DNA of 64,000 nucleotides from Felis catus (lineage: Eukaryota), in contig NC_058375.1 in NCBI RefSeq assembly GCF_018350175.1, positions 62,001 to 126,000 of the forward strand, given 5' to 3'. The position numbers and the translations under genes are program-made. Of this stretch, positions 1-64,000 are shown in pieces; within the stretch, counting starts at the first letter, position 1; every line of letters begins with the position of its first letter. The notes beneath the pieces are model-generated. The model had not been told where the DNA came from, ran no database searches, and worked only from the letters and a program-made list of their open reading frames with translations.

Positions 1-2922
1 GTGGCTGCTTCTGGGGTGGGCTTGGAGTGGCCAAGGCCACTGCCATCCCCTTCCCATAGGAGCAGAAGCAGGAGGACAGTCACGGATGTGCAGGCCTCAT
101 AGAGGCTCAGAAATGCACATCGTGAATGGCTCACTTGAGGGCAGGGACACGCTCTACATGCATGAAAGTGCCCACCGACCCCATGGAGCACAGGCGCCTG
201 GAGGAAGGGGGTCCGTCACCTAAGAGAGGGGGCATCTCTGCAGGGGTGAGGCAGGAGGGTGCTAGCTCAGAAGCTCCTGGGGTCATCTCAGAGGGACGGC
301 TCCTGGGGGCAGCAGGAGCTCAGAAGGAGGGAGCAGCTGGGGGACACCGCGCCGCCCCCCCCAACAGAGGAGTAGGCCAGAGGGGACTTGGCCACAAGGC
401 TTTGCTGCAGAGAATGGGGCATGGCTGAGCTTCGGCTAAAGGGGAGGTAAGAGGAGCTGGCAGGGGCCCCTCGCAGTCCTACGGACCCTGGACAGGGAAG
501 TTTCCGGCAGTGGCTACAGCTCTCAGAAAGGCTGGGGAGAAGACGGTCATCCCCCATTAGTGCCCCCAGGCGTGCCTGTGCCTGGGAAGGCCTTTGTGGG
601 GTGGGTGTGAGGGGGCTGCTTCTGGAGCCTTGTTGGAGGCGGCTGAGCAGGCAGCTGATAAAATCTAATTGCCCCATCGATCGGGCGGAGCTGCGGGAGC
701 CACACGGTGATTGAGATATTCTAAGCCAGCAGGCCCTCCCCATGCTGCCCGTACACATGGAGACCTCCCCACGGTACACAGCACGAGTGTGCATGTGTGC
801 CCTGCTCCCAGCTGGGGCTGCATGCCTGGGGCCTTCGCGTGGCCCTGCACCCAGCTCACACCCCGTGTCTGGGTGTCACCGTGCCACACACCTGTGTCCT
901 CACTCTCACTTTATGCTGAGACGGGCGTACAAGAGTGTCAGGGGTCACAGGTGCTCTGCATGGAGTGTCACATGTGTGCGCTGTGCCCAGGTTTTGTCAG
1001 AGTTTGCCCTCTCCTCGGGGCTGCAGTCCCCCATTGGCTTCCACTTGTGCCTGTGGGCCCTTGGGTGCAGACATTTGCCTGCCGTCACCTCCTCTTGCTT
1101 CTCCGGGAGTCGCTTGTCAATCTTATTCCCACAACCCCAGCCCTGGTCCTTCCCTGGATCCTAGACAGGAAGGGCAGTGGAGGACTGTGAGGGGCTCAGC
1201 TGGGGTCCATGCTGGCATCTTACGACTATGTGTGTGGGTCTATGAGTGAGTGTGGCCCTCATCAGGGACTGGTGGGCCCCCAGATCTCCATGGCGGGATC
1301 TTACTGTAGTCACAGGGCTGAGTCTCACTGTGGGCCCTTCTGCCTCCAGCAGCACCTCCCCCAGACAGAGGGGAGCCTTCATCCCCCAAGAGAAAGGGGA
1401 AGGGGAGGTTCCACTGTGGAAAATGGGAAACAGAACTCAAGGAAGTGAGGGTGCTGGGTTCTTTGCTAAACCCAGAAGGGGTGTATGCAGGATGGGGTGT
1501 GGACCCAGCCCAAAGCCACTTCCAGGCCCAGCACAGCTGGATGTCTGAGGCCCCAAGGCTGTTGGGGGCTGGCCCTCAGGCTGGTTGTGCCCCCTACCTG
1601 TCCTGCCAGGTCACTGAGGTGGGGACCCTTCAACCAAGCAGTGAGGACCTCGTCTCCCAGGGCAGGGGTTGGGCTGCTGAGCCCAGGCCAGTGGCAGCGA
1701 GGTGGCTGAGATCAATAAGTTATTAGCACCATTCTGTCAGCTGTAAAGTGGAGATTGATCGGCCTCTCACTGCTGCCGCACTTCCCCGGCCTGATAAAAA
1801 TGACAGATTAAGGGAATAAGAGAAAGGAATTAGGCTCTGGGAATTAGGCTTCTGGGAAGCCTGCCTTGCTGAGGTGTCATGGCAGGCCTGGTTCACAGAG
1901 GGGGTAGCCCCCTCACCCCACCCACCCAGGCGGCCTCTCAGGTCAGAGAGGGGGCCAGAGCACAGGATCTGGCCTGGAGGCCAGCACTGGGGTGGTCCCA
2001 GGAGAGCAGGGCATCTGCTGAGCTGTTCAGCAGAGACCCCCACCCCAGGCCCTGAGCTCAGGAAGGAGGGATTAGGGCCTGGGATGGAAAGGGGCTGCCT
2101 TGGGGAGACAGATGAGTATGTTTTAGATGTAGGACCTGAGAGAGGCCTTCGGGAGAGAAGCTGCCCCTCCCCCCACTACTATGGCCAGGCTGTGTAGAGC
2201 AGGTGAGACTGCTCAGGGGTGCCCTCAGGAGCTCAGAGCCCAGGTAGGCAGGTAGGCAGGTGTGTGGCCGGAAAGGCCAGGGTGCTGGCTCAGGCCTTCT
2301 GAGGGCAGTGAGGGGTGTGGCCTTGGTGGAGGTACCCAGGAGTTGGTGTGGCAGGTGTGCCTGACCTTGGAGGCTTCAAGGTGGCCTTGGGGGCCTGCTG
2401 CCTAGGGACTTCGCTGAGCAGGTAGAGGATAGGGGAGGTAAAGTGGCTTCCGGTCTAAACCAAAGCCTTCCATTCCCCTTTAGCAGAATGACCAGGAGGG
2501 GCCATTACTTTGTACAGGAGACTAATCTGGCTGGGTAGGGGCAGCAGGGTGCCTGTGGGGTCCTGAGTTGCCACCTGAGCTGTTAACCACAAACCTCCTG
2601 TCACATACGCCAAAGCCCAGGATCAGAACTGTCCCTTGACCTGTCCAAAGCCTGGCAAGATGTCCTTTGGGAGCCTGGGCTGGGAAAGGCTTTGACCTGG
2701 CCAGGATCCAAGGGCACCTGAGCAATGATGGATTTGGTTCCCCAGCATCTCTACCATCTGGGCCTCCCCATGGCACGATCCCCTACCCACGTGTGCTAGG
2801 CTCTGAGCTGAGGTTGGCAGGGACCGAGGCCTGGGCTGGGTCCCTCCCTGCCCCTGGCCTTCCCAGCCTCCATCCCCTCCAAGCCCTGAGACACAGGGCG
2901 GGGCTCACTCTACCTCCCCCAG

Positions 2923-5900
2923 GTGACCTGTTGGGCAAGAGGCCAGGCCGCACCCCCCACGTCAGCGGTGAGTGCCCACTGGAGAAGAAGGCACGAAGCA
3001 AGCCACCCCAAGGTGGGAACTCAACTTCAAGGTGGAGGGACAGGTCCCAGAGGAGGGAGGGGGTAACTCAGACCCTGCCACGGCAAAATCAGCCCCACAG
3101 CAGGGTCTAAGAGGGGAGGCTCTGCTTCTCTCCCATGGTGACATCTGAAGGAGAATCCCTTTACCTTATGCTCCTGCCAACACAGAGACTCTGTTGCTGC
3201 CAGAACTAGGGCCCAGCATGGCCCCTGAGGATCACTACCGCCGGCTTGTGTCTGCCCTGAGTGAGGCCGGCACCTTTGAGGACCCGCAGCGTCTCTACCA
3301 CCTGGGCCTCCCCAGCCACGGTATGTGCCCCCTCCCCATGGCACGATCCCCCACCAAGTGTCTACCCACATGTGCTAGGCTCTAACTATCCCTGGAGGCC
3401 TCTGCTCAGTGTGAAAAGAGGCCCTGGGGTCTTTGGCTGCTAAGACCAAATCTGGGTCTGGATGTGGGTCTGTAGGCCCCTCGGTCCCTACAGGCCCCTT
3501 GTAGGTGGGCAATGAGGAGTCACTCTCCTCCCCTTCTGCCCAGGCAGCCACTTGCCTGGGCAGATGTGGGGGATCCCCCACCTGCATACCCCACTGTCTC
3601 CCAGACTGTCTAGCAGAGCCATGCCTCACTTGTGACACGCAAACACTGTCATTTCACAGACACAGAAAACAGAGTCTGAGGTGAACCCCGGTGAGAGTGG
3701 GAGGTGGGGACTGAACCAGGCCCACCTGCTTCTCTCCAGTACATGCAGCTTCTCTTTGTCCCCGGGTCTATATGCTGTAGTCCTTCCTACTCCAGCTGTC
3801 AGGGCCATGTGTGCGATTGTGCTAGCCACCTCACCTGGGGGTCAGCCTGGGTCTCTAGGTGGGAGGGGCCAAGAGGAGGGGAGTAGTCAGGCTAGGACAT
3901 CCAGAAGGCAGGATGGGCGGCAGTTGGGATGTGGCTACCAGGACCTCACCGGTGCTCAGGAGAAGCTCCAGCTGGAGGCGGGGACCCTGCCCCACCCGGT
4001 TCCCCACCCTGTGCTCTGTCCATCTGTCCTTCCTGCCTCTCATGGACACACCTCACCCACCCACCATCTGGCACCCTGACCGGCTGCACCTTGGCCTGGC
4101 AGACCCCAGCCCACGGTGCTGCCGCTAGCTTGGCTTTTCTGGCTGGAGGTGGGTGAGGGGTGCTGGGAAAGGGGGCAGGATTTCTTCTCCTTACACAAGG
4201 CACTGTCCCCCAGGGCAGTCAGGCACCGAGAGCCTGAATAATTCACCAAATGTTAATAATTTAAAAATCTTCCTTTTTAATTGCTTTCCCTGCCCTGCCT
4301 GGGGCCCCGCTCGGCTGGCCTGCGCGGGGGAGGGGGCGCCGGCCACCGGGGAGCAGCACCGGGAGCGGGGCTGTCAATCATGGCCCTGCGCCGCCGCCCC
4401 CGCCGCGGAGCCGACTGTAAATAACCGAGGCCGTCGGGCGGGCGCGGGGGCGAGGGGCCCCGCTGGGATCGATGCAGGCGGCCGCGCCGGCTGGGCTCTG
4501 CGGGCTGGCACCCGGCCCGGGCAGGGCCCACCTCCGCTTTTCGGGTAATTAATTTATAAACAGGCGGCGGCGGCGGCCACGGCTGGGGCTGCGCAGGGCG
4601 GTGTGGGGGGGGGGGGGCGGGGGGATGGGGGGGAGGGTGACGGTGGGAGTGGGGGAAGACTCAGAGGCCCGGCCGAGCAGGATGGAGGGACCCGGATGGG
4701 GAGCAGAGGGCTAGACTCCTCGAGTGTGCACGGAGTGTTACGGGAAGGAAGTCACCTGGGCATCGTCTGTCCAGGGCTAGAGACCCATCCCCCCACGCCT
4801 CCAGGAGCAGGCCTGCCTGAGGATCCCTCACTCTTGGGTCTTTGCACAACACCATCCCTCAAGGCCCCCTGCAGCCTTGATCTCCATAACCTCTGAACTG
4901 TCAATATCAACATTCAGAGGCCACAGAAGCCCCTGAAAGGGAGGCCTTCCCCTCCATCCCACTGCATCTTGGTTACTGGCATCCCCACATCCCTTTCAAT
5001 GCTAACCTGCCCCTCTCTCAATACAGGTGGGTGCCTCCCAACCCCCACTCCCAGCGCCATACAAAGCTAGCGGTACTGTTAAGGGTTTGGTCTCCCCTGC
5101 CCTGTGGCCTTCTGTTCATCTTTCCGTCCCCATGACCAAACGGCAAGGTCGCTCTGAGGACATGCTCTCATCAGCACCTGGTCTCCTTGGTGTCCTTGGC
5201 CAGTGTCCTATGTTCACCAGCCCTGGGGGAGTCTGGCCTCTAGACCACCACTGACCATCCTCACCCCCCCCCCAACCCCCCCAGATCTCCTGAGGGTCCG
5301 GCAAGAGGTGGCAGCAGCATCTGTGAGGAGCCCCAGTGGCCTGGAAGTCCACTTACCCTCATCCACGGCAGGTCAGCGCCGAAAGCAGGGCCTGGCTCAG
5401 CACCGAGAGGGCACCGTGCCAGCTGGCACCCCATCCTTCTCAGAGAGGTACTGGGTGCCCACATCAGAAAAGGCCCCATATTCTCTTTGCTGGCTTCTCA
5501 GATACACCTAGCACCTGGTTTCTGCAGGTCACGTCCACAGCCTGCATCTGCCCTCAGTCGTGCACACACTCTCCTCCCCCGCCACAGTCACACGCAGCCA
5601 TGTTGGTACAGAAAGTGTGCCAGGCAGTGTGCTGGCCCTAGGTTCATGGTCTGACCCCCGAGTTGGTCAGAGGCCTAGAACACTCCTGGAATAGAATGTG
5701 GGGGGGGGGGTGCGGGGGGGGGCGACCCCTCCTCTGGGCAGGGTGCTAAGGGTGATGGCACTTTCTGTTGAGCAACTGTGGGACTGGCTGAATCCAGGTG
5801 CTCCAGAAACAGCTGAGGGCTTTGCTCCCCCCAACAGGTAGGTGTGGGGGCTAGAGGCAGATTGGGGGAGTCCGTGGAGAGGAGGGTGTGGAGGGGGCAG

Positions 5901-8779
5901 AAGGCAGAAGATGGGAGCAGTGCGAGGCCTGGAAACCTTGAAGTCAGCCGAGAGCTGGGGAAGGGAGCCTTCCCCCCCTCCCCCCCCTCCCCCCCCCCCC
6001 CCCCCCCCCCCCCGCCCGCCCGCCCTCCGTCCACCTGCAGAGGCCAAGGGGTGAGCGAGCTAGGGGGCGGGAAGGGCTGTGGCGGCTCTCGGTGGTCTCC
6101 AGCCGGGCCCCAGGGTACAACCCCCAACAACGCCGAGCCCCCAGCCCTCCGCACCGCCCCCCCCAACGGAGCGCTATTTGCAGCTGCCTCCACCGCCTCC
6201 AGGATTGCAGCTAATTGCGCCCCCGCCCCCCTAGCCGCCCAGGGTCCGTGGGGAGCGGGGAGGCGGGGGCCCGGCGCGCCCCGCGCGGTAATTACCGCTG
6301 CAGTCGCCGCCGCCCGCCGGGTCAGCGCCTCCGCGCCGCCGCCGAGATTAATTGGCGCCGCCAGCCGGGGGCGGGGGCGGCGCGCGACCCGGAGCCGTAA
6401 CGAGCGGTGCATCGACCGCCCGCGGGGCCGGCAATTAGTAGAGGCGGCGGCGGCGGCGGCGGCAAGGGGGGTGGGGCGCAGGGCAGTTACGGGAATAGAG
6501 GGGGCGCGCGGGGCCGGGGCCTGCGGCGCGCACTCTTACCGCCCCGTCGTCCACAGGGAACTGTCGCAGCCGCCCCCGTTGCTGTCGCCCCAGAATGCCC
6601 CTCACATCGCCCTGGGCCCCCACCTTCGGCCTCCCTTTCTGGGGGTGCCCTCGGCCCTGTGCCAGACCCCAGGTGAGGAGTAGGCGGGTGCGCGACCCTG
6701 TCCTGAGGGGCTCGTGAGCGCGCACGCCGGGAGGCCTTTGGTGTGGGTGCACCCGGGTTTGCCTATGACCGACCCGGTTTCCACGAGGGCTTCCGTAGTA
6801 CCAACCCTCGCCCCTGCCGAAGCCAAGGACGGACCAGGTGGGCTTGGGCGGCCCTAGACCACTCGGCCACCTGGCCTCGTGGTCTGTCCCCTTCCCACCA
6901 GGTTACGGCTTCCTGCCCCCTGCCCAGGCGGAGATGCTCGCCCGGCAGCAGGAGCTCCTGCGGAAGCAGAACCTGGCCCGGTAGGTGCCGTGGCGACCGG
7001 TGAGGAGGAGGTGGCCCTGCGGAGCCACATGACCCACACTACTGTCTGCTTTTCCTGGTCCAGACTGGAGATGTCGGCAGAGCTGCTGCGTCAGAAGGAG
7101 CTGGAGAGCGCGCACCGGCCGCAGCTGCTGGCGCCCGAAGCCGCCTTGCGCCCCGCCGACGGCGCCGAGGAGTTGCAGCGGCGCGGGGCCATGCTGGTGC
7201 TGAGACACAGCTCCGCGCCGCTGCTGGCCCTGCCCCCCCAGGGACCCCCGGGCCCCGGCCCACCCACCCCTCCCCGGGAGCCTGTCCGCCGAGCCCCTCG
7301 GAAGGGGGGACCCAGCCCTGCCTCAGCCCACTCCAGTGAGTCCAAGGAGACCACGGGGGCTGGGCTCTGGGCACAAGATGGCTCTGAGGATGAGCCCCCA
7401 AAGGATTCAGAAGGAGAGGACCCTGAGATGGTGGCCGCCGGGGGCCAGGGCCCCACCCTGGGCCAAGCCCCAACTGGAGGGGCCAGCCCTGAGGGGAAGG
7501 GGCTTCTCTCAGGGTCCATGCTGCCCCCTCCACTGCCCCTGGGCTTACCCTACGCCGTCAGCCCCTACTTCCACACAGGTGGGCATCCCCTCTCCATGCT
7601 TTAGATCCCTCCATGGGGTGGAAAGAATCCTAGCTCCCCTTCTGCGCCCCCTCCCCCCACCACGCCCTGGGTCTTAGGGAGGGTGTCCATGGGAAGAAAA
7701 ATCCTTTTTAGTGTTCAGTCCAACATCTCTGAACATTTTGGGCAAAGGTCAGCAGACAGGGGTGGGAGCCTAGGAAAGAGCTGGCCATAGTCCTAGTAAT
7801 ACCACCCCCCCCCCAACCCAGGCACCATGGGGGGACTCTTCATGGATGGGGAGGAGGCCACAGCCCCTGAGGACCTCAGCAAGTGGACAGTGGACGATGT
7901 CTGCAGCTTTGTGGGGGGCCTTTCTGGCTGTGGAGAATATGCACCGGTGAGGGGGGTGGGGGGACACCTTCCTGAGATGGTTCCGAGCGCCTCTCCCCGC
8001 CCCTCCCCATCTCCCCTCCTCAACAGTGTGTGGGGAGGAGGGGGATGCTGTTGCATGCTTCCCCCTGCCCTGTGCCGCGTCAGTGCCTCTGCCTCCAACA
8101 CTGGCACGTACACGCTCAACACACAGACCTTCCTTCCATTTGCAAGCTTTTCTGGCACACTGTGCCAGCAGCTTCCCTTGGCCCTGCTCTCGCTGGAAAG
8201 CCTTGGGGCAACCCCAGACACTCAGTATTTGGTGGGCTGGAGGGACTCAGCAGGGCGGGCGGGCACTGGTCCCAGCACTCAGGCCCGGACCTCTGCCCGC
8301 CCCCAGGTCTTCAGAGAACAGGGGATCGACGGGGAGACCTTGCCCCTGCTGACAGAGGAGCACCTCCTGACCACCATGGGGCTGAAGCTCGGGCCTGCTC
8401 TCAAGATCCGGGCCCAGGTGAGTGCCAGCTGGGGGCAGCAGTCTCCACACAATGGTGGGTCAGCACTGAGGCTCTTTGTGGCTGCAGGCCAGCAACCCAG
8501 AAGGCCCCCCCACCCAGGCCCATCTCTCCGCAGGTGGCCAAGCGCCTGGGCCGAGTCTTCTACATGGCCAGCTTCCCTGTGGCTTTGCCACTGCAGCCAC
8601 CAACACTACGGGCCCCAGAGCGGGAGCTCACCTCTGGAGAGCAGGCCCTGTCCCCAGCATTGGCCCCTTCCCCCTATGGTGGGGGGCACCCCCCTGCTGG
8701 GAGAGCCTCGCCCAAGCAAGAGAACGGAACTGTGGCTCTACTCCCAGGGCCTGCAGACCCCTCCCAGCCTCTGTGCTAA
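2923..8779 (+). CDS. SAMD11: SAM domain-containing protein 11 (5'-partial; upstream exons lie outside the window)
   Basis: Exons 2923-3012, 3186-3320, 5285-5447, 6557-6672, 6902-6980, 7064-7578, 7822-7946, 8307-8417, 8534-8779 (TAA), all AG/GT bounded and phase-compatible. Translation includes GDLLGKR, APEDHYRRLVSALSEA, DLLRVRQEVAAA and the SAM domain KWTVDDVCSFVGGLSGCGEY..VFREQGIDGETLPLLTEEHLL..GLKLGPALKIRAQV, ending DPSQPLC*. Confidence 0.96.
4290..4620. promoter_or_regulatory. Intragenic CpG island in a SAMD11 intron
   Basis: Dense CpG/GC sequence flanked by AT-rich TAAT blocks. Confidence 0.7.
5990..7330. promoter_or_regulatory. Intragenic CpG island over SAMD11 intron and exons
   Basis: Very high CpG density, GCG repeats, interspersed TAAT motifs. 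Confidence 0.75.
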
Positions 8780-9326
8780 CGTGGTGGGTGGACCACCCTA
8801 ACCCCTAAGCCCTTCGGTGCCAGCAGCTCTGATACAAAGGACCCACTCCACAGCTTCTCTTCCTTTTGGTTTTGGATGCAAAAACAAAGATTTTTTTAAA
8901 GGAAAACATGACATCAAAGGAAAAGAGTTTCTGAAACTTTCTGGGAGTAGAGTCAGGTGCAGACAGCCTGGGGACCCAAACCTGAGCCCAGGCACAGGGA
9001 CTCTGCATCCTGGGTACCTGCAGACAAACCAAAGAATGACAGAGGAGGCGGAGAAGGCACATCATGCCACACTGGCCTTGGCCATGCCTGCTGGCCCTCT
9101 CTGGAACCGGGACAGTTCTCTGCGAGATTCTCAGCATCCTGCCATCGGGTGAGAGGTCAGGGCAGAGTCCCACTCCAGACCAGCTTCCCTCACGGGGCTG
9201 ATGTATCTAACCCAGCAGTGCGGTATGCACTGTGGGCAGGCTCCACGGTGCTGGTTTCCATCCCCACAGCCGCCACTCCAGGGATCTGCACAGGGCTCGG
9301 TACTTTCTGGTCTTTCATGTTGCGAA

Positions 9327-9332
9327 AATAAA
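9327..9332 (+). terminator. SAMD11 polyadenylation signal (AATAAA)
   Basis: First canonical AATAAA downstream of the SAMD11 stop codon (8779). Confidence 0.7.
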
Positions 9333-9482
9333 GCCCAGTCCACCATCTACTGCCCTCCCCCGCACCGCGCAGGCCCTGGCCTCGGGTCTCAGCACCGGCC
9401 AAGAAGACACAAGCCTGGCTGCCTGGTAAGGTGGGAACACTGCACGGCAGTCCCCGCAGGCCCCGCCCCAGGCCAGCAGCCC

Positions 9483-12400
9483 TCAATCCTCCTCAGAGAG
9501 CTGTAGCTCCTCCAACTCATCCTCTGGTCCCTGGGCCAGCCGCCACAGTTCCCCGAGGTGCAGCCCCGCCTCTGTGTCTGGGTCTCCATCTGCAGGGAGA
9601 GACCGAGGCTACATAAATTCTGCTTTATCAGGACGAAGCCAGCCTTGGAGATTACTCATCACTAATTAATCACAGCCCTAATTAATTTATTGGTGCCACT
9701 GTTACTGGCTGCCAGAGACAGCGGGAACGGAGCAGCTGGCGTGGCAACCTCAAGGAGGGGTGTGAGCCCAGCTTAGAGCCATTCTCCCACCCAGTGGCCC
9801 CACCCACCCACCGGCCAAGTGACGCCCACGACAGCCTTGGGTTCCTGAACAGACAGGTTCAAAGGGCCACAGCACCACCCCTCACTCCCAGGAATCACTC
9901 ACCCTTTGAATTGCTGATTTCCTCTTGGCTGCTAAGGCTGCCATCCTCCTCCTCCTTTTCCTCCTCTACCCTCTGCCAAGCTCTCGGGGACCCAGGCATC
10001 CCTGGGGACCAAGAAGAACCCATGGGAGTAAGCCCACCAGCAAATACATACTGGGGACAGCTAATGTAGGAGTGTGGGCCAGGCTCAGAACCCCGTACCC
10101 ACCCACCCTTCCCTCAGGCCCCCTTCATACAGGTGGAAAGGATTCAGAAGTGTCCAGCCAACAGTACAGGTGAGGGAATAAGGTCTTGGGACACGTGTCC
10201 CAACTCTGGGAGGCCCTCACCTCAAAGCAAGTGAAGTGGTGGGAGAAGGCGCACCGCAAACGTGAGCAGCCAGGGGGAAGCAGGCACCCTCTTCTGGTTC
10301 CGTGAGATGCATCAGGAAGCCTTCCAGGGCCACCTACCCCTTCCCCACAGGGAGCTCAGGCTCAGGAGCCCAGGCCCCTACCTCTCTCTGAGAAATCCAT
10401 GGCACTGTCTTCCTCGTCACTGTCCAGATCAAAGAGGTCCTTAAATTCCACTCTGTCTTCATTCTTATTGCCTCCCACTTTCCGCCGCTTTATCTCTGGG
10501 AAGTTCAGGTCTTCCAGCTGGAAAGACCCAAAACCAGAGTAGTGAGGGTGGTCTGGTGGCCATGAGAGAACCCACCTGGCCCAATCCCCAACCCACCATG
10601 TCTCGGCCCCGGGCCCCACCCTCCACCTCAAGGCTTAGCTCACAGCCACAGCTGGGTCACATCATGCGTCATGCAGCAAGAGCCCTGACCGCAGCTACTG
10701 TCCTTCCCTCCCATTCCCAAAGACGGACTTTACCCAAACCCAGCATCCTATTCCCTTTTCCATTTCCCTTCAGGCCTTGCCTCCCAACCCGTCCCCCACA
10801 CAGACTCTGCTTGGCCAACTTGGTAGACATCGCCGGGTAGGACTCCTGGACAGCCACCCTGCCAGGCAGGTGAGGGGGCCCCAGCCACGCACACTGGCCA
10901 CTAAGTACCATCAAAAGCATAGTTACACCCACTGGCTAAAGGCCCAGCTACAGCCCCCCCCGCCCCCGCCACCTGTGTGTCTCCACATCTTTAGCCATCA
11001 CGTCATGGGATGGCAGACCCGTGATACCAGGACAGGGATACAGTCACAGGCATGCCACTCAGCACGAAACTGTCCCCTCAAGTCACACCATGCCACACCC
11101 CCTGGCACAGCTCCTCCTGCCCCTCCCTGCCTGCCCTCCTGGTGTCCACAGGCTGGCCTGAGAAGTAAGGTCAGTCTGGCCACTTATTCCCCCAAAATCC
11201 CCAGCCCAGTCAGGCCTGACAAGGCGTAAGGACCTCCTCCTGGAGGTCATGAGAGAAGCCCCCTGGTCACCCAGTAATGCATGATGTCTGCCCCTCCAGA
11301 GCAGCCCCAGGACGGGCTGCAGCTGGGAACAGGCCCCAACCGTCCTGGTGACATCGTCCCTGAGACTATTTCCTCCCACAAGCCCCCTTCCCCACTCTGG
11401 TCTTAAAGTCAGAGCCAGGGTGCTAGACCCTGGTCTCAGAACAAACCAGGTGGTCATGCCCACATCCCCGCTCCGAACCTCCTCTGCAGACATACCCGCT
11501 CTTTGCCACTGATCTCCAGCTGGATCTCTCGCTCTCTCAGCTTCCGCCACTGGCTATAGTACTTGGTGAGAGGTGTCCCCTCTTCTCGGGTCTGCTTCTC
11601 CCAGGTGTCCTATGGGGAGAGTTTCAGGATCATGTCCACCCTGGGGAAACCTCCAAACCCCAGCCCTACACTGACTAGTGCCCTCAGGCAGTGCTGCCCA
11701 CCCCACCCACCCAGACACCAGCTCCCAACTGACCACTGCATGCTGGTCAGCCACACCGAAGGAGGCCCTCTGGCGGCGACTGCAGATATACTCAGCATTC
11801 TCCTGCACCTTCTCTAGCAGCTGGCGTAGCTGCCGACAGTAGTTGGCCACCTTGCATTCCCGGAGGAAGGATTTCAACTGCAAAAGGAAGGGGGGGGGGG
11901 GGGCGGTGCTCAGCCTAGGTCCAGGCACAGACCATGATCTGCCGGGATCACACATGACCACAGGGAGGTGATGGGGGAGCAGGAAACGTGTGTCTCACAG
12001 CCCTAGGGCACACAGTTGGGGAACGGGGCAGTTACATTGGTGTGGGGTGGGGGCCGCGGCGTGGTGCCGCATGACCCCTGTTGTTTGGGCCCTGTGGGGG
12101 CTGGAGAGCAGACGGCCCACCCTACGGGCCGGGCAGAGGAACAGGCGGCATGGATCTACCCTCCAGGTCACATCCCACCCTCAGCCTGTCTGTGTAAATA
12201 AAGCTGTATTGATACACATCCACACTCCTTCACTTAGGCATTTCTGTGGATTTTTTGTACTTTAAAGAGGAGACCTGAGCAGTTGTGAGAAACCACATGA
12301 CTGTAAAGCCTAAAATACCATTTAGCTCTCTCTGCCAGAACAGTTTGCTGACCCACGTTCTAGACCATGATTCTGGGACCTGGAGTCCAGAAATAAAGCC

Positions 12401-15400
12401 TTGCCTACACGGCCACATGTGTCTGGATGGGCCTCTGAACCAGGTGCAGTTCGGGTGCGGGCAGCCCACCCCTACTCACCAAGCCGGCCTACAGCTGGGG
12501 GAGCTGACTCTGCCCATCAGAATCAGGGACAGGACCTGGCCCTTCCCGTGAAAGGCCCCTGCCTCCTTGAGATGGCAAACACCTGGGCTGAGAGCAAGTG
12601 GACCTCTGACAGGCCCAGAAGGGACTTGTGAGAGAAAGGACTCCAACCCCACCCTTGTATCACCTGAAGGAAAACTGAGGCAGGGTTGGTGCTGAGGCTG
12701 ACCGGGACTTCCTCCTGCCCCAAACCTGCATGCGGGACCATTTGGGAAAGTATACAGTCAGGAGACCAGCTTGACCCAGGGCTGGGGGGCCGGGTCCAGC
12801 CCGCTCCACCAGGACTACTCCTAGAAGAGAATTCTTGGTCGGTCTGGTCCCTGGGCTGTGACAGGCCTGGGGAGGAGCTAGCAAGTCCGAGGGTCCCCGT
12901 TGACTCGCCTGCGCCAACCCCACCCTTCAGGACTCCACACCCCTATGTTCGTGCTACCTATGATGAGGCAGCGCCAACATGAAACCCCGCAGCAGGTTAG
13001 GCTCTGCTACTGACCCTGTGTGGCCGTGACAAGGATGCCTCCTTCTGGCCCCTGTGTCAATGGGAAGCTGAGCCCATGAAGACAGCCTAGTCTGCTACAA
13101 AGCACGCCATCAAGGCATCTGGGAAAGGAAGAGGGAGCCGGACAGCTGGCACACACCTGCAGCACAGCGGGCAGCGCCAGTTCGGGGAAGGCAATGCTCT
13201 GGGCCTGGCTGTGCAGGTACTCCAGGGTGAGGTCGTACAGCTGCTCCACCAGACCATCCTGAGGCAGCGGAGAAGAAAGGAGAACTCAGCCCTCTTCACG
13301 CCTGCTTGCTAGCAGGGTGGAAATCGGAGGATGCGCCTCCACAGCCTCCCCGGAAGCCACACTCTGGCTCAATATGGCTGAGGCCAAGGAGCACCACCTC
13401 CCCCGCAAGAGCCCCATGAAGGCCCACACAGACTGGAGGGCAGCAAGCCCCCTCCCGTCCACACTAATTGGACTCCAGTCACCCCGTACACTGACCTCGG
13501 TGCCCTAGAACATCCTGCCATGACCCCGCCCAAGGTATTTTCCCAAGCGTCTCCACAGGAGGCCTGGAGGCCAGCCTTACCCGGTACGCCTTCTCCTGTA
13601 GGTTGACCTTGGACAGCTTTAGGATCACAGTGAAGTTGATGGGCTTGGAACTCATGCGCCCCGGCCTCTTATTGAAGTCGACCTGCTGGAAAACCTGTCC
13701 CCAAAGCCACTTCAGCTTGGCCTGCTGTGCCTCATGCCCCACTGTATCCCACCCCCCCATCTGTACCCCAGATCCTTAGAGGCCCCAAAACCAGGGAGAG
13801 AGAGCCACATGCAGTGCCAGTCCTGTGGCCCCAGAGACCCCCTGCCTTCCAGAGCTCTGGCCTCCAAGGGCATCACTTCATTGCAGAGCGGGATTCTGGC
13901 CAACGGGGGCAGGACCAGAAGCACACCCGTGCACACTGCTACAGACCCTCTCCTAAAACCAGACCAAGAAGCCCTAAGAACCAGTGTCTGGAAACAAAAG
14001 AAAGGTCCTTTCTGTACAGGGTCACTGACACTGCCACGTCCTCACCCATGACTGCATTCCCAAGGCCTGGTCCCAACCCCAAGGCTGCATCCTGGGAGTG
14101 ATATGCCAATGGCCAGAGGGTCTCAGCAAGGGCCTGAGGAGCTCATAACCCCTCATCCTCCACAGAGACCACAGGCTGTGCCCATCGGCCTCTGCCTCTC
14201 AGGGAAGTCCTCCCCGTGTCCGAAGGCTGCGGGCTGTCCTGGGATAGCGGAGCGGGAGCCATACCTGGCCCCTCCTCACCACCCTCGCGCAGGGGTGATC
14301 CAGGATGTTGTCCTGGGGGGCGGGGGGTGGCCGATGCTGAAGACACCACAGAGCAGAGGATGATGCTTCACAGCTGAGCTCAGCACAGCTCCAGATAAAA
14401 AGCACCCATGACTGTGCTAATAACAGGTTTCCCTAGGGGAGCACTGCCCTTTCTCTAGCCTGGCTCAGCCTGAGGTGGAGCAGGGGCTGCTCTCAGCACC
14501 CCTTCCCACCCACCCAGGGAGGCAAGGGCAAAAACGCCCTGGGGGCAAAGAGCTTTCCTTCTGCCTCTGTGACTTATTTTCTCTGGAAAGGACAGGCCTG
14601 CACCTGTGGATGTAAAAAGGACATGCCGGTCTATGGCATGCTGACGCAGGGACCAGTACAAGGGTTGTGCAAAAAGAAAACACGAAATCAGAAGAGAAAC
14701 CCCAGGGGCTCCCTTCTCTCCCCTACTTTGGTAAACCGGTGCAGACCACAGCTCTGGCCACATTGAGCCACTAATCCGGCCCATCCAGCAGGTGGCACTA
14801 AGGGCCTCTCTAGTAGGGAGATGTGAAGTCCTAAGTATAAGGTGGGGTGGGGCCTAACCCCCGGCGCATGCAAGCATGCACACAGATCCGCACAGACACG
14901 CACAGACACACGCATACACAAAGGAGCATGCAAAAACAACGCAGCTTTGGAATCAGATCTAGGGTTCCAGCCCAGCTCTCCTGCCCACTGGAATAGACTC
15001 AAGCGTGTCCTAAAACCAGCACCCTCAGGCCAGCCCTGCAGAGCAGCTGTCCTTGTCCTCCCTGCCACTCGCCTGCCAACACACACCCCAGCTGGGGCAG
15101 GTAGCAAGGCGCTGCACAGAGCAATGTCCTCATAAAACCTCCTCTACAGATGAGAACACCAGCACTCAGGAGGGTTACACTGCATCTCGGGATAGGCGGT
15201 CTGTGCGCAGCAAGGAGCACCTCCAAGCAGAGCACAGAGGCACTGTGTTGCCCCCTCCCACCCCAAGCGACAGGCACCCTCTCACCTCCAGTATGAAGGG
15301 CAGCACTGGGATGAAGGTGCCGGTGCTCTCCGAGAGCAGGGTCAGAGCACGCACGCAGTGCATGCGCAGGGGGTAGAAGCGGGCAGTGGGAACCAGCCTG

Positions 15401-18400
15401 GGGGCATGGAAAGGCAGGAGTGAGCAGAGGCCCCAGCCTCGCCATCCCAGCCTGGCTCCCCATGACCTGTTTCCACCCATGGGGCTCGAACCTCAGGAAG
15501 GGCCCCTCTTGGTCACTTCTGTCAGGGTCAGTGGCCACACCTGCCCTATCTGATTCCTCCAGACAGAACAGGGCAGACCAAAAGTCCCCGACTAAAATCC
15601 GGGTCTTAAGGACCTGCCTCCTCACTCAATTATCGGGCGAGAGAACATCCCACGCGGCTTTTAACTTAATTTCACTTTAATGCAGGAGGAGAGCAGCGGG
15701 AGATGGTTCACTCAAAGCTTTCTTTCTTCCCAGCTCCCTGCTTTCAAGGCTCCTCCTTCAGGAGCACAGGGGCGACCCCTCCTGGCTAACAAAGGCAGCC
15801 ACCTGGGCACACGCGGCTCCTCCATTCTCTGCCCCCAGAAACTAAAGCTCAACGGTTACAACTGAAATGTGGCGCGTTGTACTAGACCCGCTACCCAAGA
15901 ACCCCATGGTAAGACAGACACCCAAACTCCCTTCAAACCGCACATAGTCCCTTCTACCTAGCATCTCCCAGAATGCATGAATCCGGGGCATTCTCCCATG
16001 CTGGCCTCCGGGCCACAGATGGCGCCAACCCCGGTCCTTCCACAGGTGCTGCCAAGTAACAGACCCCAGGGCCCAGGGCTGGCTCATACCCTTGGAGAAC
16101 TAGCTCCTCCTGACCCTCCAGGATGCCTCCCTGTGTAACCCTCTCCTCTAAACCAGCCTCCCATGACCTTGTCCAAAGACAGTCTGTACAACCCTGACCC
16201 CGTAACAGCCCACATAACCCTGGCCCTGACCTCCTTTGGCCCTCAGGGTGGCCCCGCCCATCCGTGACTCACTTGATGCAGCCAATCACCACTTGCGAGA
16301 GGGGGTAGATCAAGGGCTGCAGGGCTTCGCTGGGGTACACAGTGCTGAGGGCACGACACCACAGGTAGAGACAGTGCACGAACTGCCAGTTGTACACTGA
16401 CTGGTAGGTCTCCTGGGCACAGAGTGAAGTCCGTTTCCAAGTCAGCCCAGGGGTCCCAGAAGGATCCAGCCCTCCCTCACCCACGGTGTGCACGGGGTCC
16501 CAGCCAGCGGCAGCAGCGACCACCTACCCCACCCCCTCCCCTGACCCACCCTCAGAGCTGCCCGCACCCTCCACCTGTTCCCCAAGCCCCCACCGGCAAG
16601 GGCCCTGAGCCCTCCAAGGCACTGGGTTGTCTCTCCCCAGGGCTACACAGGAATACGGAGGCTTCCAGGAGGTCCCAGCCCCTCAGCCGTGGAGCCCTAA
16701 GTATACGGTGAGGTGGGGCCCGACCCCGGACATGCCAACCCCCACCCCATAAGCCCAACCACGCACTTTCTTGCGTGTGGTCATGGCATTGCGCAGGTGG
16801 ATGGCGAGCTGGCGAATGTAGAGGAAGGCATGCTGGTAGGCGATGCCAGTGTCCAGGGCAAGCAACTCGGTCAGGGTCCGCTGCATGAAGTTGATGAAGG
16901 GCAGGGTGCCGGGGGAGGTAAACTTGCAGTTCCTCACGTAGGTGATGTACATTTGCTGCCAGAAAGATCCCAGTCAGGGCCACCCGAGCTGCCAGGGCAC
17001 TGTGCACCCGCTACCCAGCTCCAAGCCGCTGCCAGACACCTGGGCCTTTCCTCAGTGGGAGCCACGGCTGGCCACGTCTGCTGCAGACCCCTCCCCCTAC
17101 GTGGCACTTGCTCCTTGGGCCCTCTGCTGCTCAGCTGCCACACACGTGTACCCACACAAAGTCTGCCGCGCACGCAACAGGAGACTTATAGGGAGGGTGC
17201 GGTGCCAAGGAAAACGCAGCGCGAATAACTGCAGGAAGAGGCAAGGGGACCATGGAGGGACTGGGAAGGAGGGGCTAGAAAAGCTGCAGCTACAGGTCAG
17301 GCCCACGCAGGGGTTTCTAGAGGGTCACTGTGTGGGACACATCACCCCAGGCGTGCAGCCAAGCAGCAGGGTCCCTGTCCCTCTCCACACCTGATGTCCT
17401 CATCTGCTGAGGGGAGAGCTGTGCAGAGCAGTCTATGTGGAGCCTCAGAGGACCGAGAGCTCCCATCCCTGTCACTGTCCCCCACTTCCTAGGGAGAGAA
17501 CTGCAGTGATGGCCTGGGTCAGCCCAGAGCCACAGCCTCAGCAAGAGGAGCTGGCCACAAAGGCAGCCGCCCAGACCTCAGACCAAGACTTTCAACCCAG
17601 ACTCTAATGGACACAGACTGGGGGGCATCGGAGGCAGGAGCCGGGGGTCCACACTACCTTGAGGATAGGACTCAGGAAGACAGCCTTCTTGTGCCGACAG
17701 ACCCTGACGAGGACCAGGAACGCCAGTACGCGCAACGTCTCTTCACCTGTGCTCCACAGAATCACCATCCTCTGCAGAAGGAGAGACATCACTGCCTGCC
17801 CCAGCCTCCCCAAGCCCAGCCAGAGGCCCCTGTGGCCACTGCTAGGAGACAGCCCTTCCCAAAGCACCTCAGGATAGAGCTACGGTTACACCTCAGTGAA
17901 AAAGTAACAAAAACGTGAAAGGTAACACGAGGCTCCCCAAGAAGGCTGTACCACAGAAACACAGCTTTGTTGTTAGGCACGTATCCAGAAAGGCACGTCA
18001 GGGGGCGCCTGGGTGGCTCAGTCAGTTAAGCAGAAAGGCACGTTAGAAGACAAGACAAGCTCGTCTTGCTACAGCTCGTCAGAAAGCGGTTGCCTCACAC
18101 GACCGGGCCTGCGGCACCAAGGGCAGAGAGCTGACCGAAACAGAATCCCAGCAGGGCGTAGGGTGGGGGGCGGGCGCAGATGCCACCCCCACTCTGGCTG
18201 GGAGCGGGGCACGCTGGAGGGGTGGCCACGCGCGCCTCCGATCACAGTGCCAAAGGGAGAGAGCCGGGTACCTTGAGCAGCATGCGGCACTGCTTGGGAA
18301 AGGTCAAGTAGTACGGCACGGAACTGCTGACATGCTGGAGCACGGCCGCCGCTGCTGTCGCCTCCGTCACGCAGGCCACCAGCTGGGGAAGCAGGAGGGT

Positions 18401-21400
18401 CAGCGAGGCCCCAAACCCACTCACGTCTGGGACACGAGGAAGGACTGCACCACTGGCTTCAGCCAGGCCTCGCGGGATACAGGAGGCCCCCTCCCCGTTG
18501 GAACTGCACCTGTACGACTGAGCTCAGGTAGACCTTGACGTCCAGCCGGAGCTTCCCCCACAGCGGGCTACTGGACGGCTGCAGCACCCTGCAGAGAGAC
18601 CAAGCCCACCCCATCTTGAGCGAACCCCCCCGCACCGCACACCTCCCCCCAAAGCCCCCCACCCTTCACGGTGACTGCTCTCCCAGTGCAGCGGCCCCCT
18701 TCGCACAAGAGTCTGTGCCCGGCCGATGCCAGCACCACTCACGACACGTGTGTTTGCTGCCCACTCACTCAACGGCTATCCCCTCCACCATCACCTGTCA
18801 GCTTCCTCGATGAGGCCCCTACCTACAGATACACACACCATCCCCAGAGCAAACAGCAGAAGAGTGGATGAAATATTCACTTGAAGAGAAAAAGAAGAGT
18901 GAAAAGGGGAGAATCCTGACCTAAGGAACTAGTGGTGCAAAGCCAAGCACACACTCTGGGCCCCCCCAGGAACTGTGGGCAGAGAATGTACCTTTTCAGA
19001 AGGAAAACAGAAAGGAGGAAGGACAAAGCCACCCAACTGGCCCCGCCCAGCCTCTCCCCGGGGCCCGGCAAAGGGCCTGGTTCCGTCTTCGGCATCCCTC
19101 TGTGCTGGTTGGGTCGAGAGGGGGACTGCCAGATCACAAGGCCTCTGCCTTCCCCAGTGCGGGGTCCTGACCACACCCCCCTACCTCCCCTCTTCCCTTT
19201 CACCTGCTGTTGTCCTTGGGGGCTTTCCCAAACAGTAGCTTCTGGAGACAACCAAAAAGATCTCTAATGCAGAAGGTGACCAGGGCGTTGAACACTGCAA
19301 TGAGGGGACCACAGACACCACTCACAGGACAGAAGACAGAACAGAGAGGCTGCATCCCAGGTCCCCTCACCCCAGCTCACCAGCACTGTCCGTGACCTGG
19401 AATTTGCTGACTTCAGCACCTTCCTGGTCTCCTTGGGTGGTGACCACAGCAGCTCGGAATGCCTGCACAACTTCATGGAACAGCTTCGGAGTAAGGTGCT
19501 GCTAAATTAGGGATAAGAGGACCCAGAACGTTGGGGAAGCGGTCAGCTGTGTTGGACAGAGCAATAGGCAACCAGAGCTCCAGAAACCTGCTGTGACAGA
19601 AAGGTACCCCTCGCCCACATTCTGAGACACGGAGCAGAGGTGGAGGCAGTGTTGCTGAGCCACGTGCAGGGAAAAACAAGAAAAAACCAGAGTCCAGAAT
19701 CTTCCTGGAAGGGCAGGGAGCCTGGCTCAGGGGAGAGGCTGAAGGTCCCAGATCTGGATGGTGGCCTGCACCAGGTGGTTTCTAGGGTTCTCCCTTCTGT
19801 CCTTTCCTATCTCTGCAGAAACCAACGTAAAACCCTTGGAGGAAGGGCTCTAGCTCCTGACAAAGGCAGAGACTATGTCCTAACCCACAACAGACTTCAG
19901 GGAACAGGGAGCCCGAGAGAGACACTGAGTGGAAGAGAGCAGAAAGAGCCCCTAGAATCTCTGACCGAAGGGGAGAATGCAATCCTGGAGCCTCTTAGCA
20001 TAAAGGCAGAACCATGCGACATCCTTCACATGAGGGTCTGGTGCAGAAGAGGACCCCAGTGTGGGTGCTCAGAGAAGGGGCTCCTCCCGTCTGCCACAGA
20101 CCCAGGTAACTACAATGAGTCAAGGGCAGACTCCCAAAGGGGTGGGGGGTGTCCAGCTGCCCACACCATGCCACTTCTCACCATTGCTGCCTGCTTCCAC
20201 CTCTCAACCATGGCTAGGGTCACAGGAGCAGAATCCCTTTTCTTCCCCTTCAGTCCTCTGGGGACCTCATCCTCATCCGAATCTTCCTCCTCCCCACTTG
20301 CTTCCTGCACCAGACACAGAGGACCAGGCTGGAGCAGGACGCAGAGGCCATAAGTGTGCCCCTGCCCCCACCAGCTCTGCCTAAGCCCTCACTTCCAACG
20401 CGTCGGGCAGAGTGTGCAGCTGCTCCTCCTCGTCCTCGGTGCTGTCCGAATCACTGAAGTTCAACAAGCTCTGGTCATTCTCCTGCAGGAACTTGTAGAA
20501 CTCCGGGTCTTTGTCCTTCAGCCGAGAGAGCTGGTCCTTATGCTCAGACGCACGACCTTTACGCCGACTGAGAAGGCAGGGGTCGTCAAGTCCACAGGAC
20601 AGGCATAGCCCACAGGACTGGGGAGCAGGGGACGTGGGGTAAGGCTTCCTGTCCTCCACACTGTAAGCTCGCCAGCCTCCACAGGGAAACTGCAGGGCTT
20701 GATCTGCTCTCTCCACAACAGCTACCCACAACCAAGGTAGGGGATTTCCAGCAGTAAGTTTTCAGCAGATTCCTCTCTCCCCCAAACTCCACACTCGCAC
20801 AGCCAACTGCCTCAACACCTGCCATTTCAAACCCACATACAACACTGAACTTGTGGTTTCCCCCAAACTTGCTCTGCCAGCACTCTGCTCCACCTCAGTT
20901 GTGGGTAACTCTACCTTTACAGGCACTCAGGTGAAAGACAACCTCTGTCTCTCATACCCAGCATGCAATGTGCCATGAGACCTAATTAGCAAAAGCCCTT
21001 CAGAGCCTCTCATGCCTCCTAGTTAAACCAGCACCATCTCGGGGCGCCTGGGTGGCTTGGTCGGTTAAGCGTCCGACTCCGGCTCAGGTCATGGTCTCAC
21101 AGTCCATGAGTTCGAGCCCCGTGTCAGGCTCTGTGCTGACCGCTCAGAGCCTGAAGCCTGTTTCAGATTCTGTGTCTCCCTCTCTCTCTGCCCCTCCCCT
21201 GTTCATGCTCTGTCTCTCTCTGTCTCAAAAATAAATAAACGTTAAAAAAAAAATTAAAAAAAAAACAACCAACACCATCTCTCAATTCTCCCAATTACCA
21301 CAGTGGTCTCTCCCTATCTCCACACCCACCACCTCCAACCTACTCTCAACACAGCAACCCAAGTGACTCTTGAATTGCATGTCACAGGACGTGCACTTCA

Positions 21401-22359
21401 CAGCTCACGTGACTTCACAGCTCAAAACCCTGAGATGACTTCCCATTTTAGCGCATGTCTTATAAACTGTCTACAAAATCTGACCCCGTTATCATCTCTC
21501 CTGGTTCACCTCCTACTACTCTCCCCCTCGCTCCTCCATACACACTCACCTCTGTGTCAGACCCGCTCCCACTTCAGGAGCTTGGCTGTTCCTGCTGCAT
21601 GAAATACCAAAGCGTTCTTCCCGCCTGCGTGGCTTACTCCCCCAAGTCTCTGTCCAACTACCACCTCTTCAAAGGGCCTTCTCCACTAAACACAGCAACA
21701 GCTGGTGCCCAACATGCTCCCCATTTCTCTACCCCTTCTCTTTTTCCTGTTTGCCGCACTCATTTCGTCTCACATACCACACGTCGTGAATCACCCGAGA
21801 CTGAGCGAGCTCCTCTACACCAGAAAAGGGCCTACTATTCACCAGTGTACGTTTGTCACAGAACAGAACCTCAGCAAACACGGGAAGAAAGAATGGGTAA
21901 GGCGAAGGGTCTGGGGAAGCGGTCAGCGATCCTCAGGCCCCAGGACTGGTCAGCATACACGTGACGGGTGGGCCAGGACGGTGAAGAGGGTCTGGCTTTA
22001 CAGACGTCCCGCGGGAAACGCTCCCCTCACCTGGACGAGGGGCTTCCGCCTGGCTTATCCACACTCCGGTCGGCTTCACACGCCGCCCACGTCTCCGCTT
22101 CTGGGGCTCCTTCGGGATCCGATTCAGACTCAGAATCAAAGCCCGAAGCCAAGAACTCGTCCACCGTCAGCTCCGCCAGCCGCCTGCGGGTTACGACATC
22201 TGGATCAGGACTCCCTGCCAGGCCGGTTTGCCCCAGCCTTGCTGCACCAGGAACGCGTTTAAGCTCAAGGAGAGCCCCTGTGAATATAAAGGTCCCCTGG
22301 AAAGCCGAATCGATCCTCAGAGCCTCAACTTACCGCTTGGTGCCCCGCACCACCGCCAT
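9483..22359 (-). CDS. NOC2L: Nucleolar complex protein 2 homolog (NIR), 749 aa
   Basis: 19 exons: 22334-22359 (ATG), 22031-22183, 20393-20567, 20182-20304, 19381-19501, 19204-19294, 18510-18588, 18272-18382, 17658-17771, 16767-16955, 16273-16412, 15286-15397, 13581-13694, 13157-13258, 11734-11877, 11496-11609, 10382-10517, 9903-10001, 9483-9589 (TGA); total 2250 nt, in frame. Peptides [58 protein letters not shown] and the acidic C-terminus ELQLSEED*. Confidence 0.98.
12190..12356 (+). mobile_element. MER58-like hAT-Charlie DNA transposon remnant
   Basis: gtaaataaagctgtattgatacac...aaagcctaaaata...cagtttgctgaccc resembles the MER58A consensus as recalled. Confidence 0.65.
14785..14798 (+). 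promoter_or_regulatory. Candidate CTCF core motif in a NOC2L intron
   Basis: CCAGCAGGTGGCAC fits CCASYAGRKGGCRS; motif match only. Confidence 0.4.
18002..18030 (+). mobile_element. CanSINE 5' head only (29 bp) with target-site duplication
   Basis: ggggcgcctgggtggctcagtcagttaag flanked by cagaaaggcacgtcag (17986-18001) and cagaaaggcacgttag (18031-18046). Confidence 0.85.
20800..21760. mobile_element. Degraded L2 LINE fragments interrupted by a SINE
   Basis: Pyrimidine-rich L2-like phrases (ccccaaacttgctctgcc, ccctcgctcctccatacacactc, cttggctgttcctgctgc). Confidence 0.5.
21041..21266 (+). mobile_element. Full-length felid-type CanSINE (tRNA-derived)
   Basis: ggggcgcctgggtggc head, B box gagttcgagcc, (CT)n tract, AATAAA plus A tail; TSD aacca[g/a]caccatctc. 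Confidence 0.95.
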
Positions 22360-24480
22360 TACTACCAAACCTCAGCGTGCGCCCGACTTCCGGCTCCAGA
22401 ATGCCGTGCGTTAGCCGCACTTCCTCCAGGAGGGCCCCGCCCCCAATACCGCCCCTCCGCGCCCCACCGGTGGCTCTAAGTTTCTCCAGCGGTGGCTCCG
22501 GAGGCATCCAGGCGGAAGGGCGCATTCACATCCTCCTGGCTCCGGGCTCCCACGGTGGCCGGCGGAATTGGGGCTAATGGCGCAGGCCTGGTTCAGTCAT
22601 GGGTCCCGCACACATCACTGAGCGAGGGGCTGTAGCTCTCGAAAATCGGGCAGAACTGCATATGATAGAATCCTGACCTGCTGCTCACAAATCTGTGTCC
22701 TTCCTGGTTCTAAGAGACAGTAATAGCGGTACCTGTCTGAGGGAAGAGAGGCTGGGACCTGGGGCAACCTCTCCCAGCCCTGCCCGCAGCCTCCCTAGAG
22801 CTCCATGGCACGTGCCTGTGAGATGTCAACGCACTGACAGTGGACAAAATGCATCCAGATGGAAACACTTGACAGAGAGGACTTCTATGCAACAAGCTTT
22901 TACAAATCAATAATAAAAAGCCAAAAACCTAGTAGGAAAAACGGTCTAGTTGAAAAGGCAATGCCTTGGATGGGCAGTTCGCCAAAAAAAAAACAACCAA
23001 AAAAAAACACTGAGGGACAGGCAAGTCTCATCCGGATCAAACGAGGATGAGAATGAGAGTCATTACAATTTCACTGGACAGGCCACATCACGGGGCGGGA
23101 GGGGTGGGGGGTGGGCAATGGACAGATCCCAGAGCCCTTACTGAAGTCCGTTTGGCCAAATCTTCCTTAAAGTACTGTGCCTGTACTTCAGTCGAGCGAG
23201 TCTTCTGCCAGGAACTTGCCTATGAATACACTAGCCCTAGTCCACATACGGGGCTGGGCATGAATGGCCACTTTTCCTCTGCCCTGTCCTGGGTACGGCA
23301 GGTACAAAGGCCCAGAGGCTGGAAGTTTGCCTTGCCTGGAGAAGAAAAGAGGTGGAAGGCCAGCTTGTGCCCTCTTTCCCTCCACCCATCTACCTAAAGG
23401 CAAGGCTCTGTGGGCCTGGACAGCCAGATCCCACAGCCCTCTTGGGAGCAGTCGTGGCTCCTGCCAGGTCCCCCAGGCCATGCACCCCTGTCCTACCACA
23501 CCCTACCCCGCCCCACCCAGTTCAAGGCCTGGTACTTGTAGGGGTTCATGGAGCGAACTCAGCAAAGGCCAGACAGGCAAAGTGGTCTGCGTGGGGTCAC
23601 AAAGGGTCAGGGAGGATGTGGTCCTGGGCTGCCTCAGGCCCCAGGGGCAGCAGGGCCTTCCAAGCTTCGGGTCCAGGGTGCTAACAGGGGCGGGGCTTCT
23701 TGAATGAATTGGCGGGGATGGATGATGGTCGGTGAGGCTTCTCCTAGGCAGGCGGCGGGCGGGGCCCAGGGGGCTTCCTGGAGGAAGAGGCAGGCAGAGC
23801 GCCCAGACATTTGGGAGGATTAGAGTGCCTCGTTCAGTCCCCAAAGACGCGGGCTGCGCGGGAGGCGGAGCGGGCGGCGCCGAGAAACAGCGGCTGCGGG
23901 CAGGCGGCGGGACCGAGGGAAGCTGAGCCGGCCGCCACCGCCTAGCAGCCCTCCAGCCGTCAGTGCGTCCGTTCATCTGTGCGTTCTCCGCGGATCGCGG
24001 CGGGTCCGGCGGCCGAGACCATGCAGCCGCGCAGCGAGCGCCCGGCTGGCAGGACACAAAGCCCGGAGCACGGCAGTCCGGGGCCCGGGCCGGAGGCGCC
24101 GCCGCCGCCACCGCCGCCGCAGCCGCCGGCGTGAGTGGGCCGAGGGTCTGGGGACCGTAAGCCAGACCTGGGGCTGAGTGGGTCCGGAAAGGAGACAAGG
24201 AGGGGCGCGCGCCGACCCTGGCAGGCTGCCCGGAGGAGGCGGCCTCTGCGCCCCGCAGACTCGGCCGGCCGGTGGAGGGTACAACTCCTCCTCCGTTTAT
24301 CGCGCACACAGAGACCTGGGACAGGACGTCCAGAGGTGGCTGCTTCCCGGAGGCTCTGTCCTCTCCCGCCGCCCTTGAATTCCGGCTGCGCTCTTTAGAC
24401 TCAGGCGGCTTGTCTGCAGGATGCGTGTTGGGGGGGCGGGGGGGAAGAGGGGCGGGTGGAGCCGCTCCGGAGGGTCAAGT
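21900..24480. promoter_or_regulatory. Divergent NOC2L/KLHL17 promoter region (two CpG islands)
   Basis: ATGs at 22359 (-) and 24021 (+) face away from each other; CpG-rich blocks ~21900-22620 and ~23730-24480 with GC boxes. Confidence 0.8.
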
Positions 24481-27400
24481 GAGGTCAGGCCTGATGGTGG
24501 GCATAGGGGTCTTCTTCAGAGCTGTCATACAGCATTAGCCAGTTTCGCTTCATGCACGTCCTGTGTGCCCAGCTCGTGCGGAGGACACTGGACTCATGGG
24601 AAACAGGAACGGTGGCGGGTCACAGACAGAAGAGAACCTGGTCCCAAGGAGGGCAGAGGAAGCCTGGTTCTTGGGAGAGTCACAGGCAGAGGGGGTCCTG
24701 GTTCTTATGGGTACACCTGGGCAGGGGGGAGTGTGGTGCCAGGAGGGTCCCAGCAGAGGAAGCCGTATCGGCCCGACAGTCGACATCAGGTGCGTGACTG
24801 AACCTCACGCTAGGAACAGGGACGGGGCAGTTTTGCTGGACTCCAGGGAGGCTCCCCGTATGTGAGGAAAAGTTGAGGAGGGTGGTCCTTGATGGAAGCC
24901 AGGCACGGGCTGCTGGACGGAGGGGTGACCTCCTGGGTGTCCTGGCCCTGCCCGAGGTTTCAGGGGTGGGTGGACAACTCCCTGCAGAGTGCACCCTGAC
25001 CTGGCACTACCCACCTGCAGCCCAGAGGCAGAGCGTGCGCGTCCTCGGCAGGCCCGGCCCACGGCCCCCATGGAGGGTGCAATGCAGCTGCTGAGCCGTG
25101 AGGGCCACACTGTGTCCCACAACTCCAAACGGCACTATCACGACGCCTTCGTGGCCATGAGCCGCATGAGGCAGCGTGGCCTCCTGTGTGACATCGTCCT
25201 GCACGTGGCAGCCAAGGAGATCCGAGCACACAAGGTGGTGCTAGCCTCCTGCAGCCCCTACTTCCACGCCATGTTCACAAGCAAGTACCACCACATCCAG
25301 TCTGGGCACTTGGGGGGCTCCGCAGATCTCACAGGGCAGGGACCGGCCTGACCCGCTGTCCCCACAGATGAGATGAGTGAGAGCCGCCAGACGCACGTGA
25401 CGCTGCACGACATTGACCCTCAGGCCTTGGACCAGCTGGTGCAGTTTGCATACACTGCCGAGATCGTCGTGGGCGAGGGCAACGTACAGGTGAGGGTGCC
25501 TCATCTCACAACCCACGGCACCTCTCCTGGGCCTCGTGCCTCAGCTCCCGGTGTCTTCTCGTGCCTCTCCCTGTCCCTCAGTGCCTCACGTCCCGTTTCT
25601 CCGTCCCTCTTCCCCTGGCTCTCTCTCATCTCACCCCACAGACTCTGCTCCCAGCTGCCAGCCTCCTGCAGCTGAATGGCGTCCGTGACGCCTGCTGCAA
25701 GTTCCTGCTGAGTCAGCTCGACCCCTCCAACTGCCTGGGCATCCGGGGCTTTGCTGACACACATTCCTGCGGTGACCTGCTCAAGGCAGCACACAGGTAC
25801 GTGCTGCAGCACTTCGTGGATGTGGCCAAGACTGAGGAGTTCATGCTGTTGCCACTAAAGCAGGTAACGTGCCAGCTGGCATACAGCCTCGACCCTGACC
25901 CAGTCCCTAGACCCTGGACCCCAGACCCCGTCCTTAGACCCCTGGCTCCCTTCATCTTGGCCCTTAAGACCTGGCCCTTTGCCCCCCTCCCCCCGCCCCC
26001 AACCCTTATTCCCAACCTCTGACCCACGCTCCAGGCTCACGACCCATCCCCTGACCAAGCCCCACAACCTCATCCCCATTTTCTGACCCACCTAAGCGTT
26101 CAACCTTTGACTTCTGATCCCATCCTGCCCTGACCACATCCCTGCCTACAACCTCTAGTCCCTGGTTCCACGTCCCCAGGACTGCTCTGGGCCTAGGTCC
26201 CCAGGAACCAAATCTGTGGCTCCTGACCTTGCTTGGCCCCTTCTCATAGGAACTCTGGGCTCCCTATCAGACTCTCCCTCCCAGGCACCTTCAGGGCTCC
26301 ATGGGCCCCCAAGACCCTCCCCAGATCTCAGGTCTGAGGGTCCCCACCTCCAGGTGCTGGAACTGGTCTCCAGCGACAGCCTGAACGTGCCTTCGGAGGA
26401 GGACGTCTACCGTGCCGTCCTGAGCTGGGTCAAGCATGACGTGGACTCTCGGAGACAGCATGTCCCAAGGGTGAGGCCAGCGCCTGGGGGGGCCCAGTGT
26501 ACCCGGGAGGGGCTGCACAGTGGCTGAGGGCCTGGGTGCACCTGGGCTCTGCCGTGTCCAGAGACCCTTCACAGGAGTGATGCAGGCACGTGTTTCAGGA
26601 AGGGTCCAGGGTGTCTGAGAGTGAGTCTCTTCACTGGGGCCTGCCCCCTGACCATGGCACCCCTGCACCCCCCCAGCTGATGAAGTGTGTGCGCCTGCCC
26701 CTGCTGAGCCGGGACTTCCTGCTGGGCCATGTGGATGCCGAGAGCCTGGTGAGGCACCACCCTGACTGCAAGGACCTGCTCATTGAGGCCCTCAAGTTCC
26801 ACCTGCTGCCTGAGCAGAGGGGCGTTCTGGGCACCAGCCGTACGCGGCCCCGGCGCTGTGAGGGCGCTGGCCCTGTGCTCTTTGCTGTGGGTATGTTCAC
26901 CTATCGTGTCCCCTGGTTTCCAGGCCCCCCACATCACCTCCTTCTCCCCTCCCATCCCTGATCTATGCTGACCTAGGCCAGCGCAAGCCTACCCCACGTT
27001 ATATTGGTCACATCCTGCACCCACCCCACACCAGCTCCTCTTGTCAGCCTGCGGAGGACCCCGAGTGGTGTGACCCGCTCACCAATCCCCACCCCCACCC
27101 ACCCTTCGAGCCCCCATACTCTTGACCTTGACCTATGCTAGAGACCCCCAGCCCATTGCCTCCCTGGGGCCCCTTGTCCTGCCCTGTCACCTCCCCATCC
27201 CTAGGTGGAGGGAGCCTGTTCGCCATCCACGGGGACTGTGAAGCATACGACACACGCACTGACCGCTGGCACGTGGTGGCCTCCATGTCCACGCGCCGGG
27301 CCCGGGTGGGCGTGGCAGCAGTTGGGAACCGGCTGTATGCCGTGGGTGGGTAAGTGCGGAGGCTGGTCTGGGGTCAGGGGCTCAGCATATACCGCTGGGC

Positions 27401-29268
27401 CAATCCTGACCGGCAACGGACCCCTCCCCTAGTTACGATGGGACTTCAGACCTGGCCACCGTAGAGTCGTACGACCCCGTGACCAACACCTGGCAGCCTG
27501 AGGTGTCCATGGGCACAAGGCGCAGCTGCCTGGGTGTGGCCGCCCTGCATGGGCTCCTGTATGCAGCTGGTGGCTACGATGGGGCCTCCTGCCTCAACAG
27601 GTAGTGGCCGGGGTCGGGGCCGGGTGGCCTCTTGGGGTTGGTTTGGCTGTAGGTGTGGCCGCATCAGGGTTGCAGAAGTCATGCCTGAGGGGAGCAAAGA
27701 GGGATCCCACCTGACTCGAGTCACCCGGTGCCCTGGGCTTCTCCATCTGCACCAGCCCAGCTGCCCTTTCTTTTCCTCTCAAGTTCTTCCCAGCAGCCCG
27801 GGGGCTGGGCCCATGTGGACACTTGCCCAGGGTCTTTCAGGCAGCCAGCCAGCGGCTCATGCCCACCCAGAAGGCCTGTTTCTTGCTGCAGTGGGATTCT
27901 GGGGTCAGTCTCTGTGACTGCCCAGCATGGGACTGTAGTCATTCCGTAGGGGAGGGCAGGTCCTGGAACCAGGGCAGCCTTTCTGCCACTGCTCAAGGTC
28001 AGTAGCAGACCTGGTGTCCACAGTGCTGAGCGCTATGACCCTCTGACGGGAACATGGACGTCCATCGCTGCCATGAGCACCCGGAGGCGATACGTGCGTG
28101 TGGCCATGCTTGGTGGGTGACAGAGCCTGCTTTGTGTAGTGCCCACACCCCCACCCCTACCTGCCCCCACCCTGAGGACCCCACATGTAGCAAGCACGCC
28201 GTGGGTATGTTGACTCTCTGCAGATGGGAACTTGTACGCGGTGGGTGGTTACGACAGCTCATCGCACCTGGCAACTGTGGAGAAGTATGAGCCCCAGGTA
28301 CGAACCCTCACGTTGATTTCCCTTTCTAAGAGCTATTTGAGGTCATCACTCTGGTCACCCATGTCACCCAGAGGGTCAACCCTCTGCATCCCATCCCTTT
28401 CGCACAGATACCCTGCCCCGGAGTAGGGGTCTGCGCTGTGGAGAAGGGAGGCTTGTGGTGGGTCTGCCCCCAGCCACTTTCCTCAACCACAGGTAAACGC
28501 GTGGACCCCCGTGGCTTCCATGTTGAGCCGACGAAGCTCAGCAGGGGTGGCCGTGCTGGAGGGGGCTCTCTACGTGGCCGGCGGCAATGATGGCACCAGC
28601 TGCCTCAACTCTGTGGAGAGATACAGCCCTAAGGCGGGTGCCTGGGAGAGTGTAGCACCTATGAACATCCGAAGGTGCGCTCGCCCCTCCTCCACAGCCC
28701 GGGGGTCTTCACCACCACCTACCAGCGCCTGGCAGATAGGTCTAAGGGCCTCACCCCTGTGGGGTGTGCCAACCCCTCCCTTCTGTAACCACCCCCCCAC
28801 CTCCCCGCCAGCTCCAGGTCCCCGCCCCCAGAGGCTCCTCCCCTGGCCCTGCCCCCAGAAGTTCCGCCCTGGTCCCACCCCAGAAGCGCCTCCCTGGTCC
28901 CGCCCCCAGAAGCTTCTCTCCCCCCCCCCCCCCCCCCCCCCCCCCGCCCCAGAAGCGCCTTCCTGGCCCCGCCCCCAGAAGCTCCTCCCTGGCACCACCC
29001 CCAAGGCTCACCACCCCGACCCCACCCCCACGCCTCTAGGAGCACCCACGACCTAGTGGCCATGGACGGCTGGCTGTACGCGGTGGGGGGCAACGATGGC
29101 AGCTCCAGCCTCAACTCCATCGAGAAGTATAACCCGAGGACCAACAAGTGGGTGGCCGCGTCCTGCATGTTCACGCGGCGCAGCAGCGTGGGCGCGGCGG
29201 TGCTCGAGCTGCTCAACTTCCCGCCGCCCTCTTCACCCACGCTGTCCGTGTCGTCCACCAGCCTCTGA
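24021..29268 (+). CDS. KLHL17: Kelch-like protein 17 (actinfilin), BTB-BACK-Kelch, 643 aa
   Basis: Exons 24021-24130, 25021-25280 (GC donor), 25368-25489, 25642-25863, 26354-26470, 26677-26890, 27205-27349, 27433-27600, 28024-28112, 28224-28297, 28493-28674, 29040-29268 (TGA); total 1932 nt. N-terminus [52 protein letters not shown], repeated LYAVGGxDG Kelch motifs. Confidence 0.98.
28815..29010. repeat. C-rich minisatellite (~25-26 bp unit) in KLHL17 intron 11
   Basis: About 7 degenerate copies of ctggycccgcccccagaagc..., with an internal poly-C run at ~28920-28945. Confidence 0.85.
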
Positions 29269-29905
29269 GCCGCCGCGCGGATTGCACAGAGACCCAGCCC
29301 CGCGGCCTCCCACATGCCTTAAGCCCCAAGGGGTGGCCCCAGCGCCTCGTGTGTCGGGGGCGGGGTGCTCGACCCCCACCGGGAAAGTCCTGCCCTGTGT
29401 GTCCCTGTCTCTCTGCGTCGAGGCTGTCCATTTCTGTGTTCGTTCCTCAGTGTTTGTGTGTGTACCGTTTATTTACTTAATGGTTGGTTTATTCATTGTT
29501 TATTGATCGATGAGCAGCGCAGCACCCACCAGTTTACAGTTTCCCCTTGAAGTGTCCTGTGTCTCTGGGACCAAGCTGCCTTCCCCTGAGTCCTGCGGCC
29601 CCACTGGGGGCACCAGGGAGAGATGGGTCAGGGGTGAACTCAGACTCTGCAGACCTAGATGGACTGAGGGGCAGATGCAGAGCAGCAGGCCAGGATTAGT
29701 GGGGTGGGGGCTTTCTGCGCAGGTGCAGACCCTTCCAGCCTGGGCTTTGCACACCACCCCTACCATGCCCAGCCAGGCACACTCCCAAGGAAGTCATGAA
29801 GCAGCAGGCTTCCTTCTCGTGGGCATGGTGTCTTTTCTGGATCCTGCACTGAGCTGAGCACAAGCGTGCCACAGACCCCACACAGCAATATGAGCCAACT
29901 TGAAC

Positions 29906-29911
29906 AATAAA
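29906..29911 (+). terminator. KLHL17 polyadenylation signal (AATAAA)
   Basis: AATAAA ~640 nt after the stop codon, followed by a U/GU-rich stretch. Confidence 0.75.
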
Positions 29912-30855
29912 CATGTTTCTTGGGCTCTGGGGGCTTGAGGCTGAGTGTACATCTCCACCCTTTGGGGTCCTGCCTGGAATGACCGGGAGGGCGCGGGGAC
30001 AGGCGTGCGGCTGGGTAAGGCTCTGCGCTGGCAGCTGGGGGCTTTGAGGCAGCATTGTCACATCCAGGTGGGACAGGGAGGTGATGTGGACAAGCACCCG
30101 GCCAGGAGTGTGGTTTGCTGTCAGCACGGTCCGGAGAGGCCTTCATGGTCCCATCTCATCGTCCCAGGCTCTGGAGAGGGGGGTGGGTGTACACAGCATT
30201 ACCCCTGCCTCACCGTAATGGTCCTGGGGACACCCAGGAGGTTTGTGGCCTCCCTTCTGGGCATTGGCCAGGGACGGAGAGGTTGGGGGAGGGTCCTGGC
30301 TTCCCCTTCCCTAAAGTTGCACACTCCTGTTTCAGCAGCTGGGAGTAAGCACACACCCCCTTAGTCAGTGGTGACTCAATGGCATTTGGGTGGAAACAGG
30401 ATGTGTGCTCTCAGTGGGGAGGGGTTGTATCAGGCAGAGGAGGGGGGGGGGGATCCTTGGGCTCACGGAGCTCCAGCCCCAGGCAACCCCAACCCGAGTG
30501 TTGGCAGGCCACATACTCATAAACCAGGCCTTTGAGGCGACTGCTGTACAGACTGGAGGCCAAGATGGGTGCTCTTGGCTGGACCCCAGGAGAAGACTCT
30601 TCCCACCCCCCACACCCCTACCCCCACCCCAACTCCAGCCTAGCCTGTGTGTGTGTGGAGGACCAGGTCAGAGAGCTGAAAGGCTTGGGCCCAGGGAAGG
30701 GTGGGTCCCTCCCAGAAAGGCTCCACCCTCGTCCGGCCCTTAGGTATAGGGCAAGACTTCCCAGAGCCCCGCCTGGGAGGTGGGACGTGAGGCTCAGTAC
30801 CGAGGGACACAGACCAGTCGACCTGTTCCACTGGGGCACGCCACTACCGCCGCCC

Positions 30856-33800
30856 ATGGGGAACAGCCACTGCGTCCCTCAGGCCCCTAGGAGGCTCCGG
30901 GCCTCCTTCTCCAGAAAGCCCTCGCTGAAGGGAAATAGGTGAGGGCGGGGGGTGGGGGGGGCGGGGAGGGGGGGAGCTCAGCCTCGGCCGCTAGGTCACA
31001 GGGTGTCCCTCAGTCTGCCTCTGGGGCCAGGCTGTGAGCCCCACTTCACTTGTCCCCAGAGAGGATGGCGCAAGGAAGCTGGCTGGCCTGTTTGGCACCG
31101 AGGCCGGTCCTGACGGGGACACCACTGCTGACAAGATCTTCTACTACGTCCCTGGGACGGTGAGCAGGCGGGTGGGCGTGTCCCAGCTCACAGGGGTGCG
31201 GTGGCGGTGGTCTCCGTGTGGCTGTGTGTGCCTGTCCTATCTTCGCTCAGCCCAGGGTCTTACCCCCTCAGCCTGGGGGGAGTCAGATCCCGAGTGAGGT
31301 GAGGAAGCAGACGCTGCCCCACCCTAGGGAGCTCATGCGGCCGAAAGTCTGAGTGGAGAGCGAAACTGAGAGACACTGAGTCAGTGGGGCGAGGGAGCAC
31401 CGGGCAGGGGCGGGCCACAGGCGGGGCCTCCAGGAGTCTCTCTGCTACGCGGGAGGGGGCCCCAAGGTCAGGCTGTCCACTCAGAACCGTACCTGTGGTG
31501 TCTGCCCACCCCCAGGACTTGGGCTCGGGACAGCATGTCCAGGCATATTCGAGATGGACCAAGCGCATGTATCTATGTCGCCGCGTGGGCGCGGGTGTCA
31601 CGGTGGTGGTGTGGCTGTGAACCCCCACCCTCTGTCATTACTCTGAGAGGAAGAGGGTTTAGGTGAACAGTGAGCCAGCCTCTCACCTACTCTGGACCTG
31701 TTTCTCCCAGGGGGTATCTCGGCATCCACTACTGCCTCATTCCACAGCAGCCCACTGTGCCCCGCCCCCCCCTAAGGCCACACAGCAGGGATGTGGCTCC
31801 CGTGTGCTAGGCCCGCCTCTGAACTGAATTCCACCCCCTCTCACCCTGCCCACCTCCTTGAGGCTAAGGATTAGCTGAGTGGGGAGAGACCTCAAGCCCT
31901 CTTCCCCAGCTTGGATAGCATTGGGTAGGGGTGAGGCTCTGCTATGTGCAGAGACCCCGGCACGTGAGGGAAATGAGCCTCCAATTTCTTGGGAGACATA
32001 GAAGTAGTAACATTTGTGACTCTGGGCCAGGGCCCACGCCCTGCATCCCTCTGTCCTCGCACTGCCCCTTTGAGGCCTAGCAGCTGGTGTGGGCTTCCAG
32101 AGCTCACCTTTCCAACGTGTTCCTCTCAGGCTGGGAAGCCCACCCCTGTCCCCTCTCTTGCCCTCTGTGGTCCCGGGGCTCTCCGCAGGCAAAGTGCTGG
32201 CTTGAGAAACCATGCTGCCTCAGAGAAGTGGGCAGGGCACTCTGTCCAGGGTCTGGCTGGGCTGGGCTGGAGTCCCTCCATGTGGCCGCATCTCAGACCT
32301 CGACTCTCTCCGTCCCAGCCTGGGACACATCATGTGACCCTGGTGGAGTCACGTGAGGTGTGGTGGCCCTGGTGGTCCTCTTTTGCCAGGACATAGCAGG
32401 AAAGGGGACCAGGCAGGTTGAACCTACAAATGAACCAACCTTGCCACAGCTATGAGCTAACTCCTCCCTGGGCCCTAAGGCTGGGCCCGGGCCACAGGGC
32501 CAGCTCTGTGGCCCTTCCTTCCTGCTCCATGGCCTAATTTTCATGGGTCCCATCCCTGAGCTGTTCCCCACACTGGGTGTGGGTACAGGAGGCCCCACCC
32601 AGAGTCAGGGAGGCCAGGAAGCCGTGAGCCTGTTCACATTCCTGGGCTTGCCCAAGGGGTGGCTTAGCTTGGCCGGGACCCAGCAGCCTTTGAGACGGCC
32701 CCTGCTAGCACCCAAATGAAGCATGGCCCCAACTCGCCCCTGAGCCCCTAGACCTCAGCCCTTCCAGCCAGGGTGTCAGGTCAACACCCATCCCTATCCG
32801 ACTCCCAATCTGATGATTAACCCCCCCCCCCCCACCGACTACAGAGGATGCCCTGTGTGCCAGAATCAGCTAAGTGTGTGTGGGCACTGACAACCCCTCC
32901 CCTCAGCAGACAGGCACTGAACCTCCAGCACATCCCAGGCCTGGCCTGGGCCCTGGGGATACAGCAGTGGGCAAAATAGACAAAGACCCCATTCTCTTGA
33001 TATTCCCATCCCTGTGACAGAGCCAGATAACAAGTAAAAGATATGATAAGTCAGATGTGGTGGCGTTAAGGAGAAAAGTAAAGGAGGAAAGGTGTGCGGA
33101 GGGATCGGGGAAGGTTACAAAGTTACCCAGAAGGGATCTCCTAGAGAAGGTGATATCTGAGCCAAGTCCTGATGGGTGAGAAGAGTTGGCCTGAGTAGTC
33201 CAGGCAGAGAGACAGCAAGTACAAAGGCCCTGAGGCAGCCTATGCCTGATATGAGAGAACAGGACTAGAGGAGGGGGCAGATCACAGAGGACCCTTCGAG
33301 CCATTTCCAGGACCTTGGGCTTCTCTGTGGGTGAGGTTAAGGGGCCCGCCGTGGTGTGCCAAAGCTGTCGGCACAGACTCTCAAGGGCTGATCTGATGCA
33401 TCTTTTTCCAGCTCCCCAGTCACTGACATGCTGGTAGTTTGAAATGGGCCATGGTGGGAGTATTTACATCGAAATCACCTCCCCCCCTTTGTAGAACCAG
33501 GTATTAAATATTTACAGCCAACACTACAAGCATGGGAGTGTTTCGAGCACCGTCTCCGTCAGATGCCCCCAAACCCCTCTGACCGACAAGTCTTTGGAGG
33601 CTGAGTAACTGACACAAGGGTACGCAGCTGAGGAAATGTCTAAAATGAGGGTTGGATCTCCGCTGAGTTCAGACTTCGCTGTCTCTACCACTGGGCCATG
33701 TAATTTTATGACCGGCAGGCAGTGTTCGCTCGTGTGTGTATCTTCCCACTATTTCCACGTTAAGAAGCTGTGAGTGTGTATACGGTTCTGTACCTATGAG

Positions 33801-35746
33801 CGATGGTGTGTGTGTGTGTGTGTGTGTGTGTTCCTAACCTTTGTATTGTGTAACTGTAGGGGTGTGTATGGGCGGGGCAGCTGGTCCCAGGTCAGGCCCC
33901 CTCCCCTGAGCTCTGCTCCCCGCAGGACATCCCAGATTTGGAGCGCCAGCGAGAAAATCTAGAGCAGCCGTTCCTGAGTGTGTTCAAGAAGGGGCGGCGG
34001 AGGGTGCCTGTGAGGAATCTGGGCAAGGTTATACACTATGCCAAGGTCCGGCTGCGATTCCAGCACAGCCAGGTGGGGCCGGGCCGGGCCGAGCGGGGAG
34101 GGGGCAGGGGTGCTCGGGTACCAGCCTGGGGCCTGACCCCCAGCCCGTCACACCGGCAGCCCTGCTCTCCCCCAGGACATCAGCGACTGCTTCCTGGAGC
34201 TGTTCCCCTGTTACCTGTACTTCCAGGCCCATGGCTCCAAAGGACTCACCTTCCAGGTGCGGGGAAACAGGCAAAGGGCGGAGGCTAGGGGTAGAGGAAG
34301 AGAGCAGCCTCCTGGGAGGTGGGTATCCACGTCCCACTAGGGGTCCCCCAGCCCTCCTCTCCCCCACGTGCTCTGGCAGGGGCTGTTACCACTGATGGAG
34401 CTGAGTGTCTGCCCGCTCGAGGGATCCAGAGAGCATGCCTTCCAGATCACAGGTGTGTGGGGGGCGTGGGTGGACCTGGCCCCCAGGAGGGACCTCTAGC
34501 TGGGGCTGCTCAGGGACCTCGGTCTGGCTGAGCTTCAGAACAACGGAGGGACCCTGAGTGCACTGGGGGATCCTGGCTTTTCCTCCAGTGTGCCCATGAG
34601 CATTTGCTGGGCAGGGGTGCAAGGTGGCGGGTAGGGGACCTCCAGGGCTGCGAATGTGGCCCTGTGAGTGGCCGATGGTCCCAGATGGTGTCACAGGCTC
34701 CTCCTGTTCCAGGCCTTGGGGTGCCCAGGGATCCCTTGGGCAGGGCCTTTCCTGTGGGCTGCTGGCCCAGCCCACTCCACTCCTCCACCCCCAGGCCCGC
34801 TGCCTGCTCCCCTTCTCGTGCTCTGCTCCAGCCAGGCTGAGCTGGGCCGCTGGCTGTACCACCTGGAAAAGCAGATGGCCCTCGTGGGAGGGCTGCAGCA
34901 CTGCCACTCATCGCCCCCGCAGGTGAGTGCCAGGAACCCCCACCCCCCTTTCCATCCCCCCTGCGCCCACACCCTCTGCCTGCCCCTGACCTCCCTCCAC
35001 TAGGGCCTCCCTGAGGACGAGCTGCCCTGGACTCTGCAGCGCAGACTGACCCGGCTGCGGACAGCATCGGGGCGTCAGATGGTGGGTAGTGCCATCTGTG
35101 CCTCGAGGGTCAAGCTTCAGCATCTGCCTTCACAGGTGCGTGGGAGGCGGGGGGGGGGGCAGGGGTGACAGGAGATGGGGCCACAGGGATGAAGACATGG
35201 GGGCACAGGACGGATGGGAGGGGGAATGGAGGAGGGGACAAAAGATGGGGGAGGGGTGAGGAACGGGGTCCAGGCCCTCGCACACACTGGTCGAGCCCCC
35301 CCTCTGCCTTTGACTCCCTTGCAGGAACAGTGGGACCGGCTCTTGGTCCTGTACCCGACATCACTGGCCATTTTCTCTGAGGAAGCGGATGGGCTTTGCT
35401 TTAAGGTGGGTCCCTCCCCACTGTGGACCTGCCCCAGGGAGACACCCTGTGTGTGGGGGTGGGAGAGGGCAGTGGCTCCGGAGGAACCTGTATTTCGGGG
35501 CCTGTTGGGACAGAGTGTGCTGGCCCCACCCACCTGGCCCGCTGCCCTGGTCAGTCTGGTCTCAGCTGTGATGTGGCTAAGGAGGGACCCCTGCGTAGGA
35601 CCCCTTATTATGCCAGAGCATCCTCCACCACCAGCAGGACCGTCACAGAGGCAGGGTGCATGGGGGCAGAACCCCTCCTGGGAGGCACTCTTGTGTTGGC
35701 CCCCAGTATCTCTGAGAGGGGCCTATACCTCCGAGCGGACATTTTC

Positions 35747-35788
<42 letters not shown>

Positions 35789-38367
35789 GTCCTCTCGAGC
35801 TGGAGTGTGTCTGTCATGTGTATCACAGTAACCTTCTACCCTCAGTCACTGAGGAACGTACAGGGGTCTCCTGCATGATCCCTCCCACCCTACCCCCGGT
35901 CTTAATAGGTGACCCAGGGGACCAGTCCCCAGAAGCATCCATCTGTGCCTTTGGCTGATGGAGGCCCTACCCAGAGTCCAGGGGTAAAGGTATCCCTCAG
36001 GAGAGACGGGGGGCACTGACCTCCCTCGGGGATGTCAGCCGCAGCCTGCCTTGCCCTCTGCCTGTGCTCTGAGGGCCCAGCCCGGCTCTGGAGGGCGAGA
36101 CAGAATTATGGGCCCAGGCAGAGGCACAGAGGTTGCACCCACCCCAGACTGAGGCTCCGTCTTTCGTCACTGCCCCCACAGGGGGAGCTCCCACTCAGCG
36201 CCATCCGCATCAACCTGGAGGAGAAGGGGAAGCAGATCCGCTCTTTCCTCATCGAAGGTGGGTGGAGGCCCGGGCTGGGAGGGCAGGCACGGGCCTCCCG
36301 GGTGCCCCAGCTCTTCAGTGGGGCCTTGCGGGGGGCTTCTGTGGCCAGGCCCCCTCACGGCGTCTGTGTGCTAGGCCGTCTCATCAACACCATTCGCGTG
36401 CTGTGTGCCAGCTACGAGGACTACAGCCACTGGCTGCTCTGCCTGCAGACGGTCTCCCACGGGGACGGAGCTCCCCCACCGCCTGGCCCTGAGAGCTTCC
36501 CAGGGCTGCGGGTGTCCACACAGGTGAGGGGCCAGCAAGGACAGACGCTGCAGCCACCTCTCAGGTTCTGGGCAGAAGGGGGGGGGGGTGGGGAGGGAGA
36601 GGGGTCCTGCTGTCTGTCTCACCTCCCCTCTGCCTGCCCCCTGGTGTCCAGGTCCCGGGTGGTGGCCGAGGCTCACTCTCCTCAGATGGACGAACCAGCT
36701 GGGGCTCAGGGTGCCCAGCACCCCCGTCCACGCACACCAGCCACTCTCTCCCTGAATCCTCAGTGCCGTCCACCACAGGCTGCCCCGCCCAGCCTGTGCC
36801 TGTGAGCATCTGGGAGTGGGGAGGGATAGGCAGAAGAAGGGGGCAGGGAGTCACGAGGACAGTTTGTGTTGGGGAACCTGGACCCCCATGGCACCCCGTT
36901 TCAAGCAGGACCCTAGTTCCCCAGGGGAGGAGACTCAGACTGAAGGGAACTTTGTGCAGCCTCATGGGGTTGAGTGGGTCAGGGCCCTAGGGAACCTTCT
37001 GGAAGGTCTTTGGTCCCCACAGGACCAGGCCAACCCTGGCGGCACCGGCACCAGCAGGCAGAGGGCAGAGCCGAGACGGAGCAGCAGCAGTCGGTCACCC
37101 AGGAACAAGGCCCGGGCTGAGGGGCCCGGCCTGGCCACCTCGTTGTTTTTGGACCTGACCAAGGTGAGCCCAGCACGCTGACCCAGTTCTCCATCCCACC
37201 CTTCACCTCCCTGGCCTCCATTTCTCAGGCCCGGGTGGCCCTGGAGCCACCTAGAGGCCTTCTTGCTCAGAGAAGGGAGGACTCAGGCCACCTCCTCTTC
37301 AGGAAACCTGTCCCTCTTGCCTCTTGCCTGCAGCTGAGCAAGCACAGCCCGGAGGGCACCCCCGAGGCCCGAGACCCGCCTCCGGAGGCCCCACGGTCCC
37401 CGCTCTATGCTGATCCCTACACACCACCTGCTACCTCCTACCACAAGATCACAGATGTCCAGGGCCTGGATGAGGTCAGTTCCCTGTGGGGGACGGAAAG
37501 GGCCGGATGTGTCCACAGGCTGAGGTCCACTCAGCCATGATGAGAGGCCAAGGCATTTCGGGGACAGGGATCCCTCAGCTCTACCGAGGTTCTGGTCCAG
37601 AGCCTCAGGTCACCACCCCTTTCTTGCAGTTCCTCAGCGCGATGCAGAGCTCACTTGGACCTGAGTCCTCGAGCGCATTCCCCTCGGTCCCTGTGTCTGT
37701 GCCTGTCTCTGACCCCAGCTCTGGGCTCTCCGGTCCCCACTTGCTCTCCAAGAAGGGAGCCCTGCAGCCGCGAGCCTCTCAGCGGCACCGAGGCTCTGTC
37801 CAGGGCCAGGGTCCACCACCCCCAGACTCCCCTCAGCATGTGAGTAGCAGCACCCACCCCTGCTGGGCAAAGGGTTCTGCGGGGAGGTGGAAACAGTGTG
37901 TGGCCTCGGGGACCCTGGGGGAGCAGGACAGACGGAAACAGGGAAGATGTGGCAGGTCAAGGACCGGAAGCAGCAGCAGGCTGGGGGGAGGCTGTAGGAA
38001 CGGTAGATGCGGGAGGAAAAGGTAGGGGTGGGATCTGGCAGATTCGTGGGCTGGTCTCCAAGCGTCCTCCCCCAGGGCTCAGATCTCAGACTTGTGGTTG
38101 GGGTCCCCAGGTCTCCCCTGTGAGAGAAGTCTCACCCGACCCCCTGCTGCCTCCCTCAGGTGAGTGAAGGCCCTTGCCTCTTTCTGAGGGGAGCTCTGGG
38201 TGTTGCTTCCTGAAGGCACATGCATCTCTGTCCCCCCCCCCCCCCCACCAGGTGGCCATCCCCTCAGGAGCTATGACAACATCTGGGACAAAGCTTCATC
38301 TCCTTCCCACAAGCGCTGGCCCCGCGGAGCACCTGAGGCTGGTGGGGGGCTCATCCAGTGGATCTGA
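30856..38367 (+). CDS. PLEKHN1: Pleckstrin homology domain-containing N1, ~618 aa
   Basis: Exons 30856-30938, 31060-31159, 33926-34072, 34176-34256, 34380-34452, 34795-34922, 35004-35135, 35325-35405, 36182-36257, 36375-36523, 36652-36801, 37023-37163, 37334-37474, 37630-37839, 38111-38159, 38252-38367 (TGA); total 1857 nt. Starts MGNSHCVPQAPRRLRASFSRKPSLKGNR (MG, candidate myristoylation site), has two PH-like segments, ends GGLIQWI*. Confidence 0.95.
32900..33330. mobile_element. L2 LINE remnant
   Basis: ccctggggatacagcagtgggcaaaatagacaaagacccc and aaggtgatatctgagc..acaaaggccctgaggcag are typical L2 3' phrases. Confidence 0.7.
33806..33831. repeat. (GT)n microsatellite
   Basis: Direct observation. 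Confidence 0.95.
35749..35785. repeat. (GT)n microsatellite
   Basis: Direct observation. Confidence 0.95.
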
Positions 38368-38925
38368 TGGCCCCTGGGCCGGCTGGTTCTTGGGACTACC
38401 CGCCAGCATTAACCCAGGAGTGGGGGTCTGCAGCAGAGCTGGGTCTTTCTTTGTAGGGCCACAGGCTGACCAGCATCCAATACCTGAACGCCATCGAAGG
38501 CCGAGTCAGTGTCTGACCACAGCAGGGTGCAGGGGTCTCCAGAACTCTGAGTTTCCCTGGGCTCTGGAGGGGCCAGGCAGAGGGCCTCATACCGAAGATG
38601 GCCTGGTGACACTGCTCAGGTCAGACACAGATCAGAGCAGGATGCATGGAGGGACCAAACTTGAACCATTCCGCCAGGGAAGACACGGGGAGGCTACTTG
38701 GTGCAGGCTTTACCTGGGGGTGGGAGAACAGCGTAGGTGTGAAGGCCAGAGGGCTGAGAAAGAGTAGTGAGGGTCAGAGCACGTGAGGTCAGAGAGCACA
38801 AGGGTAGGAGGTCAGCGAAGTCTGAGACATCACAAGCCCAGGCAGGAGGGTGTTCCGGGCAAATGTGAGTGGACTGCGGCCGGCTGGGAGAAACTGACAA
38901 GAGACTAAACAAGAAAGATAAAGAT

Positions 38926-38931
38926 TTTATT
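38926..38931 (-). terminator. PERM1 polyadenylation signal (AATAAA on minus strand)
   Basis: tttatt on + strand ~970 nt past the PERM1 stop codon. A second tttatt lies at ~39623 inside a transposon remnant. Confidence 0.65.
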
Positions 38932-39504
38932 TGTGCTGCGTGTCCCCGCGTTTTCCACTCAGCAGCCAGGAGTCCCCTGTCCTGGGGACCCTGTGCACAC
39001 GCCGACCCGGCACCCAGCTTGGTAGCCTCCGTTGCTCTGCCGCCACCAGCCTCCCACCCGCGTTCCTGCCCCATCTCTGGCTCCTCAAAGCCCCGGGACA
39101 ACCCCAAATGTTCAGTCCCTTTACCTGACACCACCATATTCTGCCCCTGTACCTCGTCCAGGGTTCCCCACAGGAGGGGCTCCAGCCTCTGCCCTACAGA
39201 CCCTCACCCTGCTAGGGCCGCCCTCCTATAAGCCCCTGTGGGTTCCTGCTCATGGTCTCAGGAGCCCAGAAGGCCTTGGCCACATGCCCCTGGGGTTCAG
39301 GGGTCAAAGAGGCCTCAGAGGTTTTCACTACCCCAGTCCACTTGTAAACAGGGCAGATAGTCTCTGGGACGATCTGGAGGGGGCTCCACCTGAAGGCCAT
39401 CCAGTCTCCTCGCCCTTGCCCCCTGCCTGGATCTCCAGCTGCAGCCTTGCTGCTGCACTGACACCTTCTAGTTTCCAACACTTTGTCCTGCTTCTCACCC
39501 CAGC

Positions 39505-39646
39505 TCACCAAATGAAACATAGGACACCCCGTTAAATTTGATTTCAGATAAGCCACGCGTAATTTAGTACAATCTCCAATACTGCATGTCTGGAATGCAA
39601 GTTTCACCGGACACCCTATGTTTTTATTTGCTAATCTGGCCACCTT
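39505..39646. mobile_element. MER53-like palindromic hAT MITE remnant in the PERM1 3'UTR
   Basis: aggacacccgttaaatttgatttcagataa ... tttttatttgctaatctggccacc resembles both ends of the MER53 consensus as recalled. Confidence 0.6.
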
Positions 39647-39902
39647 CCTAACCAGCTCCTTGCTCAGCCCTACCCACCCAGCCTTCCAGAATCTCCCTCT
39701 TTCCAGGTGTGGAGCACAGCCTTGGCCTCAGCCACTGGCTAGACCTTTGGGTGGAATCCAAGGGAGCCAGGACCGAGGACACTGGCTCCTTCCTAGATGC
39801 CATAGGACACAGGGATCAAAGGGCAAGACCTGAGGCGGCACCTCGTCCCGAGCCCCTGGGGCCACTTCTTTGTCCTGTGTCTTCCTGGACCAAGCCTGGA
39901 TC

Positions 39903-39920
39903 CTACCAGCTGGGGCTGGG

Positions 39921-39952
<32 letters not shown>

Positions 39953-42900
39953 GCCCCTGCCCCACGTGCCGGCGGAAGTAGTGGATGGCGGAGATGGTAC
40001 CGATATTGGCCAACAAGACTGCAAGAGAAGCACGAGAGAGCCTCCTGAGTGCCGGCTGCCTTCCGGTCTGGCCACTGTCTTCTATCCACACGGCCTGGCC
40101 CTCAAAGGGCAGGAGGAGGCCAGCGGAACTAGGGGTGGGTCGGGGAGAAATCTGTGCCTCTCCACGCACCCCTCATCCCCGCTGGCCCGGCAGCTGAGAC
40201 TGGACACCAGCTGTCATCCTGGGCACCAGCCCACTCCTCCCCCAGGGCCCCCAAACCTGTTTTCCAGGCGTCTGGGGTGTGCAGATCTGATGTTCTCACA
40301 GCCCAGGTGGCAAAGGCTACGAACACCAGGCACATGTCATTCTGGCTGAAGGTAAACGAGGTGAGAGGCTCCCGGGGCTCTCCTAGGGAAAAGAAGCATG
40401 CTCTGTGCTCCGGCTCCACCCAGGCTCGTCTGTCCCAGACACGCTGTCTGAGTCACTTCTTCCGTGTAGTACCCCGTCCCAAGACACAGGGTAGTGTGTG
40501 GCACAGTTGAGTCAAGCTGACCTCAGCAGGATTTGCCGCTGGGGTACCATTTCCTGGTTTGTAAAATATCTTGCAGGGAAATGTGAGAGAAAGTCTATTG
40601 AGTGCCCGACCCAGCAGGCAGCAAGGCCTGAGCGTGAGCTGTCCCGGTGTTTACTGTGCTAGAGGCCGGGGGCAGGGCACTGCTGTCATCTGGGCCCGGA
40701 TACAGAATGACGGTCAGTGCAGAGACAAGTTCCTGAGTGGCCGTGGTGTCTGGCCTCATCCACCCCACCTGGACTGTGTCCTGGGATGGCCAGGAGCTAG
40801 TCCATCCTTCCCGGATCATCCCTAAGGCCCCCCTAAGGGCTCATGACCCGGGGTCCTAGCCTGCCCCTCCCCTGCAGCCCTCCTGGCTGAGCTCTCTGGA
40901 CAGTACGTTCTCGGGACCTGGACAGCCCCGGGGCCCACGCGACACTCACCTGCTTGGCTGAACTCTCTGGACAGTACGTTCCCGGGACCTGGACAGCCCC
41001 GGGGCCCAGGCGACACTCACCTGCTTGCCTGACTGCCAGGCTGAGCTGCTCTGCTGTGACTGGGCTAGGCTCTGGTGAGGTTCCAGACCCCACTCCCCAG
41101 GGGACCGACCCGGGGGGCTCTGTGGCCTGCAGCTGGAGAAGGGCAGCCAGCTCTAGCACGCCCCCCGACACGTCCTCCCCAAGGAAGTGTTCATAGGCCT
41201 CGGGGATGGAGATGGGCACGGGGTCTCCAGGCGGACAGGCTGGCACAGGCTCAGCTTGTGGGGGGCGGGCCACGGAGTGGCCCCCCCAGTGCCCTGACCT
41301 CTGGGCTTGGCGGTCCTGGAAGAAGAACTCGCATGTGTCCGGCCACTGTACTCCGGCCAGCGCCTGGTCAGCTTCTGCCGCCTCCACAGCATCTTTATCC
41401 TCCTCCTCAATAGTGTCACAAAAAAAGAACTCGTAGGCCTCTGGGAGGGTCACTGCAAAGCTGCTCCTGGGCCTAGACCCCACAGAGGCAGAGGGGGGAG
41501 GGGAAGGCAGGTGTTTGAGGATCCGAGGCTGGGGGGACCGGGGCCCGACTGCCACAGCATCCCAGCCTCCAGGCCTGTCTCGGCCCCCGGCTGCTGTCCT
41601 GGGAGGCGCGGGCCGGGCTGTGGCTGGTGAGGGTGGGCCTGAGGTTTCTCCCAAACCTGGCTCCTTGGGGCTGGGCACGGCCATGGAAAATCGCACTCTC
41701 TTCTTCTTGGGTGCTTGAACAGAGCCTGGTAGGGGGGGCTCCCCCGAGTGATGTCCAGGGGCACCTGCTGAAGGCTCCCCTCTGGGTTTCTCTTGGTGTC
41801 CTTCTGGAGACACAACAGAGCTCAAACACAGCCTGGCCATCGGGGCAGCCTCCACCTCCACCAAGTCAGGCCCAGCCCGGGGAAAGGGAGCAGGTGTAGA
41901 CACACCTGCATCGGATCGGGTCTTGGAAACAAGGTGAGGCAGAGCAAGTGTAGATGAGTCCACCTCTGGCTTAACCACTGGGCCCACCACAGGTAGGTCC
42001 ATGTCCAGTCTAGACTTGGGGGCAGGTGTAGACAGAGCCATGTCAGGTTGAAGCTTGGAGGCGAGTGTAGACGGAGCCACATCTGACTTAGCTTCGGAGA
42101 TATCTGGATGAGTCTCCTGGGCAGGTGTGGACGCGGTGTGTGGCTCGGCTCTGGGGGTCATTCTGAGTGGGTCTGTACCTTGCTCAGTCGTAGGGACTGG
42201 TGTAGACAGACCCAAATCTGTTCCTCGCTTGGTCATCTGCGCAGGCGCTCCTGCAGACTCTGGACTCAGTCCATTCTGCCTGGTTCCTGGTGTCTGCTCT
42301 GCTGTTCCAGCCGAGAGACCCTTCCCCCTGGACCCAGCCAGACCAAGGTCCTCCTTGGGCCCGGCCTCAGCAGGCAGCAGGGAGCCCAGGTGGGTGGGAG
42401 CAGAGCCCGGAGTATTCGAGCACCGGCCCCCCTTGGCTCCGGCCGCGTGCCTCTTCTTTCGGCCAGGGCTGCGTGGCGCGGCTCCAGGAGTGCCGGGGGG
42501 CCTCTGGGGAGCAGTGGTGCAGCCGGGAGACTCGGGGCTCTGAGGAGACTCACCAGGGGGACTAGGATCAGGGTCCTGGGGGGCTGGCCCCTGCAGAAGT
42601 CTCTGCATCTCGTCTCTGGAAGACGCTGGCCCTGGGAGCGACGAGCTGTGACCTAGAGGGGCGGCGTCAGATGCGAGGGACGGCAAAGCTTCTGACTGTG
42701 CGGACGTGCCGGGCATCTGCTGATCAGCCCCCAGGGCCAAGACAGGCTCACGCCAAGACCTGCTGACCAGTGGCCGGGTGGCGGCCTTGTCCTCCTTCTT
42801 GAAACCAGGCCAGCCCCTCCCCCCAGCAGCCGGCTGCCCCTCGAGGAGGGGTGGAGGCCCAGGGGGACTGTGGCCACTGCTGTCCCCTTGGTCAATGTCA

Positions 42901-43022
42901 CTGGACAAGAGCTCATCCGCAGAGGCCAGGCTGGCCTGCGGGAGGCCACACTCTTCAGTCGTGGCTGCAAACTCGGCCCAGTCCTGGTCACTCAGCTGGA
43001 TGCTGTACTGGAAGTTTTCCAT
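39903..43022 (-). CDS. PERM1: PGC-1 and ERR-induced regulator in muscle 1, 747 aa
   Basis: Coding exons 41021-43022 (the acceptor of this exon is at 43183/43184), 40257-40382 and 39903-40018 (TAG); total 2244 nt. N-terminus MENFQYSIQLSDQDWAEF; C-terminal block FSQNDMCLVFVAFATWAVRTSD...WKTVLLANIGTISAIHYFRR. Confidence 0.96.
40886..41027. repeat. 71-bp tandem duplication spanning the PERM1 splice donor
   Basis: Units 40886-40956 and 40957-41027 differ at 3 positions. Confidence 0.97.
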
Positions 43023-43639
43023 TTCAGGTCAGCAGAGGCGCTTGAGCAGCACAGCCTGAGGCTAGGTGGGATCTTCACGGACCCAGGCCCCGGACACAGG
43101 CCAGCATGCGCTGCCACCACCCTGCCCAGTCCCCGGGGTGCCCCCCACCTCCTCGGCTCGGGGGCCGGCACTCCATCTATGTCCTGCAAGAGAGCAGAAA
43201 AGGGAATCCGGAGGGAAGCTGAGCTGCTGTCAAACCCGACCTTTCCTCCGAGTTAGAGAACGCGCGGCTCCCGCTTTGCCTGCTTCCAAACTGACCCCTG
43301 ATAATAACCGTGTAATGACATATGTTACATTCTGCAAATCAAATAGTGGGCACACTAAGAAAATAGGGTTCCTTGTGTTTGAATTTTTGTCCCCAGAAGT
43401 GGTTTACGTCACATCTTTGAGCATTTTCTGTGCAGCTAGGTCAGCCTCACCTTCTCCAACTTTCCTGCAGAACTGTAGGTACCAAAGTAAACTTCATACA
43501 GCAAAACCCATTTCAAGGGTCACTCACTGGGAGTCAGTTTACGTGGGGGGTGGTCAACTCTGGCCTGTCCCCACGGGCCCACGGTGGCAGCTGGCCACGG
43601 AGGAGGGGTGGCAGCGTCCAGCAAGCGACCAGCCTTTGG

Positions 43640-44650
43640 GGATGACCTTCCACCATCCTTGGCTGGGACAGGTTTCCGGGCTTCCCCTGAGTTCAAGGTC
43701 ACTCTAGTGCTGGCCAGAGCCCACTCAGAGGTCACCAGGGAGCACCTGGCTCTGCCCCTTGCCTAGGCAGGAGGTCACAGAGCAGAAATGAGCCTCCTAA
43801 CTCCCAGTGGGTTACTAGAGCCATCCTCAAGGTCTGCGCCCCTGACCCAGGCCTGCCCAGCTAGCAGAGCCCCCTTGTCTGCCTCATCTCTGTGAACAAA
43901 GGCGACCCCAACTGCCTGAGAGCCCCTAGTGTCTCAGCCTCCTACGGGAGGTGACCTTCGACCTTTGGCCAGCCACCACCGCACCCTGGGAGGTGGGAGG
44001 TCACTCTGGTCAGGCCGGTGCTGAGATGAAGATTCCTTGAGACCAGAGCATTGTGGCTTCCTGACCCACTGAAATGTCCCCTCCTCTCTGGCCCTTGGGG
44101 AAGTCCCTCTGGGGCTGTCTGACTTTTGGACTTCTTGGGGTGGGAACAAGGGACTAACAGTGTCATACCTGGGACCCTGTGGCCAGCCAGGGCAGTGGAG
44201 CTGGGCGTCCGAGCTGCCTGTCCCAGAGCGGCATGGTGCTGGGCTCACCACACAGGCCCCACCCCCACTGCCAAAAATACCCCATCCCTGTGGTCACATG
44301 TCTCCTGCCAGCCGTCAAGGTCCAGGCCACAAATAGATGGCATTTGAGGGCCCTCCAGCTACGTGAGGGACACCTTCCTGGGCAGGTCAGATGCTGGCCA
44401 GAGAATGCGAACCTGCAATCAGTTCTGCACGGGCCTCCTCTTTCCCAAGCTGAAGGCCACACTGCACTCTTGGCCCGGGCTGACTTTTCCTCTTAAAGTG
44501 GCCTCACCTGCTGTGAACCCTCGCCCCTGCCAGCAGCGCCACCCCCACCTCCCACCAGCCCAGGCCTGTCTGGGTCTTAGGGCCTTGCCCTGTCGTCTGT
44601 GTGGAATAGAGAGGGTTACTGAGTGATGATAAAGGGGAAATGACCTTTCC
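43640..44650. promoter_or_regulatory. PERM1 promoter/first-intron region with ERR response elements
   Basis: Perfect TCAAGGTCA at 43693-43701; near matches TGACCTTC (~43643, ~43952), TCAAGGTCT (~43827), TCAAGGTCC (~44315), TGACCTTT (~44641). PERM1 is an established PGC-1/ERR target. Confidence 0.6.
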
Positions 44651-45811
44651 AGAATGTTCCTAGAGATCCTTTGGAGGTGGGCCGCTGATGACTGGGTGTG
44701 GAATAGTGGAGCGAGGCGTGCACCTCTCTCCTCCGGCCTCCAGAGGGTTACTGGCCCCTTCCCAGGCAGCACTGTTGCACCTGCTGGTGGGGGCAAAGGG
44801 ACAAGTGGGGCCACTGAGGGCTCTTGGTAGCCAGCATGCCGAAGGGGAATGGGCTTTGGCCTCTAGAGAGGGTTGGGAGGGTTCAGGGGAGGAAAGTGCA
44901 TTACTCTGCACCAGCATCTCTCCTGACCTAGACGCCGGTGGTGGGCGCAAGAAGGAGGAGGCAAAACAGAGTCTGTTCCTTCAAGAAAGGGGGCCTGGTG
45001 CTGCCACCCCCAGCGCAACCAGTCACCAAGAGTAGGCAGGCAGGGGTAACAGTGCCTCAGAGATGGGCCTCCAGAGTGCGCCTCCTCTGCCAGGCCTCCC
45101 TGAGCACTCTTTCCAAAACTTATCCATCCTGGGAGGGGGCACAAAGAAGACCCTGTTTTCAGAGTTGAGCCTGGTGAGGCACAGAGAGGGTGAGCGACTC
45201 CTGCCTGACCACACAGCTAGCAAACGGCAGAGCTAGGACCCAGTGCCCTTAGCTGCGCTCCAGGCCATCCTGATCTCGGGGCTGATAGTGCCCATCCCAC
45301 ACAGGTCATTGTAACACACACTTGTGGCTTCCAGGCTATAAGGGATGTGAAGGGGGAGTAAGGGAGCCAGACAGCAAACATCTAAACAGACAGGTAGATG
45401 AGATCATCTCTGACAGCAACACAATGGAAGAAGGAAGTATTGTGGAGAGAAGGGGTGCCCTGGAGGGGCTGGAGACTTCTCTGAGGAGAGGGCCTTGGAC
45501 TAAAAGGCCTTTGAGAGCCTGAGGGACAGGACACGGTGGGTGGGAGACAGAGAGGGCCAAGGCCATAAGGGTGATGGTGGAGAGGCAGCTTCACACAGGG
45601 GGAGCAAGGCCGGGGCGCTTCGATTCCCAGTAAGCCAGCCAATGTATGACATGTGCAGGAAGGGCACGAACTGTGTAGGAAAGGACCCTGCCTGTCGGTG
45701 TGTGCCACCCGGCCACCTCGTGCAGGCCAGCCTGGCCCATAGTGAACTTTACATAAGTGGAGTTGTGCCCTAAGAACCTTTCCGCGTCTGTGCAAAAAGA
45801 AAAACTAGTTT

Positions 45812-46562
45812 CCTACTCACACTGTTCTCCTGTGAGTCTCCTGTGCTACCCACACAACNNNNNNNNNNNNNNNNNNNNNNNNNNNNNNNNNNNNNNNNNN
45901 NNNNNNNNNNNNNNNNNNNNNNNNNNNNNNNNNNNNNNNNNNNNNNNNNNNNNNNNNNNNNNNNNNNNNNNNNNNNNNNNNNNNNNNNNNNNNTTTAGTC
46001 ACAGGTAGTGGGTCCCCAGGTCACCCACAACTTGTTGGCTACAAACCAGTTTCCCATGACCCTTCCCCCTTGGATTTGATTAACTTACTAGAGCAGCTCA
46101 CGGAAGGCAGGGAAACATTTACTTACATTTACCGGTTTACCGTACGAGGGTATGATAAAGGGTACAGGTGAACAGCCGGATGGAAGAGATGTGCGGGGTG
46201 AATTATGGCCTGGGTGCCACTCCCCCCACACCTGCACATGTTCAGCAACATGGAAACTCTGTGAACCCCATACGATCGGGATTTTATGGAGGCTTCCTCA
46301 CATAGGCATGATGGGTCATTAAATCCAATTCCAGCCCCTCTCTCTCTGGAAGAGGGGGTGTTGCTGGGGCTGAAATTTCCAAGCTTCTAATCATGGCTGG
46401 TCCTTCTGGTGAGTATCTCTATCCCAGAGCCCACCCGGAGTCAGCTCATTAGAACAAAAGGTGGTCCTGGTGCTCTTATCGCTTAGGAATTCACAAGGGT
46501 TTCAGTAGCTCTGGGCCAGGAACTGGGAGCAGAAACGAATATGTGTATTTTCTACAATCTCA
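45812..46562. mobile_element. MER21-like ERVL LTR (contains N gap 45859-45993)
   Basis: ctagagcagctcacggaaggcagggaaacatttacttacatttaccggttta..gatggaagagatg resembles MER21-family LTRs. Confidence 0.65.
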
Positions 46563-47370
46563 CGTCTGCCTCCTCGGAGCCTCAACGTGATTCGGAGTCA
46601 GGCACCTCGGGGGCTGTGCTGGTCAGTTTCACCACCAACAGTGGCCTCGTCTCTGCATCATGTTTCTGTGGAAGGAGATTTGGGTTGTTTCCACTTCACA
46701 GTCGCAAACATGCCCGAACGTTTCTCTCGGAAAACCTGTGTACTTGGCCCCGGAGAGGCCAGAGGGTCGGGTCGGGGGGCGAGCTTGCTCAGTTTCAGAA
46801 AACACTGCCCGACGGTTTCCCGAGTGGCTGTGCATCTGCGCCGACTGCAGGACACGCGCGGGTCGTCTCTGTGCTGCGCATCCTCACGGACCGCCGTCTC
46901 TGCCACTCGGCGCTCTGGTGGCTCCGTGGTCATTTAATCCACATTCCCTTTGGCCCCTGGCCTCTCTATTCCCTCGAGGGTGTGTCTTCCCGGTGCCTGT
47001 GCCACCTTCATATGCCTTCTCCTCACTGGTTTGTAGGGCTTGTGCACTCTGGATGAGAACTCCTCACCGCTGTCTGTATTATCAATACCTTCCCTCAGTC
47101 TCACATTCTCACTCTCTTAACAGTGCCTTTTGGTAAACGGTTTTAAATTTTAATATGGTGCAAGTGATCAACAGCTTCCTTTATGGTATCACCATTTCTG
47201 TTCTTTTAAAGAACCTTTGCCTGCCCCAAAGTCATAAAGATTTCATAAAGGTGTCCTTGTATATTTTGTTAAAGCTTTGCCGTTTTAGCTTTCAAATTGT
47301 ATCTGCAACCCACCTGGTATTGATGGGAGGTCCTGCCACACTTTTTTGTTTCCGTGTGGACACCTAGTTG
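46563..47370 (-). mobile_element. Old L1M 3' fragment
   Basis: atttgggttgtttccac, aagaacctttgcctgccccaaagtcataaagat and similar phrases follow the antisense L1 3' consensus. Confidence 0.7.
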
Positions 47371-48096
47371 GCCCAGTGCCATGTCAAGGCTTGGGTGGCA
47401 CACGTGTGTGGGCTTATCTGTCTACAGGGGCAAAGCAACACAGCCTCACATGGGGTTGGAGCCCCATAAGGTGAGGAGGTTTGGAGGGTTTGGGACAGAG
47501 GCTTTTTAACAATTGCCCTGGCTGCCCTGGGAGAGGCAGGGAGACCAGCTCTGAGACTGCGGGGAGGGAGCAGGGGGACTAGGGTGAGGCCATGTGAGGA
47601 CTGAGCTCTACCCAGAGGCTGTCCTTTCCTCCTCTCCCACCCAATCTTGGAGGACCTCATCGTGGGGGGCAGTGGAGGGATGTCTGCTGTAGGATGAGGA
47701 AACCAGGCAGAGCTCTATAGCACATCAGGATATGTTCCACAGTGGATGTTAAGTCTTGGTGGAGACCTGGGCCAGGGGGAACAAGTGATGGATAGATGGG
47801 CAGTCAGACACACATTCCATGGAGCCGGGAGCATGGGCCCAAGCAGGGGGAAAGGTGCAGGGAGAGGGAAGTAGAGGGCAGCCTGCTGTACCCCCAGGGA
47901 GCACATGAGGGCACCAGAGTTCCACCGGAAGCAGACAGAGCTCAGCCCTTCCGGCCCTTACCCAGGTCTGAGGGAATGGACACTTAGGGGATGCTGGGCT
48001 CCCTTTCCTGAAGCCATGTAGTCCCCTTGAGCCCTTGAACTTGAGACAGTAAAAGTAAGCCAATTTCGATGAGTAGCTATTATGTGCCAAGGAGTC

Positions 48097-48220
48097 TTTC
48101 TCTTTTCTTTAAGTTTTATTTTAAGTAGACTCCACTCCCAACACGGGGCTTGAACTCACGAGGCTGAGATCCTGAGATCAAGATTCCCATGCTCTACCAA
48201 ATGAGCCAGCCAGACACCCC
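48097..48220 (-). mobile_element. Short-type CanSINE
   Basis: ggggcttgaactcacg..tgagatcaag..tgagccagccagacacccc; degenerate TSD tgccaag.agtc. Confidence 0.85.
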
Positions 48221-48509
48221 ACATGCCAAGCAGTCGTAAACGCTTTACACAAATTATGAGCTTTTAACTTTTTAAAAAATAGTTTTATTGAGGTATAACT
48301 TACATACAAAAAACTGCACATATTTGAGTGTAAAATTTGCTAAGTTTTGACATTTGTGATGCCCAGGAAGCCATCACCATAATCCAGAGAGTGAACATGC
48401 TCATCACCCCTAAAGGTTCCTATGCTCTTGGTGATACCTCCTTCCCCTACTCCCAAGGTAACCATCAATCTGCATTTGGTAACTATAATTAGGTGACACT
48501 GTCTAGAAC

Positions 48510-48856
48510 TATTATGCTAACAGAAATAAGTCAGTCAGAGAAAGATAAATATATGATTTTACTCATATATGGAATTTAAGAAACAAAACATGAATATAGG
48601 GGAAGAGAGGCAAAAATAAGATAAAAACAGAGAGGGAGACAAACCATAAGAGACTCTTAAATACAGAGAACAAACTAAGGGCTGCTGGAGGGGCACTGGG
48701 TGGGGGGATGGGCTAGATGGGGGATGGGCATTAAGGAGGACACTTGTCAGGATGAGCACTGGGTGTTATACGTAAGTGATGAATCGCTAAGTTCTATTCC
48801 TGAAATCATTATTATACTGCATGTTAACTAACTTGGATAAAAAACAAAAAACTAAT
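48510..48856 (+). mobile_element. Carnivore L1 3' end
   Basis: aaataagtcagtcagagaaagataaata..gatgggcattaaggaggacacttg..gatgagcactgggtgtta..A-rich tail. An older antisense L1 3' end lies at ~48270-48510. Confidence 0.85.
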
Positions 48857-49045
48857 NNNNNNNNNNNNNNNNNNNNNNNNNNNNNNNNNNNNNNNNNNNN
48901 NNNNNNNNNNNNNNNNNNNNNNNNNNNNNNNNNNNNNNNNNNNNNNNNNNNNNNNNNNNNNNNNNNNNNNNNNNNNNNNNNNNNNNNCCCATCTGTACTT
49001 TAAAATTTTTTTTAATTTTATTTTATTATTTTTCACAGTAATCTT

Positions 49046-49505
49046 GGGCACCTAGGTAGCTCAGTCGGTTAAGCGTACGACTTCAGCTCAAGTCATGATT
49101 TCGCAGTTCTTGAGTTCGAGCCCTGCATCGGGTTCTGTGCTGACAGCTCAGAGCCTGGAGCCTGGAGTTCTGTGTGTGTCTCTCTCTCTCAAAAATAAAT
49201 AAACATTAAAAAAAATAAGTAAATAATAATCTCTATACCCAATGTGGGGCTCTCACTCATGACCCTGAGATCAAGAGTCATATGCTGTACTGATGGAGCC
49301 AGTCTTTTTTTTTTTTTTTTTTTTTTGAGAGGGAGAGAGAGAGAGCACCAGTGGGGGAGAGGGGCAGAGGGTGAGAGAGAATTTTAGGCAGGCTCAGAGC
49401 TCAGCGCAAAGCCCAATGCAGGGCTCAATCTTAGGACCCTGGGCTCATGACCTGAGCTGAAATCAAGAGTCAGACACTCAACCGACTGAGCCACCCAGAC
49501 GCCCC
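49046..49505. mobile_element. Cluster of three CanSINEs (one +, two -)
   Basis: Head at 49046 (+); minus-strand fragment 49229-49302; minus-strand copy 49305-49505 with T tail and (GA)n. Confidence 0.88.
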
Positions 49506-49509
49506 TTTT

Positions 49510-52330
49510 TAATTATACCTATCCTGGTGGGTGTGAAGCGGTATCTCATTGTGGTTTTGGTTTAAATTTCCATGATGACTATGATGCTGNNNNNNNNNNN
49601 NNNNNNNNNNNNNNNNNNNNNNNNNNNNNNNNNNNNNNNNNNNNNNNNNNNNNNNNNNNNNNNNNNNNNNNNNNNNNNNNNNNNNNNNNNNNNNNNNNNN
49701 NNNNNNNNNNNNNNNNNNNNNNNNNNNNNNNNNNNNNNNNNNCATATTTATATATTATATGCATGTTTTGCAATGTTTTTCTCCTCTGTCTTTCAAATTT
49801 TTTTGGATAATGCCTGTTGAGGCACAAGTTTTAATTTTTACAAAGTTCAATTTATCCTTTTTCTTTTGTCACTTATGCTTTTAGTATCATGCCTAAAAAG
49901 GCTTTGCTTAAGGCCCTTCATCACCCAAGATCATTTTCTTCTAAAAATTTTACGAAAGTTTTAGCTCTTACATTTATGTGTAGTATCTGCTTTGAGTTAA
50001 TTTCTGTGTATGGTGTGAGGAAGAGAATGGCTGATCAGATGTCCCAACATTTGTTGAAATGACTCTTCCCACATTAGGTTGTCCTGACATTCTTGTTGGA
50101 AATAAACTGACTGTAAATATGACGGCTTATTTCTGAACTCTCAGTTCTATTCCACCAGTCACTATGCTTAACCTCATGCTAGTTCCACACTGTCTTAATT
50201 ATTATTGCTTTGTAATAAGTTTTGAAATCAGGAAGTTTGAGCCCTCCAACTTTGCTTTTCTTTTTCAAGACCATTTTGGATATTCAGGGTTGCTTAAATT
50301 TCCATATGAATTTGGAAATTCAGCTTGTCTGTTTCTGCAAAAATCTTAGCTAAAACCTTGTTAGAGATTGCATTAAAACCAAAGGCCTATTTGTAAAGTA
50401 TTAGCATCTTTTTTTTTTAAGTTTATGTATTTTGAGAAAGAGAGAGAGAGAGAGAGAGAGAGAAGCAGAGACACGGAGCTTGACGCGGCGGCTTGGAACC
50501 CATAAACCATGAGATCATGACCTGAGCTGAGATCAAGGGCCAGATGTTCAAATTGTCTAAGCCACCCAGGCACCCCTGTGAAGTATCAATATCTGAACAA
50601 TGTTTAATCTTCTGATCCATGACATATCTTTTCATTTATTTAGAACTTCTTTAATCTCTTTCAGTAAATGTTCTGTTGTTTTAAAGCCTGAGTTTTGCAC
50701 TTCTTTTATTAAATATATTCCTAAGTATTTTATTCTTTTTGATGTTATTATTAGTGAAAGATTTCTTAATTTCATTTTCAAAAGTATTCGATGCCAGTGT
50801 TTAGAAATACTACTGATTTTTAAAATATGTATTTTGCACCCTGCAACCTCACTTAATTCATGTATTAGTTTTAATAGTTTTCCTAGTGGATTTCTTTGCA
50901 TATAAGGTCATGTCACTTGAACACAGGCAGCTTTACTTCTTCCTTTCCAATATGGGTGACTTCTATTTCATTTCCTTGCCTAACTGGCTTGAACTCCCTA
51001 CACCGCCGGACAGAAGCGGCAAGAACGGACACCACTGTTTTAGCCCCGTATCGCGGCGGTTTGATTATGTGGCTCCTTGACGTAGTTTTCTTCAAATTTC
51101 TTAGGCTAGAGTTTCAATGAGCTTCTTGGATCTGTGGGTTTATAGTTTACATCAATATTGGAAAAATTCTATTCATTATTTCTCTCAGTGGTTTTTGTTG
51201 TTGTTGTTGTTTTTTGCCTCCTCTTCCTCCTCCTTCTGGGACTCCAATTACATGTATATGAAGCCACTTCAAGTTGTCCCACAACTAACTAATGTGCTTT
51301 TCTTGTCTTTGCTTCTTTTCTACTTTTTAAGTCTCTTTCACTTTGAATAGGTTTTATGGGTACACTTGCAGTTCACTATTACTAGTATTTTCCTCCTCAA
51401 TGTCTAATCTGCCATCACACCCATGTCTAGAAGCTCAGTGGGTTTCTATGAAGGTCTCTCAAACCTTCAGTCTTTCCTGTAGCTTCTTGAACATATGAAG
51501 TATGACTGTAACAACAGTTTTAATGTCTTTGTCTACTGTTTCTATTACCTGTGACATTTCTGGTTTACTTCAGTTGATCGATTTTTCTCCTATCATGGGT
51601 CATATTTTCCTGCTTCCTTGTATGCCTGGTAATTTTTTACTGTCTGCCAGACATCATGAATAGTAATTGTTGGGTGCTGGATATTTCTGTGTTCCAATAA
51701 ATATTCCTGGGCTTTGTTCTGGGGCTTTGTCTGGAGACAGCTTGATCCCCTGGGGCCTTGTTCATAAACTTTATTAGGAACAGCACTCGCCGTAAGGCTA
51801 ATTATCCCTCACTACTGGAACAAGTCCTTCTGAATACTCTACCATGCGCCCTATGAATTACGGCCTTTTCCAATCTGGCTAGAGATGAGCCTGGGTAAAC
51901 TCAGAGGATTTTTCTCTCTAATCGTTTCTGGTGGCTCCTTTCCTGGCCTCAAGGAGTTTCCTCCCAGTGTGATCCAATCAGCCTTCAGGGAGACCCTCTG
52001 CATGTCTCTGGAGTCCCCTCCGTGGCTTCTCTCGCCTTGCTGACACTCTGTCACAGGACTCCAGCCGCAGTGGTCCCCCCAGCCCCACCCTGCCAGCTCT
52101 GCCTCCTGGACTCAGAAGTCTGCTAAGCTCTGCCTGGCTTCCCCTCCCTGAGGTCAAGGCCTAAACACCGTCTTCTGACAGCTGGGGCAACACAGGGCTC
52201 ACTTCACTGGTTTCTCACTTCTCAGGGACCCACTGAGGGAAAAGCCTACTACTTCATATATTTTGTCCAGTTTTTAGTTGTTTCAGGCAAGAAAGTAAAT
52301 CTGGTCCCTGCTACTCCATCTTTGCTGGAA
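49510..52330 (-). mobile_element. Degraded L1 (ORF2 RT-region remnants plus 5' fragments)
   Basis: Minus-strand translations HIGKEEVKLPVF and KLLKLIHELSEVAGCKI..RIKYLGIYLIKEV..LLKEIKEVLNK match L1 ORF2. Interrupted by a gap (49590-49742) and a SINE. Confidence 0.88.
50410..50576 (-). mobile_element. CanSINE inserted in L1
   Basis: T tail, (GA)n, gagatcatgacctgagctgagatcaag, aagccacccaggcacccc; degenerate TSD gt.aagtat.a..atct. Confidence 0.9.
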
Positions 52331-52349
52331 ACAACTGTCATTATGCAGA

Positions 52350-52470
52350 TTATTTACTTAATCCCTTCAACCACACAGCACTACCGGGGAGGTACTATTA
52401 CTAAACTTATTTTACTTGTGAGATTCTGTAACTTGCCCAAGGTCACACAACGAAGTGACAGCAGAAATAA
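52350..52470. mobile_element. MIR core fragment
   Basis: aggtactatta...taacttgcccaaggtcacaca. Confidence 0.65.
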
Positions 52471-53499
52471 AATTCAGTATCAGTCAGTGCTAGGAGCCTT
52501 CCCTGAACCACTCCTGTGCTGACAAGACCTTGAGGGGGTGCCCAACACGGGTGCCCCACCCAGAGATTGTGGGTGTGGGATGCATGTCTGTGGCCTTCCC
52601 AAACACAGAGCACACTGAAGGAAGTTCAAGGACATGGGAGAGAAGGTCTGAGTCTGTATGTCTTTGTGGGAAAGGCCCTGGCCACCTCTGAGGGGGTCTC
52701 TAGCTCTGTGTAACTCGGTCTCTAGCTCTGACCGTGGGACTGTGTGCCTCTGGCACTGCATGTCTGTCCCCCTCAGTCACCCGCCCAGGTGCAGCCCAGT
52801 TCTAGGCGGGACAATCCCCGGAAGCCCAGAGGCAGGTGCTGCTCTAGGAACAGCAGGTAACTGCTTCCCCCCTCCCCACCTTCCCTTCTCCAAACTTCCC
52901 CTGACATCACATCGCAGGTCTGAGGGGACCGTGCCCCCCAGACTCCAGTGGATGGCAGCCAAGAAACCCACAGCCCAGTTACCACGTGCACACGCTGTTG
53001 CAGCCACAGGCCGTGCAGTCACAGCTGCCAGCCCTAAGAACTTCTTGGGGACTGGAACATTCTGGCACTATTTCATTCATTTCACACAGCCCTCCCAAGC
53101 TCCAGACGGGGGTGGCCCAGACATTCCCCAGGGTTCTGGGGCTCATGCTGGGCAGGCAGGTCTCCCCACCCAGGAGGAAGCTCCCTTGCCGCCTTTGGGG
53201 AAAAGGTCAGATCGGAGGCAGGTGACGAGGCTCATGGGGGTTGGGGGGAAGCCCACGGCTCCTCAGGCCCCACCCTCCCAACTGTCTGTGCCTGTGTGCC
53301 AGGGAAGGACCCCGTGTGTGCCCTCTGCGGGGGGAGGGGAGGTCCTTCTGTGTACCCTAGTGCCAGGGAGGAGCCACATCACAAAAGAGCATTAGCCTAG
53401 ACACCCGAACCTTAGTTTCTGTCTTCAGAGGGGCAGGCATTCGCCCAGCGACTTCTGGAAAGTCAGCAACAGCCTCCTGCCACCAGTCTACTTGGTAAC

Positions 53500-53650
53500 A
53501 GTTAGCTCTGGTGTCTAATCCTCTGGGGACCACTGGCTGGGTGGCTTATCCACAACAGAAACATATGTCTCACACTTCTGGAACCTGGAAGTCCGAGATC
53601 AGGGTGCCAAAGGGGGTCTGGTTTTGTCGAGGGCCCTCTTCCAGGAAAAG
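53500..53650. mobile_element. MaLR (MLT-like) LTR fragment
   Basis: gggtggctta..caacagaaa..tctcacacttctggaacctggaagtccgagatcagggtgcca. Confidence 0.75.
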
Positions 53651-54110
53651 TCTGCCCAAAGATTGCCAGCTCTAAGTGGGCAGACTGGTCAGCTCAGATC
53701 CTGGGATGTGACCCTCACCTCTTAATTTTACAAACCAAACTCCTAGAGCCAATTCATGGAACTTTCCCTTTTCCCAAAGCAGAAAAGGAGAGAAGGAAAT
53801 TGCTTGCTCACGCAGCCAGACGATGGCCTGTCCCCCCCCCCCCCCCAGCGTTGCATTCAGAGCTGGTCTCAATGTACAGAAAGAAGCTCGGCCAGAACTT
53901 ACATACGTGACACTTTTCCTGACCCTAGACTGGCAGCCGAGCTGAGGTCCAGGGCACCCACTGCGGGGCGCGCGACCTCAAAGAACAATGAGAAGGGAGT
54001 CCAGTCAGCCCCCCGCCCTCTGGGTGTGAGCGTTTGGCACAAGTTGGGGGGTGAGTGCTGCCACCTCCCTACATCCAGGGGCTGCTGAGCTCCCCCTCAC
54101 TGTGCTAAAC

Positions 54111-54330
54111 AGGGCCTGGCAGGGCCTAGCTCAGCCGGTTAAGCGCCCGACTCTTGATTTTGGCTCCCGGGCACTTTTTTTGTTGTTAGTTCGAGGTCAC
54201 AGTTTGTGGGATCGAGCCCTGCCGTCAGGCTCTGCGCCGACAGCATGGAGTCTGCTTGAGATTCTCCCTCTCCCTCTGCCCCTTCCCCACTCTCTCTCCC
54301 TCTCACACAGTAAATAAACATTAAAAAATA
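54111..54330 (+). mobile_element. CanSINE
   Basis: gctcagccggttaagcgcccgactcttgattttggctc..gggatcgagccc..taaataaacattaaaaa. Confidence 0.9.
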
Positions 54331-55289
54331 ACCAGGGCAAGGGATGCGAGGGGGGGACCGTGAGTGCGGGGAGAGGCAGGGCTGGAGAAGCGTTCCTCTC
54401 CACCAGCCTCTGGCCGGCACAAGCAGCTGCAGGGAGGTTCCCCTTCCTGGCCCACTGGGTAGGATGTTCCTGCTGGCTCAGGTGTGTGAACCTCCGTTAC
54501 ATTAAGGTCAGGGCTTGATGAGGACCAAGCCCAGGGCTTCAAGCGTCCAACACTGACTTTCTACTCCTCGCTGAGCTCCTATCTCCCCACACAGACATTA
54601 AGACTCCTGACTGTGGAGGCCCAGGAAATGAGCCCCACGCGACCGGGTAGGCGGGCGTCAGGTGGGACACCAGGAGGAAACGCCTTCGAGGCAGCAGTAA
54701 CCAGGTACTTTTTAGTAACCATGGTTACCAGGCTGCCAAAAGAATTGAGGCACCCCACCGAGGAGAAGCGCAGTGTGGCCTGAGTGTCACAGGGTCTGTG
54801 CTGGGGCGGGGGGGCGGGGGCAGGGCCAGCTGCCCATCCAGGGTGGTACGCCCTGTGGCTCTAGCATGAAGCATCCCTCATCTACTGGAAACCTGTAGCC
54901 TGTGAATCCCCAACCCCATGCTCTGACTCAGGGTGCCCTATCACTTACACCACAGAAACGATCCCCAGTCTCACCTGGATCCCTCAGGGGTGGACCCGGC
55001 CTGTGGCTGGTCAGCACCATGGCAGGGCCCTGGACCTGTCACTGTACCCATCCACTTGGGGCTTGCTAGGAACTGCTTCCAGATCAAAGCCAGACTGGCC
55101 AAAAGCAGAATCAATCCACCCTCCGCTTATGACCACAGCTGTAGGGACTACTTCTGGGGTTACTCTCCCCAAAAGTCCAGTCCTCACCCCCACCCAACCT
55201 CTTCCACCATTCCATTGTCAGGAAGGCAGGTGGGGGTGACTTGTCAGGTGAGCGTGGGTACGTTAGCTGTTTATTGCTATTATTTATTT

Positions 55290-55700
55290 TACGTACAACT
55301 TATTGTTACTTACTGCCACATAACAAATTAAAGTATAATAGCTTAAAACGACATGTCACACAGTTTCTGAGAGACAGGAGTCCAGGAGCTGCTCAGCTGG
55401 GTGGTTCTGGCTCAGGATCTCTCATTAAGTTGTTGTCAAGATGTGGAAAGTGGCTGGGATCTCACCCGAAGCCTCGAGGGGCTGGAGAACCTACTTCTAA
55501 ACTCACTCTCACTCAGGTCCACACTGTGTTGGCCTCTCCACACGCAAGGACAGCTGGCCTCCCCCAGAGTGCATATGGCAGACACAGAACAAGATGTACC
55601 TGCAGCCTAACCTTAAGGAGACATCCCGTCACTTCTGCAGGACCTCACTGGTCACATTCACAAGGCTGCAATCCAGGAGGGGACCACTGGTGGCCTTCCA
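55290..55700. mobile_element. MLT1-like LTR remnant
   Basis: cataacaaatta..agcttaaaac..cacagtttctg..gctcagctgggtggttctggctcagg.tctctca. Confidence 0.7.
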
Positions 55701-56797
55701 GGAAGTGGTCGACTCCAAGGCCTTTTGCCTTGACCACGGTACATTCCAGGATGGATGCAGTCCGGGGAGCAGAGACAGAGAAGCCAGACACAGCTGTGGG
55801 AACTCTCAGCTCAGCTTTCCCCTCTGGAAAGGAGCAGGTCCTGGAGTCAGAGTGAGGCAGAGCTTGCCAGGTGACGGGAGGAGGCTGCCGGGGCCTGGAG
55901 ACAATCGGGGCGGCCACTGCCGCTGTGGCGCCAGAGCTAAGGCCTCACCTCTCACAAATCAGGGCTCCAAACAGCCCAGCCCCTCCCCTACTCTGAATTT
56001 CCAACTGACTGCAGTTTCATGGACCTATTCTTCTGTCACCATAGGGACTGATTCTCCAAATTCCAAAAACCTAGGATTTGCTGTCATCGATTGGTCCCCC
56101 AGCTCTGGCCCCACAGGCAGAAGGGACCCGGACAAACAGGGCTCCCACACCCACAGAGGCAGGCAACTCTGCTGACCGTGCATATGGATTCAGCACACAT
56201 TTATTGACCCTTGATCCTTGCCAGGAACTGGGCTGGAAGGAAACGCAGATACTGAATGAGACTCTGCCTGCTTATGGAAGGGAACCGACCCAGGAGGAGG
56301 AGGTCTAGACCCCTCCCCCACTCCTACCACACAGCCTGGCCAGGAGAGGGTGCTTCCTAAGTGTCTGCAAGACAAACGCTGAGACAGAAATAGCTGGCTG
56401 GGTGAGTAGGAGGCTGGAGTCAAAGGAATAACCAAGAGCCCATCTGGGGGCTGGGGGGTGGGGGTGGGGGTGGAGGGGGCAGAAACGGGTGTTAGAGTGG
56501 GGAGTGTGGGAAGGAGAACCCCTGATGAGGGAGGGATTACTGCAAACCTGGGGCCATAACTCCTCCCACTGAGGCCTTGTAGAAACTGCTGGAGGGGGTC
56601 TGCTGGACTGGGCTGGTGTCCAGGCTGGGCGTGGGGAGGGGTGGGATGCTCTCCACAGCTGGAAGCAAGGATGCTGTTCCTGAAAACCAGGTGCCCTCAG
56701 CTGCTGAGAAGGGGCAGGCTGCTGGGGAGGGGGCCAGCTTCAGCCTGAGCTGTGCTTGCTCAGACCTCCCGAATCTAAGCAAGAATGACACCCCTCT

Positions 56798-58045
56798 CAG
56801 CTATAAAAAAGAATGAGATCTTGCCATTTGTGACAACACAGATAGACCCAGAAGGTATTGTGTTAAGTGAAATGAGTCAGACAGAAAAAGATAAATTCCA
56901 TGTGCTTTCACTTGCAGGTGGAATCTAAAAAACAAGACAAATGATCGAAAAATAGACTCCTGGGGCACCTGGCTGACTTAATCGGAGCACGCTACTCTTG
57001 ATCTCGGGGTTGTGAGTTCAAACCCCATATTTGGTGTAGAGATTACTTAAAAAATAAAATCTTTGGGGCGCCTGGGTGGCACAGTCGGTTAAGCGTCCGA
57101 CTTCAGCCAGGTCACGATCTCGCGGTCCGTGAGTTCGAGCCCTGCGTCAGGCTCTGGGCTGATGGCTCAGAGCCTGGAGCCTGTTTCCGATTCTGTGTCT
57201 CCCTCTCTCTCTGCCCCTCCCCCGTTCATGCTCTGTCTCTCTCTGTCCCAAAAATAAATAAACGTTGAAAAAAAAATTAAAAAAATAAAATAAAATCTTT
57301 AAAAAAAGATTCAAATACAGAGAAACAAACTGGTGGTTGTCAGAGGGAAGGTGGGTGGGGGGCTATGTGAAACAGGCAATGGGGATTAAGAGGTACAAAT
57401 TTCCAGTTATATAATAAATAAGTCACCGGGGTGCCTGGGTGGCTCAGTCGGTTAAGTGTCTGGCTCTCGTCAGTTCAGATCATGATCCTGCAGTTCGTGA
57501 GTTTGAGTCCCACATCGGGCTCTGTACCAACCATAAGGAGCCTGCTTTGGGATTCTCTCTTCCCCTCCATGTTTGCCCCTCCCCTGTTCACACTCTCTCT
57601 CAAAATAAGTAAAATAAACATTTAAAATTTTTTTTTAAATTGGGGCAGCTGGGTGGCTCAGTCAGTTAAGCATCTGACTCTTGGTTTCGGCTTAGGTCAT
57701 GATCTCGTTGTTTCGTGGGTTCGAGCCCTGCATCGGGCTCTGCACTGGCAATGCAGAGCCTGCGGGGATTCTCTCCCTCTCTCTCTGCGCCTCCCCTGCT
57801 CTCTCTCTCTCCCAAAATAAACCAACCTCATAAATTAAAAAAAAATTTTTTTTAAATAAAATAAATAAGTCACGATGAAAAGTACAGCACAGGGAATATG
57901 CTCAATAATACTGTAATAACTTTGTACCCTGACAGACGGTGGCTACTCCAATCACAGCGAGCACTGTATGGAATTGCTGAACCACTATGTCGTACCCCTG
58001 AAATTAATGTAACATTGTACATCACCTATACCTCAAAAATAACAA
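56798..58045 (+). mobile_element. L1 3' end with four nested CanSINEs
   Basis: L1 pieces 56798-56960, 57301-57427, 57874-58045; SINEs 56961-57060, 57065-57286 (TSD aaaataaaatcttt), 57428-57637 and 57642-57860 (outer TSD ataaataagtcac). Confidence 0.9.
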
Positions 58046-60312
58046 AAGACACTCTTCTCAAACCTCCTGACTCCATCCAAATTAATCAAGTCAGTATGAA
58101 TTGAGCCATTCCAAGCAACTGTGAGGACAAAGGTGGTTGACACAGACATGGCCCTGGCCTCTGGAGCCCACGGAGACTGGTGGGAAAGTGGGGAGAGAAT
58201 TCCAGCCAGGAGGCTGAGTTCAAAGACACAGAGATCAGAAGGGGCTTGCGTGACTGAGGAACTGTGTGTGGTCCCCGACAGAGCCTGAGAGACCCTTGGA
58301 GGGTCCTCACTGCAAATCTCCCTTTGGCAACAGCGTTAAGACATTACCAGAAACAGGAAGTAAAGGTAGCATGGGGGTGCAGGTGGGGGTGGGAAGGACA
58401 GGGAGTAAGGCAGGCAGGAAATGGGACACCAGGGATCTGGTCTAGAGTTATCACTGCCCTTTTATGGGAGGAGGGAGAGCATGACAGCCCCAAGTTCCAG
58501 GTGATGTTCCCAGGTGGCTCTTTTTCATTTGGCCACATAGGTAGGGAGGACCCTCTCTTTCCTGCAGGGTGTGTGGGCCCCTGCTTTGTACAAACTCTAC
58601 CCACCCTCCAGCCCTCCCCCCCCCCCCCCACCAGGCTTCACATCCCCACCCCAGCCCTCTTCTGCACTGAGGCCCTCCCTGAGCAACTGCTCTCCCCCAA
58701 CCAAGCTGAGCTCCCTGCTCCAGCAATAGACCCTGGGCAGGTCTCTTGCCAAAGAGGGCTTCCCAGGCCTTGACCAACTGTTCTTTCCCCACAGCCCTGC
58801 CAGAGCTGCAGCTCCGAGACAGAGGGACTACTTTGAGGCTCCCCCAGGGCCAGGACCACCGAATGTGTGTATCTCCAAGGCCCACGTGGCTGCCACCATC
58901 TAGCACCACTGACCCAGGTCCTTGACTCTCAGGGAGATGGGCAAAGCAGCCAGAGGGCAGGGATGACAGGCTTGGTGGGGACTTGGAAGTCCCTGACAGG
59001 TGAGCATGGCTGAGTGTAGGAGAACCAGGTGATCCCTGCCTACGACACGGCCACGGAGGCCACTGGAGGAGCAGCAGACCAACCTCTGTCAGGGACCCAC
59101 CCTCTTTCTCCCTGAAGAGCCCTGGCCAAGCAGGAGGCAGGCAACCATCTGACAAACTCGGCTGCAGTTGGAAATGAATCTTGGCTCAGCCTCAGATGGG
59201 CTCGGGGTGAGACGCTCCAGTCTCAGCTTATGTGGCTCAGAACACCCCTCGTTGCACCTGGAGCACAGCCCCCTGCAGCAGCTCAGGAAGACCTGGGACC
59301 GCAGGACAGTGACTCCAGGGCTGATGTCCAATGCTGCCTAGTATCACTGCCTGGCACTGTATGGCTGACACAGTAGGTACTCGGGAAAAAGGCATGGGCA
59401 GGACCACCCTCCAGTCTTCTCCCACTAGCAGAGACCTTCCCTCCCAGGGCACACGTCAAGACTGGACTCTGGTGGGGGAGTATCCCTCCCCCTCCCACCG
59501 CTGGCACTAAGTGTTCTTTGCCAGTCTTGCCCCAGTTCCTTGTCCCCAAGACTCAGACACCCTCTCCTGGGCAGACGCTGCCCTGGGGCTGACTCAGTCC
59601 AAGGAGCTTTGTGTTGAAGGAACCAAGAGAACAAAGTAGGAAGTGGACCAGGCCAGTGCTGAAGCTTCAGGGCAAGCTTTCGGCTCTGGCCACAGCTCAG
59701 CTGCCCAAGACAAGTGTGTGACTATGTCTCCATCTTCCAAGGTCCACAGAAGTGGCAGTGGGGTAAAGTACCTTAAAAAAACAAAAACAAACAAACATCT
59801 TGCCCAATGACGCTGCACAACTGCTTTCCCACGCTGGGATACATTCTGGGAAACGTGATGACTGTCACCTTCCCGCCTGAACCTCCTGAGGGGCCTCTCA
59901 AACCCCCCCCCCCCGCCCCGCCCCGCCCCGCCGCGCCACTTCTAGGAGGGTCGCTGGCCTCTGAACCATCGCAGGCGCACCAGCCAGGCCCGGCGGGGGG
60001 CGGGAGGAGGGGCGGGAAGGGACGGAGGGAAGGGCCCCCTCCCCCCCTCCCCCCTCCCCCCCCCCCCGAGGGTGCAGACTGTGGGGAAGAGCAACCCGAA
60101 GTCCCGCCCCGGAAGTCCAGCGCAAAGTAAACAGCAGACCGCCCCCACCCCCACCCCCAGCTAAGCGCTGAAAGAGACGTCAGACTAGACTCTTCACAAG
60201 GACAAAAAAATATAAAAACTCTCTCAATGTGGGCCCTGGAAACAAATAGTCTCTGGTCCACTCCCGGCAAAGGCCGCGGCCCTAGAACGGGGTGCAGCTT
60301 CCGCTACAGTCC

Positions 60313-61227
60313 TCACCGCAGCCACGGCCTCCAGGGCGCGCCCCGGCCCTGCGGGCCAGCCCTGGGGGCGGCGAGGGGCGCCCCGGTCAGGCCTGGCGGG
60401 AGCCGCAGCGCCAAGACCGACCCGGGGCGCGGCAGGGGGAAGAAGGGACCGTCGAAGGCCGCGAGCGGCGGGCAGCCGTAGACCTGGGCCGGGGGGACGG
60501 GGCGGCGCGAGGGCCCCAGCTGGCGCAGGCAGGCCGCCAGGTGGCCCAGCAGGCGAGAACGCACGTCGGCCGGGACGCCCTCGCAGCCGGCCAAGAAGCG
60601 ATTCACCTCCGCCAGACACTCGTTGAAGCCGGCGCGGTACTTGCCCAGGACGGCGGGGTCAGCGCCGAGCGCGGCTGCGGGGGCGGCAGGGGGCAGGCGG
60701 TCGGTTCCCGCCGCGGTGGCCCTGAGCGCCTCCCGTCACCTCCCCCTCCCGCGCCCCGCCCGCGCCTCACCTGTCACCTGTACGCGTCGCAGGCTCTGCA
60801 AGTGCCTCACGGTTATCTCCAGGATGTCCGCTTTCTCCAGCTTCGAATGGCGGGAGCTCTGGGGACAGGGACGGTGTGGGCGGCTGGCAACACAGCGGCG
60901 CGCCGAGGCTCCCGGCACCCGCCCCCCCTCCGCCCCTCGATCCCACCTCCCGACCCCGACTCACATCCTTCCTGAAGGCATCCAGGACGAGGGTCTTGAG
61001 CTGCGCGAGGCTTTCGTTGATGCGCGCTCGGCGCCGCTTCTCCATGACCGGCTTGGAGGACTGCGGGCCGGGCTGTGGCTGAGTCCCGCGTGCGTCCGCC
61101 CCACCCCACGCCCCCCACCCCGCGCCCGGCAGGTCCCCACCTTTCGGTGTTCCGCCGCGCTCCGGGGCTTACCCGGCGCTCCGGCCGGCGGCGAGGCTCT
61201 CGGCTTCCCCGGGGTCTCCGCGGGCAT
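60313..61227 (-). CDS. HES4: Hairy/E(spl) bHLH-Orange repressor HES4, 210 aa
   Basis: Exons 61141-61227, 60965-61060, 60771-60858, 60313-60674 (TGA); total 633 nt. b[42 protein letters not shown], Orange domain [17 protein letters not shown]-terminal WRPWLR*; syntenic position next to PERM1. Confidence 0.96.
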
Positions 61228-61303
61228 GGTGCGCCCCCGCGCCTCCGGGCCCGCACGGAGCGTCGCCGGCCGCCGGGCTACTTAAGGCGGCGCGGCCGCA
61301 GGG

Positions 61304-61335
61304 CGTGTGAACTCGGCTCCGCATTCTTTCCCACG
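61304..61335 (-). promoter_or_regulatory. Paired RBPJ/CSL site (SPS) in the HES4 promoter
   Basis: Minus strand reads CGTGGGAA-16 nt-TTCACACG, the head-to-head geometry of the HES1 Notch paired site; CCAAT box adjacent at 61346-61350. Confidence 0.88.
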
Positions 61336-62278
61336 CTGGCGCCAGCCAATGAGCGGCTGCGCTCCCCCTCCCCGCTCCCCCCCAGCACACTCGCGGGCTG
61401 CGCGCGGGGCCGCCCGCCCCCGGCCGCGGCCCCCGCCAAACGCCAGTCAAGCCTGCGCCCCGGGCCCGCGACAAAGGGCACTGGAAGCGTCCTGCCCGCG
61501 CCCGCCTCCAGCTAGGCCGGGACGACGCGGGAAGGGCGCCTGCCCCCGCCTCTGCAGCCGCGGCCAGAGCCGCACGCCTGCGCCGGGCCTCTCCGGCCCA
61601 CCCCAGGCAGCGGACCCCGCCCCGCCCCGCCCCGCCCCCCTCTCCGGGCGGGGCGGAGTCGCGAGGCCCTCACTGAAGCCCAGCGGAGTCGGGGTGGGGG
61701 TGGGGCGCGGAGTTCACGGTGGGCGGCGCGGGAAATCTGAAAGGAGAATTCTCCAGGGGAAGTGGGTCAGACGCCCCATCCCCGCCCGCCCCGGGATTGG
61801 CGAGCCTCAGTCCACAGGCCTCCCGTTTTCCTCCGCCATCGCCAGTCACCACCAGGGACTAGGGTCTCATCTGACCTGCCACGCGCTTAGCCTCCCGGGG
61901 TCCCCACGGCCTGCACACCTCCTCAAGGCCTGTGACACAGTGAACACCAGCCACTGGGCAGGACAGAGGTCCGCTGCCCAAGGTCATGAGGCAGGCAGGG
62001 TGGCGTCACGGGACATTTAAATTGTGACATAGAACCAACGAGGGTGCTGCTGCAGGTAGAGGGATGTCACCAGTCACGCAGGAAGATGTAAGGATGTCAC
62101 CTGGTCAGTCTGGCGATGCCACCAGATAACAGAGGTGATATCTCTGGTGAAGGTACATGGTGATAGACCAGACAAGGGGATGTCATGGGGCTGGTGATGT
62201 CACATTGGTCTAGATTACCCAACAGCAAAGTAGGGCTCACAAAAAATGAGGAACAGTTACTAAAATCTGCTTATTTCA

Positions 62279-62404
62279 GGGGTGCTGGGGGCTCAGTCAG
62301 TCGACCGTCTGACTTCCGCTCAGGTCCTGATCTCGCCTTAGTGAGTTCCAGTCCCGCATGGGGCTCTGTGCTGATGGCTCAGAGCCTGGAGCCTGCTTCT
62401 GATT

Positions 62405-62450
<46 letters not shown>

Positions 62451-62538
62451 CCTTCCCTGCTCAAACTCTGTCTCTGTCTCCGTCTCTCAAAAACTAAAAT
62501 AACACATTAAAAAATTGTCTCTTTCTCTTAAAAAAAAA
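62279..62538 (+). mobile_element. CanSINE with expanded (CT)n
   Basis: ggggtgctgggggctcagtcag..gctcagagcctggagcctgcttctgattct, (CT)n at 62410-62447, A-rich tail. Confidence 0.9.
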
Positions 62539-62639
62539 TGTGCTGTTTCAAAGTGACATAGTGGGAAAAACAGGACTATGTTTATCTTCCTGTTCCATAT
62601 TGTTTTCATTCTGGGGGCTTTTTTGGTGGGTTTTGTTCT

Positions 62640-62776
62640 GGTTTGGCTTTTTGTTTTTTGTTTGATTTTTGGTTTTTTAAGATTTTATATTTAAGTAATC
62701 TCTACACCGAAAGCGAGGCTCAAACTCACAAACCAGAGATCAAGAGTCGCATGCTCTACTGACCAAGCCAGCCAGG
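62640..62776 (-). mobile_element. Short-type CanSINE
   Basis: tttaagtaatctctacacc..gagatcaagagtcgcatgctctactgaccaagccagccagg. Confidence 0.85.
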
Positions 62777-64000
62777 TACTGTGATATTATTTTCATTTTG
62801 AATTATATTGCTGGCCTATACTCTTTCGAGTACTCAGAGTCTCCAGTCCACTGTGGCCTGATGGCAGTGTTGCCATCCATCCCACAGACACTTCTGGGGC
62901 TCACTGTGGGCCTGGCCAGCCCTTGGGGTGGGGGAAGCCTATCCTGGGGCTTCTAATCTGGTGGATGACAGGGCAAGCAAAATAATCATTCCTTTGGAAG
63001 TGATAGAAAGAAATGGGTGGGCTGCTGGGAGAGAAGAAATCTTTCTTTTCACCTCAAGTCGAGGTGGGATCTCCTGGGGAGAATGCAGCTTTGCAAGGCC
63101 CCAGGGTGAGGGAGTGGCATCCCTAGAATTCGAAAGGGACTACAGAGGCCAAGGGAGGAGGGGAAGGGGCGGGCAGAGGCTTCTGGCTCCCGGAAGGATC
63201 TGAGAGCCTCAGGGGCCTTTTCTGAGCAAGGCCAGGAGCCAAATGGCAGCTCGGAAAGGGTCCCCTCCACTGTTGTGGGTCTCCATAGTGAGTGTCGTTG
63301 GTGCTGCCCCCTGACCCAACGCCCATTCCCGGGGTCCCACTTTGGGGTCCCATCCAGAGGCCTTCGTCCCATTCCGAGGCTGATTCTAGTCTAGTGCCAG
63401 GCAAAGATTGCCCCTGCCCTCTACCGATGCCCCCCACAGTCGGCCTGGAGTGCAGGGATGGGGCAGGGTGCAGCTAAAGTTCTCCCCACCACACAGTCGC
63501 ACATGGGCACCCAGATGAGGCTACCCATTCCCCTTTCCGGCCTCAGAGGAGCATGCGGGAGGAGTGGAGGGGGCATTGGAAAGCCGCTGGGGTCAGGCAG
63601 GGTTCTTCCGAAGGGGACCCCACCCCCCCCCCACACCCTGCTAGCACGAAAAGCCTGGGAGCATGATTGGTCCGGCGGTACAGGCGCGGCTCAGACTAGT
63701 CTTGCTGTCGAGGAGGTGGAGGTCATGAGGATTGCAGAGGACAGAAGCCCGCAGGCACCTTCGGTGGCCACTGGCGCCTCCTCCTCTTTCCGGGAGTGAT
63801 GGAGGAAGCTGCCTCCAGGAGGACCAGATGTGGGTGGGCTCTGGGAGGCTCCTAGCCTCCTGTGGAGGCCAGATAGGCAGGGGATTCAGACTGGAAGGAG
63901 AGGCCTGAGGAACTACGTTTTTGGCCATTCTTTCCCTCACTAGTTGTTAGATGGGCTGACTTACCTTCCTATACCTGCGTCCTCGCCTGTAAAATGGGTC

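Follow-up and report, generated by a model that had tools for sequence, protein, structure and literature searches.

The large coding exon of PERM1 in the cat (Felis catus) ends within a tandem 71-bp duplication carrying two identical CAG/GTGAGT splice donors, 71 nt apart, at the exon/intron boundary. The upstream, in-frame donor (donor 1) is likely to be the main splice site, and the downstream copy (donor 2) is likely a mostly unused pseudo-donor with a small leak cleared by NMD, left by an old and near-neutral duplication; we put the probability of this reading at roughly 0.6. The window is the whole stretch of DNA analysed, 64,000 nucleotides in length, and all positions refer to it.

Gene structure and the duplicated exon boundary

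The translation of the large exon was 100% identical to Felis catus PERM1 in UniRef, and the gene was assigned as a PERM1 orthologue on sequence identity together with the conserved C-terminal helix motif, located at residue 683. Pfam searching with a local copy returned 0 families for 5/5 proteins, the precomputed label being PF28384. In the penultimate exon, 35 of the 42 residues were identical between cat and human. The coordinates of the features are collected in Table 1.

The duplication was detected by Tandem Repeats Finder (TRF; period 71, 2.1 copies, 40884-41032, score 270) as the sole such array near PERM1, by a repeat search (copies at 40884-40954 and 40955-41025, 96% identity), and by direct comparison, in which the units were identical at 68/71 positions and differed at +12, +39, and +59 from each donor. 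A match of this extent between adjacent units is, judged from the letters, far above chance level. On the minus strand, both units carry CAAGCAG followed by GTGAGTGTCGC; the exon ends fall at 41021 and 40950, respectively, and GTRAG sites between 41100 and 40300 were confined to these two donors. The original prediction of a tandem 71-bp duplication with two identical donors is confirmed, and the three mismatches that it had counted between the units were found again.

Table 1. Positions of PERM1 features around the duplicated exon boundary
Feature	Position	Strand	Remark
PERM1 large coding exon, from ATG (43022) to donor 1	41021..43022	-	667 codons + 1 base
Duplication unit 1, exon end and first intron bases	40955..41025	-	three G-runs between donors
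Donor 1, exon ends at 41021	41013..41023	-	in frame with next exon; U1 duplex -14.1 kcal/mol
Duplication unit 2	40884..40954	-	two G-runs after donor; third lost via G/A difference at +39
Donor 2, putative exon end at 40950	40942..40952	-	identical 11-mer; U1 duplex -14.1 kcal/mol
Penultimate exon, 126 nt	40257..40382	-	encodes start of conserved C-terminal domain
Hydrophobic helix codons, cat residues about 683-696	40297..40338	-	probable counterpart of mouse mitochondrial anchor
Premature TAG reached via donor 2	40317..40319	-	
Last exon, coding part up to normal stop	39903..40018	-	matches orthologue C-termini

Joining of donor 1 to the next two exons gave an in-frame product of 747 aa. With donor 2 in use, the exon would be 71 nt longer and the frame shifted, giving 712 aa with the end peptide originally predicted; the stop would end 60 nt ahead of the last junction (63 nt if measured from its first base). 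The frame claims made for both donors were right. Retention of the whole intron after the large exon would give 729 aa.

Unit 1 opens with GT, and its final CAG abuts the second GT, so that the unit might be spliced out as an intron (GT...CAG), regenerating a donor by recursive splicing or intron gain and leaving a normal mRNA. An intron of 71 nt is near the minimum size. Pyrimidines, however, occupied 8 of the 20 positions before this AG, compared with 14/20 and 16/20 at the true acceptors, and unit 1 was rejected as a new intron for want of a usable acceptor; we regard this origin of normal mRNA as highly improbable.

Several other features of the window were recorded. The Arg/Ser/Pro tail of PERM1, the length of which differs among mammals, is encoded by a 6-bp repeat of 7.3 copies at 39909-39952. 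An AT-richer stretch with AATAAA at about 39500-39645, in the 3' region, resembles a MER53-type MITE and may be the source of a polyadenylation signal. Upstream of PERM1, N gaps totalling 419 bases lie at 45859-45993, 48857-48987, and 49590-49742, and GC falls to 0.36 at 48001-52000, perhaps a LINE. At 28812-29029 lies a 25-bp tandem array that is degenerate and C-rich and contains poly-C runs.

Authenticity, origin, and age of the duplication

Public sequencing runs were searched with 39700-42200 as the query (264 sampled words); the search returns best holders only, so that other alleles would not show. Nineteen holder rows from 10 studies were listed, of which 16 (8 studies) were at share 1.00 and 3 at 0.99; one study is a possible source of the assembly, and 7 studies remained at 1.00 without it. 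No RNA run was among the holders listed. A single-unit allele would miss 75-97 of 2471 31-mers, so that its expected share would not exceed 0.970; the probability that no more than 1 sampled word is missed would then be 0.002 per run. The copy number in the listed best holders therefore fits two units. In addition, P0122, an ENA-derived gene call with 3 members, was 100% identical over a 95-aa read-through across both units. Because its sequence upstream of the repeat differs from the window (91% over 148 aa to the cat model P0002), P0122 was not copied from the assembly of the window.

Tandem placement of two haplotypes by the assembler would be harder to recognise from the run shares, since this model has just 28 diagnostic 31-mers and the chance that no more than one sampled word is missed is 0.18 per run, and N gaps are present elsewhere within the window. 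It would require, however, heterozygosity at three positions within 71 bp in every high-share sample, and P0122, from another assembly, covers both units in one reading frame. Such a misassembly is scarcely credible, and an artefactual origin of the duplication is very unlikely overall. An assembly echo, against which the original prediction had already argued, was dropped on the run shares of 1.00 and the P0122 read-through.

The ancestral state was examined in orthologue gene calls that read into the intron, of which 11 tails were scored. Four of the 11 (P0061, P0083, P0111, and P0118) aligned colinearly with one unit plus its downstream flank, with one-unit scores of 63-99 and second-copy scores of 18-29; the alignment of the other seven was too weak for judging unit number. 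The four were labelled by similarity as pangolin-like (P0061, 88% to pangolin proteins), squirrel-like (P0083, 85% to marmot), and primate-like (P0111, 84% to orangutan; P0118, tamarin). Since these tails, all from non-carnivore outgroups, show one unit, one unit is taken as ancestral and the duplication as postdating the split from pangolins; the lineage specificity that had been predicted is a matter of interpretation.

Three positions one period apart (41032, 40961, and 40890) begin with TCAG(G/C)CA, and replication slippage or microhomology-mediated repair at these short matches would explain the origin of the duplication. The three differences between the units amount to 4.2% divergence (Poisson 95%, 0.9-12%), and because the copies differ at these sites the duplication appears to be old rather than recent. 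At the +12 codon P0061 matches unit 2 and at the +39 codon unit 1, a pattern which suggests that each copy has changed separately. At mammalian substitution rates the duplication would be millions of years old and, given such an age, may be common to other felids. A 19-nt pattern was also met in metagenome contigs at 2 loci, each matching the window over just 20 nt, and these matches were taken as chance.

Choice between the two donors

Both donors were the top two of 54 GT sites scanned for computed U1 pairing, and in RNA folding neither was consistently masked (mean unpaired, 0.37-0.38 versus 0.37-0.45). The duplicated donors were followed in rank by a third donor-like site, which lies at 40769 (minus strand) within this intron and has a computed U1 pairing of -10.8 kcal/mol.

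The donor-1 junction was used in the cat model P0002 and in a snow-leopard model, such models being largely homology-guided, and the C-terminal helix motif was found in 95 of the 120 matches. The intact and conserved downstream exon, the helix motif, and, weakly, the gene models favour continued use of donor 1; the conservation of that exon is also compatible with a sizeable leak through donor 2. The donor-2 junction was present in none of the 122 proteins fetched, which were cluster representatives only. A search with the 95-aa read-through, likewise among cluster representatives only, gave 7 matches among 434 longer candidates (0/7 near-length) and no donor-2 junction.

The layout, in which a donor is reiterated downstream of the authentic one, belongs to an already described class, represented by the minisatellite of human F7 intron 7 (Borensztajn et al. 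2006), in which the extra donors are normally silent according to excerpts of PMC1557585. As in F7, the first repeat unit of the cat array spans the exon/intron boundary (unit 1 contains the exon end at 41021) and an identical, intact donor downstream (that of unit 2) would contest a single acceptor (PMC1557585, in part). The F7 array differs in having 5-9 copies of 37 bp with a CV of 74, in being a polymorphic VNTR, and in that the silence of its extra sites has been shown experimentally (PMC1557585, same excerpts), whereas cat PERM1 has 2 copies of 71 bp that are 4% diverged, donors of CV 100 on the scale of that paper, and a 2-kb exon upstream. The likeness lies in sequence structure, silence and copy-number variation being features demonstrated in F7. 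In the same excerpts, the most upstream of the 5-9 identical F7 donors was alone used, even up to CV 91 (PMC1557585). A further parallel is the human CBS 844ins68 allele, a single duplication of about 70 bp across an intron/exon junction and thus similar in size to that of the cat, in which, as far as the text drawn on from PMC2630376 goes, one copy is strongly preferred and normal mRNA is kept. Literature searching for a UPF3A donor-VNTR case found none, and the part of PMC10078293 covered held no directly comparable case. Among the matches listed for PERM1 isoforms and splicing nothing concerned a duplicated donor, and a search for PERM1 in cats, with most subscription journals outside its coverage, gave only an unrelated paper.

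Reporter experiments lead to a different expectation. With strong donors at least 45 nt apart, splicing was about 100% to the intron-proximal site (Hodson et al. 2012; excerpts of PMC3413131). These constructs resemble cat PERM1 in their pair of strong, identical donors spaced by more than 45 nt and differ from it in their artificial spacers; the cat donors are separated by native intron, and splicing from the proximal one would shift the frame. In F7 minigenes, moreover, sites with the cat sequence CAG/gtgagt (CV 100) were alone in competing, with about 70-90% use against the weaker CV-74 upstream site (PMC1557585, in part). Since both cat donors are perfect consensus sites 71 nt apart and the reporters favour the downstream one, some leak through donor 2 is plausible.

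That leak could be large and unregulated, donor 2 taking more than 10% of splicing, with most of the product removed by NMD and the lower PERM1 output tolerated or compensated. The equal U1 pairing, the proximity rule of the reporters, the competition offered by CV-100 sites in F7, and the G-run-rich stretch after unit 2 (6 runs in 100 nt) would all fit, and NMD would keep such transcripts out of annotation. The natural cases of this layout, as excerpted in PMC1557585, nevertheless use the first donor, and a costly donor might be expected to have been lost rather than to last long enough for three substitutions, although at 4% divergence a 9-mer would probably stay unchanged by chance. A large unregulated leak is on balance fairly unlikely.

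The preferred reading, predominant use of donor 1, would come about as follows. Donor 1 keeps its native exonic context and is transcribed first, and may be preferred for both reasons, while the formerly intronic spacer between the donors, with its three G-runs, would tend to suppress the intron-proximal site. Of 32 downstream intronic elements set between two rival donors in reporters, 27 acted as suppressors of the proximal 5' site (excerpts of PMC1877881). Mutation of the G triplets in F7, on the other hand, left site choice unchanged (PMC1557585, in part), and for this reason the suppression by G-runs is put forward as a proposal only. Any leak through donor 2 would yield a frameshifted mRNA, likely to be mostly cleared by NMD, and the net outcome would be a small, unregulated drop in PERM1 mRNA.

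Predicted consequences of donor-2 use and their meaning

The helix segment of the cat protein starts at residue 683, and orthologues place the helix about 50 residues from the end. Hydropathy, averaged over 13 and 15 residues, peaked at residue 684 in the cat, and averaging over 19 residues missed the helix in both the cat and the hyena protein. After donor 2 the helix codons are out of frame, and the predicted 712-aa product is without the helix. In mouse muscle, the C-terminal helix of PERM1 ties mitochondria to the MICOS-MIB complex; the predicted helix lies at 740-755 of the C-terminal segment, and deletion of 736-759 abolished the association with mitochondria and with MIC60/MIC19/MIC25 and kept the binding of ankyrin B (excerpts of PMC8361071).

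The fate of donor-2 transcripts depends on the position of the premature stop. NMD is usually triggered by stops that precede the last junction by more than 50-55 nt, and the distance of 60 nt found here exceeds this threshold and lies near a graded boundary. Excerpts of a preprint describe NMD as graded, declining over the range from -54 to -42 nt; in two minigenes about 30% of the RNA remained beyond -54 nt (bioRxiv 10.64898/2026.03.24.714003). Because the stop sits just past this boundary, donor-2 transcripts are likely to be degraded, though incompletely.

The last intron (40019-40256, minus strand, 238 nt) was read through, in place of using the last exon, in 4 of 120 models, namely cat P0002, horseshoe bat, orca, and beluga; if it is retained in vivo, such retention would change the C-terminus and let transcripts escape junction-dependent NMD. 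The C-terminal helix motif was lacking from P0014, P0021, P0029, P0055, P0065, and P0093, which are named isoforms of whales, bats, and a gibbon and apparently arise via other acceptors or exon skipping. Since helix-less isoforms are annotated in these animals, a truncated PERM1 would not be unique to cats.

A stable, helix-less isoform of 712 aa would be a cytosolic or nuclear PERM1 uncoupled from MICOS-MIB. The RNA left by graded NMD, the read-through of the last intron, which would delete the downstream junction, and the mouse protein without helix, which is not mitochondrial and still binds ankyrin B, speak in its favour. It requires, however, use of donor 2 and escape from NMD jointly, and the lack of a donor-2 junction among the proteins fetched counts weakly against it; we consider this isoform improbable.

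Unproductive splicing switches, such as the poison exons of SR/hnRNP genes, are regulated and deeply conserved. Cat PERM1 resembles an AS-NMD switch in that the stop of its predicted alternative product lies further than 50-55 nt ahead of the last junction. Deep conservation, by contrast, was not observed: the event was absent from the pangolin-, squirrel-, and primate-like sequences, and its conservation reaches carnivores at most. The anatomy would allow the rheostat originally predicted, in which splicing factors tune donor choice, the PERM1 level is set through NMD, and selection keeps the arrangement, since the two donors are equal and separated by G-runs, and the premature stop falls narrowly beyond the NMD boundary. 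The duplication origin, however, fully accounts for the identity of the donors, and nothing in the analysis supports use, regulation, or conservation, and we strongly doubt this regulated form. More generally, it is quite unlikely that donor 2 receives a large, and perhaps regulated, fraction of the PERM1 transcripts in cat muscle and heart.

Cat PERM1 is a natural setting in which to test how donors of full consensus strength compete, and one for which the rule derived from F7 (first site wins) and the rule derived from reporters (nearest site wins) make opposite predictions. If the upstream donor alone is used, the gene would be a naturally occurring exception to the proximity rule for donors of maximal strength, and if donor 2 is not substantially used, the array would be a harmless intronic duplication. 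Substantial use of donor 2 would mean that cats lose part of their full-length PERM1, the form with the predicted mitochondrial anchor, and would be of interest to comparative muscle physiologists and feline cardiologists. Were the share large, cats would possess a built-in damper of PERM1 or a helix-less PERM1 unable to anchor mitochondria, with possible implications for felid muscle metabolism and feline heart disease.
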